Part shown: piece after piece, positions 1 to 61,328 of the stretch
How positions within the stretch are numbered: position 1 is the stretch's first letter
Layout of the letters: the number at the start of each line of letters is the position of its first letter
Virus record (IMG/VR): IMGVR_UViG_3300042894_001948
Direction: 5' to 3' (one strand)
Length of the DNA: 61,328 nt
From: a virus
Taxonomy: Duplodnaviria > Heunggongvirae > Uroviricota > Caudoviricetes
Notes under the pieces: generated by a model
Databases searched by the model: none
What the model was told of the DNA's origin: nothing
Seen by the model: the letters and a program-made list of their open reading frames with translations, nothing else
Position numbers and translations under genes: made by a program

Positions 1-62
1 AAGCATAGTTTCAATTCGTATTGATCCTCATTTTACGATAAATATTAGAATGAGGATCATTT

Positions 63-422
63 ATGTCACGATTAATTATTAAAACAGGTACACTTCCAAA
101 CGATAAAACCGGCGATAGTTTATTCGCTGCTTTTAACAAAGTTAATGCTAACTTTGAGGAATTGTACGCATTCACAGGCGGATCGACTGCCAATCTCAAA
201 GAACTTATACAAGACACAATAGCAGAAATGATAGCCAACGGGACTCTGTTTGGTTTAACTGCTAATTATGACGACCCAAATAACGCACTTGATTTACACG
301 TTACAGATGCACTATTAGATGGTGGTATTGCATCTATTGTATTTGACGAATTAGGTTTTGACGGCGGGGTTGCTAATACAACTACATTTACAGATATGCT
401 AATCAACGGAGGAGCCGCATAA
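63..422 (+). CDS. Small virion/baseplate-associated protein
   Basis: N-terminal NDKTGDSLFAAFNKVNANFEELY motif resembles T4 gp9/gp10-type structural N-termini; late promoter ATAAATA at 38-44. Confidence 0.55.
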   Translation: MSRLIIKTGTLPNDKTGDSLFAAFNKVNANFEELYAFTGGSTANLKELIQDTIAEMIANGTLFGLTANYDDPNNALDLHVTDALLDGGIASIVFDELGFDGGVANTTTFTDMLINGGAA

Positions 423-3400
423 TGGCAAATAAAATACAAATAAGAAGGGATACTACTACAAACTGGACGGCAGTAAATCCTATTCTAAGCGAAGGCGAAC
501 TTGGCTTAGATACTACATTAAATAAAATTAAAATAGGTAACGGTACTGCACAATGGTCTGCATTATCATTTTATACTGGAAACCCAAGTTCATTAGTAAA
601 CGGATTACATACAGTTAGTTTAAATTCATCAGGCGTTGTGACATTTCCTGGTAATATTGCTACAGACGGAAATCATCTTACAGGTTGGAGTGGGAATTTA
701 GATCTTAATATTGACGGTAGCATAAAATTATCTGCAGATGCTAACTGTGCATTAACATTACAAGCTAATTCTCATCAATGGGCATTTGGAACAGATGGTA
801 AATTAACATTACCAAATAGCGGCAAAATATTTGATTACGCTGGTGGCGTCGGTGTTCTCGGCATACGTATTAGTAGAACTTTTCAAACTCCCAACAATGC
901 AGACTCTGCAAACTTTGGAACAAACACAATAAAACTAGTGCTATCAGATGTTGAGGCAGAAGAGATAAGAGAATACATATTAGCAGGTATTGGAGTAAGG
1001 GTTTGGTTCAACCAAGGAGACAGTTATCCAATTACCAGTTGTGTTCAAGTGTCTACTGGTGTATGGACCATAACAGCCTTGAACATGGGCAACAGATTTA
1101 CTACTTTTGCGGCTAGTAACACATTGATATTCATCTACACTGGCTCTACACCAAATAACTATACAGACTTTGAGGAATATGTGCCAGTAGGTGCCGGTGC
1201 TGCCGTTGTTGTTTTTAAAGGTGGAAACAGTTGGTACTTTGACAGAGATGGTGATCTCTCACTGCCAGGTACTATTCGCAACGCTATGACTGGTGATAAT
1301 CTTTTAAATCCTACCAAGCTGATCAACGGTGCTCACCAGGTAGTATTAAATGTAAATGGCACAACGCCATATGTGACGTTTCCGGCACTGGCCGGAGCAA
1401 ATGTATTAATTCAAGGCGGTGAGATTACGGTAGATGGTACTGGCGCAGCAAGCGCCGCTAGCTTGGCAAGCACCGAGGACCATGTGAGATTAGTTGCCAA
1501 TGCCGCTACTAGTGGTCTGCGAAGAGATTGGATATTTGGTACTAATGGTAACTTAACATTACCTAAAGGTGGCAGTGTAAGTGAAACATCTAATACTATA
1601 GCATTTGCTCCACCTACTGCAGCAGCTGGTCAAAGTTTAGTTATTCGTCCAACTGCTGGACAATTTACTATATCAACAGATCATCTAAGTGGATTTGTTC
1701 CAGGTGAATCTATAACAATAACGGTATCAACTCAATTTGGCAGCGATAGTGGTGAATTGTACTATACAATCACTGGGGCTACTACTGAACAATTAGGACG
1801 TGCAACAACTGGTACACTAACATTTAGTTCAGAGTCTACAAAAGCAGTAACTTGGACAATACCTGTACAAAGCAGTATGACTACATTTACATTTGATCTA
1901 ACTGGCGGAACTGGGTTTCCAGGACCTGGCGGAATTTATGTTGAACAGTTGCCTGAGATTACAGTTACATTAAATGGATCAGCAAGTTCTGAAAACAATC
2001 ACGTACATTTAGTAGCTGGTAATCCAACTACTGTTGACATGTATTTAGGTGATGACGACCAATATGTTAAGATTGAGAAAAATGCAGGTAATGTAGTTGT
2101 TGGTACTAATTTAAATACACATCAGTGGATATTTGGTACTAATAGTAACTTAACATTGCCTAATGCGTCTACAATATCTCCAGTATCACAAGTTGGTTAC
2201 AGTTATGGTCCATATGCCTCTGACATTTATAATAACACTACAGGCGGAGCGTTGTCCAGTGGAACTCAAACTGTTATTAATATAGGCGATACTGTACATA
2301 ATAATCTATTTGATCCTCCGGTTCCAAATGCTACTACTACAACAGGCACTATTGCTTCAAACGGTGATTTTGATCCAGGTACAAGCACTGGAACTTTTGA
2401 CCTGCACACTAATATAATAGTTAGTGGTCAGTCGTTAGGCGACTTATGGTATAGAGATGAAAATAATACAGCAGCTGGATTTACACTTGCCCAATCCGGT
2501 GTGCCATATACTGGACCTGTAGTAACAGCGGGTACACTTATATCTGGATATTCTGGGTGGATTACTCGTACTCCAAAAACAACAACATATATCAGATGGG
2601 CAGACGGGTCTAGATCACAAGTAACTGGAAGTAGGGTTAATCTATATCCAAATAGTTCAAATAGTGGGCTAATAACTACTGACAATGTAAGTGGAAAATC
2701 GTTCCCTGCAACGTTATATACTGCAAATTATATACCAAGTGGAACAGCAATTGGTGTCAACGGCAATGATTGGAAATTTGGCACAGATGGTAAATTAAAA
2801 TTACCAGGTACGGCATACAATAATACTTCGCCAAACTATATACATGCTAATCAAGGTATTGGATTGCACCCAACTCACAATACAGGCGGTACTGGTCCAG
2901 AATTATACATTTACTACAACGATGGTATAGTAGTTCAACCGTTTACTAATGATTACCTCACACCCAATAATGCTGCAGCACCGTTATATATTTCTGGTTC
3001 AAATTTGCCAAGTGGTAGTGCATCAACAGGTAAAACTGCTGGAAATGTTTATATAGAAGGTGGACGCAATGCCCAAGATAACACCTACGGCAAAGTAGTT
3101 GTTAAGAGCGGCACGAATCAATGGCAATTTAATTCAAGCGGTCAATTAACATTCCCAGATACTACTATTCAGCATACTGCCTACAGAGAACCAGATGTAA
3201 CAAATCAATTCTATGTTGATCCGTTTGCTGCAAATACTTATACCCCAACTGGAAGTATACTAAAACCATTTAGAACTATTGCTGCTGCACAAGCAGAAAT
3301 AGAAGCTCGTATCACAGCTAATACATTAGTTCCAGGAGAACTTAATCCGATCTTTATTGTGTTAACTGGATCTATTACTGAAAATGTAACGTTAACTAGA

Positions 3401-4237
3401 GGTCATGTGTTCTTAACTACACTAAACGGTGGTATACATACTCCAATTTATTTAACTGGACAGATTACGATTAATGGTAACAACTCTTCTACAGGTGCAA
3501 TCGACGCTAATCACTTTGCTATTACTGGTTTAACTATTATTGGACCTAATCAAGGTGCTTGTATATACTTTACCGGTACCAACGCACAACGTCTGCAAGT
3601 ACAAGATATCTGGTTAACTGCGCGTGGTAGCCAAACTGGTACAACACCGTTCGTTGACGCAGGCGGTTATGGTATTTTTTCTGATAACTCAGGCGTAAGA
3701 GCAAGTGATAACAAACGTTCACCTATTCACGGCAGTGATGTTAAAATTAGTCATACTGGTTCTGGTGACGTGTATTGCTTTAGATTTAGCAACGGGTCTA
3801 CCGGTGAATTTGATAATGTAGAAACCAGTGGAGCTACACAAGTAGGTGCTGCAGGATCTGGTTCATTATTAGCGTTTACTAACTCTACACTAGATGCTAA
3901 CGGTGAGGTTATATTAGAAGCATACGGCACTGGATCTATTTCAGTTAATAACTGTTTACTTTCTAATTCAAATACTGGTGTTTCATACGGTATTTGGTTA
4001 CACGACTTAGGTGGTAACGCAATTATTATTAATACTGTAATTTCAGTGGCATCATCTAATGCTGCAAGTCGCATGATTAAAGGGAATGCAACAGATCCAA
4101 CTGGTGTGTTCTATAATAATATTATGGTAGGTAAATCAACTACATATCCGTATCCAGATTTAAATAAGAAAGTAGATAATACTGTTGTGTTAACAGCTTT
4201 AACTGGTGCTGCTGGTTTAACTGCAGTTAATCCTTAA
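422..4237 (+). CDS. Tail fibre / receptor-binding protein
   Basis: IQIRRDTTTNWTAVNPILSEGELGLDT..KIKIGNG N-terminus (Mtd_N/hyaluronidase-type fibre anchor); G/T/S/N-rich; repeated WxFGTxGxLxLP linkers. Confidence 0.75.
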   Translation: MANKIQIRRDTTTNWTAVNPILSEGELGLDTTLNKIKIGNGTAQWSALSFYTGNPSSLVNGLHTVSLNSSGVVTFPGNIATDGNHLTGWSGNLDLNIDGSIKLSADANCALTLQANSHQWAFGTDGKLTLPNSGKIFDYAGGVGVLGIRISRTFQTPNNADSANFGTNTIKLVLSDVEAEEIREYILAGIGVRVWFNQGDSYPITSCVQVSTGVWTITALNMGNRFTTFAASNTLIFIYTGSTPNNYTDFEEYVPVGAGAAVVVFKGGNSWYFDRDGDLSLPGTIRNAMTGDNLLNPTKLINGAHQVVLNVNGTTPYVTFPALAGANVLIQGGEITVDGTGAASAASLASTEDHVRLVANAATSGLRRDWIFGTNGNLTLPKGGSVSETSNTIAFAPPTAAAGQSLVIRPTAGQFTISTDHLSGFVPGESITITVSTQFGSDSGELYYTITGATTEQLGRATTGTLTFSSESTKAVTWTIPVQSSMTTFTFDLTGGTGFPGPGGIYVEQLPEITVTLNGSASSENNHVHLVAGNPTTVDMYLGDDDQYVKIEKNAGNVVVGTNLNTHQWIFGTNSNLTLPNASTISPVSQVGYSYGPYASDIYNNTTGGALSSGTQTVINIGDTVHNNLFDPPVPNATTTTGTIASNGDFDPGTSTGTFDLHTNIIVSGQSLGDLWYRDENNTAAGFTLAQSGVPYTGPVVTAGTLISGYSGWITRTPKTTTYIRWADGSRSQVTGSRVNLYPNSSNSGLITTDNVSGKSFPATLYTANYIPSGTAIGVNGNDWKFGTDGKLKLPGTAYNNTSPNYIHANQGIGLHPTHNTGGTGPELYIYYNDGIVVQPFTNDYLTPNNAAAPLYISGSNLPSGSASTGKTAGNVYIEGGRNAQDNTYGKVVVKSGTNQWQFNSSGQLTFPDTTIQHTAYREPDVTNQFYVDPFAANTYTPTGSILKPFRTIAAAQAEIEARITANTLVPGELNPIFIVLTGSITENVTLTRGHVFLTTLNGGIHTPIYLTGQITINGNNSSTGAIDANHFAITGLTIIGPNQGACIYFTGTNAQRLQVQDIWLTARGSQTGTTPFVDAGGYGIFSDNSGVRASDNKRSPIHGSDVKISHTGSGDVYCFRFSNGSTGEFDNVETSGATQVGAAGSGSLLAFTNSTLDANGEVILEAYGTGSISVNNCLLSNSNTGVSYGIWLHDLGGNAIIINTVISVASSNAASRMIKGNATDPTGVFYNNIMVGKSTTYPYPDLNKKVDNTVVLTALTGAAGLTAVNP

Positions 4238-4258
4238 CAATTTAAATTAACAAATACT

Positions 4259-4282
4259 AAAGCCGCGTTAAGCGGCTTTTTT
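4259..4282 (+). terminator. Rho-independent terminator
   Basis: aaagccgc-gttaa-gcggcttttt after the fibre gene. Confidence 0.85.
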
Positions 4283-4287
4283 ATCTC

Positions 4288-4316
4288 TTGCATTTTTTGC
4301 AAAATTATACTATAAT
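4288..4316 (+). promoter_or_regulatory. sigma70-type early promoter
   Basis: TTGCAT-17 nt-TATAAT. Confidence 0.7.
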
Positions 4317-4340
4317 ATACAAAACATAAGGAGTTCATTT

Positions 4341-4427
4341 ATGTATACAGACATATTAATTATAATAGCATCAATATCAATACCGCTTATAATTACACTT
4401 TTAACTATACTATCAGGAAAAGAATAA
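4341..4427 (+). CDS. 28-aa membrane peptide (not in ORF track)
   Basis: AGGAG SD; MYTDILIIIASISIPLIITLLTILSGKE; stop overlaps the next ATG. Confidence 0.5.
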   Translation: MYTDILIIIASISIPLIITLLTILSGKE

Positions 4428-4975
4428 TGGGAATGTTTGATTCATTTTACGTAAGAGGCGTTGAAGTACAAACAAAAGCTCTTGATAACAATTTAAGCAG
4501 TTTTCAGTTAGGTGACACTGTTCCTAACTACGAAGGTAACTTTGACGGGCCAACAGGCACTTACTACTTAATTGAAGATTCATGGCCAACTAAGGAATGG
4601 TACGGACTTATTATAATTGACAACATATTTGTTGATGCAGTTAAAGCGCAAACAGAAGAAGAAGTAAGGCGAATAACAACAACAACATTTGCAACTCTTA
4701 AAGAAAGACCAGAGTTTGTTGCACAATTACTAACTGCAATAGTTAAAACAGAACTTAATCCAAAACTTAAACTTGCAGAACTTAAATTAAAACGGATTAG
4801 ATCTATCATTTATGATTACAAACAATCACTAGATCCAGACACTGATAACCGTATACGTATGTTTAGTTCATTGCATCCTAAAATTGATGAGTTTAGAAAA
4901 GGTGCAAAATTAGAAGTATTCATTAACGAAATACTTGAAGGTAAATTTTTAAATAATAATGAGGAGGATGAATGA
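4427..4975 (+). CDS. Hypothetical protein
   Basis: 182-aa ORF in a translationally coupled operon. Confidence 0.7.
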   Translation: MGMFDSFYVRGVEVQTKALDNNLSSFQLGDTVPNYEGNFDGPTGTYYLIEDSWPTKEWYGLIIIDNIFVDAVKAQTEEEVRRITTTTFATLKERPEFVAQLLTAIVKTELNPKLKLAELKLKRIRSIIYDYKQSLDPDTDNRIRMFSSLHPKIDEFRKGAKLEVFINEILEGKFLNNNEEDE

Positions 4976-6066
4976 GCATGTTTCCAACTATAACTAACTT
5001 AGATGATTTTAAAGCTAATGTAGGTGAAATACCTGGCATTGAGTTTAAAACTAATGAGGATGGTTATACAGTTGCGTCTTACTATATTTTAGATAGTAAA
5101 GTATTTGACAATCCATATGCGCGTGAGTGCCGTGGTATTACATTTGATAAAAACGGCAAACTAGTTTCACGCCCATTTCACAAGTTTTTTAACTTAGGTG
5201 AAAAAGAAGCTACTTTAGAATCTAACTTAGATTGGAATGACGTTGAATCTGTAATGGATAAACGCGATGGCTCAATGATATCTCCTGTGCTATTTCCAGA
5301 TGGTACTATTAAGTTCAAAACTAAACGTACTTACACATCTGATGAAGCAATACACGCTAATAACACATTTGGGCCAGGTACTCCGCAATATGAAATGTCA
5401 AAAGAGTTATGCCAATTAGATTGCACTCCAATCTTTGAATTAACTTCTCCTGTAAATCGTATTGTAGTAGCATACAAAGAATCCGAACTTACCCTACTAG
5501 CAGTACGACACAATGAGTCAGGTAACTATATTACACGCGGAGAAATTGAAGCGTTAGGTTCTGCATGGAATGTGCCTATAGTTGGTACTAACTTATGGTC
5601 TAACATTGAAGACTACAAAGATAAAATCAACACGCTAACTGCGTTTGAAGGTTTTGTAATTCAGTTCCATACTGGCGAAATGATTAAAATGAAAACTTTG
5701 TGGTATATGTCGTTGCATCGTAATGTTACATTTACTACAGAGAAAAACATAGTTGAAATGATCTTTGATGAAACTCTTGATGACTTCAAAGCATACTGTA
5801 CTACAGTTGAAGATTTTGATTTGTTTGATAAAGTGGTAGAAATTGAATCACGTGTAAACGACACATTATCTGAAATCATCGAAGACGTAAACACTACTGT
5901 TAATACTTGCGGTATTGAAACTGGACAATTTAAAGAGTTTGCGTTAACGTACAATAATCATCCACTATTTTGGCTACTGATGATGAAGTTTAAAGGTCAA
6001 GAACCTGCGTATGCCAAATACTTTTTAAACAACCATTTACACGAATATTCACGGGAGTGTATATAA
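4972..6066 (+). CDS. rnlA: RNA ligase 1 (T4 RnlA-like)
   Basis: ECRGITF, RPFHKFFNLGE, motif I KRDGSMI, EGFVI, KMKTLWY. Confidence 0.85.
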   Translation: MSMFPTITNLDDFKANVGEIPGIEFKTNEDGYTVASYYILDSKVFDNPYARECRGITFDKNGKLVSRPFHKFFNLGEKEATLESNLDWNDVESVMDKRDGSMISPVLFPDGTIKFKTKRTYTSDEAIHANNTFGPGTPQYEMSKELCQLDCTPIFELTSPVNRIVVAYKESELTLLAVRHNESGNYITRGEIEALGSAWNVPIVGTNLWSNIEDYKDKINTLTAFEGFVIQFHTGEMIKMKTLWYMSLHRNVTFTTEKNIVEMIFDETLDDFKAYCTTVEDFDLFDKVVEIESRVNDTLSEIIEDVNTTVNTCGIETGQFKEFALTYNNHPLFWLLMMKFKGQEPAYAKYFLNNHLHEYSRECI

Positions 6067-6284
6067 TGAAAAAAGATTTAGAAAAAGCACTTAACAAACA
6101 ACTACAAGGTCCACTTACTGATAAACAGTGGAAGTATTTTAAAAGCATCTGCAATCATCAATTAATTTCAATGGATGACACTGCACTTGAACGTAACTCT
6201 CCATTTATGACTGCACGATATTGGTTTGATATCGGATGGCGTGCTAAGAAAATTATTAAAGCACGTAAAAAGGCAGCTGCATAA
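6066..6284 (+). CDS. Hypothetical protein
   Basis: ATG overlaps the rnl stop; 72 aa. Confidence 0.6.
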   Translation: MKKDLEKALNKQLQGPLTDKQWKYFKSICNHQLISMDDTALERNSPFMTARYWFDIGWRAKKIIKARKKAAA

Positions 6285-6577
6285 TGGAAACGTTATTGAT
6301 GCTGTTTTTCTCATCGTATTGTTCAGTACTGCTGTTAGGATTTCAATCTCAAATTGTACGCGACAAACATGTTCTAACTGCATTTATTACATCACTAATG
6401 CTTGGTACTTGCCAACTAGTTTTATTTAAATTAGCACCAACTGCATCTACTTACGAAAGTATAGTATTTGTACTAGGCGGTGCATGTGGTATTGTATCAA
6501 GCATTTACTTACACAACTTTTGGCTATGGGTGCGTAGCCGTAAACACTCGAGGTATAAACATGAGCGTTATGACTGA
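6284..6577 (+). CDS. Small membrane protein
   Basis: Three hydrophobic segments; coupled start. Confidence 0.6.
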   Translation: METLLMLFFSSYCSVLLLGFQSQIVRDKHVLTAFITSLMLGTCQLVLFKLAPTASTYESIVFVLGGACGIVSSIYLHNFWLWVRSRKHSRYKHERYD

Positions 6578-6722
6578 TTTTACGCTTGGCACAATTTTTA
6601 ACTTAATATCATTTATTGGTATTATGCTTTTACTTGCTGGTTTTAATCCTATTATTGGCGGAGCATTGGTTTCTGTTGGATTAGTTGCATTTTCTCTATT
6701 AATTGTGTTTCATAAGATTTGA
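6561..6722 (+). CDS. Small membrane protein
   Basis: GAGG SD; two hydrophobic segments. Confidence 0.5.
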   Translation: MSVMTDFTLGTIFNLISFIGIMLLLAGFNPIIGGALVSVGLVAFSLLIVFHKI

Positions 6723-6771
6723 CATCGTATACAAAATATAGTATAATATTATTTTTAACTTAGGAGTCCAC

Positions 6772-7260
6772 ATGATACAAAAAGTTTCATTTAGATCTAT
6801 GAACAATGGTGTAGAATCACGCAACAAAGTTATGGTCTATGACTTTTCAAAAAAAGAAAGAGGCATTACTCAATTACTTGTTAATGCAGCTGCACACGAA
6901 TCACTAAGAGGTAACACAGTAGTGTTTCTTAGTATGGAAATGCATGAAGATGCAATTAAAAAACGATTCAATGACGCAAATTCAAATGTTGAAAACATTC
7001 ATATTATTGAAAGCTTAATGAGTGTAGCAGTAAAATCTACACATGAGATTTACAATGGTGAAATGGTTCCTTACTTATTTGAACTTTACAAAGGTGTTGA
7101 TTTAGCAGTTAAGCCAAACATACTTGTTATTGACTGTGCTGACTTCTTAGTTGGTACAGCTATAATTAACAAACTAATTCACTTTGCAGATAACGAGAAT
7201 ATCAACATTTATACTGCAATCCGTAACAAAAGCAGATTACCAAACGTATGGGAGGAATAA
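6772..7260 (+). CDS. Hypothetical protein with degenerate DnaB/RecA-like core (VVFLSMEM, LVIDC)
   Basis: AGGAG SD and upstream TTGACA promoter; no Walker A motif. Confidence 0.5.
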   Translation: MIQKVSFRSMNNGVESRNKVMVYDFSKKERGITQLLVNAAAHESLRGNTVVFLSMEMHEDAIKKRFNDANSNVENIHIIESLMSVAVKSTHEIYNGEMVPYLFELYKGVDLAVKPNILVIDCADFLVGTAIINKLIHFADNENINIYTAIRNKSRLPNVWEE

Positions 7261-7619
7261 TGATAGACTCACGAAAGCTACAAAAATACACAAAACAAGA
7301 TCATGCAGCATACTTGTTCATTAACGATTTAGACCGCAAACTACGGTCCGATCAGGCTACTAGACTTGATCGTGTATTAACTGTAGTAATGTACGATAAA
7401 ATAAAAGAAAATAAAGGCTTGTTTAGTCCTAGACAATACAATCCAACTAAAGAGCCTGGCGTTGATTGGTATTATCAGCCATCTGTTGCTACTTGGTTTA
7501 CTGAACCAATGATGGCAAAATTAGTAGACGATCTTGACGAATACGGTTACCATTTACGAGCCGAGGGACATGATTCTCCGCAATTTGATCACGCATTCAA
7601 ATTAACTATTACTTGGTGA
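7260..7619 (+). CDS. Hypothetical protein
   Basis: GGAGG SD; coupled start. Confidence 0.6.
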   Translation: MIDSRKLQKYTKQDHAAYLFINDLDRKLRSDQATRLDRVLTVVMYDKIKENKGLFSPRQYNPTKEPGVDWYYQPSVATWFTEPMMAKLVDDLDEYGYHLRAEGHDSPQFDHAFKLTITW

Positions 7620-7622
7620 TTT

Positions 7623-7949
7623 ATGAAAAAATACTTTTTGGTTTTATTATTAGTAAGTACAGCGTATGCCAATGACGATATTGACATTACTCCTATGCTT
7701 GAGAAATATGCAGCAGCTAATCCAGTACAGCCGTTACCTGATGTAGTTTTTCCAATTGAAGATGATATGCCAAAGAGTAAACAAGGTAAGTCTACTATAC
7801 GTAAGACTAACGGTAAGTGTACTGAAGCAGTATCACTAATGGAAGTTTGTAAATCTCCATTACAACTTAAATATGAAAGATTCCGCGCTACCTTAAAAGC
7901 TAAGGCGGCTGCAAAACGCAAACAAGTATTAGAAAAAGGTAAGAAATGA
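7623..7949 (+). CDS. Secreted hypothetical protein
   Basis: Signal peptide MKKYFLVLLLVSTAYA. Confidence 0.6.
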   Translation: MKKYFLVLLLVSTAYANDDIDITPMLEKYAAANPVQPLPDVVFPIEDDMPKSKQGKSTIRKTNGKCTEAVSLMEVCKSPLQLKYERFRATLKAKAAAKRKQVLEKGKK

Positions 7950-8506
7950 AAAACCACGTGATGCTGGATTTGGAAACTTTGTCAACTAAGACAAATGCAA
8001 CGATCTTAACTCTAGGCGCTGTTAGATTTGATCCGCTCGGAAACGACCCAATTGAAGAGAAAGATAAGCTATATATTAAAATAGACTTAGACAGTTGCGC
8101 AGACTTAGATCTACACATTGACGATAACACTATTGAATGGTGGGCTAAACAGTCACCAGAAGCACAAGAAGAAGCGTTTGGTGAAGAAGGTAGATTGTCT
8201 GCAACTGATGCATTTACTCAACTCTACAAGTTCTGTTGGGGTGCAAGTTGCTTTTGGTCAAATGGTGCAGGGTTTGATATTGTAGTATGTGACACTTACT
8301 TTGATCGTATACAAAAAGCTGCTCCATGGAAGTATTGGGCAATACGCGATGTACGCACAATGTTTGATCTAGGCATTGATCCAAAAATGCCACAAGTAAC
8401 AGCTCACAATGCTGTAGAAGATGCTGTAGCACAAGCAATCGGTGTACAGAATGTATCACAAGTACTAATGGAACATGGCATTACTCCATTTAAGAAATAC
8501 AAATGA
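7946..8506 (+). CDS. DEDDh 3'-5' exoribonuclease (Rv2179c/DUF5051-like)
   Basis: VMLDLETL, WSNGAGFD, RDVRT, HNAVEDA motifs. Confidence 0.8.
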   Translation: MKNHVMLDLETLSTKTNATILTLGAVRFDPLGNDPIEEKDKLYIKIDLDSCADLDLHIDDNTIEWWAKQSPEAQEEAFGEEGRLSATDAFTQLYKFCWGASCFWSNGAGFDIVVCDTYFDRIQKAAPWKYWAIRDVRTMFDLGIDPKMPQVTAHNAVEDAVAQAIGVQNVSQVLMEHGITPFKKYK

Positions 8507-8730
8507 AACTAAAATATCATGCATTATTTAAAACGCAGCTGGAATCATTTCCAGCTGATACAGGTGTCGGGTTATTGTGGTACATGATTATAGGCAATAG
8601 TGGTCGACACATTGAACGAATGCCAGTAAGCATTAGCAATCCCGTAAACGACATTAAAAAACGTTTGAACCCAAATAAATACAAGTTTATAGAAATAACA
8701 AATCAAATGCCGGTGTTTAAAAAATTATGA
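8503..8730 (+). CDS. Hypothetical protein
   Basis: Coupled ORF in operon. Confidence 0.55.
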   Translation: MKLKYHALFKTQLESFPADTGVGLLWYMIIGNSGRHIERMPVSISNPVNDIKKRLNPNKYKFIEITNQMPVFKKL

Positions 8731-9029
8731 AACAATATACAAACAATTTACACGTAGTACAAGCAATGCAATTTGAATACTCTGATACGGGCATTGAACA
8801 ATTAAAAGGATTCCTTGGTGAAGAATTAATTCAGTATGGAAAAGATCGCCAACCTTATGCAATGGGTTGGGCAGAGATAGGAGTTGTAGAGCATAATCAT
8901 AATCTAGCCCCGCCTGCAAAGTATATTGCAACAGAAGGCGATTATGTTGTTAAAGATATTAATGGTGAATTTTTCACATGTAAATTAGATTTCTTTAATG
9001 AATATTATTCAGAAATTATTCAAAAATAA
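8727..9029 (+). CDS. Conserved phage protein (PGDYG-like)
   Basis: ATEGDYVVKDINGEFFTCK motif. Confidence 0.6.
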   Translation: MKQYTNNLHVVQAMQFEYSDTGIEQLKGFLGEELIQYGKDRQPYAMGWAEIGVVEHNHNLAPPAKYIATEGDYVVKDINGEFFTCKLDFFNEYYSEIIQK

Positions 9030-9046
9030 CAAGTATTAAAGTATTC

Positions 9047-9105
9047 GGGTTTAATACACGGGCATAGTGTCCAAATTACTCGCTTAAATATATAGGAGAA
9101 ATACA
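9047..9105 (+). repeat. 5' leader duplicated upstream of dnaK (copy 1)
   Basis: gggtttaatacacgggcatagtgtccaaattactcgcttaaatatataggagaaataca; near identical to 10685-10742. Confidence 0.9.
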
Positions 9106-10629
9106 TTGAAATTATCAAAACTAGCTATTGCGGTAACAGTTGCACTAACATCAAGTGTAACTACATCGGCATTTGCGCTAGATTTGTATGTTAACACAAA
9201 AACGAAACAAATTTTTGCAGAACCTGGTAAAGGTCGCCAAAAATTGGGTGCGTTTGAAAAAGTAGACGAAGCTACACATACAACAGTCAACAATGAACAT
9301 ACAATCCAAGCGGTTGAAAGTGAAAAATCTGAAATCAAAAAAATTGAACAAGATTTAGAGGTTAAAGGCAATGAAATCAAAGCTCTAGAAGAACACATCG
9401 TTGCTAATAAAGAGTCAGCAGCTAAAAACGATGAAAAATGGTTTAACAAAATTAGTATGCGTGGTTATACTCAATTACGTTTTAACCAACCACTTTCTGG
9501 CGATAGAGAAGCGAGAGGCAAAACTGACCCAGAAATGAGATCACCTGGTGATAGTGGTATTAAGGATAATGGTGGGTTTACATTCCGTCGAGTTCGTCTT
9601 GTTTTCTCAGGTGATATTAATGATTACGTATCACTTTATATCCAACCAGATTTTGCAAGTAATGTCAGCGATTCACAACAACATTTTGTGCAACTTCGTG
9701 ACGCTTATGCCGATTTGGCCTTTGATAAAAAACATGAATACCGTATTCGTGCGGGTCAATCAAAAGTGCCTTTTGGTTGGGAAAACTTACAGTCATCGCA
9801 AAATCGTATAGCGTTAGATCGTAACGATGCGTTAAACAGTGCTGTACCAAGTGAACGTGATTTAGGTTTAATCGGATATTGGGCGCCATCTGAAGTCCAA
9901 AAATTATGGAAAGACTTGTCGAAAAAAGGCTTAAAAACATCGGGTGACTACGGTATCTTAGGTTTTGGTGTTTACAATGGTCAAAGTATCAATAAAGCCG
10001 AAACAAATGATGACCTTTATTTAGTGGCACACAGTACCTATCCAATTGAATTGAACTTCTTAGGCTCATTCTTCAAAGGTCAAGTATTAGAAATTGGTGC
10101 AGATGCTATCAGTGGTAAATTTAATACACCTACTGCGTCAATTACACCATTTGCAGGTGTTGATGGATTTAACGGCAAAACATCATTTACACCAACATCT
10201 TTAGGTGGTAAAAATGGTATTCGTGAAGAACGAGTTGGCGTTCATGCTGTATTATTCCCACAACCTTTTGGTTTACAAACTGAATGGAACTGGGGTGAAG
10301 GTGGAACTTTAGATACAACACAGAAAAAAATCACCAGCCAAGGTTTGAGCGGTGGTTATGTTCAAGCTATGTATAAAATAGATAAAGTTTTACGCTCTGA
10401 TGATTCAGTCATTCCTTACACAAAATGGCAAACTTATGATGGCGCCTATAAGGGAGCAAACAATGCGCCACGCGTTTCAGTTGAAGAAATTGAGGCTGGT
10501 GTAGAATGGCAAATGATGAAAGCTTTAGAATTAACCGTGGCTTATTCAACTATGGATAGAACAAACGTTACTAACTTAGGACAAGCTTCGGGCGATATGA
10601 TTCGTACACAGTTGCAGTGGAACTACTAA
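9106..10629 (+). CDS. Phosphate-selective porin (OprO/OprP family)
   Basis: TTG start after AGGAG; signal peptide and coiled coil; RGYTQLRF, FRRVRLVFSG, LRDAYAD, GQSKVPFGWENLQSS, terminal QLQWNY. Confidence 0.75.
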   Translation: MKLSKLAIAVTVALTSSVTTSAFALDLYVNTKTKQIFAEPGKGRQKLGAFEKVDEATHTTVNNEHTIQAVESEKSEIKKIEQDLEVKGNEIKALEEHIVANKESAAKNDEKWFNKISMRGYTQLRFNQPLSGDREARGKTDPEMRSPGDSGIKDNGGFTFRRVRLVFSGDINDYVSLYIQPDFASNVSDSQQHFVQLRDAYADLAFDKKHEYRIRAGQSKVPFGWENLQSSQNRIALDRNDALNSAVPSERDLGLIGYWAPSEVQKLWKDLSKKGLKTSGDYGILGFGVYNGQSINKAETNDDLYLVAHSTYPIELNFLGSFFKGQVLEIGADAISGKFNTPTASITPFAGVDGFNGKTSFTPTSLGGKNGIREERVGVHAVLFPQPFGLQTEWNWGEGGTLDTTQKKITSQGLSGGYVQAMYKIDKVLRSDDSVIPYTKWQTYDGAYKGANNAPRVSVEEIEAGVEWQMMKALELTVAYSTMDRTNVTNLGQASGDMIRTQLQWNY

Positions 10630-10684
10630 AAAAATATGAAATAATTTTATCAGATGATAAATAAAAACGTATTAAATGCCAATA

Positions 10685-10742
10685 GGGTTTAATACACGGA
10701 CATAGTGTCCAAATTACTCGCTTAATATATAGGAGAAATACA
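10685..10742 (+). repeat. 5' leader duplicated upstream of the porin (copy 2)
   Basis: gggtttaatacacggacatagtgtccaaattactcgcttaatatataggagaaataca. Confidence 0.9.
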
Positions 10743-12707
10743 ATGAGCAAAATTATCGGAATCGACTTAGGTACAACAAATAGCTGCGTAGCAATCTTAG
10801 AAAACGGAATTGCTAAAGTAATTGAAAACGCAGAAGGTACACGTACTACCCCTTCAATCATCGCATACACTAACGACGAAATCCTAGTTGGTGCAGCAGC
10901 AAAACGTCAATCAGTAACAAATCCAAAAAACACATTATATGCTGTTAAGCGTCTTATTGGTCGTAAATTTGATGAGTCAGCTGTACAGAAAGATATTGAC
11001 TTAATGCCATATAGCATTATTAAAGCTGAAAACGGTGATGCATGGGTAGAAGCAAATGGTGAGAAACTAGCTCCTCCACAAGTGTCTGCAGAAATCTTAC
11101 GTAAGATGAAAAAAACTGCAGAGGACTATTTAGGTACAGAAGTAACTCAAGCAGTTATTACAGTACCTGCATACTTTAACGATTCACAACGTCAAGCAAC
11201 TAAAGATGCAGGTCGTATTGCTGGATTAGAAGTATTGCGTATTATTAATGAACCAACTGCTGCAGCATTAAGCTACGGTGTTGATAAGTCTGACAAGAAA
11301 GACCGCAAAGTTGCTGTATTTGACTTAGGTGGTGGTACTTTTGATATTAGTATTATTGAGATCGCTAATGTTGACGGTGATAAACAAATTGAAGTGTTAT
11401 CTACAAACGGTGATACGTTCTTAGGTGGTGAAGATTTTGATCAACGTTTAATGGATCATTTGATTGATGAATTTAAGAAAGAGTCTGGCGTAGATCTTAA
11501 AACTGATACAATGGCGTTGCAACGTTTAAAAGAAGCTGCTGAAAAAGCTAAAATTGAATTGTCAAGTACTGCACAAACAAATGTTAACTTACCATATGTT
11601 ACTGCAGATGCTACAGGTCCAAAACACTTAAATGTAACAGTAACTCGCGCTAAGTTTGAATCATTAGTTGACGACTTAGTACAACGTTCAATTGAACCAT
11701 GTAAAATTGCAATTGCAGATGCTAAAGTACAATTGTCAGATATTGACGAAATTATTTTAGTAGGTGGTCAAACACGTATGCCTAAAGTACAAGAAGCAGT
11801 TGAAGCATTCTTTGGAAAAGCACCACGTAAAGACGTTAATCCAGATGAATCTGTTGCTGCAGGGGCTGCTATTCAAGGTGCAGTGTTAGCAGGTGACAAA
11901 ACTGACGTATTGTTACTTGACGTTACTCCATTAAGTTTAGGTATTGAAACAATGGGCGGAGTTTTTACTAAGTTAATTACTAAAAATACAACTATTCCAA
12001 CTAAAGCAAGCCAAACGTTCTCAACCGCAGAAGACAATCAACCTGCTGTTACTATTAAAGTAGGACAAGGTGAACGTGACTTGTATCGTTACAATAAACA
12101 ACTAGGCGAATTTAACTTAGAAGGTATTGATGCTGCACCACGTGGGCAACCGCAGATCGAAGTAACTTTTGATATCGATGCTAACGGTATTATGCATGTA
12201 AGTGCTAAAGATAAAAACACTGGCAAAGAGAACAAAATTGTTATTAAATCTGATTCAGGGTTAACTGATGATGAAATTCAACGTATGGTTCGCGAAGCTG
12301 AAGAAAATGCAGAAGCAGATGCTAAAGCTAAAGAGTTAATTGAAGCACGTAACAGTGCAGAAGCACAATCGCATTCATTGAAAAAAGACTACGACGAAGT
12401 TAAAGATCAGTTAACTGATGAAGAACGTACTGCGTTTGACGATGCATTAATTGCTCTTGAAACTGCACGCGACGGTGAAGAAGTTGAAGCAATCACTGAC
12501 GCAACTACTAAGCTATTTGAAGCTGCAAGTCCGGTGTTTACTAAAAAACAAGAACTTGATCAAGCTAAGGCTGAAGCAGATGCAAAAGGTGAAGCAGACA
12601 TTACTGCAGAGTTTACTGAAGTAGATCCTAAAGAAGAAACTGTTGTAGAAGAAACTGTTGTAGAAGAAACTGTTGTAGAAGAAACTGTTGTAGAAGAATC
12701 TAAATAA
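10743..12707 (+). CDS. dnaK: Hsp70 chaperone DnaK
   Basis: [46 protein letters not shown]. Confidence 0.97.
12633..12698 (+). repeat. In-frame tandem repeat, 4 x 15 nt (EETVV)
   Basis: gaagaaactgttgta x4 followed by gaagaa. Confidence 0.95.
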
Positions 12708-12721
12708 TATAACACTTTAAA

Positions 12722-12759
12722 ACATAGCTGTTGACATTTGTTAGCAGCTATGTTATTAT
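12722..12759 (+). promoter_or_regulatory. sigma70 promoter with its -35 enclosed in an inverted repeat
   Basis: acatagctg-TTGACA...-cagctatgt; -10 TATTAT at 17-nt spacing. Confidence 0.6.
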
Positions 12760-12818
12760 ATACGCAAGTAAACGCCGTAAGGGTTTAAATAGTCCTCGCT
12801 TACAATAAGGAGATTTTT

Positions 12819-13268
12819 ATGTCACAATCAAGAGTAACAATAAGCAATGCCGAGATGGCAGTATTAAATAAAGCATTAATAGGGTTTGATACTTTATTTT
12901 CAAACGTGTTAGCCGCAACTGCTGCTAACAATTACCCACCACATAACATTGTAAAATACAACGACACATACTATGAAATAGAAGTAGCAGTTGCCGGTTT
13001 TACTAAAAACGATATTAAGGTTGAAGTTAATCAAGACTTACTTGTTATAACAGGTAAGAAACATGCAAACCCAACATATAATCCTGAAATAAATGAACGA
13101 AAAGAATTTCTACATCGCGGATTAGCATTTAGAGATTTTGAACAGACCTTTACACTTGCAGAGTATATGGAAGTTAAAGATGCTAAAGTAGAAGATGGTA
13201 TGCTTACTATTGGTATTGAAAGACTAATGCCAGCTGCACTACAACCCCGTCAAATTCAAATTAAATAG
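12819..13268 (+). CDS. Small heat-shock protein Hsp20/IbpA-like
   Basis: NYPPHNI, EVAVAGF, HRGLAFRDFEQTFTLAE, DGMLTI. Confidence 0.92.
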   Translation: MSQSRVTISNAEMAVLNKALIGFDTLFSNVLAATAANNYPPHNIVKYNDTYYEIEVAVAGFTKNDIKVEVNQDLLVITGKKHANPTYNPEINERKEFLHRGLAFRDFEQTFTLAEYMEVKDAKVEDGMLTIGIERLMPAALQPRQIQIK

Positions 13269-13276
13269 GAGCCCAA

Positions 13277-13582
13277 ATGGCAAACACAGATGTAGCAGTA
13301 GACGAAAAAGTTAGAGTTCGTGTGCAAGAACCAAAACGTTGGAAAATTATTCTTATTAATGACGACGTAACTCCGGTTGACTTTGTTGTAACATTGTTAA
13401 TGGATGTTTTTAGACACGATCCAAATTCTGCAGGTAATATTACTATGCAAATACATGAAACCGGTTCAGGTGTTGCAGGTGTGTATAGTTTTGAAATTGC
13501 AGAAATTAAAGCAGTTGAAGCTACAACACTTGCAAGATCATCAGGTTACCCACTACAAATTAAAATGGAGGAAGATGCATGA
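13277..13582 (+). CDS. clpS: ClpS adaptor
   Basis: IILINDDVTPVDFVV, IHETGSGVAG, YPLQIKME. Confidence 0.9.
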   Translation: MANTDVAVDEKVRVRVQEPKRWKIILINDDVTPVDFVVTLLMDVFRHDPNSAGNITMQIHETGSGVAGVYSFEIAEIKAVEATTLARSSGYPLQIKMEEDA

Positions 13583-14115
13583 GTTTAAAAGAACTAACCG
13601 CAGAAGCACACAAATTAGCTGAGACTCAGCCATTTGTTAAAAAAATCTTTTCTGGTACTATTACCAAAAAAGAGTATGCAAGATATTTACTTAATCAAGA
13701 ACTTGCATACATGTTGTTAGAATCGTTTGCAAAAGATGTAGGTCTATTAGACGATTTGCCCGGTATCGAACGTGCTAGTAAAATTCAAGAAGACTTACTT
13801 GAATTAGAAGCAGATGTTCCAGAACTGCCCAACATGGAATGTGCAGAAGCAACTAATGAATATCTCAAACACCTTGCTGAAATTAAAGATGATCCTAAAA
13901 AATTAATGGCTCACATATATGTTAGACATATGGGTGATTTATTTGGTGGACAAATGATTGCTAAGAAAGTTCCAAGTTCTGGTAATTTTTATAAGTTTGA
14001 AAATGCTGAGGAACTTAAAACTGCAATCCGTACTAAGTTAGATGATTCGTTAGCAGATGAAGCATTAGTATGTTTTAGATTTGCTACCTTACTATTTGAA
14101 GAATTAGAAAAATGA
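13579..14115 (+). CDS. Heme oxygenase (biliverdin-producing)
   Basis: LKELTAEAHKLAE (proximal His), AHIYVRHMGDLFGGQMI. Confidence 0.88.
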   Translation: MSLKELTAEAHKLAETQPFVKKIFSGTITKKEYARYLLNQELAYMLLESFAKDVGLLDDLPGIERASKIQEDLLELEADVPELPNMECAEATNEYLKHLAEIKDDPKKLMAHIYVRHMGDLFGGQMIAKKVPSSGNFYKFENAEELKTAIRTKLDDSLADEALVCFRFATLLFEELEK

Positions 14116-14789
14116 CAGCACTGTGGGATCAATTAATTGATGTTCAAATTATGTTAGAAGATCAATTTAATAGTACAGGAACGGTTGTTGTTGATTCAAA
14201 CAGCAACCATTTTAGTCACAAAGGATGGATTCATCAAGTATGGGAAAGTAAATCGTATCGAAGGGCACACATTGACATAATCGATGAAAGAGATACTAGA
14301 GGATTGTGGATGTTACATTGTTGTATATTTCCTCATACTCATAATCCAGCACCTATATTTGGTTTTGATATAGTTGCAGGGCGTAATAAAATTACAGGGT
14401 GTTTTCACGATTTTAGTCCTACCGGTAATACTAATCATCCTATGATTAAATGGTTCGAAAATGAAGTAGATCCATTACACTGGAACAAACTGCGAGAATT
14501 ACCAGATTGGGCTAAACGTATTTTTACCCCATCAATGATTGCTGCTAGTAATGTTCAAAGCAGCAGTGAAATAGCACAAATTATTAACACTGTTAACACT
14601 ACAAGCAACTATTACTTGTCGCACGTTGCAGCAACAAATAACAGCGTTAACAGCACAGTATCAGAACAAAACTACTATGCACAAAATCAAAAATTAAATC
14701 CTCATACCCCTAAAGTTATGGCTGCTCTCGGTTTAAATGATTCCGAAGTTAACATCTTCATTCAACAATGCTTATTTCCTGAAATTTAG
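14112..14789 (+). CDS. Ferredoxin-dependent bilin reductase (PcyA/PcyX-like)
   Basis: RRAHIDI, LHCCIFP, PIFGFDIVAG, FHDFSP, LPDWAKRIF, QKLNPHT; coupled to the heme oxygenase. Confidence 0.85.
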   Translation: MTALWDQLIDVQIMLEDQFNSTGTVVVDSNSNHFSHKGWIHQVWESKSYRRAHIDIIDERDTRGLWMLHCCIFPHTHNPAPIFGFDIVAGRNKITGCFHDFSPTGNTNHPMIKWFENEVDPLHWNKLRELPDWAKRIFTPSMIAASNVQSSSEIAQIINTVNTTSNYYLSHVAATNNSVNSTVSEQNYYAQNQKLNPHTPKVMAALGLNDSEVNIFIQQCLFPEI

Positions 14790-14815
14790 AGTGTTTAAAT
14801 ACTGATAAATACAGT

Positions 14816-15697
14816 ATGAAACATTCTGTTATAATACTTACAAAACAAACTACACCGGACTACGAAACTAACAAATTACTTATTAGTTTCGTAGCTGCCA
14901 ACGTCGACGTATCCGTATGTCATTTTGCTAATTTTGATATTATTACTGGTCACCCTATTAGATACGATGGTAAAGAATTTACTTTGCCTAATTTAGTATT
15001 AGTAAGATTAGGTGCCGGTATAACTTCTGTTGAATTAGCAGTAATACGATATTTTGAATTAGTTGGTATTCCGTGTGTTAATTCAAGCACAAGCATACAC
15101 ACTGTACAAAATAAATTTCACACTGGGCAAGTTCTGTCAAATGCTAACATCGCAGTTCCTACTACTATGTTAGTACACTTTCCAATAACTAACAACTTAA
15201 TCGCAACACATATAGGATTTCCCTGCGTAATTAAAGTACTAGTTGGTAGTTTTGGTGAAGGAGTTTACTTATGCCACAACGAACAAGAATACTGTAAATT
15301 AATCGAATTTTTAAAAAATCTTGATAACGATAAGAAATTACTAGTACAAGAATATCTTAATGATCGACCGGGCGAAGATCTTAGAGTATTTGTAGTAGGG
15401 AACAAAGTATTAGGTGCAATGAAGCGAACTGCACCTGACGGTGACTTTCGAGCAAATATTACAATAGGCGGTAAAGGTGAACCATATACTGTATCACCTG
15501 AAATAGAAAAAATTGCATTAGCTACTGCTAACGCATTAGGGTTAGAAATAGCTGGTATTGATTTGTTATTTGATAAACGCGGGTTTCGTGTATGCGAAGC
15601 TAACTCAAATCCAGGATTTAGTGGATTTGATTACTTTTGCAAAACTGATATTGCACTAGATATCGTTAATTATATATTGGATAAAATGAGAGCTTGA
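14816..15697 (+). CDS. RimK-family ATP-grasp ligase
   Basis: GSFGEGVYL, VQEYL, DLRVFVVG, FRANITIGG, IAGIDLL, EANSNPGF. Confidence 0.88.
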   Translation: MKHSVIILTKQTTPDYETNKLLISFVAANVDVSVCHFANFDIITGHPIRYDGKEFTLPNLVLVRLGAGITSVELAVIRYFELVGIPCVNSSTSIHTVQNKFHTGQVLSNANIAVPTTMLVHFPITNNLIATHIGFPCVIKVLVGSFGEGVYLCHNEQEYCKLIEFLKNLDNDKKLLVQEYLNDRPGEDLRVFVVGNKVLGAMKRTAPDGDFRANITIGGKGEPYTVSPEIEKIALATANALGLEIAGIDLLFDKRGFRVCEANSNPGFSGFDYFCKTDIALDIVNYILDKMRA

Positions 15698-15822
15698 CAT
15701 TTATTAAAAATACTGTATAATATATAAAACGTTGAGAATGATCTAACACTTTCAGATGTATCTAACGTCTAATAGATTAAGCAACAGTGCTTAATCAATA
15801 ATTTAATTTACAGGAAAATAAA

Positions 15823-17304
15823 ATGTCTAAAAATAATAGTATACCTCTTTCTTCAAATTCTAACGTAACCCCGTCAGTATTATCACCATTTGGGTTGGAC
15901 GTAGCTAACTCAGTAGCACACTGGCGCAACACTATGAAATTTGGTTACCCATCTGATATTGCTACTGCATTTGGTGGAGTTACGTTAGATCATGTATTTG
16001 GTCCAGTGTCACAACGAGTTCCGATGTCATCACTATCAAAAAACTTAAACGACTACAATAGAAAAAAAGAAGCTATTAGAAAGTATAAAAGTGCAAACGG
16101 TGAAATTAGCAACGGAAAATTGCATATTGAAAATTTAGTACTAGTTGATATTAATACAGTATTTAAACTAGTAATTAGAGCATTTAATGAAATTATAGAT
16201 CCAGTTACTGGTAAAGGTGTGCTGTACGGGTATCAACTTAAATCATATGACTTAAACAATGCTGCTATTGCCGGAACTCCGTATGATTCAAAATTTATAA
16301 TGATTAATATGGCTGTTCAACGTGATCCTAGTTTACTTCGAATTTTTAAATTACTAGTAGACTTTGACAGTAGTTTAAGTTTAGGCGGAACTGGGCATGT
16401 GTCAATTGAAGAAGAGCGAGTATATTGTAATGATGGCCAACACGGCGCTCTTACTTTACTATTTCACGGTGTACTAACTATACCAATGATTGTAACATAT
16501 ATGAATACATCATATATGGGATTTAATCAGTTTATTGCTAGAAATCATGACGTTTTGCCGATATCAATTTATGACACTCATAAAGTATTAGTAAATCGTG
16601 CTAAAGAATTTGTTGCTAACGGTTTGACGATTAAGTGTCAAGATTTAGCATCGTATAATTTAGATCGAGTGTTTTCTGATTGCAATGTTAGACTTGTTCA
16701 CGAAGATGTATCACCTAAACCTGGCGAAACTAATTCAACTGCACAGTTTCAAAAACACTTTAAAAATTATTGCAACAGCATGTATGAAAATAGAGAGATT
16801 TTTGAACTTGCTATTAAAATTACACGTCAAGCGTGGAGAACTTCTCCACTAATGCACGAACCAGTATGGGGATTAATTGAACTACTTAGTAAACAACCGG
16901 CAGCAGTTATTAAACATCCAGAGTTTTTAATCTCTGTATCAGAAATTCTAGCATTAAAATGGAATTCTGCAAATGCAGTATGGAAAGATGTAAATTCTCA
17001 AATTAAAAAACAATACCCAATAAAAGAAAGAAATCCTTTATCTAATTTAGATGAATATACCGAATATAAAGATCATCGATATACTAATTCAGGTAATCGA
17101 GGACTTATGATTGCTGCTGGAATTAAATCAGTAGTAGATAACTACGAAGCATGGGCGCAACAAAATCCAGAATTAGGACTTAGTTACAATCTTGTATTAG
17201 CACCTGTTACAAATAGCGGAGGACAATTTTTTGAAATTGATATTCCGTTTAAATCTCAGGCAATGAAGAATTCATTTACGATGTTCAAACCAACGGTTGA
17301 GTAA
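15823..17304 (+). CDS. Hypothetical protein, possible ParB-like domain
   Basis: INMAVQRD and DGQHGAL motifs resemble ParB-like families. Confidence 0.5.
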   Translation: MSKNNSIPLSSNSNVTPSVLSPFGLDVANSVAHWRNTMKFGYPSDIATAFGGVTLDHVFGPVSQRVPMSSLSKNLNDYNRKKEAIRKYKSANGEISNGKLHIENLVLVDINTVFKLVIRAFNEIIDPVTGKGVLYGYQLKSYDLNNAAIAGTPYDSKFIMINMAVQRDPSLLRIFKLLVDFDSSLSLGGTGHVSIEEERVYCNDGQHGALTLLFHGVLTIPMIVTYMNTSYMGFNQFIARNHDVLPISIYDTHKVLVNRAKEFVANGLTIKCQDLASYNLDRVFSDCNVRLVHEDVSPKPGETNSTAQFQKHFKNYCNSMYENREIFELAIKITRQAWRTSPLMHEPVWGLIELLSKQPAAVIKHPEFLISVSEILALKWNSANAVWKDVNSQIKKQYPIKERNPLSNLDEYTEYKDHRYTNSGNRGLMIAAGIKSVVDNYEAWAQQNPELGLSYNLVLAPVTNSGGQFFEIDIPFKSQAMKNSFTMFKPTVE

Positions 17305-17371
17305 TACGTAAACATGTTAAATATGCAAAGGCACAGGCCTTTGCATAATTTAGATCATCAGGAATTCAATT

Positions 17372-17878
17372 ATGACATTAAATATACAAGATTATAAATT
17401 AGACGGTTTTGAAAAAGTTTGCGATATAAAACTTCAAGGTAATAACTTTTACTACGAAAACATAAATCAACCATTGATGTACGCTGATCACAAGTCATGG
17501 GTTTACCTTATCGTTGATAATAACGAAGTAGTTAAAGTAGGTGAAACAGGACAACCATTAGGTATTCGGAGAAAGAATGAACAATGGTGGGAAACTGATC
17601 CACAACCACTTACTGGTAGTAAATCAAGATTTGGTCGTTATATTAACGGAGATGACACTGATCGATATTGTCGAGAATCATTGCAAGAATCAATATACAG
17701 TAACACTGTTGCGTTTTGGGCTAAAAAATGCGACTATGTTGAAACACCGTATACATTTTGCGGTGCACCTGCAGGAACTGTTATCTCAACATTTCATAAA
17801 GATTTAGAAAAGAAATATTTAGATAATATTGTTAAACAAACAGGAGCGTTACCTAGATTAAATAAAGGCCGCGCTTAA
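17372..17878 (+). CDS. Hypothetical, GIY-YIG-like nuclease fold possible
   Basis: WVYLIV...VKVGET motif. Confidence 0.45.
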   Translation: MTLNIQDYKLDGFEKVCDIKLQGNNFYYENINQPLMYADHKSWVYLIVDNNEVVKVGETGQPLGIRRKNEQWWETDPQPLTGSKSRFGRYINGDDTDRYCRESLQESIYSNTVAFWAKKCDYVETPYTFCGAPAGTVISTFHKDLEKKYLDNIVKQTGALPRLNKGRA

Positions 17879-18225
17879 ACAATAGTTATTTTATCATCAG
17901 GTATAACAATTGCAGGGATAGCTCTTATCCCTGCAAGTTTTGCTGCAAAGAATCTGTGATGCCCATCTAATACCATATACTTATCTTCATGTCTCTTTAC
18001 CATGATAGGCGGTATCTTTTCTCCCATATAATATGCTTTTGCAAGCTTCATCATATTCTGCTTACTTTTAGGATCTTTCATTTTATTAGGATGTTCAAAT
18101 GTTATTAAACGTGACATTGGAATTTCTTTAACTTTATGTCGTTCTTTTGCATTCCAACTATTAATACTAGTACCATAGTTGTCCGGATCAGTTGACATGT
18201 GTGCTGTAATTTCAAATATTCTCAT
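17875..18225 (-). CDS. ParB/Srx-like domain protein with MRIFEI leader
   Basis: IPPIMV, VLDGHHRFFAA; likely start 18225 downstream of CTAAATA. Confidence 0.7.
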   Translation of the reverse strand: MRIFEITAHMSTDPDNYGTSINSWNAKERHKVKEIPMSRLITFEHPNKMKDPKSKQNMMKLAKAYYMGEKIPPIMVKRHEDKYMVLDGHHRFFAAKLAGIRAIPAIVIPDDKITIV

Positions 18226-18229
18226 AACG

Positions 18230-18244
18230 TATTTAGTATAAATA
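18230..18244. promoter_or_regulatory. Back-to-back T4-like late promoters
   Basis: TATAAATA (+, 18237-18244) and CTAAATA (-, 18230-18236). Confidence 0.65.
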
Positions 18245-18264
18245 TTATACAATTAGGACCACGA

Positions 18265-19068
18265 ATGAAAATTAAAGAACTGTTAATCGAACGTATATCG
18301 TTATCATCACTTTCTCCAGAAATTAACAATACACTACACAGAGCTATTATAAATGTGTTTAATACCTTGCCACAAACTCCTGTAAGTAAAATGGATATGC
18401 AGTTTATGGTCAAATACAATACATTGTTTGTAAATGCTATTAAACCTATACTGACACACTACGCAAAACAAATAACAAATACTGATGTTACTATACAGTT
18501 CAAATCACTAGCGCAAGGAACTGGCCAATATCTTGAAGACTCAAATACTATAACAATTGCTCCTAAAGTAATTGCAAAATTAATTTCATTGTTATTTAAA
18601 CACTACACTGATAAAATTAACGAAGCCGATGTTAACACTATTATTAACCATTTGACTTCTGTATTCTTACACGAAGTAACACATGCTACACAAGTAAGTC
18701 ACGGGCAACGATATGAATATAAACATGGGTATATTGAAAAAGATAAAATTAAATTCTTTACAGCATTGATACAAGATGAATTTAACAGTGAAGAAGAACA
18801 ATTACGTGCTAGAGAAATATATAAATCACAACCTGATGAAATTGCAGCATACGCACAGGAAACTGCATCAGACTTAATTGGTAAAATTCACAAACTATCG
18901 CCTCAAGAACAATCAACTGCTATTGGTGTATTCTTAAAAGAAATATCAAAACAGCCAATTCCTTACAGTGATTTTAAAGGTAGAACCAAACCAGGCTATG
19001 AACAAGTGTATCGTAGATACTTAAAATCAATCTATCAACATTTAGACGATTATAAGTCTAGTTTATAA
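18265..19068 (+). CDS. HExxH metallopeptidase-like protein with MKIKELLIE leader
   Basis: FLHEVTHATQ and YKSQPDEIAAYAQE; likely start 18265. Confidence 0.6.
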   Translation: MKIKELLIERISLSSLSPEINNTLHRAIINVFNTLPQTPVSKMDMQFMVKYNTLFVNAIKPILTHYAKQITNTDVTIQFKSLAQGTGQYLEDSNTITIAPKVIAKLISLLFKHYTDKINEADVNTIINHLTSVFLHEVTHATQVSHGQRYEYKHGYIEKDKIKFFTALIQDEFNSEEEQLRAREIYKSQPDEIAAYAQETASDLIGKIHKLSPQEQSTAIGVFLKEISKQPIPYSDFKGRTKPGYEQVYRRYLKSIYQHLDDYKSSL

Positions 19069-19095
19069 ATAGAGTAGCATCATAGGAATTAAAAT

Positions 19096-19527
19096 ATGAA
19101 AATAAACGAAATTATGTTTTCAGATAAAGAACTAGCATTAATGAACAAAGATCATAATATGTTAAAACCTTCTGAAAAAGAAATTGGTAAACAATCACGC
19201 CAATTAAAAGCACAATACAAAACACCTACAGATCCAAATAAACCGCCTAGTGGATTAACTAAAAAAGAAAAACGTATTTGGCTTGAGAAAAAGAAAGAAG
19301 CTGAAGAAAAAGCTGCTCTTAGAAAAGCTGAACAAGAAAGAAAAGCTGCACTTAATAGTCCAGAAGAACTAGCAAAAAGAAAGCAAGCAAGAATAGACGC
19401 TGATATTGCAAAACTTAATAAACCTGTAAAGGTAAAAGATCCTAATGATCCTAGAAAAGAAAGACCACGCAGTAAAAAAGTACCAATGAGTTATTACGAT
19501 AATCTTGCAAAATACATTGATCGCTAG
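19096..19527 (+). CDS. Basic hypothetical protein with MKINEI leader
   Basis: TATAAATA at 19064-19071. Confidence 0.65.
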   Translation: MKINEIMFSDKELALMNKDHNMLKPSEKEIGKQSRQLKAQYKTPTDPNKPPSGLTKKEKRIWLEKKKEAEEKAALRKAEQERKAALNSPEELAKRKQARIDADIAKLNKPVKVKDPNDPRKERPRSKKVPMSYYDNLAKYIDR

Positions 19528-19529
19528 TC

Positions 19530-19638
19530 AAAAAAAAAGCCCCGTTTACAGTCGTAAGAGGTAGCGAATCTCAAACTGTCAGGTAGGGCAAACCTTGACG
19601 CCTTAGGCACATAAATGTGACGGTCCTAAGTTGTTACT
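19530..19638 (-). ncRNA. Candidate small structured ncRNA
   Basis: Late promoter at 19641-19647; stems ttagg/cctaa, cacat/atgtg, acagt/actgt, gccc/gggc; ends in a U-run. Confidence 0.5.
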
Positions 19639-19643
19639 ATTAT

Positions 19644-20438
19644 TTATCTTTTTGATCTTTCATAAATATATTCACCATCATCGTCGTATACTGGATCTTT
19701 AATTAAAACTAATGCTCCTATTTGTATTACACGACTACCGCCTATAATAGGTTGTTCTGTTTTTCTATCATAGAAAAATGCATGACGTTTTGGATCCATT
19801 CCTACTTGCGCCCAGCTTTTATCATGCAATGCTTCATTTGCTTGCTTAAATGCATCTTCAGGAGATGTTTCTTCCCAAAATCCTTTTATAGTAGCTATTG
19901 GAGTTTTATGAGTTTTACCGGTTGCAATATTTAATGTTCCTTTTTGTGGTAATTTAACAGTAACATTATTAATAACTGCTGCACCTCTATGCGAAATAGA
20001 TATTCCTGCTTTATTATGAATTGTTGGAACCCACACATTTTTATGATTGTATGCAGGAATATCTAATCGTAATTGCACAGGTTCACCATCTTGGATAGGC
20101 GAATTAATAAGTTCGCGTTTATCTACGTCTAATCCACGATTCATATCTTTTTCTGATGCAGGTGTTGGAATATAATCATACGGTCTTACTGGTTTATATT
20201 TCTTTACTAACGCAGTGTATTCAGCTCTAGACATAGTCCCTGCTTCAACTTCTTTAGCTGCTGCTTGTAATTTTGGATGTTTTTCTAAAGTAAACGGTAG
20301 CTCGTAACGTGCAGGTGTTTGTCCATGATCTTTGTTAACGCGTTTATGTTTTGATTTTACTTGTGTTTGTGGTAAATCTGGTTCATTTTGAAATGGAAGA
20401 CCTATTTGGTCACCTTCAAGTAATTCATTGATTCTCAT
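19644..20438 (-). CDS. Hypothetical protein with MRINELLE leader
   Basis: Late promoter near 20461-20468. Confidence 0.7.
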   Translation of the reverse strand: MRINELLEGDQIGLPFQNEPDLPQTQVKSKHKRVNKDHGQTPARYELPFTLEKHPKLQAAAKEVEAGTMSRAEYTALVKKYKPVRPYDYIPTPASEKDMNRGLDVDKRELINSPIQDGEPVQLRLDIPAYNHKNVWVPTIHNKAGISISHRGAAVINNVTVKLPQKGTLNIATGKTHKTPIATIKGFWEETSPEDAFKQANEALHDKSWAQVGMDPKRHAFFYDRKTEQPIIGGSRVIQIGALVLIKDPVYDDDGEYIYERSKR

Positions 20439-20541
20439 TTTGTATCCTTAATCATATTCTATATTTATCATTGTTTCCACTGGCTTTATTTTTACTGTTT
20501 TTGTAGGTAAATACGTTAGTAACTTTATCAAGGAGAGAGAA

Positions 20542-21018
20542 GTGAACAAAATCTTAGTATTATTACTACTAGTATCATCATCAGCATTTTCTGCTGAACT
20601 CCAACACTCATTTAATAGTCCATCATTTAGCGGAATTGGGTATAGCAATCACATTCTAACTATCCAGCAGTTAGAACAACAAGGTGTTGAAAAAAACAAA
20701 TCACTTGCAGATTCATTAGCAGCTAAAGCAGCATCAGCAGCAGCTAATACGCCAGCGGCTAAATTCTTAGCAAACTTAGAATCAAGGATCTATTCACAAC
20801 TAGCAAAACAACTTACTGATAGCATGTTTGCCGAAGGGTCTACATGTACTATCCCAGGTGCAACTTGTGGAAATATTCCAGACTTAGGTGGAAACACGGT
20901 TACATGGGGATTAGGATCAGGTACAGATAATGGACTAATTATTATCAATATTACAAGTAATAGTAATCCAAATCAAACAACAACAATGAAAGTACCGGCC
21001 GGTACTTTCTATTTTTGA
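20542..21018 (+). CDS. Curli assembly CsgF-like protein
   Basis: Signal peptide; ELQHSFNSPSFSG; KFLANLESRIYSQLAKQL. Confidence 0.7.
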   Translation: MNKILVLLLLVSSSAFSAELQHSFNSPSFSGIGYSNHILTIQQLEQQGVEKNKSLADSLAAKAASAAANTPAAKFLANLESRIYSQLAKQLTDSMFAEGSTCTIPGATCGNIPDLGGNTVTWGLGSGTDNGLIIINITSNSNPNQTTTMKVPAGTFYF

Positions 21019-21025
21019 GGTAACT

Positions 21026-21880
21026 ATGAAAAAATTACTATTATTAGCAATTATTCTACTACTACAAGGATGTGCAGCAAGTAGTTCAATTGAAAAACTT
21101 ATAACAGGTGAACAGTTTGACGATCCAATCGTTGATAATACACCGTATTTAAAAAAAGAAGAAAATTATTTAGCTCCGCCGCAAGGTGGACCTATTCCAA
21201 TTGCAGTATACGGTTTTACGGATAAAACTGGACAACGCAAATCAATACCAAACATTGCTAGTTTAAGTTCTGCAATTACTCAAGGTGCTGAAAACTATTT
21301 AATCAAGTCATTAAAAGAAGTCGGTGATAGTCGCTGGTTTGTAGTACTAGAACGCGTTGGCTTAGACAACCTAGTTAAAGAGCGTCAAATGATTCGCCAA
21401 ACACGCGAACAGTTTCAAGGCAAAGATGCAACTATTTTACCTGCTATGACGTTTGCCGGAATTATTGCAGAAGGCGCAGTAGTTGGCTACGATTCAAATA
21501 CAATCACAGGCGGAGCAGGTGTAAGGATATTTGGCATAGGTGGCGAAACACAATATCAAAGCGATACAGTAACAGTGAGCGTGCGTATAGTATCAGTAAC
21601 ATCTGGTGAAATTCTAACATCAGTTGTAGTAACTAAAACTGTACTAAGTTATATGGATAAAGTTGGTGTCTTAAAAATGTTCTCTTCAGATACTAAAGCA
21701 TTAGAAACAGAAGTGGGCGGAAGTATAAATGAAAGTATTAACAAAGCGACTAACAAAGCTATTCAAGCCGCTGTGGTCGAAACTATTAAAGAAGGTGCTA
21801 AGAAAGGTCATTGGACGTTTAGAGAAGCGCCACAGGAGCTAAAAAATGAAACAACTAATACTACTACTACTAATAAGTAG
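21026..21880 (+). CDS. Curli secretion channel CsgG-like lipoprotein
   Basis: Lipobox LLQGC; VYGFTDKTGQRK; WFVVLERVGLDNLVKERQMIR; EGAVVGYDSN. Confidence 0.88.
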   Translation: MKKLLLLAIILLLQGCAASSSIEKLITGEQFDDPIVDNTPYLKKEENYLAPPQGGPIPIAVYGFTDKTGQRKSIPNIASLSSAITQGAENYLIKSLKEVGDSRWFVVLERVGLDNLVKERQMIRQTREQFQGKDATILPAMTFAGIIAEGAVVGYDSNTITGGAGVRIFGIGGETQYQSDTVTVSVRIVSVTSGEILTSVVVTKTVLSYMDKVGVLKMFSSDTKALETEVGGSINESINKATNKAIQAAVVETIKEGAKKGHWTFREAPQELKNETTNTTTTNK

Positions 21881-22613
21881 TCCAGTGTTTGCAGCAAGTA
21901 CAGGAGTAAACAATGTATACATTGAACAAGTTGGAAATGCAAATACAATCGTTATTGATCAAATTGGCGGAGGAAATAATGTCGGTGGCACAGCACTTAA
22001 TGTTCCTTTACTATACAGTTCTAGTAACACTATTATATCGTTTGTACCAGCTACTGCAAGCTCATCAAATTATGCGACTATTACGGGTAATTCTAACCAA
22101 GTAACATTGTCGCACACTGGAGATACTAACTGGGCACAATATAATATTAGCGGAGCAAATAATATATATTCTAGTATCATTAAAGGTAATCAAAATCAAA
22201 CGTTACTTAACATTGGACTTGGTACTCCAGTAAATGCTAATGTTGTTACTGAAACAATTACTGGTGATTTAAACTATGTTATACAAAGTTTAACTAAAGG
22301 TAGCATACATAGTACAATTGATATTAATGGCAGTAACAATGAAGTTACAACACGATTAAATAGCACTAACGGTGTAGTAGATACAACAGTAAGTGGTGGG
22401 TTTAACAGTTTCATTAACGAACAAGACGATGGAGGTATTGGGCATCATCTAGTACAAGATTTTACTGGGAGTTATAACTCTGTTGTAACACAGCAGCAAG
22501 GTACTAACGATTCTATGATAGATATTAGTACAATTGGAGATCATAATACAATTACTGTAAGGTCAACTAATTCAAGCAGTATTGTAAATTCAAATACAGC
22601 CGTTTCGAGGTAA
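21846..22613 (+). CDS. Curlin-like repeat protein
   Basis: Signal peptide; repeated xIxQxGxxNxxx units. Confidence 0.7.
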   Translation: MKQLILLLLISSPVFAASTGVNNVYIEQVGNANTIVIDQIGGGNNVGGTALNVPLLYSSSNTIISFVPATASSSNYATITGNSNQVTLSHTGDTNWAQYNISGANNIYSSIIKGNQNQTLLNIGLGTPVNANVVTETITGDLNYVIQSLTKGSIHSTIDINGSNNEVTTRLNSTNGVVDTTVSGGFNSFINEQDDGGIGHHLVQDFTGSYNSVVTQQQGTNDSMIDISTIGDHNTITVRSTNSSSIVNSNTAVSR

Positions 22614-22614
22614 T

Positions 22615-23700
22615 ATGTGGTTCTTAGTTTTTTTATTATTAGTTGTTAATAATGCTTATGCAGGAATTGGTGCAGTTTCAGACGCTAAAGGCACTGCATG
22701 CAGCATTGAACGTAACAAAGAAAAACTTGCAGGTGATAAAGGCGCATCTATAGAAAGTATGGATGCGTACATTACCGGCGGGTGTGTTAGTAACATTCTA
22801 TTTAAAGATGAAACAAAAGTTAAAATTACAGAGAATAGTAGATTAGTAATAGATGACTTTGTATACGATCCAAAACAATCAGATGCAGGTAAACTTGCAT
22901 TAAAAGTTGGATTAGGTACTGTTAGATATGCAAGTGGGCAAATAGCAAAAGCTAATCCACAGCAAGTAGGTATTCAAACTCCTACTGCTACAATTGCAGT
23001 ACGTGGTACTGACTTTACCATGACAGTAGATGAAACTGGCCAATCTCTTATTGTACTACTTCCAAGTTGTAAAGATGAAAAAGATGTTAAACAATACGAG
23101 CTACAAGAGAATATATGTAAAGTTGGTAAAATTGTAGTTACAAACGATGCAGGTGAAGTAACCTTAGAGCAAGCGTTTCATGCAACTTATGTTAGTAGTA
23201 GAACTGCAATGCCAACTGCTCCGGAAGTTATTAGTTTGGTAGAATCTAAAATCAATAATAACTTAATCATTTCTGCGCCAAAAGAAATTGTTAACGCAAT
23301 TAAACAAGCAGCTAGAACAAAGAAAGATGAAGAACAAGAAGATTTAGAAAAAGAAGCAACTAGACGATTAGCAAATCAAGTAGCTAAAACTCAAGAAACT
23401 ATTGCTGCTAGAATAGAACAGATTGCAGAAACTATACAATCTATTGCACCTTGCGACCCAACATCGCATGTATGTGTAATGTGGGAACAACCTAATGCAG
23501 ACGGTACACAAAAAGGTAAAGGTACTGCATATCGTATAACCCCAGATGAACACTATGCTGAAATAAAAACACAAGGGTATACTTCTAATACTGCTATATC
23601 TATTATTCAAAATGATACTGCTGCATCTACAATGATAGGCGACAGCAGTGGCGGTAATACAATAAGTATTACACAAACTACCGGAGTGTTAAGACGATGA
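22615..23700 (+). CDS. FecR-domain protein
   Basis: ITENSRLVIDDFVYDP, GTVRYASG, TPTATIAVRGTDF. Confidence 0.85.
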   Translation: MWFLVFLLLVVNNAYAGIGAVSDAKGTACSIERNKEKLAGDKGASIESMDAYITGGCVSNILFKDETKVKITENSRLVIDDFVYDPKQSDAGKLALKVGLGTVRYASGQIAKANPQQVGIQTPTATIAVRGTDFTMTVDETGQSLIVLLPSCKDEKDVKQYELQENICKVGKIVVTNDAGEVTLEQAFHATYVSSRTAMPTAPEVISLVESKINNNLIISAPKEIVNAIKQAARTKKDEEQEDLEKEATRRLANQVAKTQETIAARIEQIAETIQSIAPCDPTSHVCVMWEQPNADGTQKGKGTAYRITPDEHYAEIKTQGYTSNTAISIIQNDTAASTMIGDSSGGNTISITQTTGVLRR

Positions 23701-24854
23701 GAATTTTATTTTTCATATTGTTGTTATGGTATTCAAATGTAGATGCTGTTCCTAACTATGTACCACTTAGACCATTAATGTTAGGATATATTCCATCAAG
23801 TATGAATAGTCCAGGTGGTGAGTTCTTTAGTAATGCGTTTGACGGTGATCCTACGACTAAATATCTTAACTTTGATAAACTTAGTGCAGGTGTTATGATT
23901 AAACTGTCACAAGGTAAAGTTATTAGTCAAGTACAATTTACTACAGCAAATGATTCTCCAGAACGAGATCCTGCTAGTTTTAGTTTATTTGGAAGTAATG
24001 ATACATCAGGAGGTTGGACGTTAATAACTTCTCAACTTATTGCATTACCTAATAATAGACTTGCAGTTAGTCCAGTATACCCAATTGACAATACAAAAGC
24101 ATACGTGTATTATAATATAACGTTTCCAATTGTTAAAGACGCAGGTGCTGCTAACTCTATGCAAATTGCAGAAATAACATTCTTGTACGATCAAAATGAT
24201 CCTACTACTAGCATTGACTTAGGAAGTACGTTACCATGGACTACGTTTCCAAGTGTATATTGCTGCGGTGGCAGTGGATCTTCATTTAATGCCGCTCCTG
24301 CTAATACTGCAAAAGTAACGGCTTTTACATCTAGATCAACTACTAACAATCAAGTATATATAGATCAGTTAGGAAACAATAACAAGATTACAATTGATCA
24401 AAAAGGTACTAACAACAATTATGTAAATTACAGCAGTAATGGCTCGTCTAACACTACTACTATTAATCAAACTGCAGCCAATAACTTACAAGTAAACTTT
24501 ATTGACTTAACAGTAAATGGCAATTCTAATTTGCTTAGTATAGATCAAGATACATATACTGCCGGGTTTAGTAAAGGTGCTTTTATAAATATAACTGATA
24601 ATAACAACAGTTTAATTTTACAACAAAAGGGTAGTGGAAATTATTATGCTAATATTGAATTATCTGGTGGTAATAAACATGTTAATGTATTACAACAGGG
24701 TTCAGCAAATCACATGACTGATATTAAACTATCAGGACAACCAGTAGATTTAAGTTTACAACAAAGTGGTGCTACTCAACAGTATTACTCAATAAACTTT
24801 AATTGTGCTACAGTAGGAGGATGCGCACCAATTCAAGTACAACAAGGGCAATAA
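23697..24854 (+). CDS. Secreted protein: discoidin/F5-8-like domain plus curlin-like repeats
   Basis: NAFDGDPTTKY, FTTANDSPERDP; C-terminal QxGxxN repeats. Confidence 0.6.
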   Translation: MRILFFILLLWYSNVDAVPNYVPLRPLMLGYIPSSMNSPGGEFFSNAFDGDPTTKYLNFDKLSAGVMIKLSQGKVISQVQFTTANDSPERDPASFSLFGSNDTSGGWTLITSQLIALPNNRLAVSPVYPIDNTKAYVYYNITFPIVKDAGAANSMQIAEITFLYDQNDPTTSIDLGSTLPWTTFPSVYCCGGSGSSFNAAPANTAKVTAFTSRSTTNNQVYIDQLGNNNKITIDQKGTNNNYVNYSSNGSSNTTTINQTAANNLQVNFIDLTVNGNSNLLSIDQDTYTAGFSKGAFINITDNNNSLILQQKGSGNYYANIELSGGNKHVNVLQQGSANHMTDIKLSGQPVDLSLQQSGATQQYYSINFNCATVGGCAPIQVQQGQ

Positions 24855-24902
24855 CTTTTAGTTAAGGCTATTAGGAAATTAAAATGTAAATAAGGAATTA
24901 AT

Positions 24903-25220
24903 ATGGAAACTTCAAGAGGCGCACTTATTGAAAAGATAATGTTTGCACTAATACCAATCTTATTCTCGTGTATAGTGTATTTAATTAACTCATTGTCCAG
25001 TGCTAATGAACGCATTACTATGTTAGAGGCAAAAAATCAAACTATAGTTACTGCTGATGCATTACACGAAATGAATAACAGATTAGATCTAGCTCGTAAA
25101 AAACTACGTCAAGATTTATTGACCTTGCAAACTGAAAACATTGAACGTTCTGCAGAAAATAAAAGTTCAGTTAAAGTTTTAGAATGGCGTATTTCTGCAT
25201 TAGAGAGTCATCAAAAATAA
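24903..25220 (+). CDS. Membrane-anchored coiled-coil protein
   Basis: One TM segment followed by a heptad-rich region. Confidence 0.6.
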   Translation: METSRGALIEKIMFALIPILFSCIVYLINSLSSANERITMLEAKNQTIVTADALHEMNNRLDLARKKLRQDLLTLQTENIERSAENKSSVKVLEWRISALESHQK

Positions 25221-25221
25221 T

Positions 25222-26007
25222 ATGAAAAAACTTAAAACTTATAAATCAATCTTTATCTCGGATATACACTTAGGTACTCGAGATTGTAAAGCAGAACAAC
25301 TTAACGACTTCCTTAAACATAACACTTGCGAAACACTATACTTAGTAGGTGACATTATAGATGGATGGAAAGTTCAGCAAAATAAACTAAGATGGAAACA
25401 AAGCCATACTGATATCATACGTAGATTTTTAAAAATTTCAAGACAACACACTCAAGTTATCTACATAGCAGGTAATCATGATGAATTTTTAAGACCTATG
25501 CTACGATTAGGAATATCATTTGGAAAGATATCTATTGTTAATCAGTGTGATCATATTGGCGTAGATGGAAAGCGTTACTTAGTTACACACGGCGACTTGT
25601 TTGACGGTATAACTAGATTAGCACCATGGTTAGGTTTCTTAGGTGATAAAGGCTACGACTTTATCTTAGGACTTAATAATCATTTTAATTGGGTGCGTCA
25701 CAAGTTAGGGTTTGGATACTGGAGTTTAAGTAAATACCTAAAACATAAAGTTAAGAAGGCTGTAGATTTTATCTTTCAGTTTGAGATTAACTTAACTGAC
25801 TACTGTAAAAAAAGAAACTATGACGGTGTAATATGTGGACATACACATACACCACTTATTAAAGAGATTAACAGCATTATACTAATGAATGATGGTGACT
25901 GGGTTGAATCTATGTCAGCATTAGTTGAACACCACACAGGTGAATGGGAAATTATATACTGGACGGAGATAAAAAGTAATGTGGACATTAATAATGCTAG
26001 TAGTTAA
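25222..26007 (+). CDS. UDP-2,3-diacylglucosamine hydrolase-like metallophosphoesterase (LpxH/YbbF family)
   Basis: ISDIHLG, LVGDIIDGW, AGNHDEFLR, THGDLFD, CGHTH, NDGDWVES. Confidence 0.85.
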   Translation: MKKLKTYKSIFISDIHLGTRDCKAEQLNDFLKHNTCETLYLVGDIIDGWKVQQNKLRWKQSHTDIIRRFLKISRQHTQVIYIAGNHDEFLRPMLRLGISFGKISIVNQCDHIGVDGKRYLVTHGDLFDGITRLAPWLGFLGDKGYDFILGLNNHFNWVRHKLGFGYWSLSKYLKHKVKKAVDFIFQFEINLTDYCKKRNYDGVICGHTHTPLIKEINSIILMNDGDWVESMSALVEHHTGEWEIIYWTEIKSNVDINNASS

Positions 26008-26149
26008 CATACACGATCCAACAGACGTACCCGGAAGAATGAAATTGTTTTTTCCTACAGAACAAGAGTGTGTGCATGTAGCATCATCACTAACATATAC
26101 AGTAAAATTTGATTGGTTTAAAGTTACTGCCGAGTGTACAAAATCATAA
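25979..26149 (+). CDS. 56-aa hypothetical (not in ORF track)
   Basis: MWTLIMLVVNIHDPTDVPGRMKLFF...; overlaps the previous stop. Confidence 0.45.
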   Translation: MWTLIMLVVNIHDPTDVPGRMKLFFPTEQECVHVASSLTYTVKFDWFKVTAECTKS

Positions 26150-26159
26150 TAACAATTTA

Positions 26160-26237
26160 CTAAATAAAAAAAGCTAGTCGCGATGCACTATCATCCACTA
26201 GCACTAAACATTATATATGTTATCTAAGGAGACACTA
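26160..26237 (+). promoter_or_regulatory. Homing-endonuclease leader motif, copy A
   Basis: CTAAATA, then gctagt-cgc-gatg...catc-c-actagc hairpin, then AGGAG. Confidence 0.75.
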
Positions 26238-26840
26238 ATGCCCAGCACAATTATTTATATAGATATAAAACCAACTTATCTGTATATCAAACAACATTCA
26301 GTAACAGGTTTAAAATATTTCGGCAAAACTACTTCTCAAGATCCTAAAAGATATTTAGGATCAGGAAAACATTGGAAAAATCATATTACTGCACACGGAA
26401 AGGAATTTGTAGAAACTATTTGGGTTTCAGATCCATATACAAATAAAACTATGTTAACTGAATTTGCATTAACCTTTTCAAAAGAAAATAATATAGTAGA
26501 ATCTAAAGAGTGGGCTAACTTAATACCTGAAAACGGTATTAGTGGAGCAGTTCAAGGAAAACCGTGTACAGAAGAAACTAAATCTAAAATACGTGATTCA
26601 AAGAAAGGTAAACCTGGTCCAAATAAAGGAATCAAAGCAACTAAGCCTGCTTGGAATAAAGGCATTAAAACAGGTAAACCTGCACATAATACAGGTAAAC
26701 CGCACTCAATAGAAACTAGAGCTAAAATGTCTGCTTCTCAACAAAATAGACAACATATCTCTTGCCCGCATTGCAACACAACAGGAGTAAACAGTTCTAT
26801 GAAACGTTGGCACTTTGAAAATTGTAAGGTAATCAAATGA
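26238..26840 (+). mobile_element. Free-standing GIY-YIG (Seg-like) homing endonuclease with NUMOD3 repeats
   Basis: PTYLYIKQHSVTGLKYFGKT, YLGSG; C-terminal CPHC..RWHFENCK. Confidence 0.8.
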
Positions 26841-27841
26841 AAAAAATTTTAATAGTTTCCGACAACTTGTTTGATCAAGTTAACGGCGTAGTGACTACGT
26901 TCACTAATATAAAAAAACAAGCAGAATTAAACGGATATGAAATAGAAATTATAAACCCTAGTCATTTCCGTTATATAGATGCTCCAAAATATCCAGAAGT
27001 AAAACTTAGCCGTACCTCTGGTATTAGAAAAATGATTGACAGGATCAATCCAGATTATATTCATATTTGCACAGAAGGGCCAATTGGGCTAGCAGCTCGT
27101 GGATATTGCCGTAATCGTAAATTTAACTATAATACATCCTATCATACAAAGTTTCCTGAGTTTATTAAAAAAATATACGGAATACCAAAATGGATTACAT
27201 ACGCATACGTGCGTTGGTTTCATAAAGATTCAACTGTAGTATTAACTACTACACAAACAATGGTTGAAGAACTTAAAGAACATAAGTTTAGACCAAATGT
27301 CATACCATGGACACGCGGGGTTGATAGAGATGTACTACAACCAACTGCACACAAAGCAGATTCAGACAAAACTGTTTTGCTATATGTAGGCAGAGTGTCT
27401 AAAGAAAAATCATTAGATGATCTATGTGTATTATCTAAAAACGAAAAGTATCATGTGCAAATTGTAGGAGATGGTCCTTATCGTAAACGATTAGAAAAGA
27501 AATATCCATTAGTAGAATTTGTAGGATACAAGTCAGGATCAGAGTTAGCTGATTATTATGTTAATGCTGATGTATTTGTTTTTCCAAGTGCAGCTGATAC
27601 GTTTGGTATTGTAATAATTGAAGCAATGTCGTTAGGTTGTCCAGTTGCTGCATATCCAGTGCCAGGTCCTATTGATATTATAGAACAAGGTCGTAATGGT
27701 ATTATGGATACTAACTTAGAAACAGCAATTGAAGAATGTTTAAAACTTGATAGACACCGTGTATATATAAGTTCATTTAGATGGACTTGGGAAAATTGTT
27801 GGGAAATATTTAAAGACAACTTGGTGCCAAAAATAAAATGA
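26837..27841 (+). CDS. Glycosyltransferase family 4
   Basis: QVNGVVTT, HICTEGPIG, YHTKFPE, YVGRVSKEK, DTFGIVIIEAMSLG. Confidence 0.9.
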   Translation: MKKILIVSDNLFDQVNGVVTTFTNIKKQAELNGYEIEIINPSHFRYIDAPKYPEVKLSRTSGIRKMIDRINPDYIHICTEGPIGLAARGYCRNRKFNYNTSYHTKFPEFIKKIYGIPKWITYAYVRWFHKDSTVVLTTTQTMVEELKEHKFRPNVIPWTRGVDRDVLQPTAHKADSDKTVLLYVGRVSKEKSLDDLCVLSKNEKYHVQIVGDGPYRKRLEKKYPLVEFVGYKSGSELADYYVNADVFVFPSAADTFGIVIIEAMSLGCPVAAYPVPGPIDIIEQGRNGIMDTNLETAIEECLKLDRHRVYISSFRWTWENCWEIFKDNLVPKIK

Positions 27842-29886
27842 TTAAAAAAATATTATTAAACCCCTGGACTGCGCTACTAACAGTTATGTTAGTAGCGGGT
27901 GTACGTATCGCAGATCCGTCATTTGTAGAAAGTATGCGACTAAGATACTTTGATACATTAATTACAAGTAAACCAATACAAGACTCATCTGTTACTACGG
28001 TAAACATAGATGATGCTGCATTAGAGAAGTATGGGCAATTTCCGTTCTCTCGCGACATATACGCACAGATAATTGAAGACTTATATGCTAGAGGTGCAGG
28101 ATTAGTAGTGTTTAATATCTTTATGCCAGATGCAGATAGATTTAAAAGAGATGCAGACTTAGCTAACGTTATTTCAATTTCTCCTGTTGTACTACCACAG
28201 ACAGCAACTAATGAACCTGTAAAATCAGATACTATTGCATTCCGTCCAGGTGTTAGTGTAATAGGAAATGAAGATCAACCATTTACTGTAAATTATGAAA
28301 ACATACAAGCAAATACTAAACAACTTAACGATGTTATTGCAGGTGCTGGTATTGTTAACACTTTCCCAGAACTCGATGGCGTTGTGCGAAGAATGCCAAT
28401 GGTTGTATCATCAAAAGGAAAGTTATACCCGTCACTTGGACTTGACACTTTACGAGTCGCGAGTGGAGATCCAAGTTTCCAAGTTAAAATCTCAGAGCTC
28501 GGAGTCGAAGCTGTTAGAATACCTAAGTTTGGAAAAATTGCAACCGACCCGTTCAGTAGAATTTGGATTGACTGGTCACATAAGCCCACAAGCTATTCAA
28601 TCACTAGTCTTCCAGACTCCCTTGAAGGGAGAATCATTATTGTTGGTCTTACCGCAAGAGGACTCAACAACCCAGTGGCAACAGCTACAGGGGAACGGTT
28701 TCCTCATGAACTTCAAAGTGCTGTATTAGATACACTAGTATCTGGTACTAACATTGTTAGACCAGACTACGCAGATGGGGCAGAACTATTAGCATTTATT
28801 GCACTAGCTATTGGTTCTATATTTTTAACGAGATGGCGTTATGGCTTTATTCCTATTATTATGTTTATCGGCGGCATTCCTTATGCTGCTAGCTATGTTT
28901 TCACCAATTATAGCATTTTACTGGATGCAACGTTTGTTGTGGCTGGATTTGGCCTTGTGTATGCTCATGCTTATACTGTTAAGTTTGTTTCTGAACTAAC
29001 ACAGAAGCTAGCTATTAAAAAACAGTTTGCAGGTTACTGCTCTAAAGAAGTAGTTGAAATGCTACAAAAAGATCCGGAACTAATTAAACGTGGGGTGCGT
29101 AAAGATGTATCAGTTATGTTTAGTGACTTGCGAGGGTTTACTCCAATCGGAGAACACTACGGTGATAACGTAGCAGGACTTGGCAAGTACATGAATGGCT
29201 ACATGGATAGCATTAGTAGACCTATTATAGATAACAACGGAATGGTTATTAAGTATGTAGGAGATGCATCTATGCATATACACGGTGCTCCAATTGACGA
29301 CAATTACCATGCTCGCACTATTGTTAAAGTTGGTTTAGAAATGTTAGATGCAGTAGACGCTTACACTAAAGTAATGGAAGAACAAGGATTGCCGCCAGCT
29401 GCAATGGGTTGGGGTTGTAATAGTGGTATTGGCTTTATTGGAGAAATGGGTTCTACTGATAGACACAGCTATGATATTCTAGGTGACATGGTATCAACTG
29501 CTGCAAGGTTAGAAGCACGCTGTAAAGCATACGGTGTACTATGTATTATTGGTGCAGAAACATACAATAGAACTAAAGATGATTTCTTCTACTTAATGTT
29601 AGATAACTTACAACCAAAAGGTAAAACTGTTGCAGATTTAATCTATACTGCATTACGTACTAAAGGTGCTGATTACAGTAAAGATAAAGACCAACATGAT
29701 ATGATGCATATATTATATAAACTAAAACGATTTGATGATGCTGCTGCTATGTGTAAAAAGATGAAAGGCAGTTTTGGCGGTCAAATGGACAAGTACTATA
29801 AAATGTGGATTGAACGTTGTGAGTTTATGAAACATCAAGATCTAGGCGATGATTGGCAGGGAGAATTTGTAGCCCACGAAAAGTAA
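27838..29886 (+). CDS. CHASE2-domain class III adenylate/guanylate cyclase
   Basis: CHASE2 (VNIDDAALEKYGQFPFSR, DGVVRRMP), three TM segments, MFSDLRGFT, KYVGDA, GDMVSTAARLE. Confidence 0.92.
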   Translation: MIKKILLNPWTALLTVMLVAGVRIADPSFVESMRLRYFDTLITSKPIQDSSVTTVNIDDAALEKYGQFPFSRDIYAQIIEDLYARGAGLVVFNIFMPDADRFKRDADLANVISISPVVLPQTATNEPVKSDTIAFRPGVSVIGNEDQPFTVNYENIQANTKQLNDVIAGAGIVNTFPELDGVVRRMPMVVSSKGKLYPSLGLDTLRVASGDPSFQVKISELGVEAVRIPKFGKIATDPFSRIWIDWSHKPTSYSITSLPDSLEGRIIIVGLTARGLNNPVATATGERFPHELQSAVLDTLVSGTNIVRPDYADGAELLAFIALAIGSIFLTRWRYGFIPIIMFIGGIPYAASYVFTNYSILLDATFVVAGFGLVYAHAYTVKFVSELTQKLAIKKQFAGYCSKEVVEMLQKDPELIKRGVRKDVSVMFSDLRGFTPIGEHYGDNVAGLGKYMNGYMDSISRPIIDNNGMVIKYVGDASMHIHGAPIDDNYHARTIVKVGLEMLDAVDAYTKVMEEQGLPPAAMGWGCNSGIGFIGEMGSTDRHSYDILGDMVSTAARLEARCKAYGVLCIIGAETYNRTKDDFFYLMLDNLQPKGKTVADLIYTALRTKGADYSKDKDQHDMMHILYKLKRFDDAAAMCKKMKGSFGGQMDKYYKMWIERCEFMKHQDLGDDWQGEFVAHEK

Positions 29887-29887
29887 G

Positions 29888-30130
29888 CTATAAATCGTCA
29901 TCAGTTATACCGGCTTTTTTCATAGCAGATCGAGCAAGGCCGGTACTCAACGCCCTCGACCCACGAGGTATTGCAATATGATGCGAATTATCAGGTGCAT
30001 AAAACTTCTCATGTTCTCCACCTTCATGTGAAGTATAACCTTTTTTTAGTAACGCTTTTCTTAATTCTTTACTAGTTGGTATTTTAGTTTCATCTAATTC
30101 AATACTTTCTAATAGCTCTCTTATTCTCAT
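29888..30130 (-). CDS. HicA-like mRNA interferase with MRIRELLE leader
   Basis: LRKALLKKGY...GGEHEKF...IAIPRGSRALSTGLARSAMKKAG. Confidence 0.7.
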   Translation of the reverse strand: MRIRELLESIELDETKIPTSKELRKALLKKGYTSHEGGEHEKFYAPDNSHHIAIPRGSRALSTGLARSAMKKAGITDDDL

Positions 30131-30132
30131 TC

Positions 30133-30522
30133 TTAACTTTCTCCAGCTGCTGCAGTATTATCATCTTCAGATTTTGCTTTCTTCTTTGGCGGTTTAGGAT
30201 CGTCCATACGAACAGCTTTATCAAATTGTTTAGATGCTTCACGCTCTACTTTAACTTGTTCAAGTACACGATCACTTTCAATAATCTTACCACGTAAATG
30301 TAATACGGTATTTACCTTTTGAGTTAATCTGATTAGATCATTATCTAACATACGAATACGATCAATAAGTGCAATTAATACAGTATTAGCTTCACTTAAA
30401 ACTGGTTTAACTTCTTTAGTAGACCATTCCCACACATAACGTATAATATATCCCATTCCGACTGCCATAACAATAGGAAAACCATATTTATTTACAACAG
30501 CTACAATTTCACTCGGATCCAT
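30133..30522 (-). CDS. Small membrane protein (GFPI motif), paralogue of 30718-30999
   Basis: KYGFPIVMAVGMGY...LIDRIRMLDNDLIRL. Confidence 0.65.
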   Translation of the reverse strand: MDPSEIVAVVNKYGFPIVMAVGMGYIIRYVWEWSTKEVKPVLSEANTVLIALIDRIRMLDNDLIRLTQKVNTVLHLRGKIIESDRVLEQVKVEREASKQFDKAVRMDDPKPPKKKAKSEDDNTAAAGES

Positions 30523-30706
30523 TTTCTGCTCCGGGAGTATACTTTTTAATTACTTTAACTTTTCTTAAAACTGGACGACTACCATCAGTTGTACGGTCTA
30601 ATCTAAAATAAGAACCATCTTCCCATCCTAAACTATCAAAATCAATCTCTTCATCTAAGATCATTCCAAACTCAAACAGTTGCCAAACATAATCTATGTA
30701 ATGCAT
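30509..30706 (-). CDS. Hypothetical protein
   Basis: In operon; AGGA SD. Confidence 0.55.
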   Translation of the reverse strand: MHYIDYVWQLFEFGMILDEEIDFDSLGWEDGSYFRLDRTTDGSRPVLRKVKVIKKYTPGAENGSE

Positions 30707-30717
30707 ATTAATTCCTT

Positions 30718-30999
30718 TTAGTCTCGACGCGCATCATTTTTTCCGTCAGCACGTGATATCCGTTCTACATCAGGTTTTAACCCTAATGCATTAGACACAA
30801 TAGTGTCTATACGGATTACATCGTGGTTCATTGTTTTAACGCGGTTATCTAATGCTACGATAATACCTGCCATTCCTTTGATACTTCCTAATACACCGCC
30901 AAGCAATAGCTTAATGGTTAGGTATACGAAATACCCACCAGCAAATGCTACTGCAATAGGAAAGCCTAACTCTCCAATTAGTTTAAATACTTCATGCAT
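30718..30999 (-). CDS. Small membrane protein (GFPI motif)
   Basis: ELGFPIAVAFAGGY...LDNRVKTMNHDVIRID; GGAG SD. Confidence 0.65.
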   Translation of the reverse strand: MHEVFKLIGELGFPIAVAFAGGYFVYLTIKLLLGGVLGSIKGMAGIIVALDNRVKTMNHDVIRIDTIVSNALGLKPDVERISRADGKNDARRD

Positions 31000-31101
31000 C
31001 CTTGCACTCCTTTTTGTATACTGTATTTATCCGCAAAACCGTATTTAAAATACACAGTTAATTTCAGTTATAAATAAATTTATATTAAAAGGAATGGTCT
31101 A

Positions 31102-32082
31102 ATGACAGTTGATTTAAATAAATTTGATAACGATCTTACTAAACGGCATTTGCATAATCGCATGGGGAGAGAATATTGGGTATGGAGAGATGATAGATTG
31201 TATGAACAACGATTTGGAACATGTAATGGGCCATATCAAGTTCGTAACATACAAATGTTGAGACTTTGTAAACCAAAAGCTAGAACAATCGTAGACATCG
31301 GTATGAACGTAGGTAATAATACTATGGAATACGCAACATGGGCTAACACAGTACATGGCTTTGAACCATTTACCCCTACTTTTGAACTAGCAGAAGTTAA
31401 CGTAGCACTAAACAAAACTTTAAAACTAAAAGGAAGATACTATCCTATTAGAGAAGAAGATAAACAAGATGGTTGGTGGAAACAAGAAAATGGTACGTTT
31501 GCTAGTTTAGATATAATTGCAGATGTACATATACATAACAAAGGGTTAGGTCATATTGCAGGAATAATGAAGATTGAGAACCATCCGTTCAATGCAGGAC
31601 ATAACTGTATTGTAGAAGGAGATCGTTTAGCACAAACTAAATACGAAGTTTTTGATGTTGAAATTGTCACACTTGATAGTCAAAACTTAACAGAAGTAGA
31701 CTGCATTAAAGTAGACTGCGAAGGTTACGAGTTTAACGTACTCAAAGGTGCAGAACACACTATTAGAACACAACGCCCTATTGTACAATTAGAAATTGTT
31801 GATACACAATGTAAAAGATTTGGTTATAGCCCGCAAGATCTTTATGATTACTTTACAAAAACTATAGGTAACTATCGTGTTTGTGATTTTATGGGACGTG
31901 ATATTGGTCAAGAATGGGAAAAGATGAAAGGAGTAATGGATAGATTTTTTGTTCCGGAAGAACTTTACCAAAGCGTTTTAGCAAATCGTGAAATTAAAAA
32001 AGTTACACATGCTGGAATGATTAACTCTCCTAAGAAGAAAACTCCATTTAAAAAGAGAACAACTAATACTGTTAACAAATAA
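31102..32082 (+). CDS. FkbM-family methyltransferase
   Basis: IVDIGMNVG, HGFEPF, CIKVDCEGYEFNVLKGA. Confidence 0.88.
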   Translation: MTVDLNKFDNDLTKRHLHNRMGREYWVWRDDRLYEQRFGTCNGPYQVRNIQMLRLCKPKARTIVDIGMNVGNNTMEYATWANTVHGFEPFTPTFELAEVNVALNKTLKLKGRYYPIREEDKQDGWWKQENGTFASLDIIADVHIHNKGLGHIAGIMKIENHPFNAGHNCIVEGDRLAQTKYEVFDVEIVTLDSQNLTEVDCIKVDCEGYEFNVLKGAEHTIRTQRPIVQLEIVDTQCKRFGYSPQDLYDYFTKTIGNYRVCDFMGRDIGQEWEKMKGVMDRFFVPEELYQSVLANREIKKVTHAGMINSPKKKTPFKKRTTNTVNK

Positions 32083-32086
32083 ACAC

Positions 32087-32220
32087 TTGACATTTATTAA
32101 AATACTGCTATAATATACAACATACGCAACACACTTAAAGCATTGTATAACATTTGCTCAGGATTGAAAACCAAACCGCTACATATCTGTAGCTTAATAC
32201 ATTATTCATTAGTGTGTTGC
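32087..32220 (+). promoter_or_regulatory. Early promoter plus structured 5' leader
   Basis: TTGACA...TATAAT; gcaacacac/gtgtgttgc closing stem; internal gctaca/tgtagc hairpin. Confidence 0.55.
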
Positions 32221-32255
32221 TATTTTATTTTTTTTTAATTTTATAGGAGTATTTT

Positions 32256-33358
32256 ATGTCTTTATTACTTGAAGAAGCACCAGTTGTAACTAAAAAAGAA
32301 GAACTAACTACAGAACACCGTGATCGTTATCGCAATGCGTTACGTAATTCAAGAGAAGAGTTTTTAGCATCCGAAGCAGTTACCCAAATGCCATTCCAAG
32401 ATTGGATTGATAAAGTGTACGGGGTTGTCATGTTAAAAAATGACGATGGTTACTACACTATGAACTATGATGTTAGTGACGAAAAACGATTTATGATGTT
32501 CCAGATTAAGTATCTTACTGTTTCGTAATGAGCGGTTTACGGTATGCTGCACGTCTGCCTTACAGTGTAAGTAAGGCAGAAGTTAACGAATGGTGTACTG
32601 AAACGTTTGGACCATCTGTTGGGTTAACAAACAGCAGATGGTGTATGTTAGAGTGGACTGTTCAATTTAAAGAAGAGAAAGATCGTAACTGGTTTGTGTT
32701 GAAGTGGGGTTAAATGAAGATAACAGATTTATACGATAATTATCCTGAGTTTTATGAATTATGGAGCAGAGATGATGATAAAGAAATACTGTGTGACGAA
32801 TTTATGAGACAGCAAGGCTACACATCAGCAAAGTTTGTTATAACCAATGAAACAAGTCGTGACCAATCTGGTTATTGGTATATGGATAAAGATGATTACT
32901 TTGTATTTACTTTGCTATGGGCGGGGGAGATATTTTGATAGTACATAAACTAACATTTAAACAATGGCAATATATTGCAACACACGATAAGGTTTACTTA
33001 CCTGAAAATGTTACATCAGTACCTAGAACAAAAAATTTTGTTAAAGATAAGTTTAAAGGTGATCTTAACATGGATGTAGGTTTTGGTCACATAACATTTG
33101 AATCTGAAAAAGATTTAGCCTGGTTCTTATTAAGCATTTAACTGAGGTAACATGAAGAAACAAGTAACAAGAACAACTTATCCAGGTTGGAATAACTATC
33201 CCGTATACAGGTGTAATACATTTGATGATTACAATGAAGTGTTAACTTGGATGTTAAGGAATAAATGTAAAGAATTCTTATTACAATCTTGTAGTACTGG
33301 CGTACATGTATTCCAAGTTAAATCTAATCATGCATGGTTTGTTTTGAGATGGGAGTAA
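32256..33358 (+). CDS. Tandem array of five small related ORFs (32256-32528, 32528-32713, 32714-32938, ~32935-33141, 33152-33358)
   Basis: Shared C-terminal (E/K)xDxxWFxLxW-like ending. Confidence 0.6.
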
Positions 33359-34156
33359 TTAGTACCTATCACCAATTTTTAAAATTGTAGGTTTATCTAA
33401 TGAATAAAATATTTTAGTTAGTTCAGCAATTGAACTACTGTTGAACTTATTTTCATCAAGTCTTATTAGAGAATATTTATTTTCAATACACCATTCCTCT
33501 AATAACTTATCCTTTAACTGCTTACGAGCAAGTTGGCCATGCACTTCTTTAAAATGCCATATGCCGTCATATTCAAAACATATCTTTAATTTTTTAGAAA
33601 ATAAATCACGTACAATTGTTTCTCCATTATGTTTTAAGCCGCCGCCAAATGTCCATTCATCTTCTGGATGAGTGTTTATAAAATGATCTCTTATTAAGAC
33701 TTCATTTTTTGATGTAAATCGTTTTGATTGCGACATTACTTTTTTAGCGTATTCAGAATTTTGCCATAATGCTTTTGATCGTTCTGAGGCTTGTTTTCTT
33801 GCTTCGGAAGAATGTTTAGGTTGCACAAACCCATTGTTAATTCTTGCTTTATTATTTAAACTTGTTATGCAGGATTTACTACAACCTTTCTTATATGTAT
33901 TAGACACTAATTTTTCATAAGTAAATGTGTTACCACACTGTTTACATGTATCAGTAATTACATGCCGAGGGGTTTTTATTTTTTGAAGATATGATTCATC
34001 ATTATATCTTCCATGATTACCAGATGGATATTTTTGTTTTTGTTCAGGTGTTCCGTGCGCACGTTCAAAATGTGTATGAATTCCGTAAATAGAAAATTCT
34101 TTTTTACAAATAATACAGGCGCAGATTGGTTTGGTATAAATAATGTTGCTGGACAT
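33359..34156 (-). mobile_element. Putative homing endonuclease, Zn-finger plus PD-(D/E)XK (Vsr/DUF559-like)
   Basis: CIICKK, CKQC, CSKSC; ICFEYDGIWHF; leader motif copy B upstream. Confidence 0.7.
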
Positions 34157-34230
34157 TGTTGTTCCTTAAAAGTTAAAAATGTTTAGAGTAGTTAGATGTT
34201 AGCGCATCGTGAACTACATTTTTATTTATC
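34157..34230 (-). promoter_or_regulatory. Homing-endonuclease leader motif, copy B
   Basis: GATAAATA-aaaat-gtagtt-cac-gatg..catc-t-aactac...AAGGA. Confidence 0.75.
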
Positions 34231-34319
34231 ATTAACACTTGACAAATATTATTTTTATGTTATAATATGCACAAGTTAACAATAATAAGCACATTAAATA
34301 TTTTAGTGTGTTTATTATT

Positions 34320-34666
34320 GTTGTAATTCCTTCAAAGTGACGGCATCAAACACTGGGGTTCGAAACCCCACATCTCCACCATAAAACACATTAGAGGTAT
34401 CGGAGTGGGGCAACAGCCGTAGACTTCCTGCCCCTCAAATGGGAAGTGATAGTGTGTTTTATAATGGGGATGAATTGGATTCGACTTGGTGAGATAATGG
34501 AGACGGCAACAGGTGAGGTGACTGTCCTAAACAGCGCAAAACTTATAGACGCAAAAGCATCTAAATTCGAGTATATGACAGTTGACTTCTCTTTGGAAGC
34601 AGCTGACATGGTAGCTTAAGAAACTACCGCTCTGGGGCATGTATGCCTTATTAACCAAAATACAAC
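34320..34666 (+). ncRNA. ssrA: Circularly permuted (two-piece) tmRNA
   Basis: Acceptor piece (T arm ggggttcgaaacccc, CATCTCC-ACCA ending 34381) precedes the coding piece (GGGGATG at 34466, G3:U70 pair, GGATTCGAC); tag ORF 34551-34619 AKASKFEYMTVDFSLEAADMVA; TTGACA/TATAAT promoter 34239-34266. Confidence 0.92.
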
Positions 34667-34667
34667 T

Positions 34668-34691
34668 AAGCACCCTTCGGGGTGCTTTTTT
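34668..34691. terminator. Bidirectional intrinsic terminator
   Basis: aagcaccc-ttcg-gggtgctttttt. Confidence 0.9.
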
Positions 34692-35883
34692 ATTGACCAT
34701 TTGATTTACTAAGGTTAATAAGTTTTTCATTCCAGTAATTGTAATAATTGATTAATTCTTGACTCATTATTTTTACAAATTTTTTATATACCGGGTATAA
34801 CTTTTTATCTTTAGGATGATTAAATGTCTTACTGAAATATTCAAATCTTCTAATTTTAATCGGGTGACCATAAACATCTTTTAACGCGGTTGGTCCATTA
34901 GACAAATTAGCAATAATCAATTTAAGTGCTTTTACTTGAGATTTTAAATGTGACACGTCTCTGCCATATTCATCAACCGAACCGCCCCATGCAAAATCTA
35001 AATGACGTATAACGCTAACTGCAGCGTCATGCGCATGTGCTGGTATTTCTTGTAACGACGAACTATATATTTTATAGTTTTCAGGCGACTTATCTAAATC
35101 TCTAATTGCATTATAAAACTTTTCTTGATTTGGCTCTACTTTACTTCTAAATTCAGTGCCTTGTTTAGTAACCAATTTGTGCTGTTTAGTATCTTTATCA
35201 AATACTCGTTTAGTTTTATATCTAGATTGAGGTGCGTGTTGTCTAATATGTACTAATTCGTGAACCATATTATCTATGTTTTTAGTGTCTAAGAAGAATT
35301 CAGCTAAACTAAAATCACCTAGTTTCAAATTTCTAAATGCAGGTTCGATTTGAAACATATCAGTTATCACAGGCACATATAGATTCTTTTGTTCAGCATT
35401 ACTCCATCCTCTGTTAACATCAGTCATTGCTTCTGTACTATATAACAAGTCTTTTAGCATATCTATATCTTGATGTTGGAAAGCATTCTTATCAGTTTCA
35501 TAGAATGTTACATAGTCATAACCAGCCGAGGCGAGGGCTCCTGGATTATTAGACTGAGGTAGAATTTGAATATGAGAAAAGTTTGTTCCACTTACATCCG
35601 CGCACACTTTAGCATATTTCTGCTGTATAACATAATGTGCTATCTTTACTATCTCTTCTAACATGTAAATAATATCACTAGGTTGCATTTTCTCATAAAA
35701 ACTACATATCCTGCCGTCGGACATATCTTTAAGGTATACTGCAATGGCATTAAATCCATTTATAGTTTCTAAGTTAAATGTAAGTCCTAACGGTTGTTCT
35801 AAAATATCATTTAACCCATTGTGCAATCCGTGTATCCAGTGAGCACCTGATATTGCTTCGCTTATAATTTCTTGTATTTTCAT
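34690..35883 (-). CDS. HExxH protein with MKIQEIISE leader
   Basis: MVHELVHIRQ; YSSSLQEIPAHAHD, similar to the motifs in 18265-19068. Confidence 0.65.
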   Translation of the reverse strand: MKIQEIISEAISGAHWIHGLHNGLNDILEQPLGLTFNLETINGFNAIAVYLKDMSDGRICSFYEKMQPSDIIYMLEEIVKIAHYVIQQKYAKVCADVSGTNFSHIQILPQSNNPGALASAGYDYVTFYETDKNAFQHQDIDMLKDLLYSTEAMTDVNRGWSNAEQKNLYVPVITDMFQIEPAFRNLKLGDFSLAEFFLDTKNIDNMVHELVHIRQHAPQSRYKTKRVFDKDTKQHKLVTKQGTEFRSKVEPNQEKFYNAIRDLDKSPENYKIYSSSLQEIPAHAHDAAVSVIRHLDFAWGGSVDEYGRDVSHLKSQVKALKLIIANLSNGPTALKDVYGHPIKIRRFEYFSKTFNHPKDKKLYPVYKKFVKIMSQELINYYNYWNEKLINLSKSNGQ

Positions 35884-35892
35884 AATTTTAAT

Positions 35893-36297
35893 TTAGCAAT
35901 TCCATTTTCTCAATGCTAATGCTTTTCTAGTTGGTTTACCTTTTTCGTCTTTCATAGGACCTTCCATACCGCCCATTCTTGCACAAAAACTCTTACGGCG
36001 TTTTGCATCTTTACTTCCAGGTTTAAGTTTACTTGGTTTAGTAGTTACTGCAGTTTGTAATTTACTTCCAGGATTTTCTCTACGATAGCTAGCAACGCCT
36101 TTCGCATTTAACCCACCATTCTTATTCTTACCTGATTTCTTCTGCCATGCTGCGGTTTCATCCATTGATTCATTTGGCACACAGTTGTTAACTCTAACAC
36201 CGCCTTTTACTTTAGTACCTTCTTTATGTTTTCCTTTCCAGCATTTGGCATCAAGTCTTGTTTTAATTTCTTCAGAGATTATTTCATGTATTTTCAT
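35893..36297 (-). CDS. Conserved phage protein (DUF6321-like) with MKIHEIISE leader
   Basis: WQKKSGKNKNGGLNAKG, RRKSFCARMGG; GGAG SD before 36297. Confidence 0.65.
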   Translation of the reverse strand: MKIHEIISEEIKTRLDAKCWKGKHKEGTKVKGGVRVNNCVPNESMDETAAWQKKSGKNKNGGLNAKGVASYRRENPGSKLQTAVTTKPSKLKPGSKDAKRRKSFCARMGGMEGPMKDEKGKPTRKALALRKWNC

Positions 36298-36673
36298 ATG
36301 GAACTCCGTGTTCGTCAGTACGTGCCATAAACACTGAACTGTATTCATTCATTCTATCAGCATGATCTTGAAACGATGCTTCTGGCATTCTTGGATTTCT
36401 AAACCCTAAATTCCAAAATACTTTTAACGATGCTATAGAGCTTACTTGTCCGCCTAACATCGGATACTTTGCTACAGCTTTTGTTAGTAACTGTGTTCCG
36501 ATTCCTTGTCCGCGTAATTCTTTAGGAACTAAGAATTCAATAACAGATTGTGGTCTAGGTGAAAACTGTGCTTTAGTATCAATATCAATTCTTGCATCAC
36601 CGATTGTGATTACATCACCGTTGTCTCGTGCTAACGAGCCATGGTGGTTTTCTAATAATTCATGTATTTTCAT
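36284..36673 (-). CDS. GNAT acetyltransferase with MKIHELLE leader
   Basis: EFLVPKELRGQGIGTQLL acetyl-CoA motif; late promoter 36681-36688. Confidence 0.75.
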   Translation of the reverse strand: MKIHELLENHHGSLARDNGDVITIGDARIDIDTKAQFSPRPQSVIEFLVPKELRGQGIGTQLLTKAVAKYPMLGGQVSSIASLKVFWNLGFRNPRMPEASFQDHADRMNEYSSVFMARTDEHGVPYENT

Positions 36674-36705
36674 AGTAATATATTTATCCGTTGGTAAAAT
36701 GAAAG

Positions 36706-37247
36706 ATGACTTTTGAAAACAGTGAGTGTATACTAGTTGAAATTATAGCTTAAGGTTGACGGGCCAATTGTAATACCGTTAGTGAACCCATTCTGATGTG
36801 TGATGGTAGCTAGTTCTGATTGCTATAGTCAGGCCTTTAAACACTACCCTTTATTGGATGCCTAAACGAGAACCCACTGGTTGCTAGCGTTTGTTTAATT
36901 GTATATGGTTGCAAAATGATTCTAAACGATGTATGAATACAATGATACGAGGTATTCTTAAAAGTCGCGGCAGGTACTGGTAAGCGTAGAGCCAAACATC
37001 GGGATCAAAATAAAAACACCTGCTATCTAAAAAAGGCTAAGAGGAACTCACATGAAAACCTTTCTTATGGTACTAGGAAACTAGTATCATTTTGACACAA
37101 AGAATCTACATGAATATAAAAAGCATTCATAATTATTAAATAATTAAAAGAAATAAAAATAAAAACATGATAAGTGAATATGAACGCTAGTGAATATGAG
37201 CTTTGAATGTTTTAGGCTTTAGCCTTTACACTTAAAATGGAATTTAA
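36706..37247 (+). ncRNA. About 500-nt ORF-free region, candidate large structured RNA or origin
   Basis: ATGACT-17 nt-TATACT promoter; hairpins tactag-gaaa-ctagta, aggct/agcct; long-range gcaggt/acctgc. Confidence 0.35.
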
Positions 37248-37946
37248 ATGAATTATCAAAAAATATATGAAAACTTAACTGCAAAAGATATGATTGCAGA
37301 ATATACAGAAAAACATCATATCATTCCTAAATGCATGGGAGGTTCTGATGACAGCAGTAATTTAGTAAGATTAACTCCTGAAGCTCATTATGTAGCACAT
37401 CAACTGCTAGTTAAGATATATCCTAATAATCCTAAGCTAATTTATGCTGCACACATGATGAATAACGGAAGATCTACTAACAAATTATACGGATGGCTTA
37501 AGAGACGACATGCAATAGCAATGTCTAATCGCGTAGTTTCAGCTGAAACTAAAGCTAAACTGAGGTTAATTAGACAAAATATGCCGCAAGAAATTCGCGA
37601 TAAAATAAGTGCTACGTTAAAACAAAGAATCCGTACGGATGACGATAAAGCTAAAATGAGTGCCATGTTTAAAGGACGAACACATACTGCTGAAACTAAA
37701 GCCAAGATGCGTGCTGCTCAGCTGATTAATCCACATAGGTTAGGTAAAAATCATACTGCTGAAACTAAAGCTAAGATGAGCGCGTCTAGAAAAGGAAAAC
37801 CGGCACATAATAAAGGAACAACCTTTTCAGCTGAAGTACGTGCAAATATGAAGAAACAAAAATCAAAATGCATACATTGTAATTTAGAAGTAAGTGCGCA
37901 CATCATGACACGATGGCACGGAGATAACTGCAAACATAAACATTGA
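37248..37946 (+). mobile_element. HNH homing endonuclease (T4 MobE-like) with NUMOD3 repeats
   Basis: EKHHIIPKCMGGSDDSSNLVRLTPEAHYVAH; HTAETKAKM repeats. Confidence 0.85.
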
Positions 37947-38003
37947 CTTTATTATAATTACACTATATAATAAACAAAATTATTATTACACATGGAGTCA
38001 TAT

Positions 38004-38171
38004 ATGAAATCACAAATATTGCGAGGTCACAACCCAGCTCCTATATTAGGTAAAGGAGGACCTCATCAATCACCTAAAGAGATAGTTCCGGAATTAGATT
38101 TTGAACTATCTGACTATTATGATTATTTAGAAGAAGGGGAAGTTGATTCCCCTGAATCTTTTTATGCTTAA
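38004..38171 (+). CDS. 55-aa hypothetical (not in ORF track)
   Basis: GGAG SD and TTGACT promoter. Confidence 0.5.
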   Translation: MKSQILRGHNPAPILGKGGPHQSPKEIVPELDFELSDYYDYLEEGEVDSPESFYA

Positions 38172-38381
38172 AGTTCCTCGTAGTACTTTTATATTTTGCT
38201 CTAATAATCATTTAGTTGCAATTACTAATAGAGATATATTTAAGAACACTATGTACGCTGACGCATTTGATTATATGCCAGGACAGCCAATACCAACACA
38301 AGGACAAACTACAAACCCAACATGCTATTGCGGCACAGATTGGTTTTCAATACCACAACACAATTTTATAGAGAGACAAGT

Positions 38382-39026
38382 ATGACAGCGTACACAGGCG
38401 AACATGAAGAATATATTGATCCATCATTAGATGATTATGATATTCATAAAATTGAAGACAAACCAGTTAATATTGGTTTAAGTATTGAGATTAACAGAAC
38501 TTGTACTAACCATTATCAGTCTGAAGAAGAATTTGGTGAGTGGAGTGAATCTTATATAAACATGTTATCTACTGTGAAACTTACTGATCATATGCCGGAC
38601 ATCGTTACAACATTAGATGTTAGAGCAGGCGATGACGTGATTGTAGTATGGGTTGAGTGGTCCACTGGAAATTCATTTGGATCAGCACATTGCGGTTCAT
38701 CTGAACCAATTGCTGTATTTAAAGATTATAAATCAGCAGCTGAATTAGAATCGTTTTTAGAAGCTTCGGAATATTATGATAAAATTGTATCTGCATGGCG
38801 CATAACTAAGTACCAAGCTGAAAAACTTATTAGCGAAGTTAATCAGCCACACAATGTTACTTATGAGTTTATTCCAGATGAAGGTACCTCCCATGGGAAA
38901 ATTAAAATGTATTTACATACTTCAGATGGCCAATCTATTAACTTTAGCTATCTGCCATGGACTGGATACTTTGACAATCTAGAACATATTAACATTAACG
39001 AAACACGTATTTCACAATTACACTAA
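38382..39026 (+). CDS. Hypothetical protein
   Basis: Likely start MTAYTG; coupled to feoA. Confidence 0.6.
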   Translation: MTAYTGEHEEYIDPSLDDYDIHKIEDKPVNIGLSIEINRTCTNHYQSEEEFGEWSESYINMLSTVKLTDHMPDIVTTLDVRAGDDVIVVWVEWSTGNSFGSAHCGSSEPIAVFKDYKSAAELESFLEASEYYDKIVSAWRITKYQAEKLISEVNQPHNVTYEFIPDEGTSHGKIKMYLHTSDGQSINFSYLPWTGYFDNLEHININETRISQLH

Positions 39027-39247
39027 TGACACTAGATCTCTTAAAGGTAAACGAAGTTGGTATTATTACTGGTTATGAAGGTAATAAATCTCGTAAACAA
39101 TTACTAGCCATGGGACTTACTCGTAACACACAAGTACAAGTAGTTAGAGTTGCTCCATTAGGAGATCCAATTGAAATTAAACTACGTGGATTTTCATTAA
39201 CACTAAGAAAAAGTGATGCGGCACAATTACATGTTAATAAAGTTTGA
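39026..39247 (+). CDS. feoA: Ferrous iron transport protein A
   Basis: LLAMGLTRNTQVQVVRVAPLGDPIEIKLRGFSLTLRKSDA. Confidence 0.92.
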   Translation: MTLDLLKVNEVGIITGYEGNKSRKQLLAMGLTRNTQVQVVRVAPLGDPIEIKLRGFSLTLRKSDAAQLHVNKV

Positions 39248-39304
39248 CAAGTGCTATACTTTATTATATAATATATTTTTATTTAATTAACACAGGAGTA
39301 CACT

Positions 39305-40405
39305 ATGCAACAAGTACACAAATCATGGCCCAGCATTAATCAGTTTAGACAAGTAGTTAGAGAAGTTAAAAGTCGTGCTACCTTTAAAGGGTTAGATGAC
39401 AATGGTGAACCAACTTTTGATCCATATGCACCTATTCCAACTTTAACGTTTGAAGGTTCAGTTAAGTCACACGGTACTAATGCTAGTGTTACTTCTATTG
39501 CCAGCAAACCAACTGGGTTTTGGGCTCAATCACGTGAACGCATTTTAACAATAGATGATGACAACTACGGTTGGGCAAAGTACACACAAGCAAATAACGG
39601 TGTGTTTACTGATCTATTAACTGCAGCACAAGATACATTAGCTAAGTTTACTATTACACATTATTCTATCTTTGGCGAATGGTGTGGTCAAGGCATTCAA
39701 AAAGGTGTAGGTATTAGCAATGTTCCTAAAATGTTTATTATCTTTGGCATTGTTGCATGGGAAGGTCCTGTTGATAACGAAGGCGAACAAACTCGCATTT
39801 ACTTTACAAAAGATCAAATTGCAGAAACTGTTGCATACGCTAAAGAGATTGTAGGGTTTAACGGTGAAGTTTGGCCAGATAACTTATACACTAAATACGA
39901 TTTCAAAACATACACAATGGATATCAACTTTAATGAACCTGAGGTTGCACAGAACATTCTTGCTGATCTTACTATTGCAGTAGAACAAGAATGTCCAATT
40001 GCTAAACAACTTGGTGCAGAAGGGGTCGGCGAGGGAATTGTGTGGCAATGTGTTACTCCGGGTTACGAACAATCACGCTTTATGTTTAAAGTTAAAGGTG
40101 AAAAACACAGTTCATCTAAAGTTAAAACACTAGCAAGTGTTGATATTGAAAAGGTTAATTCTATTAATGAGTTTGCTGATACAGTAGTTACTGAATCTAG
40201 ACTTACTCAAGGTTTAGAATACTTAAAAGTACACAACATTAGTATTGAACCTAAAAGCACTCCTGTATTCTTAAAATGGATTGCAGATGATGTTGTTAAA
40301 GAAGAAACTGATACACTTGTTGCTAGCCATCTAGAAATCAAAGATGTAATAACAAGAGTTAAATATGTTGCACGTACATGGTTTTTAGCACAGGAGGAGA
40401 TGTAA
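39305..40405 (+). CDS. RNA ligase 2-family protein
   Basis: Motif I KSHGTN, FGEWCGQGIQKG, GEGIVW, FKVKGEKH. Confidence 0.82.
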   Translation: MQQVHKSWPSINQFRQVVREVKSRATFKGLDDNGEPTFDPYAPIPTLTFEGSVKSHGTNASVTSIASKPTGFWAQSRERILTIDDDNYGWAKYTQANNGVFTDLLTAAQDTLAKFTITHYSIFGEWCGQGIQKGVGISNVPKMFIIFGIVAWEGPVDNEGEQTRIYFTKDQIAETVAYAKEIVGFNGEVWPDNLYTKYDFKTYTMDINFNEPEVAQNILADLTIAVEQECPIAKQLGAEGVGEGIVWQCVTPGYEQSRFMFKVKGEKHSSSKVKTLASVDIEKVNSINEFADTVVTESRLTQGLEYLKVHNISIEPKSTPVFLKWIADDVVKEETDTLVASHLEIKDVITRVKYVARTWFLAQEEM

Positions 40406-41050
40406 TGGAATTTTTAATAATGATAGCAATAGCGTACTACATAGCAGGTGCACTTTTTGCAACGTTGTCATTTGATAACAGTGATGATGCTGGAAGTTTA
40501 GTGTCATGGACACACCGCATGGTCTTTTGGCCAGTAGTAATGTGGAGATGTTAAGTAATGGTATCAACAGATGTAATTGTGATAGGAATGCTAAGTATTT
40601 CATACTTAATATTAGGCGCTGGTTGTGCTACGATTTTATCAAATGCACCAGTTGTTAAGCATAGTCCGTTTCGCAACTACTTTATTGTGATAGGATTCTT
40701 TTGTTGGCCACTATCACTTCTTTTAATTATAGCATTTGGAATATATTATCCATTTGAAATACTATATAATTTACTAAAAGGAGAAAAATAATGCCACTAG
40801 TACCGATAGCGTTAGCAGTAGGAACTTTATTTGGAATTGCAATTACTAAAACAGTTGCAGCTTTCAAGGAGATACAAAGACTGGATGAGTTAAAGAAATG
40901 ATCAATAAAGGGTTAGCAGCAGGTATATTGTTTTATGTAACTTTATTAATGTATATACATGATAGTGAATACCTGTTGTCACCTATTGAATATTTAGTAT
41001 TATCATTTAGCTGTTTACTTATTGGTGAAATGTTATATCCAAAAGAATAA
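40405..41050 (+). CDS. Cluster of small membrane ORFs (40405-40554, 40558-40791 and following)
   Basis: Short hydrophobic ORFs with SD sites. Confidence 0.45.
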
Positions 41051-41116
41051 AAAACACTTGACAAACAATTTTATTAGTGTATAATATACACATACTAAAC
41101 AACAAAGGTACACAAC

Positions 41117-41422
41117 ATGGCAGTAACACAAGAAAACGTAATTCCTTTGCATGATCGTATTGTTGTAAGACAAGATCCTGCAGAAAGCGTAACACAGGGT
41201 GGTATTTTAATTGCACCTGTTTCAAAAGAGAAATCTGTAATTGGAACAGTACTAGCAATAGGAACAGGGAAACATATGGATAATGGTCAGTTCCGAGAAA
41301 TAAAAGTAGCAGTTGGCGACAGAGTGTTATATGGGAAACATGCTGGAGAGCCTATTAAATTGCATGATGACGAAGTTATCATTATGCGTGAAGATGAAGT
41401 ATTAGCTATCCTAAGAGATTAG
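41117..41422 (+). CDS. groES: Co-chaperonin GroES
   Basis: PLHDRIVV, TQGGILI, VGDRVLYGKHAG, IMREDEVLAI. Confidence 0.93.
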   Translation: MAVTQENVIPLHDRIVVRQDPAESVTQGGILIAPVSKEKSVIGTVLAIGTGKHMDNGQFREIKVAVGDRVLYGKHAGEPIKLHDDEVIIMREDEVLAILRD

Positions 41423-41432
41423 GAAAATAAAA

Positions 41433-41549
41433 ATAGGTTTCCTACAGCAACAATTTAATATCTCAGTGTGTCGCAGGTTCGATTCCTGCATGTTACTTGT
41501 AACATTAGCTCAGTTGGTAGAGTAATTGATCAAAATTGTGAAACCTGTT
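41433..41549 (+). ncRNA. Y-like RNA 1, permuted tRNA mimic
   Basis: ataggtttc/gaaacctgt stem, TACAGCAAC, T arm gcagg-ttcgatt-cctgc, looped acceptor atgttac/gtaacat, D arm gctc-agttggta-gagt. Confidence 0.8.
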
Positions 41550-41579
41550 AAAACTCCTTAAAAAAATTAAAAAAAAGTG

Positions 41580-41608
41580 TTGACAAGCAGTTAGTTACGT
41601 AGTACAAT
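41580..41608 (+). promoter_or_regulatory. sigma70 promoter driving the RNA array
   Basis: TTGACA-17 nt-TACAAT. Confidence 0.75.
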
Positions 41609-41613
41609 AGTTT

Positions 41614-41670
41614 TAGAATGTTAACAGCAACTTAAAATCATTTTTGAATATGACTAAAATACATTCTGTT
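41614..41670 (+). ncRNA. Y-like RNA 2 (small)
   Basis: agaatgt/acattct stem, TAACAGCAAC. Confidence 0.7.
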
Positions 41671-41681
41671 AAATAGTTTTT

Positions 41682-41760
41682 TAGGTTTCCTACAGCAGTA
41701 CTTTGCAGAAGTGCGGAAAAGATGTTCCGTACATATTTGTAACACTATGTGGAACCTGTT
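41682..41760 (+). ncRNA. Y-like RNA 3
   Basis: aggtttcc/ggaacct stem, TACAGCAGT, inner gtgcggaa/ttccgtac hairpin. Confidence 0.7.
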
Positions 41761-41770
41761 AAAAAGTTTA

Positions 41771-42007
41771 TTAAAAAGAACCCAACTACTGAAAAAACTT
41801 TTGCGAAAGCAGGCACAACGTGTTCTCCGGAAGGGGCACAGTGGGTAGTTATAGACTGCGAGTTGTAATGAGTGAGAGTTTCAGGCAATTACAGTGCTTT
41901 GATTCTAGTTACTATGGTAGTCATGTTGGCGGAACTAGTAAAGGGCGTCTGTAAAACGTTGACCGCATCAGCTCGATGAAACCAAAACTTTACGGGGTTC
42001 TTTTTAA
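41771..42007 (+). ncRNA. About 235-nt multi-stem RNA (Y-like RNA 4, divergent motif)
   Basis: 13-bp closing stem ttaaaaagaaccc/gggttctttttaa; GNRA hairpin; Tyr-like anticodon arm at 41945-41959. Confidence 0.6.
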
Positions 42008-42014
42008 TAAGTTT

Positions 42015-42142
42015 TAGAATGTTAACCGCATCATAATTTAATGGAAACTGGTGTCCTTAGGACGTGTAGGTGCAAGTCCTACAATGCAATATTGCATTTG
42101 GCGAAAGAGTAGACGCACTGGTAAATAAAATGCATTCTGATA
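42015..42142 (+). ncRNA. Y-like RNA 5, permuted tRNA-Leu mimic
   Basis: agaatgt/gcattct stem, TAACCGCATC, variable arm gtcc-ttag-gac, T arm gtagg-tgcaagt-cctac, looped acceptor aatgca/tgcatt, D arm gcg-aaagagtaga-cgc. Confidence 0.8.
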
Positions 42143-42151
42143 AACAAGTTT

Positions 42152-42214
42152 TAGGATAGTAACAGCAACAATTTACATCGGACTCTTAATCTGGCAAGTA
42201 AATTCTATCCTGTT
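42152..42214 (+). ncRNA. Y-like RNA 6 with Lys(CUU) anticodon loop
   Basis: aggatag/ctatcct stem, TAACAGCAAC, cgga-CTCTTAA-tctg. Confidence 0.75.
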
Positions 42215-42219
42215 AATTT

Positions 42220-42307
42220 TAGAATAGTAACAGCAAATTATTTAATGGTTCGATTCCATTATTGCTATCTTAGCGATAATGCTCAATGGTGAGCAAGCTA
42301 TTCTGTT
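42220..42307 (+). ncRNA. Y-like RNA 7, minimal permuted tRNA mimic
   Basis: agaatag/ctattct stem, TAACAGCAAA, T arm aatgg-ttcgatt-ccatt, acceptor attgcta/tagcgat, D arm tgctc-aatggt-gagca. Confidence 0.8.
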
Positions 42308-42311
42308 AAAG

Positions 42312-42426
42312 TTGTTATATTAAAATGTACTACAGCGTCTGATATCAACGTAAGTGTGGAGCACTGCTAGAGTCGCCCTTTAGTATACGGTTCGATTCCG
42401 TGATGTAGTACATTTTAATATAACAA
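42312..42426 (+). ncRNA. Degenerate tRNA-like element inside a 23-bp perfect inverted repeat
   Basis: ttgttatattaaaatgtactaca/tgtagtacattttaatataacaa; T arm tacgg-ttcgatt-ccgtg. Confidence 0.5.
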
Positions 42427-42438
42427 AAGGAGATTAAT

Positions 42439-42621
42439 ATGGCCGGTAAAGGTAGTAGAGCAAGACCATTAAGCGTTAGCAAATCTCAGTTTGATGATAA
42501 CTGGGATAAGATTTTTGGTAAGAAAGAAGAACCCAAAACAGAAATCATTTCAAACTCACACGGCAGTCATGCTAATAACGAAAATTTAGATAAAGGAACA
42601 CAAGATGGCGAACATCAGTAA
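42439..42621 (+). CDS. Small conserved T4-like phage protein
   Basis: GKGSRARPLSVSKSQFDDNWDKIFG; AGGAG SD. Confidence 0.7.
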   Translation: MAGKGSRARPLSVSKSQFDDNWDKIFGKKEEPKTEIISNSHGSHANNENLDKGTQDGEHQ

Positions 42622-42838
42622 AGCAAATAGAACTGCAGATCCAAAAGTAACACGTAATGGCAGACCTAGACTTAAATTGCTAAACTTAGCTCAAGCTAAG
42701 ACAGCACTTGAAAAAGCAGGTCGTGGACGTGATAAAAATAAAATTCGTAACAGAATTGTACTTTTAGAAAATCGTGCTAAAAAATTAGGTGTGTTAGATT
42801 TAGTCACAACTACAACTAATGATGCAGAACTTGTATAA
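42605..42838 (+). CDS. Basic hypothetical protein
   Basis: AAGGA SD; 77 aa. Confidence 0.6.
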   Translation: MANISKANRTADPKVTRNGRPRLKLLNLAQAKTALEKAGRGRDKNKIRNRIVLLENRAKKLGVLDLVTTTTNDAELV

Positions 42839-42850
42839 ATAAAGAACGTC

Positions 42851-42934
42851 GGAGGTCGAGCGGCATTGGCGACTGCAGTGGACTGTAAATCCATGCCCTC
42901 TGGGCACCTGGTTCGAATCCAGGGATCTCCACCA
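42851..42934 (+). tRNA. tRNA-Tyr(GUA)
   Basis: Cloverleaf, long variable arm, encoded CCA. Confidence 0.92.
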
Positions 42935-42940
42935 ATATAT

Positions 42941-43015
42941 GTCGCTATCGTCTAGTGGTTAGGACACAAGGTTTTCATCCTTGCAACCGGGGTTCAATTC
43001 CCCGTAGCGACGCCA
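42941..43015 (+). tRNA. tRNA-Glu(UUC)
   Basis: Cloverleaf, anticodon arm caagg-ttTTCat-ccttg, CCA. Confidence 0.93.
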
Positions 43016-43033
43016 AATATTATCCGAGGTAAG

Positions 43034-43558
43034 ATGATACATGATTTTGAAAGAGCGGTGTTGAACCATCTAATACACAAAAGTGTTATACCAATCGATG
43101 GTATTTTTCAAATAGAAGAATCTCATTTAACAGAATATATGTTAATGTATTCCAACTTATTTGGAAAATTAGGTAAAGGGTTAAAAACTAAAACAAATAC
43201 TAGATATGCTAGAAAGTTAGCCGGACTAACATTATTAAAATTAAATTTTGAAAGAAATGCTAAATTTACTCAATTAAAATCCGGTTTAGTATATATAATT
43301 GAAAATCCTCAATTCTTACATCATTATAAAATTGGGATGACAATAGAGCTTCAATCAAGATTAGATACATATCAGACGTATGATCCGTACCGACAATTTA
43401 AAATTGTTAAATACGAGTTTGTATTAGATCGCTCACTTACTGAGAAAAAATTGTTATCTCATCCAGATATAACAAAAGAATGCGGAGAATGGGTTAGTAA
43501 AGCTAACGCAATTGAAGTATTTGAGAAAATATGTTATTCCAAGGTAGCACAGCGGTAG
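43034..43558 (+). mobile_element. T5orf172/GIY-YIG-like putative endonuclease within the tRNA array
   Basis: LVYIIENP..HHYKIGMT...RLDTYQTYDPYR; 3' end overlaps tRNA-Asn. Confidence 0.65.
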
Positions 43559-43612
43559 TGCTTCGGATTGTTAATCCGCAGGTCGGGGGTTCGAATCCCT
43601 CCCTTGGAGCCA
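43538..43612 (+). tRNA. tRNA-Asn(GUU)
   Basis: Cloverleaf, GTT anticodon, G73, CCA. Confidence 0.92.
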
Positions 43613-43623
43613 AACAAGTTTAT

Positions 43624-43915
43624 TGGGATGTCGGCTTAGAAGCAGCCATCATTTAAAGAGTGACCCACAAACTTTGCTAAAGTGATACTTAAACTTACGG
43701 CAGTGTGAAAGCAACCTGTAAGCGTATGTAACTGCGTTAATATAGAGTCCGGCAATATGCCTTAATGGCTGTTACGAGTCTAAAGTGATTGCTATATTAA
43801 ACGGATGAGGGAGGTACACCCTAATGTTAAGGATGTTTTTCCTAATAGTTAAACTTAACATGTCCGAGAGTTAATTAGGATGTCGCAGACAGGTCTTTGG
43901 CGTAACAGCACACCA
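43624..43915 (+). ncRNA. 23S rRNA GTPase-associated-centre (H42-H44) mimic, split by a 238-nt insertion
   Basis: 43626-43661 joined to 43900-43913 gives GGATGTCGGCTTAGAAGCAGCCATCATTTAAAGAGT|GCGTAACAGCACAC, 45/50 identical to E. coli 23S 1055-1104 as recalled; no other rRNA sequence nearby. Confidence 0.85.
43662..43899 (+). mobile_element. Structured intervening sequence, possible atypical group I intron
   Basis: Follows a U and ends in G; P4/P5-like cttacgg-cag-tgt-gaaa-gca-acc-tgtaag; canonical P7 and J8/7 not found. Confidence 0.45.
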
Positions 43916-44025
43916 CTAAACAACAGAAAACTTTCTCCATCAACGAAAGTGTAGTAGTTGTCATTTTTAAATGATAGCTATTACTAAAGCACTAAATATC
44001 AAGTGTTTTAGTAATAGTTATATTT

Positions 44026-44110
44026 GCCAGGTTCGCATAGTGGCCATTGCAACGGATTTGTAATCCGTCGGGGAAACCCATCAGGAGTTCGAGTCTCCTA
44101 CCTGGCTCCA
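44026..44110 (+). tRNA. tRNA-Thr(UGU) with long variable arm
   Basis: GCCAGGT/ACCTGGC acceptor, acgga-ttTGTaa-tccgt, variable arm cgggg-aaac-cc, U73, CCA. Confidence 0.8.
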
Positions 44111-44119
44111 TATTAAATA

Positions 44120-44207
44120 GAAGAATTGGCTGAGCGGTCGAAAGCACTCCCCTGCTAAGGGAGCATACGGAAACGTATCATAAGTTCGAATCTTATATTC
44201 TTCGCCA
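44120..44207 (+). tRNA. tRNA-Ser(GCU)
   Basis: Cloverleaf, long variable arm, G73, CCA. Confidence 0.92.
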
Positions 44208-44293
44208 AACAACAAATAATTTAATTAGTAGTTGACAAATACATAAAACAATGTATAATACACGCATTAGTTAAACAAATTACAGATCATGTT

Positions 44294-44872
44294 ATGGAAC
44301 AATATAAGAATAGTGACGGCACATATACAAGTCCAAAAAACAACAGGACTTATAAAAGTTTAAAAGCATTTACTGCCCACTGGCATTATGCACATACTAC
44401 TAATCCAAACGCATTTGCTGAACGATTATATAATGTAGCATGTCAGTATTGCAATAAAGAATATGTGATTAGTAATCATAAACGACATGAAATTGCATGT
44501 TATTTAAATCCGATTAATATAAAAAAATGTTGTGTTTGTGATAAACCAATTAAGAATTACAAGTACAGTAAAGGTACGTGTTCTCATAGTTGTTCTAACA
44601 CACATTTTAAAGAACTAAGAAATAAACCAGAAAAATATACGCAATATGCAACTATTTGTTGGCACTATCATGTTAAAGAATGTATAGTATGTAAAGAATC
44701 AAATATTGTAGCAGTACATCATTATAATGAAAATCATAATGATAATACACTATCAAATTTAGTTCCATTATGTCCTACTCATCATCAATACATGCATAGT
44801 AGATTTAAAATCCAAATTCAACACATAGTTGATGAGTATGTATTAAATATGAAAATAAAGTTTAGAGAATAG
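44294..44872 (+). mobile_element. HNH endonuclease with Cys-rich Zn fingers within the tRNA array
   Basis: CIVCKE..VAVHHYNENHNDN..SNLVPLCPTHH; own promoter 44232-44259. Confidence 0.8.
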
Positions 44873-44882
44873 TGTGTTGTGT

Positions 44883-44955
44883 CAGGGTATAGCTGAGGTT
44901 GGTTTAGCACCGCGTTTGGGGCGCGGAGACGGGAGTTCGAATCTCTCTATCCTGA
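44883..44955 (+). tRNA. tRNA-Pro(UGG), no encoded CCA
   Basis: ccgcg-ttTGGgg-cgcgg; flanked by gtgttgtgt/acacaacac extension. Confidence 0.88.
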
Positions 44956-45007
44956 CACAACACATTACTAAATTTAACCCAACATAGTACGCGAATACTA
45001 TAGTTTT

Positions 45008-45059
45008 TGAATGCTAACAGCAATTATTACTTTCAATGGTGAATTTAATGCATTCAGTT
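45008..45059 (+). ncRNA. Y-like RNA 8 with Glu(UUC)-like loop
   Basis: tgaatgc/gcattca stem, TAACAGCAAT, atta-CTTTCAA-tggt. Confidence 0.7.
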
Positions 45060-45082
45060 ATATTATTTGCATACAACAGTTT

Positions 45083-45139
45083 TGGATGCTAACTGCAACT
45101 TTAAACTTTCTTTTTATGAAACTTAAAATGCATCCAGTT
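45083..45139 (+). ncRNA. Y-like RNA 9 with Lys(UUU)-like loop
   Basis: tggatgc/gcatcca stem, TAACTGCAAC, tttc-TTTTTAT-gaaa. Confidence 0.7.
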
Positions 45140-45149
45140 ATATTTTACT

Positions 45150-45224
<75 letters not shown>

Positions 45225-45249
45225 ATTATTAATTACATAGAGGTACAAT

Positions 45250-45639
45250 ATGAAACTAACGATTACTGATAACAGCACGTTAAAAAAAGTAAGAACCCGT
45301 ACTCATAGGAACGGAACACAACATAGTGCACCAATTAAAAGTTTTAAAGGTAAAATACACGGACTACGTGTAATTGTAACTGAAACACTTACTCAAAAAA
45401 AGTATTATTTTGTTATACCGTTTGCAGCATATGAACAAATGCGTAGTCATACCTCTCTTGAAATACTATTTGAATTAGATGGTACGCCATCTAAACAACG
45501 AGCTAGCAATAGTTATAATGCTATACCAAATTGGTGGAATTATCAAGTTCCATCAGAAATACATATGTATATCTATAACATAGATAATAAATCTCAAACA
45601 CCAGTTACATCACAAGCTAATAAATTATTTGAATTTTAG
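45250..45639 (+). CDS. Hypothetical protein
   Basis: GAGG SD; 129 aa. Confidence 0.6.
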   Translation: MKLTITDNSTLKKVRTRTHRNGTQHSAPIKSFKGKIHGLRVIVTETLTQKKYYFVIPFAAYEQMRSHTSLEILFELDGTPSKQRASNSYNAIPNWWNYQVPSEIHMYIYNIDNKSQTPVTSQANKLFEF

Positions 45640-45646
45640 GAATAAT

Positions 45647-45922
45647 ATGACACAGATTAGAGCAAAACACATTTTAGTAGAAACACAAGAACAAGCAGCT
45701 GACCTATATAACAAAATTGTTAATGAAGGTGCAGACTTTGGCGCAATTGCTGCAGTAAATAGTAAGTGTCCAAGTGGACAAAATGGTGGCGATTTAGGTA
45801 ACTTTGGTCGTGGACAAATGGTTGGACCATTTGAAGAAGCGGCATTTGGATTAGGCATTGGTAACTTTAGTCAACCAGTACAAACACAATTTGGCTGGCA
45901 CTTAATTCAACGTACTGGTTAA
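45647..45922 (+). CDS. Parvulin-type peptidyl-prolyl isomerase (PpiC-like)
   Basis: IRAKHILV, SKCPSGQNGGDLG, QMVGPFEEAAF, TQFGWHLI. Confidence 0.92.
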   Translation: MTQIRAKHILVETQEQAADLYNKIVNEGADFGAIAAVNSKCPSGQNGGDLGNFGRGQMVGPFEEAAFGLGIGNFSQPVQTQFGWHLIQRTG

Positions 45923-45923
45923 T

Positions 45924-46529
45924 ATGATTAAGGTAATCGACAATTTCTTACCTCAAATGTATGCTGATCAAATTGAGTATGAAACCAAACATGAACTAAT
46001 GTATAGATACAGAGAGTATACGTCACCAAAAGCTGAATATGTTGACTCTACAGTAGTAATTGATAAAAACACTTACGATTGTGGACAATTTGTATGTTTA
46101 TTGCTGCATTCAGATTATGATATAGACTATAAATTTAAAGATTATTTTGAACAACTTAAGGCAGTAGTGTTTACAGCTAGAGAACATATTGAAAAAGATA
46201 TTTGTTCAGTTGATCGAGTTAAAGTAAATTTATTATTACAACAATCGCAAACACCTGAATACCATTATACAGTTAGTCATGTTGATAAAATTTCTAATTG
46301 TTACTACAGTATGCTATATTATATAAATGATTCAGACGGTGATACCTTTATGTTTAATGAATTCCAAAACGTAGATCGAACTCTTCCAACAGAACTAACA
46401 CTATGCCAACGTATTAGTCCTAAAAAAAATAGAGCAGTAATTTTTGAGTCAAACAGATATCATGCTTCGTCTAATCCAAGAAAACATGCAACTAGATTTG
46501 TAATCAACTTTGTAATGAAAGTTGAATAA
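45924..46529 (+). CDS. 2OG-Fe(II) oxygenase-like protein
   Basis: VIDNFLP, HVD, YYINDSDGDT, KNRAVIFESNRYHAS. Confidence 0.8.
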   Translation: MIKVIDNFLPQMYADQIEYETKHELMYRYREYTSPKAEYVDSTVVIDKNTYDCGQFVCLLLHSDYDIDYKFKDYFEQLKAVVFTAREHIEKDICSVDRVKVNLLLQQSQTPEYHYTVSHVDKISNCYYSMLYYINDSDGDTFMFNEFQNVDRTLPTELTLCQRISPKKNRAVIFESNRYHASSNPRKHATRFVINFVMKVE

Positions 46530-46534
46530 AGAAT

Positions 46535-46635
46535 TGGTATAGATACTGCAACACAACTTTGGCTGGTCTGTGGTTTCACAGACAATCCTAGGACTCTTTA
46601 CCTAGTATAAAAAAAGTAAGAACTACTATACCGTT
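46535..46635 (+). ncRNA. Y-like RNA 10
   Basis: ggtatag/ctatacc stem, TACTGCAAC; hairpins gtctgtg/cacagac and ctagg/cctag. Confidence 0.7.
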
Positions 46636-46640
46636 AAAAA

Positions 46641-46784
46641 TAGGATAGGTTCAGCAAACAGAATTTGCTAGTTTAATAACTAGCTTTCTGATTAGCGTGT
46701 ACAGTGACCAGTCATTGTGCAAGCATCAGTCGAGGGGCAATGCTCGACTGTAAAATAAACAACTAAACGCCCAAACTATCCTGC
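46641..46784 (+). ncRNA. Y-like RNA 11
   Basis: aggatag/ctatcct stem, TTCAGCAAAC; three inner hairpins. Confidence 0.65.
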
Positions 46785-46816
46785 ATTCTTCCACTAACAA
46801 CTTATAGAGGTATATT

Positions 46817-46993
46817 ATGTCTAATGAAGACGACGATGTATTTTTTACACTTGAACCAGATACACTTGCAGAAATTTTTGCAACTACTCATCATAAATTA
46901 GTAGATGGAGAGATTACACTTAATGAAGCCAATCGCATAGGAAGTAACATGCCAGAAGGTTGGGAATTTGAGTTTGAAGACGAAGAAGAATAA
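46817..46993 (+). CDS. 58-aa acidic hypothetical (not in ORF track)
   Basis: GAGG SD; MSNEDDDVFF... Confidence 0.5.
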   Translation: MSNEDDDVFFTLEPDTLAEIFATTHHKLVDGEITLNEANRIGSNMPEGWEFEFEDEEE

Positions 46994-47031
46994 ACCGCTT
47001 AACACGCGGTTTTTTATTCTCTAAAAAATAG

Positions 47032-47122
47032 TTGACAAACAATTTTAATAGTGTATAATACACAGCATAAACAATAAGTTTATTAACAGCACATAATTTA
47101 ATATAAACTGAGGAGAACACAC
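47032..47122 (+). promoter_or_regulatory. Promoter plus Y-motif stem abutting the SD of the DUF2828 gene
   Basis: TTGACA/TATAAT; agtttat-TAACAGCAC...ataaact-g-AGGAG. Confidence 0.7.
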
Positions 47123-48538
47123 ATGAGTACATTTATCGAAGCAATTGCAAATCAAGAAGATCGTACTACTAACGGTATGAAAGCACGTAAATCAACTTCA
47201 TCTGCTGTAGTTGATTTGTTTTTTAAAATTGGCGCGTCACGTGGCAAAAACATCACACCTGAATTCGTTGCTGCTTATGTAGAAGATAAAGATCTTGCAT
47301 TACGTATTGCAGCTTGGGTACGCGATGTACGTGGTGGTGCAGGCGAACGCCAGTTGTTTAGAGATATTTTATTACATCTCGAAAACTCCGATCCAGATGC
47401 TGCTAAGAAACTTGCAGCTAAAGTTCCTGAACTTGGACGCTACGATGACTTACTTGTGTTCAAAACACAAAACTTAAAGGACTATGCATTTGCGTTAATT
47501 AAAGATGCATTAGAAGCGCAAAATGGACTTGCTGCTAAATGGATTCCACGTAAAGGAGATACTGCGGTACAGTTACGCAATTACTTAGGGTGGTCTCCTA
47601 AACGTTATCGCAAAACACTTGTTTCACTTACTAAAGTAGTTGAAACACAAATGTGTGCTAACCAATGGGACACTATTAACTTTAGTCATGTTCCATCTGT
47701 AGCATCTTCACGCTACAAAAAAGCATTTGCTCGTCACACTGACAAGTATGCTGAATACATTGCTAAATTAGTTAAAGGTGATGATCCAACTGTTAAAGTT
47801 AACGCAGGTGCGATCTATCCATATGAAATCGTTAAGGGTTTAAGTGGTTGGTGGTCTCAACCATCACTACTTGAAAAACAACACATTATTGCACAATGGG
47901 ACGCGTTACCTAACTATGTTGGTGATGCAAGCATTTTACCATTAGTTGATGTATCAGGTTCTATGGGCTGTCCTGCAGGTAAAAGCAAAACTGTTACATG
48001 TATGGATGTTTCATTATCTTTAGGAATATACTTAGCAGATAAAAATGCTGGTAAGTTTAAAGATACATTCTTAACATTTAGCTCTAAACCAGAGTTAGTT
48101 ACACTAAAAGGTAATGTAGTTGAGAAGTATGCGCAGATGTCAAAAAGTGATTGGCAAATGGGCACTAACTTACATGCAGCTTTTTCTAAGATTTTAGAAG
48201 TTGCAGTTAATGGTAATGTACCTGTTGAAGAAATGCCACAGATACTTTTAATATTATCTGATATGCAATTTGATGCTTGTGTAACACATGATGATTCTGC
48301 AATAAAAATGATTCGTCGTAAGTATGAAGATGCAGGATATACAGTACCACAAGTTGTATTTTGGAACTTAAACTCACATGACAATGTGCCAGTTAAGTAC
48401 AATGCAAAAGGTGCAGCATTAGTAAGTGGATTTAGTCCAAGTATTATGACAAGTGTACTTGCAGCTGATATGGATGACTTTACTCCACAAGCAATTATGT
48501 TACAAACAATTATGAATCCTAGATATGATATAGGATAA
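47123..48538 (+). CDS. DUF2828-family protein with C-terminal vWA domain (TROVE/Ro60-like)
   Basis: RTTNGM, RDVRGGAGER, GRYDDLL, AAKWIPR, MIDAS-like LVDVSGSMG, ILSDMQFD, VFWNL, LVSGFS. Confidence 0.8.
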   Translation: MSTFIEAIANQEDRTTNGMKARKSTSSAVVDLFFKIGASRGKNITPEFVAAYVEDKDLALRIAAWVRDVRGGAGERQLFRDILLHLENSDPDAAKKLAAKVPELGRYDDLLVFKTQNLKDYAFALIKDALEAQNGLAAKWIPRKGDTAVQLRNYLGWSPKRYRKTLVSLTKVVETQMCANQWDTINFSHVPSVASSRYKKAFARHTDKYAEYIAKLVKGDDPTVKVNAGAIYPYEIVKGLSGWWSQPSLLEKQHIIAQWDALPNYVGDASILPLVDVSGSMGCPAGKSKTVTCMDVSLSLGIYLADKNAGKFKDTFLTFSSKPELVTLKGNVVEKYAQMSKSDWQMGTNLHAAFSKILEVAVNGNVPVEEMPQILLILSDMQFDACVTHDDSAIKMIRRKYEDAGYTVPQVVFWNLNSHDNVPVKYNAKGAALVSGFSPSIMTSVLAADMDDFTPQAIMLQTIMNPRYDIG

Positions 48539-48546
48539 ATTCTACT

Positions 48547-48694
48547 GCAGATCCAGCACTTACTTTAAGTACTCTGCCTCGGCTGAAGCGAAATGACTGG
48601 AATGGGCTGCTCTCACGGGGTTTAGTAGTTGTACCTGACACAAAAGAACAACTACACTTTTAATTAAAAGCACGTATAACCTACGTGCTTTTTT
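48547..48694 (+). ncRNA. Compact structured element plus terminator after the DUF2828 gene
   Basis: gcag/ctgc, tccag/ctgga, gtagttgt/acaactac; terminator aagcacgta/tacgtgcttttt. Confidence 0.4.
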
Positions 48695-48769
48695 ATGCGT
48701 ATTTGCTTGTTACACGCAAGTTTACACGTTACTTATAGTATGTACTAAGTAACTTTAGCTCTGCGCTAG

Positions 48770-49378
48770 TTAAGTTGTTTTTGGCGCGATTAGTGATTTA
48801 CATTTATCAAAATGCCATCTTTTAGCATTTGATGCTCCTTTTATATTAGATAAGCAATGCGGACACGTTAATATCTTAGGTGGTCTAGAAATACCAATAC
48901 TTCCTATAGATATTTTTTGTCGTGTTTCATCTGATACTATCCCAGTTTTACCCTTCTTCCACGATTCTCTACCCTTAGTTGTTTTAGATATTTTTTGTCG
49001 TGTTTCAGTAGAAATAGTTTTTCCTTGATGTTTAAGCCCAGATTTTTTTGAACTTTCTTGCGTACAATGAAATGTTCCGGCTCCATTTGATGAGTTTAAC
49101 CATTTTGGATTAGCAGCAGCATTAATTTTTAATAAGAATTTATTTTCGTATGCACATGCCTCTTCTTTTGTTGTAAATGTTTTGCGAACCTCAAATGAAA
49201 ATGCAGATTTTCCATGCATGCTAATTAAATTATGAATTTTGATTGACGATGTAAAATAGGTATCCCACAATTGAGCCGGCTGGCACTTTTTAGCATAACG
49301 AACTCCGTAATATTTTTCGCCGGTTAAAAGAAATGTAATACAATAAGTAAATGGAATATAAATAGTATTGCTGGTCAT
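48770..49378 (-). mobile_element. Free-standing GIY-YIG (Seg-like) homing endonuclease
   Basis: PFTYCIT...KYYGVRY, YFTSS; C-terminal CPHC..KRWHFDKCK; leader copy C. Confidence 0.78.
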
Positions 49379-49452
49379 GTTAGTTCCTGTAATTAATAAT
49401 AGAATGATTAGAGTTAGTGAGACTGCAATCTGCGACTAACACTTTTATTTAT
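49379..49452 (-). promoter_or_regulatory. Homing-endonuclease leader motif, copy C
   Basis: CATAAATA-aaagt-gttagt-cgc-agat-tgca-gtct-c-actaac...AGGA. Confidence 0.75.
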
Positions 49453-49692
49453 GTTTATTCAGCTTTTCCATTATGCCACTTTAATGGTATTCCTAAAATA
49501 GGACATGAGATTGGAATTCCAATTTCGTCTAGATCAGTAGTTTTCAAATCAAATTCAATTCCGCGTTTTTTAGCAGACTGTCTTAATCTAGTAAGTATGA
49601 TGTTTAAATCTCGTGGTTTCATGTAAATATTTATTGACAATTGCTTTTTACAATATATAATATACGCATACTTAACAAACACAGGAGCTTAC

Positions 49693-50121
49693 ATGAAACG
49701 TTTACTATTAGCAGCAACACTTGGATTAACTACGTTAGCAGCTAATGCAGTTTGTCCTTCGTCTATTGTTGGTAAATACGTAGGTCATGGGCAGTACACT
49801 GAACAAAAATTTATTAATAAAGTTCCTATAATTAGTTATATAGAAAGCCATATTATGTCAATTTCAATAACAGCTACACACATAGTTGCAGTAAAGACAT
49901 TTTACGCCGCAACTGGTAATGGTCGTATTGCATTACCTGATGTTACTGGAGCTACGTTATATATATTTGATAAAACTACCTGTATGGGACAGATGGGTGG
50001 GAATGCAGATCCGTTATATTTTGTAGTAAGTGATAGCGGAAATACAATTAATTTTATTCACGGAAAACCGCCAGTTAGTACAGACTTGTCAATGGAAACA
50101 TGGGAGTTAAACAAACAATGA
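49693..50121 (+). CDS. Secreted hypothetical protein
   Basis: Signal peptide; AGGAG SD; early promoter. Confidence 0.65.
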   Translation: MKRLLLAATLGLTTLAANAVCPSSIVGKYVGHGQYTEQKFINKVPIISYIESHIMSISITATHIVAVKTFYAATGNGRIALPDVTGATLYIFDKTTCMGQMGGNADPLYFVVSDSGNTINFIHGKPPVSTDLSMETWELNKQ

Positions 50122-50579
50122 GTACATTATATATGTTAGTAGGAGTACCTGGATCAGGTAAATCTACATGGGTTAATAATCAATCTTGGGCTAAGAAATG
50201 TGTTCATCTTAGTACAGATAAGTTTATTGATGAGTATGCAGAATCAGTTAGTAAAACTTATAACGAAGTATTTACTGACTACATTAAACCTGCAACGCAC
50301 ATGTTAAGCAAACAAGCTATTACGACAAATGTTGCAGAAACGGATGCAATATGGGATCAAACTAACTTAACAGTTAAATCGCGTGCTAGTAAGTTAAAAA
50401 TTTTTCGATGTTATAAAAAGATTGCAGTAGTATTTGCAACACCAGACTCACACGAACTTGCAAGACGATTAGCAAGTCGTCCAGGTAAAACCATATCTGA
50501 TGCAGTTATGGCATCTATGACTAATATATTTCAAATGCCAACTGAAGAAGAAGGCTTTGATGAAATTTGGCATGTATAG
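50118..50579 (+). CDS. P-loop kinase (polynucleotide kinase-like, AAA_33)
   Basis: LVGVPGSGKST, LSTD, WDQTN. Confidence 0.8.
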   Translation: MSTLYMLVGVPGSGKSTWVNNQSWAKKCVHLSTDKFIDEYAESVSKTYNEVFTDYIKPATHMLSKQAITTNVAETDAIWDQTNLTVKSRASKLKIFRCYKKIAVVFATPDSHELARRLASRPGKTISDAVMASMTNIFQMPTEEEGFDEIWHV

Positions 50580-50587
50580 GAGAGTAA

Positions 50588-51118
50588 ATGGCAGATGTAT
50601 ATGTGATTTCAGATCCGCATTTTGGACATGTAGGTATTTGTAATTTTTTAAGACCAAATGGAACTAAAGTACGTCCATGGGATACTTATGAGGAAATGGA
50701 TGAAGAACTTGTTAAAAGGTTTAATGAAACTGTAAAACCTAATGACAAATTGTATATCCTAGGTGATGTTGCAATTAATCGTAGAGCATTACCTACACTA
50801 GCAAGGTTGCATTGTAAAGATATGGTTTTGATTAAAGGTAATCATGATATCTTTAGACTTAACGAATACACTCCTTACTTTAGAGATATTAGAGCGTATC
50901 ACGTACAACAAAATGTCTTGTTGAGCCATATTCCGATTCACCCGTGTGAAATGAGTAGGTGGAGTGGACAATTACATGGTCATTTGCATAGTAATGTTGT
51001 TATGGATGGTGATAAACCAGATAAGAGGTATGTAAATGTATGTGTAGAACATCACAACTTTAGACCAGTGTTGCTAAACGATATGCTTGCACAAGTTAAA
51101 GAGCTAAATACTGCTTGA
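50588..51118 (+). CDS. Calcineurin-like metallophosphoesterase
   Basis: ISDPHFGH, LGDV, KGNHD, SHIP, HGHLH. Confidence 0.85.
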   Translation: MADVYVISDPHFGHVGICNFLRPNGTKVRPWDTYEEMDEELVKRFNETVKPNDKLYILGDVAINRRALPTLARLHCKDMVLIKGNHDIFRLNEYTPYFRDIRAYHVQQNVLLSHIPIHPCEMSRWSGQLHGHLHSNVVMDGDKPDKRYVNVCVEHHNFRPVLLNDMLAQVKELNTA

Positions 51119-51173
51119 CGTAGCACAATAAATGTACTATAATATTACTTTAATACAACACAGGAGTAACTAT

Positions 51174-51503
51174 ATGAAACATGCTTTGTTTACTACATTG
51201 TTCTTAACTGCACTTACTGCTAATGCTGCCGAATCACCATACGATAAGTTTTCTGCAAAAAATAATTTTACAGATAAAACAACAGTTAAATGGGTACAGG
51301 TAGATAACATAAGAGAAAGTTGTGACAAGGAAAGCAAACGTCGCGGGTTTGCTGGTTATCCTAAACCGATAGAAGCGTGTTCGTTTTGGACTACAACACT
51401 GTTTGGCGATTCTTGTCTTATTATGACAGACAGAACTCCTGATTTTTGGACGCTCGGACATGAGCTACGTCACTGCTTTCAAGGCAGCTTTCACAAATAC
51501 TAA
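51174..51503 (+). CDS. Secreted hypothetical with HELRH motif
   Basis: Signal peptide; AGGAG SD. Confidence 0.6.
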   Translation: MKHALFTTLFLTALTANAAESPYDKFSAKNNFTDKTTVKWVQVDNIRESCDKESKRRGFAGYPKPIEACSFWTTTLFGDSCLIMTDRTPDFWTLGHELRHCFQGSFHKY

Positions 51504-51515
51504 CATTGGAGATAT

Positions 51516-51734
51516 ATGAGTAAAGAAGATTTAATAGAATTTACAGGTAAGGTAAACGAAGTCTTACCGGGCAATATGTTTAGAGTCATAATTGACCAAT
51601 CTGAACATGAACTAGTATGTTACACAAGTGGAAAACTTAAACGACATAAAATTAGAGTAATTGCCGGAGACAAAGTTAAAATTGAAGTTAGCGCATACGA
51701 CCTTAATAAAGGTAGAGTTATTTACAGGCTGTAG
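51516..51734 (+). CDS. infA: Translation initiation factor IF-1
   Basis: MSKEDLIEFTGKVNEVLPGNMFRV...SGKLKRHKIRVIAGDKV...YDLNKGRVIYR. Confidence 0.93.
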   Translation: MSKEDLIEFTGKVNEVLPGNMFRVIIDQSEHELVCYTSGKLKRHKIRVIAGDKVKIEVSAYDLNKGRVIYRL

Positions 51735-51742
51735 GAGAGAAT

Positions 51743-52522
51743 ATGAAAATTGCGTATGCATCAGATTTGCATTTTGAATTTGAACCGTTAATCTTAGACA
51801 ATGTCGAACCTGCAGATGTGCTAATATTAGCTGGAGATATACTTAATGTATCGAGATATAAAAGACTTACAGAATCAACTAGAACAAGTAATAGTGACGA
51901 TATTACAAGTTTCTTTAATACTGTTACTACTAAGTTTAAGCATGTTCTTATGGTTATGGGAAATCATGAATATTACGGTTCGTACATTGACGAAGCAGTA
52001 ATTACATTACGTAACTTACTACCATACAAAAATTTTCATATTCTTGATGGTGATTATATTGTTATTGACAATAACTTATTTGTAGGCGGAACACTGTGGA
52101 CTAACTATAACAAAGAAGATCCATTTACAATAATGCGTGCTCCTACAATGATAAATGACTATCGAGTTATTTATAACGGAGATACACGCATTACTGTATC
52201 CGATATTCTTGAACGTCACAAACATTTTGTTAAATGGGTAGAACAAGTTGATAAAAGTGGGTACGATAACAATATTTTAATTACACACCATTCTCCGTCT
52301 ATGCAAACAATTGCTGATCATTATAAACATGACGAAACTATGAACGGATTATTTGGATCTAATTTAGATTACTTGTTAACTAATTTTGATTACGCTATAT
52401 TTGGACATCAACATGATCCAAAGACACCAATCGTTAACGACTGTGTGCTGTTAAACAATTCTAGAGGTTACCCATTCGAATCAATGCATGACACATTTAA
52501 GTTAAAATATATTACTATTTAA
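51743..52522 (+). CDS. Metallophosphoesterase
   Basis: ASDLHFE, LAGDI, MGNHEYY, THHSPS, FGHQH. Confidence 0.85.
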   Translation: MKIAYASDLHFEFEPLILDNVEPADVLILAGDILNVSRYKRLTESTRTSNSDDITSFFNTVTTKFKHVLMVMGNHEYYGSYIDEAVITLRNLLPYKNFHILDGDYIVIDNNLFVGGTLWTNYNKEDPFTIMRAPTMINDYRVIYNGDTRITVSDILERHKHFVKWVEQVDKSGYDNNILITHHSPSMQTIADHYKHDETMNGLFGSNLDYLLTNFDYAIFGHQHDPKTPIVNDCVLLNNSRGYPFESMHDTFKLKYITI

Positions 52523-52531
52523 GGAGTTACA

Positions 52532-52864
52532 ATGAAAACTAAAGATTTAACTATATCACAAGTAGAAGAGTTGATTTCTTCATTAGAACATAAAATTGAA
52601 ATATTAGAATCACAAGTTACTGAATTTCAAAGAAATGCAAAAATATCAAACGCTACATGGAAAGATTTACTTCGTACAGAAGTTATTCAATTACTAGTAG
52701 ATAAAGACGATGCAATTAAAAACATTGGCGCGGATGCAGAACATGTATTAATTAAAACTGCACTTGAATTTAATTGTAATAAACGACAAGAAACTGCTAC
52801 AATTTTAGGTTATGGTCGCAACACTATTACTAAAAAAGTATCCGAACTTAACATACAACTATAA
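52532..52864 (+). CDS. Fis/NtrC-type HTH protein
   Basis: LIKTALEFNCNKRQETATILGYGRNTITKK. Confidence 0.75.
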   Translation: MKTKDLTISQVEELISSLEHKIEILESQVTEFQRNAKISNATWKDLLRTEVIQLLVDKDDAIKNIGADAEHVLIKTALEFNCNKRQETATILGYGRNTITKKVSELNIQL

Positions 52865-52872
52865 AGGAACTT

Positions 52873-53058
52873 ATGACTGAAGAAAAAATTTCAATAAGCG
52901 AGATGATCAGAACTACATCTACTAATACTAATAGTTTTTTAACTCAAGTTGCAGATCATATTGATAAACTTGAAAGTCACATTGCAACATTAGAAGCACA
53001 ACTGTTAGAACTATATAATACAATGTCGGAGGAACAATGCAAAGACGAGAATATGTAG
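52873..53058 (+). CDS. Small coiled-coil protein
   Basis: AAGGA SD. Confidence 0.55.
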   Translation: MTEEKISISEMIRTTSTNTNSFLTQVADHIDKLESHIATLEAQLLELYNTMSEEQCKDENM

Positions 53059-53270
53059 ACGATACTTGCGAAATCATTTGTGAAGATAACGGCAAAAAGA
53101 TGGTTGCAGAGGTTGAATCGTTTAAGGAAAAGAAACACCTTAACGTAGTAATTGATAAAAACGTTAAATTGCATCTTGACTGGAATGGACATCAATTTGA
53201 AGGCTATATGGGACAACTAAGTTTTGTTAGTAATGGTCCAGATATTACGGTTGTTAACGCTAAACGTTAG
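53037..53270 (+). CDS. Conserved hypothetical phage protein
   Basis: ICEDNGKKMVAEV...YMGQLSFVSNGP. Confidence 0.6.
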   Translation: MQRREYVDDTCEIICEDNGKKMVAEVESFKEKKHLNVVIDKNVKLHLDWNGHQFEGYMGQLSFVSNGPDITVVNAKR

Positions 53271-53334
53271 TGTTGACAAACTGTAACATTTACTGTATAA
53301 TTATATTTTTATTACTTAACAAGGAGATACATAT

Positions 53335-53922
53335 ATGCCAGCTTTAATCCCAATGGTTGTAGAGTCAGAAGCAAAAGGTGAACGTTCGTATGACATTTAT
53401 TCGCGACTACTTAAAGATCGAATTCTTATGCTTGATTCAGATGTTAACGAGCATTCTGCAAGTATTATTGTTGCTCAGTTGCTTTTTTTAGAAAGTCAAG
53501 GCAACGAAGATATTAGTTTCTTTATTAACAGTCCAGGCGGCGTTGTAACAGCAGGACTTGCAATTTATGATACTATGCAATTTATTAAACCAGACGTTGC
53601 AACTATTGTTATGGGTCAAGCATGTAGTATGGGCTCATTGTTAGCAACAGCAGGTGCACCAGGTAAGCGTAAAATGCTACCAAATGCAAGGCATATGATT
53701 CATCAGCCTAGCGGTGGCGCACGTGGTCAAGCCACTGACATGTTAATTCAAGTTGAAGAAATATTAAAGATGAAAAAATCTTTAACACAGATTTACGTTG
53801 ATCACAACAGTAAAGGCAAAACGTTTGAACAGTTTGCCGCCGACATGGAGCGCGATTGCTTTATGTCCGCTACGGAGGCTTTAGAATATGGACTTATTGA
53901 TGAAATTATTACTCGTCGCTAG
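53335..53922 (+). CDS. clpP: ATP-dependent Clp protease proteolytic subunit
   Basis: [34 protein letters not shown]. Confidence 0.96.
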
Positions 53923-54073
53923 TATATTTTTAGCGGCATATTTAACTACAGGCTGTACTGAACAGCCTGTACATCGTGAGTATTTACGTGATGGTAACTT
54001 TGATCACTACTACGAGCGACACTACAAACATCCAGGACATCATCTTCCTTTAGAACATCATAAAGAAAGATAA
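53888..54073 (+). CDS. Small lipoprotein
   Basis: Lipobox LTTGC. Confidence 0.5.
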
Positions 54074-54082
54074 AAATAGTTC

Positions 54083-54228
54083 TTGACTTATGCGCTAGAC
54101 CGTGTATAATATAGACTAAATTAATAACTGAGTAAACTACTCAGTTATTATAAATACACTTAACTCGAGTTGAAGTTTAACGGGCGTTAGACTTCGTTTT
54201 TTATTTTCCCTTGCTTAGGAGAATTTTT
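54083..54228 (+). promoter_or_regulatory. pmoC control region: early plus late promoter and hairpins
   Basis: TTGACT/TATAAT 54083-54110; IR taataactgagt/actcagttatta; TATAAATA 54149-54156; gaagtttaac/gttagacttc hairpin; AGGAGA SD. Confidence 0.7.
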
Positions 54229-55484
54229 ATGTCAGCTACAATTGAAACGGTAAAAGCAGAAGCTAAAGAAGCTTTACTTTTGAACAAACCAGCTATGCTC
54301 GCAGGTGCAGCACTATATATAGTGTTTTACGGGTGGGTTCGTTGGTATGAGGGTGTTTATGGATGGTCTGCTGGTTTAGACTCATTTGCACCAGAGTTTG
54401 AAACATATTGGATGAACTTCCTATATATTGAAATGGTACTAGAAGTTATTACTGCTTCAGTATTGTGGGGTTATATTTGGAAAACACGTGATCGCAAAGT
54501 AATGTCAATTACACCACGCGAGGAATTACGTCGCCACTTTACACACTGGATTTGGTTAGTAATGTATGGTATCGCAATTTATTATGGTGCTTCATACTTT
54601 ACGGAACAAGATGGTACATGGCATCAAACGATCGTTCGTGACACTGACTTTACACCAAGTCATGTTATTGAGTTTTATCTAAGTTATCCTATTTACATCA
54701 TCACAGGCGTTTCTGCATTCTTATATGCTAAAACACGCTTGCCTACCTACCAAAAAGGTTTGCCATTACAATACTTAGTATCAGTAATTGGACCTTTCAT
54801 GATTCTTCCAAACGTCGGCTTAAACGAATGGGGTCATACTTTCAACACAGGAAGCTCATTATAGCAATGTAATGATGAAAACTCTGTGAAAACGGTGAAC
54901 ATCCAGAACGGACAATACCGTGCCAAGCTTAGAAATAAGAAGGTGTAACGACTATCCTGAAAGGGAGTACACTCAAGTGAGTGGAAGCGCAGAGCAACCT
55001 ACATGGTTGATGAGATAGTCTGCTCTAACTGGGAACAGTTAGCAGTTCATAAGAGAACGGTATAAGCGTAACGAACTTATATGAACATAGGCTGGTTTAT
55101 GGAGGAGTTATTTGTCGCTTAAATAAGTGGGCGCGTTTACTAGTAATAGTAAAATGAAAACTTTGTGAAAACGGTGAACATCCAGAACGGACAATACCGT
55201 GCTAAGTCTCAAAAAAGAGAAAAGTGTAACGACTATCCCGAAAGGGAGTACACTCAAGTGAGTGGAAGCGCAAAGCAACTGTAGTAGTTGAAGAGATAGT
55301 CTAATCTATATAGGAATATATAGCAGTTCATAAGAGAACGGTATAAGAGTAACGAACTTATATGAATATAATGCCTTTACATTATGGGTTTGTATTTTTT
55401 GGATGGGCTGCACTTGGTGTATTAGGTGTAGTAAATATTGAAGTACAAGCAATATCTAAATTGTTGAAAAGCGATTTAGCTTAA
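54229..55484 (+). CDS. pmoC: Particulate methane monooxygenase subunit C, three exons: 54229-54842, 55092-55119, 55374-55484 (250 aa)
   Basis: Exons join in frame (614+28+111=753 nt) to give ...[32 protein letters not shown]...KSDLA; EQDGTWHQ and TPSH copper-site motifs present; Methylobacter-like sequence. Confidence 0.96.
54843..55091 (+). mobile_element. Group I intron 1 in pmoC (249 nt, no ORF)
   Basis: P1 CUUU|C with GGAAG including U54842:G54851; P3 ctctg/cagag; P7 gactat/atagtc; terminal G. Confidence 0.93.
55120..55373 (+). mobile_element. Group I intron 2 in pmoC (254 nt, no ORF)
   Basis: P1 CGCU|UA with UGGGCG including U55119:G55130; P3 ctttg/caaag (covaries with intron 1); P7 gactat/atagtc; terminal G. 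Confidence 0.93.
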
Positions 55485-55490
55485 TTGATT

Positions 55491-55522
55491 AGAAAGGGGA
55501 CCTAGGTCCCCTTTCTGCTTTT
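55491..55522. terminator. Bidirectional terminator between pmoC and the endonuclease
   Basis: agaaaggggacc-ta-ggtcccctttct; contains the endonuclease stop codon. Confidence 0.85.
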
Positions 55523-56257
55523 ACAATTATCAAAATGATATCTTGTCATATTGCCCCCGCTACCTTCTGTATTACAATGCGGACATGTTTTTATTTTCAT
55601 ATTCCGAGATTTTGTTATTCTTCCATTAGAATAAAACCGTGTAGTGTTATCTGGTAACATAAAATACTCTTTAATACCGTCATTGAACCATTGTTTTCCA
55701 ATTGAACGTCCTAACGCACGTTGGCGCATTCTTTCTAATTGTTCATCAGAATAAACACCAGTTTTACCTTTATTCCATACTTCCTGTACACCGGTTTTAC
55801 CTTTATTCCACGGTATTGATCCTTGTTTTGCCTGACTAATTTTACAACATGTTTCTTTAGATCTAGGCGGTTTTGATATTCCCTTAGTTTTTCCTGTTAA
55901 TGCTTTACTAATGTTATGTTTGGTAGTTGCTGTATGTTTATAACCAACAGTGCCTTCTCCACCAAGAGTCATATTATACCCATTACTATTGTTAACGTGA
56001 ATATAACTATTATATTCTATTATAAAATAGTTTTCCATTATAGATAGAGTATGTACTGCATCATATGATTGATACAGGATATTCCATTCAAAGTTATCCC
56101 ATCCGTATTTACGTATAGCATTATAAAAAACTTGATTTGAAGAAGTAGTACTATGATAACGGTGTTCATATTTTCGTTTTGGCCAGTTTGAATCAAATCC
56201 AATATACATTTTTCCATTTAGTATATTTGTAGCTGAGTAGATTGTATAAATATTCAT
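55502..56257 (-). mobile_element. Free-standing GIY-YIG homing endonuclease with NUMOD3 repeats
   Basis: IYTIYSATNILNGKMYIGF, YNMTLGGEG; C-terminal CPHC..TRYHFDNCK; leader copy D. Confidence 0.85.
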
Positions 56258-56322
56258 GTTGATACTCCTCTAAAGTATTAAAGTAGTTGGGACGGCAATC
56301 CGCGAACTACACCTTTATTTAT
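56258..56322 (-). promoter_or_regulatory. Homing-endonuclease leader motif, copy D
   Basis: AATAAATA-aaggt-gtagtt-cgc-ggat-tgcc-gtcc-c-aactac...AGGAG. Confidence 0.75.
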
Positions 56323-56452
56323 TATACATACTACTTTGAGGGGCGAAAAGTATGGTTAACATAGCATACGAATTTGGAGCAGTAATGGTTGCGATAATTT
56401 TTACAATTATAACATTAATGGTTTTATTAGATTGTGATGACTAAATAATAGT

Positions 56453-57121
56453 ATGAAAATATCAGAATTACTCAACGAAGCTCCCTTACCTCCGGATTGG
56501 GATAGCAATGTATTTACTCCGGATAACACTTACAAAAAAAGAATGGATTATACTGCAGCACGAGCTCAAAAGTTAGGCAGAGGCTCATCAAGGACTGCAT
56601 TTGAAATAGAATACCAAGGTAGGACTACTGTTCTTAAAGTTGCCCATAATATAAAAGGCATGGCACAAAACAAAGCAGAAGCAAATATATTAGATGATGG
56701 TTATGTGCAACAATTAGGTATTACTATTCCAATTATTGATTATGACGAAGCGCATGATGCTCCTGTTTGGATTCATATGGAAAAAGCACAAAAAGCTACT
56801 GAAAAACAATTGTGTAACCTAATGAAGTGTGGTACATTACAGTTATTAGTTGCAATGGCAGCAGCTAGTACCGATGCAAAAGGTCTGATATTAAGTCACA
56901 ATGAAGTTATCCGTGAATTACAATCAGAACGCTTTAATTACACAGACGAAGATGTTGAGTTATGCGAAGACTATGCACAGGCATTAACTGAGCTTGCAGT
57001 TAATTTTAATATTGGGTTATTTGACTTCGTAAGAACAGCTAATTGGGGTATATTTAACGGTAAACCAGTTGTAATTGATGTTGGTTATACAGATGCAGTG
57101 CATAGAGCACATTATATGTAA
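56453..57121 (+). CDS. Protein kinase-like protein with MKISELLNE leader
   Basis: LGRGSSRTAF, VLKVA, QNKAEA, NWG, VVIDVG; CTAAATA upstream. Confidence 0.7.
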   Translation: MKISELLNEAPLPPDWDSNVFTPDNTYKKRMDYTAARAQKLGRGSSRTAFEIEYQGRTTVLKVAHNIKGMAQNKAEANILDDGYVQQLGITIPIIDYDEAHDAPVWIHMEKAQKATEKQLCNLMKCGTLQLLVAMAAASTDAKGLILSHNEVIRELQSERFNYTDEDVELCEDYAQALTELAVNFNIGLFDFVRTANWGIFNGKPVVIDVGYTDAVHRAHYM

Positions 57122-57185
57122 AATCAGTTGACAAGTTATGTGTACTGTTGTATAATAGCATTTTAATTAATTACTAGGAGTACAC

Positions 57186-58544
57186 ATGATCACTGCAATT
57201 TTAGAACAGTTAGCTAATGAACCAAAAACTAACAGCAAAATTGACATTCTTAAAAACAATAGCACTAATGAATTATTGAAAGATGTGTGCTTTTGTGCCA
57301 CTAATAAATTACTTCCTTTTAACATCAAAAAAATTCCTGATTATACTCCTAATACAGGAACACCTACAATGCTTCTCGACGAAGCTATTGTACACTTACA
57401 CGCATTGGCTGATCGTACTTACACAGGTTACGCAGGCATTGATCATCTTAAAAATATTTTAGAATCTGTAACAGAACGTGATGCACAAGTTGTTATCAAA
57501 GTTATAAATAAAGACTTACGTTGCGGTGTACAAGCAGCTACAGTAAATAAAGTATGGAAAGGATTAATTCCAGAGTTTCCATATCAACGTTGCTCATTAC
57601 CTAAACATGTTAAACTTGATACTTGGCCCTGGTCTAAAGGCGTGTATTCACAGTTAAAAGCAGATGGCATGTATATCAATGCTAACTTCTATGAAGACTT
57701 GTCTATTGAGTTATTAAGCAGAAGTGGTAATCCAATGCCATTAGATCAGTTTAGTAACATCATTGATTACATGCAACGTAAAATGCATTGTAATACCCAA
57801 ACACATGGTGAACTTGTTGTAAAACGCGATGGTGTTATTTTGCCACGTGAAATAGGCAATGGTATCTTAAACAGTATAGCAGATAGCGGTTCGTTTGCTG
57901 AAAATGAAGAACCTTTATTTTTAATATGGGATCAAATTCCATTATCAACTGCTGTACCAAAAGGTAAAGGCACTGTAGAATATGCTGATAGATACCATCC
58001 ATTAAAAAATCAAGTTGCATCGCAAGCAGTAACTGATTATCAACATGTACAAATGATTGAAACAAAATTAGTGTTTTCATGGGAAGAAGCATTTAAACAT
58101 TATCTTGAGTTAGTAGAACAAGGACTTGAAGGTACTATTATTAAACGTCCAGATGCTAAATGGCGTGACGGTACAAGCAAAGATCAAGTTAAACTTAAAC
58201 TTGAAGTAGATGTTGATTTAGAAATTGTAGCATTTACAGAAGGTAATGGTAAGAATGCTGCATTGTTTGGATCTATTACATGTCAATCATCAGATGGTAA
58301 GTTAGTAGTTAATGTGTCAGGATTTACAGATGATTTACGTAAAGACATCTTTAATCGCAAAGATGAATTATATGGAACAATTGTAACAGTTAGATCCAAC
58401 AACATTATGCCGCCAACATCAAGCAATGTGTATTACAGTTTGTTTTTACCAAGATTTGTAGAATTCCGTAAAGACAAAACAGAAGCTGATTCATTAGAAA
58501 GAGTTCAGGATCAGTTTGATAGTGCAATGGGAAAGACTAAATGA
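57186..58544 (+). CDS. lig: ATP-dependent DNA ligase
   Basis: KADGMYIN, EGTIIK, KLKLE, SLFLPRFVEFRKDK. Confidence 0.93.
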   Translation: MITAILEQLANEPKTNSKIDILKNNSTNELLKDVCFCATNKLLPFNIKKIPDYTPNTGTPTMLLDEAIVHLHALADRTYTGYAGIDHLKNILESVTERDAQVVIKVINKDLRCGVQAATVNKVWKGLIPEFPYQRCSLPKHVKLDTWPWSKGVYSQLKADGMYINANFYEDLSIELLSRSGNPMPLDQFSNIIDYMQRKMHCNTQTHGELVVKRDGVILPREIGNGILNSIADSGSFAENEEPLFLIWDQIPLSTAVPKGKGTVEYADRYHPLKNQVASQAVTDYQHVQMIETKLVFSWEEAFKHYLELVEQGLEGTIIKRPDAKWRDGTSKDQVKLKLEVDVDLEIVAFTEGNGKNAALFGSITCQSSDGKLVVNVSGFTDDLRKDIFNRKDELYGTIVTVRSNNIMPPTSSNVYYSLFLPRFVEFRKDKTEADSLERVQDQFDSAMGKTK

Positions 58545-58729
58545 CCACACAGTCATACGACGCAGTAACAGGAAACCAGTGTCCGCGTTGCGGCGCTGGG
58601 ATGCTAATAATAGTATCTAGGGATATGTTTATATGCGTGGATTGCCACGTAGAGTTTATAAAAGAACCATACGTCCGACCTAAACCAGTTGGATGTGTTA
58701 CACCAACCCTAACTGAAGATAAAAAATGA
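58541..58729 (+). CDS. Small Zn-ribbon protein
   Basis: CPRC...CVDC. Confidence 0.55.
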   Translation: MTTQSYDAVTGNQCPRCGAGMLIIVSRDMFICVDCHVEFIKEPYVRPKPVGCVTPTLTEDKK

Positions 58730-58813
58730 ACGAAGAAGAATTGACAATTATGCAAAGAGAATTTAAAATGTTAGAAGAATGCGCGTTAATATACTCAGCA
58801 ATGGAGCCGGAAG

Positions 58814-59014
58814 ATGATGATTGATATTATAATTCTGTTTGCGGCAATGTTGACATTTTTTATATACTTTGCCCCAACACTAATAGCAAGCGAACGTGGG
58901 CATAATAACTTTATGCCAATTTTTATTTTTAACTTCTTAGCCGGCTGGTCTGTAGTAGTATGGATTATTTGCTTAGGCTGGGCATTTTCAGACAACATAA
59001 AACGACATAACTAA
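58814..59014 (+). CDS. Superinfection immunity protein (T4 Imm family)
   Basis: YFAPTLIASERGH...IFIFNFLAGWSVVVWIICLGWA. Confidence 0.85.
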   Translation: MMIDIIILFAAMLTFFIYFAPTLIASERGHNNFMPIFIFNFLAGWSVVVWIICLGWAFSDNIKRHN

Positions 59015-59025
59015 AAAGGAAACAT

Positions 59026-59427
59026 ATGACAAACGTATTTAAAGACCAAGAAAAATTTATGGTAGCTGGTGATCAAACAGTTGACAAACTCAATAATGAT
59101 CAGTATAATATGTATGTAAACTTAATTAATGAAGAGGTACAAGAACTACATGATGCAATTGTACAAGAAGATTTAGTTGAACAACTTGATGCACTTATTG
59201 ACATTTTAGTTGTAACAGTAGGTGCTATTCATTCTCTAGGCGCATGCGGTGAAGGTGCATGGAATGAAGTAATGGCAACTAACTTTGCTAAAATTGATGC
59301 AGAAACAGGTAAAGTACGTAAACGTGAAGATGGAAAGATTCTTAAACCAGAAGGATGGAAAGCACCGGTGTTAGAAGGATACTTACATAAACCAGCAACT
59401 TCTTCTACAATTAATTTAGAAATTTAA
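59026..59427 (+). CDS. MazG-like all-alpha NTP pyrophosphohydrolase
   Basis: LINEEVQEL, DALIDILVV, NFAK, REDGKILKPEGW. Confidence 0.85.
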   Translation: MTNVFKDQEKFMVAGDQTVDKLNNDQYNMYVNLINEEVQELHDAIVQEDLVEQLDALIDILVVTVGAIHSLGACGEGAWNEVMATNFAKIDAETGKVRKREDGKILKPEGWKAPVLEGYLHKPATSSTINLEI

Positions 59428-59442
59428 CAAGAGGATAAACAA

Positions 59443-60243
59443 ATGAGAAGTAACTATTGGTCATGCGGTGATTTTGCGGATTGGATCCGTGGTACAAAAT
59501 ATCCAGAATATGAGTCTAGTGAAGGGTGGGTCTCTATTCAAACACTTGCAAAGGCCACCCACCCACTTCGCTTTTGGATTGCAGAAGAACTACTTGATAA
59601 ACTTCAAGATATAGTAATGTTTCCATCAGATACTTTTTACAATATTAAGTATTATATTGAAAACAGATGGGTTAGTCGTACACACAGTTTAACTGCACAT
59701 CCTAAAGATATTAAACCAGGTGACTGGTCTGATGTTGGTTATAGATTTTTACCTTGTATGTTTAATGAACTAGTTGACTTTGTTGAAGTTGAACTTGCTT
59801 GGAGTTTTATTCGTTGGGATGATAAAGCACAATACGAAAAGTACAATGTTCCAAACTTTCATTGGAGATCATGGCGTAGTAAACAAGCCGGTTTAGATTA
59901 TTTAGATTGGGCATCAGAATTAGTTTACGAAAATAAAGATAAAACACATTATGATCTATCTCCACAAGCACTTGCTGCAATTGAAATAAAAAAATTGTAC
60001 TTATGGTGGACTGAAGAATATCCTAAACGTAAAGATCCAATAGACGAATCAGGACTTGGTGATTTTTACAATTACGAAGAAGAAAAGTATGGTACAATGT
60101 TTAACAATAACCGTACTAAAGAGGAAGAAGAAAAATCATTAAAATTATTACTGCTTAGTAATGCTATCGAATTAGCACAAGAACAAGAAGACGAAGATAT
60201 GATGATTAGACTTATTAAAGTTAGACATCACATGTGGACATAG
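59443..60243 (+). CDS. Conserved hypothetical jumbo-phage protein
   Basis: 266-aa Trp-rich ORF with GAGGA SD. Confidence 0.7.
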   Translation: MRSNYWSCGDFADWIRGTKYPEYESSEGWVSIQTLAKATHPLRFWIAEELLDKLQDIVMFPSDTFYNIKYYIENRWVSRTHSLTAHPKDIKPGDWSDVGYRFLPCMFNELVDFVEVELAWSFIRWDDKAQYEKYNVPNFHWRSWRSKQAGLDYLDWASELVYENKDKTHYDLSPQALAAIEIKKLYLWWTEEYPKRKDPIDESGLGDFYNYEEEKYGTMFNNNRTKEEEEKSLKLLLLSNAIELAQEQEDEDMMIRLIKVRHHMWT

Positions 60244-60250
60244 GAATAAT

Positions 60251-61328
60251 ATGGCACTTAAGAAAAAAACAAAAGTAACTTCAGTTACAATACGTGAAAA
60301 TGCTAAAAAGGATAGCAGTCCTGTTTGGGACAACTGGGAAGATTGGACGCCTACTGAATATAGAAAAAAATGGCATAACGCTATGCAATACTATAACCTG
60401 CAGTTTAGCGTAAAAGATTTAAAACCTGCAGTTGTTAAATGGATGACACTAAATGGCTGTAACACAGAATATATTAACACTTATAAAGCTACTAAGGATT
60501 GGCGTACAAGTACTACTATGGGTTCTATTGCTTCTTGTCTTATCAGAGGTATGCCAGCTGTTCATGACACTTTTAATAACGGAAGAGATGCAGCTGCTTG
60601 GCTAAGAGATGCTATTGCTGCTACAATTGAAGCAGGTGAAGTAGACATTGAACCAGAAGAAGAAGGCGAAGTTAAAAAGCCAGCAGCAGTTATTAACATA
60701 CAAGCTCGCGTAAAAGAAGCTGCAATTGGTATGACAGAAGTTATTGAAGACGCTGTAGACCAATGGATAACTAACGCAGCTACGTTTGATCCTAAAGCTA
60801 TTAAAGTAATAAATGCGCTTAAAGCTAAGGAAGCAAAAGCAGCACATGCACGTATTATTAAAGACATGTACTCGCGCAATTTGTTGGAATTAGAAGAGCT
60901 TGCTGCTGGCAAACCTGATGATGAAGAAAAGCACGATGCATATGAACAGTTACAAGAAGCTTATAAACATAGAAGTAAAAGAGAAATTAAAAATTTAATT
61001 GCATTTTATAAAGAAGTTGAATCTGCGTGTACTATGTTAATTGAAGAAAGTAAAGTTAACAAAGCACCGCGTACTAAGAAAGCAGTACCTAAAGATAAGC
61101 TAGTTGAAAAATTAAAATACTTAAAAATATTTGAACCATTAAAACTTGTTTCTATTAATCCTACTGAGATAGTAGGAGCTAAGACACTATGGGTTTACAA
61201 TACTAAAACTAGACGAATTGGTAAATTTGTAGCAGATGAGATGACAGGGCCATTAACCGTTAAAGGTTCTGCAATTTTAGGTTATGATGAGCATATGAGT
61301 ATTCAAAAGACTATTCGCAAGCCAGAGG
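60251..61328 (+). CDS. Hypothetical protein, runs off the window end
   Basis: AGGA SD; MALKKKTKVTSV...; open to the window end, so absent from the ORF track. Confidence 0.7.
   Translation, partial: MALKKKTKVTSVTIRENAKKDSSPVWDNWEDWTPTEYRKKWHNAMQYYNLQFSVKDLKPAVVKWMTLNGCNTEYINTYKATKDWRTSTTMGSIASCLIRGMPAVHDTFNNGRDAAAWLRDAIAATIEAGEVDIEPEEEGEVKKPAAVINIQARVKEAAIGMTEVIEDAVDQWITNAATFDPKAIKVINALKAKEAKAAHARIIKDMYSRNLLELEELAAGKPDDEEKHDAYEQLQEAYKHRSKREIKNLIAFYKEVESACTMLIEESKVNKAPRTKKAVPKDKLVEKLKYLKIFEPLKLVSINPTEIVGAKTLWVYNTKTRRIGKFVADEMTGPLTVKGSAILGYDEHMSIQKTIRKPE

Follow-up and report, generated by a model that had tools for sequence, protein, structure and literature searches.

Two ORF-less group I introns, set on either side of an exon of only 28 nt, interrupt pmoC, a methane-oxidation gene, in this lake phage, as our sequence analysis of the window (the whole 61,328-nt stretch of DNA that was analysed) confirmed. 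Comparison with other viral pmoC genes showed that recent history differs between the two introns, each of which also occurs alone. On balance we favor a reading in which the introns have moved laterally on separate paths, came to lie in tandem by recombination, exchange cores as modular elements and are mobilized by a GIY-YIG enzyme. We regard this joint reading as rather probable, and the order of events in it is one that we infer.

Structure of the intron pair

The host gene is pmoC (Pfam PF04896, E = 1.5e-99), and its surroundings in the window are typical large-phage genes, tRNAs and a tmRNA. Intron 1 (site 1; 54843-55091, plus strand) is 249 nt long and intron 2 (site 2; 55120-55373, plus strand) is 254 nt long, and neither contains an ORF. 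Both exceeded the Rfam gathering score of 50 for RF00028, with 67.3 and 80.4 bits, respectively. A U closes the exon before each intron and a G (omega-G) closes each intron.

The predicted helices of intron 1 include P1 (54839-54843/54850-54854), P3 (54882-54886/54990-54994) and P7 (54950-54954/55016-55020), together with P7.1, P7.2, P9, P9.1 and P9.2. In intron 2, P1 lies at 55116-55121/55128-55133, P3 at 55161-55165/55271-55275 and P7 at 55231-55235/55297-55301. All core helices could be drawn for both introns, P7.1 and P7.2 included. An initial sequence-only reading of this DNA had proposed that the 5' ends of the introns differ and that each is matched to its own exon end. This was borne out: P1 is formed by CUUUC and GGAAG in intron 1 and by CGCUUA and UGGGCG in intron 2, with a U.G pair at the splice site in each. 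The compensatory change that it had noted in P3 was also reproduced, CUCUG/CAGAG in intron 1 versus CUUUG/CAAAG in intron 2, with Watson-Crick pairs throughout.

When 13 relatives were compared, two-sided changes were observed in 40 of the 62 predicted pairs. P7 was invariant and paired in 90/90 cases; P3 was also paired in 90/90, with covariation in four of its five pairs. The P3-P7 core, P4/P6 and the G-binding P7, which are hallmarks of group I introns, were all found. The IA2 subgroup is marked by two hairpins, P7.1 and P7.2, between P7 and P3, by a short P5 and by the lack of P5abc, and this is the arrangement seen in both introns. IA2 has been reported to be heterogeneous (PMC11878797). 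Introns 1 and 2 are IA-type ribozymes of one sub-lineage that circulates in phages of gamma-type methanotrophs.

Globally the two introns are 82% identical (209/255), and they have exact runs of 39, 15, 33, 27 and 18 nt in common. Three blocks previously singled out as long identities between them sit inside the runs of 39, 33 and 27 nt. The shared runs also occur outside the twins: the 39-nt block recurs exactly in six introns of other phages, and each remaining block is exact in at least one intron of another phage. A custom covariance model detected no third intron in the window; in five related records the same model gave a single match, the site-D intron of G001.

Splicing and the CuD copper site

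Reconstruction of splicing gave three pmoC exons, all on the plus strand. Exon 1 (54229..54842, matching PF04896) comprises codons 1-204 and two bases of Phe205, and it carries the CuC ligands plus the CuD ligands Asn199 and His203. Exon 2 (55092..55119) runs over its 28 nt from the last base of Phe205 to Ala214 and is contiguous in intronless alleles. Exon 3 (55374..55484) encodes Pro215-Ala250 and the stop codon, and holds His217. The intron sites are uninterrupted in intronless phage alleles and in 80/80 loci from cellular genome assemblies. Alignment to the solved PmoC of M. capsulatus gave a numbering offset of 28, by which Asn199, His203 and His217 correspond to Asn227, His231 and His245. 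In the proposed active site these residues serve as CuD ligands (PMC12576850). By this alignment, the introns sit in the stretch of pmoC predicted to encode the CuD copper site.

Removal of both introns leaves a 753-nt frame encoding an intact PmoC of 250 aa. If intron 1 is kept, a stop is reached after seven extra residues; if intron 2 is kept, translation ends at Ala214. Omission of the 28-nt exon shifts the frame in the reconstruction, as had been expected from the sequence alone. His217 is missing from every mis-spliced product. Judging from the structures, each intron would excise itself with its own P1/P10 guide, and both would have to leave to give full PmoC with His217. Splicing would gate the counterpart of His245, a CuD ligand in the proposed active site.

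Chen et al. (2020) described 'fragmented' pmoC in the pmoC-phages TP6_1, BML_3, BML_4 and LR_6 (PMC7674155). In LR_6, a transcribed non-coding spacer separates a large N-terminal piece from a small C-terminal one; the word intron is never used in that study (PMC7674155). These four genes are like the present one in being gamma-type phage pmoC in pieces, and by analogy we infer that the published fragmented genes contain introns. Phage pmoC genes that have been scored as 'fragmented' are probably intact, a point of relevance to methane ecology. A literature search found no paper describing introns in phage pmoC.

According to the account in PMC10136302, which cites Landthaler and Shub (1999), introns 2 and 3 of the phage Twort gene orf142 are similar, IA2-type and separated by an exon of 23 nt, and exon skipping was shown in that gene. 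Going by that account, the twin layout is already known: in both phages, two highly similar introns surround a very short exon (28 nt here) within one phage gene. Unlike orf142, however, the host gene here is the metabolic, host-derived pmoC, lone alleles of each intron exist, and the introns were shown not to be sisters.

Skipping is probably minor in the present gene. Neither guide pairs with the exon end of the other site in splice register, and a joint ribozyme with its 5' half from intron 1 and its 3' half from intron 2 would have a C-A mismatch in P3. In engineered tandem introns, differentiated splice-site elements suppress skipping (PMC10136302). Selection against skipping as the cause of the P3 difference was considered but not adopted, as the lone intron of L016 has the same P3.

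Upstream of pmoC is a sigma-70-type promoter-like site (54083..54110, plus strand; TTGACT-16-TATAAT, 11/12 consensus matches), which is a consensus match only, such sites being no commoner in the region than in shuffled sequences. The pmoC leader that separates this site from the start codon has two strong hairpins (54110-54196), the second with a U run behind it; this could reflect attenuation or processing. Elsewhere in the window, the phage carries a permuted (two-piece) tmRNA gene (34289-34710).

Separate recent histories of introns 1 and 2

Relatives of the introns were drawn from 80 viral pmoC loci and further pattern matches, and intron trees were built on about 210 columns. Most viral pmoC alleles are intronless. 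Single-intron alleles were sought in related genomes and found for both sites. Site 1 alone is occupied in L003/L004, by an intron 99.2% identical to intron 1, and in L010/L014/L260, by introns 94-95% identical to it. Site 2 is occupied without site 1 in L016, by an intron 88% identical to intron 2 over the full length, and also in L040.

In the core trees intron 1 grouped with L003 while intron 2 was sister to L016 (98/94 to 100/99). A clade forcing introns 1 and 2 together was rejected (p-AU 4e-6 and 1.5e-4). Because each twin intron has nearer kin on other phages, the local duplication from which the sequence-only reading had derived the pair is refuted. Its notion of one intron family stood in that both belong to a homologous sub-lineage, which holds site-1 and most site-2 cores with 98/98 support; it failed in that the twins are not each other's closest relatives. 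A clade of site-1 introns only was not rejected (p-AU 0.07 in the larger tree).

The pmoC gene itself is sister to that of L001 (97% identity; 98/86), which has neither intron 1 nor intron 2, and it is not sister to that of the other twin carrier, L266 (p-AU 0.001). The two sister genes differ at 23/753 bases, with a cluster at the insertion sites. The pmoC tree required four changes per site.

Direct repeats of 157 and 66 nt, spaced 279-281 nt apart, run across the intron pair, as might be expected of a recent tandem duplication in this genome or of an assembly artefact. Such an origin is nevertheless hardly credible, given the nearer kin elsewhere for both copies and the tree tests that refute it. 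The frame is exactly restored by intron removal, and the differences between the twins are largely compensatory, falling in paired bases. L265/L266, two assemblies of another phage, independently show the same two sites around the same 28-nt exon, and their introns share 90.5% and 80% identity with the present introns 1 and 2. Misassembly is very unlikely because an independent phage has the same layout with different sequences and the twin differences are largely compensatory.

In the joint reading that we favor, the tandem would arise when both intron alleles meet on one pmoC by recombination between phages. Recombination would also bring short co-conversion of the exon bases that P1 needs.

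Different histories of cores and guides

Within one phage group, sequence comparison showed that the histories of cores and guides differ. The core of the polB intron L277 is identical to that of the pmoC site-1 intron L260 at 208/209 positions, while the 5' module of L277 is identical to that of L260 at just 18/36. L277 nests within the site-1 group in the core tree (98/93), and its 5' module is nearest that of the site-2 intron L016 (z = 6.5; site 1, about 3.1). The CUUU-guided cores were rejected as a monophyletic group (p-AU 0.035). As read from the sequence, L277 forms a six-pair P10 with its polB exon. The intron-bearing polB is 95% identical to the intact polB of the pmoC phage L011, the intronless counterpart of L010, with DNA-level identity of 94-97% on both flanks. 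pmoC was not found on five polB contigs, which are fragments.

A core difference of one base leaves no time for about 18 changes in the guide, and swapping of modules is therefore favored over rewriting of the guide. Guide rewriting, which the sequence-only reading had invoked for the twins, found little encouragement in their own 5' modules either: at z about 2.5-2.7 these are no closer than the modules of unrelated introns, and the clearest case, polB, looks like a module swap. In our preferred reading, the 5' module (P1 guide, P10 and P2) would stay with its site, and the catalytic core (P3-P9) would pass between resident introns by gene conversion. Core exchange of this kind could explain the twins without any guide rewriting, and gene conversion of a resident intron appears to be the simplest reading of the polB chimera. 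We do not claim conversion between the two twins, because the within-core test for mosaicism or recombination was not significant (p 0.18). A search for the same guide on an older, different core (site-1 or polB introns) found none, and scans for further carriers of the site-1 P2 or P9 returned known loci only.

Bryk and Belfort reportedly described in 1990 domain shuffling between the T4 td and sunY introns that yielded chimeric ribozymes under laboratory selection. The present case would be similar in that related introns of one phage recombine to give chimeric ribozymes. Unlike the T4 experiment, it is a natural snapshot, with 99.5% core identity across two genes.

The polB carriers (L334/L277 and L088:11130-11400) read TCG CTA at the insertion site, while all conspecific intronless alleles read AGT TTG. 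This serine codon-family switch supplies the exon strand of P1. Because the TCG CTA target is absent from all conspecific intronless alleles, transfer in polB appears to have taken place at the DNA level.

These observations bear on a spread in which introns reverse-splice into new RNA sites and are then reverse transcribed; to reverse splicing the sequence-only reading had also pointed. It is true that three genes have a CGCU-guided relative at a CGCU exon end, namely pmoC (site 2), polB and a structural gene of L137, and the 5' module of the L137 intron is 84% like that of L016. On the other hand, site 1 is hard to account for by this pathway, since its target differs and neither guide pairs with the exon end of the other site; the polB target came with its intron at the DNA level; and direct experimental support for the pathway is lacking (PMC3984707). 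We therefore consider reverse splicing improbable as the source of these introns. It has likewise been held responsible for related introns at different rDNA sites (PMC1299323). The present introns are like those in having related cores at different sites, but here the exon target travels with the intron, which indicates DNA-level transfer. On the wider question of how group I introns come to occupy new sites, this family provides an unusually recent natural comparison: within one phage group, cores that are one base apart stand under unrelated guides in two genes. It also cautions against taking the likeness of cores at separate sites as proof of duplication or reverse splicing.

The L137 intron (L137:6750-7011, minus strand), closely related to intron 2 and sharing its CGCU guide, interrupts the end of a putative virion structural gene. 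It is followed by a free-standing GIY-YIG-like gene.

It could also be speculated that novel sites are colonised by chimeras, a crossover between tandem twins excising a portable DNA circle that would carry the end of exon 2, the intron 2 guide module and the intron 1 core. The polB intron has such a make-up: a site-2-like guide, a 99.5% site-1 core and the 5' exon 5-mer TCGCT, which matches the end of pmoC exon 2 exactly and replaces the resident serine-leucine bases. If this were true, the twins would be a source of 'target + guide + core' units and would open a way into new genes at the DNA level, with no need for reverse splicing or guide mutation. However, we find this doubtful. The six-pair P10 already tuned to polB suggests an older polB intron whose core was converted, and related polB alleles with TCN serine codons exist, which also favors an older polB intron.

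A DNA polymerase gene of the cultured Acinetobacter phage PP841130 is split by an unannotated group I intron of 81% identity (L307:1186-1420). GenBank labels the split polymerase 'hypothetical protein'.

Relative age of the two sites

Site-2 introns have cores 64-89% alike and are hosted by pmoC genes down to 74% amino-acid identity. Site-1 introns have cores 89-99% alike and are confined to alleles of at least 90% identity. Site 2 is probably older than site 1 because of the wider spread and greater divergence of its introns. The nearest outside relatives, L040c and L137, carry a CGCU (site-2-type) guide, although the deeper branches are weak. If one site begot the other, these comparisons suggest that the direction was from site 2 to site 1, i.e. 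upstream. The sequence-only reading, in which the intron was retargeted downstream, thus had the direction reversed, the downstream site being the older by spread and divergence.

An ancient duplication would have copied a site-2 intron 28 nt upstream in an ancestral phage, with rewriting of the copy's guide and separate spread of both introns afterwards; it amounts to the sequence-only proposal set further back in time and turned round in direction. Such an event concerns only how site 1 originated, and lateral assembly at a later stage is compatible with it. That site-1 and most site-2 cores form one clade (98/98) with CGCU-guided introns as its nearest, if weakly placed, outsiders would fit such an event. 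So would the L266 twins, which as sisters were not rejected (p-AU 0.18-0.38), and the finding of no intron of the sub-lineage in cellular genomes (0 intron-pattern matches). However, 5' modules from the two sites are not notably alike (z 2.5-4.6, much as against the unrelated site-D and site-E introns), and a CGCU guide cannot pair with a CUUU end, which would leave a fresh copy unspliced and pmoC broken. The polB chimera also shows that a shared core is possible without duplication and rewriting. We regard ancient duplication as possible though rather unlikely. An old duplication inside pmoC stays a fair rival for the origin of site 1 because the same guide on an older core was not found and core mosaicism was non-significant.

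A neighboring endonuclease gene and exon co-conversion

Downstream of pmoC and convergent on it is a free-standing gene for a GIY-YIG-like/NUMOD3 homing endonuclease (55502..56257, minus strand, 251 aa; PHROG homing endonuclease E = 9.4e-28, GIY-YIG E = 4.1e-12, NUMOD3). Its stop codon sits inside a perfect 26-nt palindrome that follows pmoC (55491..55516; inverted self-match, query 1263-1288). The palindrome is probably a terminator shared by the two genes; a terminator scan did not call it.

An endonuclease gene was found just downstream of pmoC in 7/8 alleles with 3' introns versus 2/20 without (Fisher p = 2e-4, counted on gamma-type alleles that were dereplicated by hand, kinship ignored). 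The endonuclease family of the window adjoins three of the four site-2 alleles, and other families go with site 1 alone and with sites C, D and E. Endonuclease and intron need not occur together: L016 has intron 2 without an adjoining endonuclease, and L020/L041/L070 have an endonuclease without an intron.

Exon tracts were also seen next to the introns. Between L010 and the intronless L011 there is one difference in nt 1-611 and 20 in nt 612-753, the tract of differences beginning 3 nt before the intron at a base that P1 needs. Among gamma-type phage alleles, GTC GCT at site 2 is confined to intron carriers, and it occurred in 0/80 loci from cellular genome assemblies. By analogy with published cases, homing with exon co-conversion would be expected to leave such a pattern (PMC2988022), as would collaborative homing (PMC3984707). 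Genomic features of collaborative homing are present here, with ORF-less introns beside a free-standing endonuclease gene, co-inheritance and exon co-conversion.

Cyanophage S-PM2, in which a psbA intron is accompanied by the free-standing F-CphI, is a known example of collaborative homing (PMC3984707, PMC2988022, PMC6083498), and the pmoC introns resemble it in their type of mobility. Unlike F-CphI, which is of the Endo VII type, the enzyme here is GIY-YIG-like, and unlike in S-PM2, different phages fill the slot with at least four endonuclease types, and introns occupy seven sites. In the reading that we favor, the free-standing GIY-YIG gene probably moves the introns, and from its slot behind pmoC it would probably supply the DNA break.

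The at least four endonuclease genes that alternate behind pmoC are exemplified by L001, L003, L010 and L039. Three of the types share a C-terminal RYHF motif, and types tend to match particular intron sites. Beyond the endonuclease gene of the window lies a 222-aa ORF (56453-57121; phrog_4301, unknown function) that is absent at this position from the near relatives L001 and L003.

Distribution of pmoC introns

Introns were found in gamma-type pmoC alleles only and in none of 37 alpha-type loci. Cellular genome assemblies yielded none in their 80 closest pmoC loci, in a search that ranks contiguous genes first, and an intron pattern search of cellular genomes gave 0 matches. pmoC was not found in the GenBank phage collection.

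Seven intron sites were recorded in pmoC, six in codons 202-225 and one at codon 45, in gamma-type alleles throughout. Further sites are represented by L001:4658-4915, L039:4612-5165 and L042:4130-4382. The pmoC of IMGVR_UViG_3300047476_001516 (L040:1540-2620) has four group I introns with exons of 13, 22 and 30 nt between them; three of these introns have a core of a second class and one has a core of the class studied here. The first (L040:1540-1790, at a Gly|His site) seems to end in A if the frame is restored, which points to either a sequencing error or a rare omega-A intron.

Follow-up and report, generated by a model that had tools for sequence, protein, structure and literature searches.

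A lake phage of the class Caudoviricetes carries a pmoC gene that is interrupted by two group I introns, and a free-standing homing endonuclease gene (HEG) converges on that gene from the opposite strand. The locus raises the question of whether the enzyme and the introns form a single mobile system or are simply neighbors. We refer to the whole stretch of DNA that was analyzed, 61,328 nt in length, as the window. Two precedents are relevant. In the collaborative homing of cyanophage S-PM2, the free-standing F-CphI gene lies next to a group I intron of psbA that contains no ORF (Zeng, Bonocora and Shub 2009, as summarized in PMC3984707), and in the trans homing of T4, MobE mobilizes an nrdB intron with a defunct I-TevIII (PMC2790892). 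Comparison of the window with related phage sequences leads us to conclude that the HEG at 55502-56257 and the pmoC introns are probably engaged in collaborative or trans homing. The features of the locus are as follows.

54229-54842, plus strand: pmoC exon 1, ending ...EWGHTF with the first two bases of the Phe codon (Pfam AmoC, E 1e-100)
54843-55091, plus strand: group I intron 1 (site 17), 249 nt, ORF-less (Rfam RF00028, 67.3 bits)
55092-55119, plus strand: pmoC exon 2, 28 nt, WFMEELFVA, read from the sequence
55120-55373, plus strand: group I intron 2 (site 45), 254 nt, ORF-less (Rfam RF00028, 80.4 bits)
55374-55484, plus strand: pmoC exon 3, from PLHYGF... to the TAA stop at 55482-55484
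55491-55516, both strands: perfect palindrome of 26 nt with a 12-bp stem, between pmoC and the HEG, from folding
55502-56257, minus strand: HEG of "type A," free-standing GIY-YIG, 251 aa (ORF list, PHROG, I-TevI profile, Foldseek, dN/dS)
55523-55585, minus strand: C-terminal CCHC zinc-knuckle-like motif (C225, C228, H241, C245)
55748-55861, minus strand: NUMOD3-type DNA-binding repeats, aa 133-170, two PWNKGK/WNKGK units (Pfam PF07460, E 1.6e-6)
55958-56257, minus strand: GIY-YIG catalytic domain, about aa 1-100, IYTIY ... MYIG followed by Arg28, Glu75, and Asn95 (I-TevI alignment)
56258-56322, minus strand: conserved HEG leader, 65 nt, with an AGGAG Shine-Dalgarno sequence at 56265-56269, 7 nt 5' of the ATG

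Once spliced, pmoC is a coding sequence of 753 nt, in frame. No endonuclease-sized ORF appears in the ORF list for either intron, and the HEG lies outside pmoC, so it is not an intron-encoded endonuclease. A preliminary description of the locus had reported a free-standing GIY-YIG gene convergent on pmoC and ORF-less introns about 130 to 650 bp away, and both points hold: the ORF is intact (ATG start, 0 internal stops, TAG at 55502-55504), its predicted fold resembles that of I-TevI, both introns belong to the Rfam group I family, and the HEG stop at 55502 lies 129 nt from the end of intron 2 and 659 nt from the start of intron 1. The end coordinate given there, 56322, likewise proves to be a natural boundary, as homology of the HEG cassette with loci L020, L041, and L070 stops exactly at this position. 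The two-intron-plus-HEG cassette of the window recurs in locus L161 at 76 to 93% identity, and includes the same 28-nt exon 2.

The palindrome between the two genes begins 7 nt past the pmoC stop, and one of its arms encodes the last residues of the HEG product, RKGT. Its folding energy is -21.4 or -20.8 kcal/mol, depending on the strand (z -4.3 and -4.8), and its core, GGGGACCTAGGTCCCC, is found again in L161 and L163. The earlier suggestion that the HEG stop codon sits in a shared terminator is thus borne out as to position, with the TAG in the loop of the palindrome, 17 nt past the pmoC stop; as to function, a simple consensus terminator scan did not call this hairpin, and its shape and placement suggest that it may act as a terminator.

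The product of the HEG is confirmed as a GIY-YIG homing endonuclease with the architecture of I-TevI and the Seg enzymes, in which a catalytic domain is followed by NUMOD3 repeats and a CCHC tail. It matches PHROG homing-endonuclease families 314, 7168, 19446, and 5123 with E values from 9e-28 to 4e-12, and its GIY and YIG motifs stand about 10 residues apart at the N terminus. A single-sequence search gave a weak match to the I-TevI catalytic domain (E 0.085), and a profile built on 14 HEG orthologues gave E 7e-5. When an AlphaFold model of the protein was searched with Foldseek, I-TevI structures 1mk0/1ln0 ranked first (probability 1.00, TM 0.66 to 0.68), followed by other GIY-YIG nucleases. 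I-TevI residues Y6, Y17, R27, E75, and N90 all have equivalents in the HEG product (R27, E75, and N90 align to R28, E75, and N95), and the NUMOD3 repeats are conserved in the type-A protein alignment.

To place the locus among its relatives, IMG/VR was searched with PmoC exon 1, which returned 80 phage loci; the whole survey comprised about 85 pmoC-phage loci. Across different phages, five types of GIY-YIG HEG, which we call A to E, occupy the same pad, convergent and directly after pmoC.

Type A: window, L020, L083, L085, L041/L070, L040, L161/162, L163
Type B: L001/2, L059
Type C: L003/4, L010/14
Type D: L039, L060, L044/47
Type E: L055/80, L072

No further relatives of types B, C, and D were found in IMG/VR beyond these loci, and an alignment of 12 HEGs of the five types was too diverse to seed a locus search. 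All five types end in a CCHC knuckle, and the motif is invariant in these 12 HEGs. We considered whether this tail might be a pmoC-specific DNA-binding module and ruled this out, as it is also present in many HEGs far from pmoC and in three other ORFs of the window, one of them with an HNH-like head. It therefore appears to be a general module and not an address for pmoC.

Short tblastn matches after pmoC in L001-4 and L010/14 were also considered as decayed HEG remnants, a reading that ORF listing ruled out, because the ORFs proved to be complete HEGs belonging to other types, with nothing in common beyond the first four codons and the C-terminal tail. These first four codons (MNIY) are common to types A, B, and C (window 56245-56257, L001 at about 5902-5913, L003 at about 5661-5673). 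In three phages that are about 96% identical, the last 27 to 46 codons of these three types also show high DNA identity and the bodies are unrelated, so that the nuclease body appears, from this pattern of identity, to have been swapped in place between conserved handles.

Every type-A relative whose context was read (at least 54% identity to the window HEG) is convergent at the 3' end of a phage pmoC, a count that covers relatives other than P0001-P0004 and P0008, the closest database homologues of the window HEG (up to 89% identity). On the side away from pmoC, the gene adjoining the HEG differs among five type-A lineages, which leaves pmoC as the sole constant neighbor. Between the window and L161, the HEG leaders are 78.5% identical, and the sequence in common on the far side is limited to the first 70 nt beyond the HEG. 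In the window, the far side carries a 222-aa ORF at 56453-57121 (plus strand) that belongs to PHROG 4301, for which no function is assigned, and whose start resembles a kinase glycine loop. This ORF is an indel, being absent in L001 and L003, where the sequence equivalent to 56245-56447 joins the DNA ligase gene directly.

The association with pmoC does not depend on an intron. Type-A orthologues at 69 to 71% identity adjoin an uninterrupted pmoC with a native-looking target stretch in L020, L083, L041, and L070, which indicates that an intron is not required for residence of the HEG. A search near sites 17 and 45 for substitutions that might make these HEG-bearing, intron-less alleles (L020/L083 and L041/L070) immune found none that is unique to them.

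Introns in phage pmoC genes occur at six sites, approximately 12, 17, 22, 45, 61, and 81 nt from the Glu codon of EWGH, and together span 70 nt. Locus L161 has the arrangement of the window, L039 and L163 have two introns each, and L040 has four. In L040 (1530-2620), the four group I introns are packed into about 70 nt of coding pmoC sequence, and the first of them would need to end in A or C, not the usual G, for EWG/HTF to be restored. Such clustering could merely mirror the most conserved stretch of PmoC.

The preliminary description had proposed co-occurrence of the endonuclease with intron-bearing pmoC as a check, and the outcome is positive, though with exceptions. Among the 73 assessable contigs, 9 have both HEG and intron, 12 have the HEG alone, 1 has an intron alone, and 51 have neither. 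The association is significant after dereplication and with the loci found via the HEG query left out (Fisher p 0.001 to 0.03), but the 12 HEG-bearing contigs without introns count against a strict pairing, and a phylogeny-aware paired (sign) test gave p >= 0.25 with only 3 to 4 informative independent pairs, and so was underpowered. In the clade of the window (at least 94% PmoC identity), introns are present in 4/4 HEG-bearing lineages and 0/8 HEG-less ones. In a deep clade (57 to 62% identity), 7 contigs have a HEG and 0 have an intron.

In the near-isogenic phages L010/L014 and L011/12/13, the 4.6 kb that lead up to the intron site are 99.1% identical, and the 2.8 kb that follow the HEG are 99.2% identical. 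In the interval, L010 carries an intron of 249 nt, a pmoC tail with 86 to 88% identity to that of L011, a HEG of type C, and a 92-nt leader, and the left edge of this foreign tract lies 2 to 17 nt from site 17. Because the two genomes differ by a single block, intron, tail, and HEG entered as one tract, and L010 and L011 thus document the joint inheritance of HEG and intron by gene conversion in relatives of the window.

Two further cases place recombination in the same part of the gene. L020 and L041, which have type-A HEGs and no intron, carry pmoC 5' parts from different backbones (43 to 46% identity) and yet match completely (100%) between -245 and +40; the junction falls at +21 to +41. 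In L107 (reverse complement, 3185-5468), pmoC has a substitute tail, 60% identical, from site 45 onward; next come a chimeric HEG, the C-terminal half of which is type-A-like (49% identity), and three short ORFs. Beyond them, 1.5 kb downstream of its original place, lies the native pmoC tail, which has a hairpin of its own, begins exactly at site 45, and shares 97% identity with L031. The three independent recombination or insertion junctions, in L010, L020/L041, and L107, all fall within the EWGHTFWFMEELFVAPLH coding stretch that the preliminary description had named as a possible cleavage site, and they occupy 45 nt of a 750-nt gene.

These observations suggest how the locus may work. During co-infection, the HEG product would break HEG-less pmoC alleles in the final ~150 nt of the gene; the likeliest place is near site 45, where intron 2 is inserted between ...FVA and PLH.... 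The HEG-bearing genome would serve as the template for repair, which would then copy the HEG and, by co-conversion, the neighboring ORF-less introns. In the phage's own genome, the target stretch is split by the introns, which would make it immune. Cutting, the position of the cut, and immunity through the intron are what we infer from these comparisons, with different degrees of assurance. That the HEG is an active, pmoC-directed homing endonuclease that mobilizes the introns seems to us likely on balance. That its target lies at the hot spot near site 45 is somewhat less sure, with the chances for and against it nearly even.

The alternative that survives best is one in which the introns offer no protection. 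As in trans homing by MobE, the target would be the pmoC tail past the introns, the hairpin, or the spacer in which the HEG is inserted, and the introns, only a few hundred nucleotides away, would be dragged along by co-conversion, neither splitting the target nor giving immunity. We think this rather unlikely, although several observations fit it well. There is a precedent in which the nick falls away from the intron site (PMC2790892), type-A HEGs reside beside uninterrupted pmoC, and the segment replaced in L011 (4612-4810) takes in 60 nt of spacer, so that the break could have been there. The divergence of the introns also bears on the matter. Compared with L161, intron 2 of the window is 81% identical, exon 3 is 83% identical, the HEG is 76% identical, and exon 1 is 81% identical, whereas intron 1 is 93% identical. 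Intron 1 is 93 to 99% identical to the introns of L161, L010, and L003, whose exon 1 is only 81 to 93% identical, and for L010 and L003, where the exons have diverged further, the intron identity is still 95 to 99%. Intron 1 thus moves on its own schedule, 93 to 99% identical between lineages in which the HEG is 76% identical, as the alternative without protection would have it.

Against that alternative, the spacer and the far flank are not conserved among type-A lineages, and the three junctions lie in the hot spot rather than in the spacer. In addition, the intron at site 45 is constant with type A, being present in all four intron-bearing type-A lineages (the window, L161, L163, and L040), whose other introns differ, and the L107 cassette was inserted exactly at site 45. 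Intron 2, exon 3, and the HEG have diverged to roughly the same extent as exon 1, so that intron 2 has the look of an old, stable companion of type-A HEGs. Intron 1, which is far less diverged than the exons, looks like a recent, highly mobile, and separate arrival that elsewhere travels with type-C HEGs.

It is also possible to regard the HEG and the introns as chance neighbors in a HEG-rich phage whose pmoC happens to have introns, with co-occurrence reflecting shared ancestry and linkage; linked insertions might also travel together by ordinary phage recombination. The composition of the window lends this some color. Besides the gene beside pmoC, it contains three HEG-like ORFs.

26208-26840, plus strand: NUMOD3 twice, CCHC tail
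37248-37946, plus strand: weak HNH match and NUMOD3, CCHC tail
48770-49435, minus strand: SegE-type GIY-YIG domain and NUMOD3, CCHC tail

The 61-kb window, to which the HEG and intron counts for the source phage refer, thus has four HEG-like ORFs with the same CCHC tail and only the two pmoC introns; no Rfam-detectable intron was found beside the other three HEGs. With four HEGs in 61 kb, the adjacency of one of them to pmoC is weak evidence when taken alone, and we estimate the chance of an intron-bearing gene lying this close to one of four HEGs at ~10 to 15%. The Rfam search also identified a tmRNA at 34267-34692 (plus strand; permuted tmRNA 101.9 bits, beta_tmRNA 86.6 bits).

Chance proximity would account for the nonsignificant phylogeny-aware test and for the existence of both HEG-only and intron-only loci, the latter being L016, in which a site-45 intron is present and the HEG is absent. 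It does not readily explain why at least six distinct combinations of HEG type and intron site occur, why no discordant locus occurs in the clade of the window, why L010 and L011 differ by a single block, or why the association remains significant after dereplication. Locus L042 (3143-4382) points the same way: unlike every other locus, it has its sole intron near the 5' end of pmoC (aa 45/46), and here a type-D-like HEG ORF is found at the 5' flank of pmoC, 268 nt from the intron. We regard chance as an improbable explanation.

More improbable still is that the HEG has decayed or been domesticated, having lost cleavage or become a DNA-binding regulator. HEGs often degenerate after fixation (PMC3984707), and two features of the protein could be read in this way. 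The Pfam GIY-YIG model PF01541 does not match it at E <= 0.01 and is present in many of its relatives at 37 to 54% identity, and the AlphaFold model (mean pLDDT 65) has a low-confidence linker after an N-terminal domain at about 70 to 85 (69 to 85 over aa 1 to 70). Set against these are catalytic residues that are intact and invariant in 14 type-A orthologues, in which Y18 and G20 are also invariant, as they are in the 12 HEGs of the five types adjoining pmoC. The ORF is full length in every type-A lineage and, with dN/dS values of 0.17 to 0.39 against orthologues, is by this measure maintained by purifying selection. Fold, catalytic residues, and dN/dS together make the predicted protein look like an active enzyme.

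Finally, the idea that the HEG mainly cuts host pmoC copies in a takeover of the host, and not rival phage alleles, is hardly credible. The preliminary description had raised an attack on host pmoC, and in favor of this Methylococcales pmoC matches the spliced stretch of the window as well (77-79/90 nt) as intron-less phage alleles do (77-80/90). Nothing points to it specifically, however: such a HEG was present at 0/120 bacterial pmoC loci, the comparative signatures (block transfer and junctions) are all phage-phage, and destroying host pmoC would conflict with carrying pmoC as an auxiliary gene. Among the bacterial matches, otherwise from methanotrophs, the pmoC contigs L245 and L300 are filed under Dehalococcoidia and Elusimicrobia MAGs and are probably mis-binned.

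A broader interpretation, which we offer tentatively and consider possible more than likely, is that the copper-site coding stretch of phage pmoC is a battleground on which at least five GIY-YIG types and introns at six sites turn over. Were this so, each intron would be the partner or the immunity scar of one endonuclease type, the pairs being type A with site 45, type C with site 17, type B with site 61, and type D with sites 22/81. An allele with two to four introns inside 70 nt would, on this view, have stacked one immunity on another, and the same enzymes could also hit host pmoC, which is equally close in sequence.

The paper on pmoC phages (Chen et al. 2020 preprint) describes "fragmented" pmoC genes and nearly identical phages whose pmoC regions differ, with no mention of introns or homing; no paper in the literature searched links pmoC, phage, and intron. 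Cassettes such as the one in the window account for phage pmoC having been called fragmented and for the differences between near-identical phages there, and they affect the annotation and counting of viral contributions to methane oxidation. The natural variation at pmoC is unusually rich: one near-isogenic pair differs by the presence of the cassette, five types of endonuclease share one pad, and introns use six sites, as many as four of them inside 70 nt of one gene. Substrates are thus already at hand for experiments on whether introns that lack an ORF survive by shielding a gene from neighboring endonucleases.

Among known systems, I-TevI of the T4 td intron and the Seg enzymes share with the window HEG the catalytic fold and residues and a modular build of nuclease domain, linker, and DNA-binding modules that include NUMOD3. 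In the catalytic domain, only ~30% of the sequence is identical to that of I-TevI, and I-TevI is intron-encoded with a helix-turn-helix end, whereas the window HEG is free-standing with a CCHC end that is common to HNH-type ORFs. The Seg enzymes of T4 are likewise free-standing, and in phages that lack the HEG they cut close to the point at which it inserts. Mobile endonuclease ORFs of fungal mitochondria, for example in Allomyces atp6, bring a substitute gene end. The L107 cassette resembles these, with its diverged replacement pmoC tail and the native tail left as a fragment; the likeness holds for L107 and not for the window, the allele of which keeps a native-type tail and the introns.

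Like the T4 nrdB system, the window pairs a non-autonomous intron with a neighboring free-standing endonuclease, and mobilization by co-conversion, which is limited to a recombination distance of up to ~2 kb, would be feasible over the 129 to 659 nt seen here. MobE, however, is a nickase of the HNH family that acts elsewhere than at the intron insertion site, and in the pmoC phages the junctions and L107 would point to the hot spot.

The closest parallel is with F-CphI and psbA. In both, the HEG is free-standing with ORF-less introns within recombination distance, the intron occupies a highly conserved coding stretch, and HEG and intron are expected to move together, as their joint inheritance in relatives of the window also suggests. 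The pmoC system differs in its gene, in its GIY-YIG enzyme, in its two introns 28 nt apart, in the six intron sites and five HEG types found at one pad across pmoC phages, and in having HEG orthologues beside uninterrupted pmoC as well. Only two systems of collaborative or trans homing have been worked out experimentally, psbA/F-CphI and nrdB/MobE (PMC3984707, PMC2790892), and the pmoC locus would add a third, in a different auxiliary metabolic gene.
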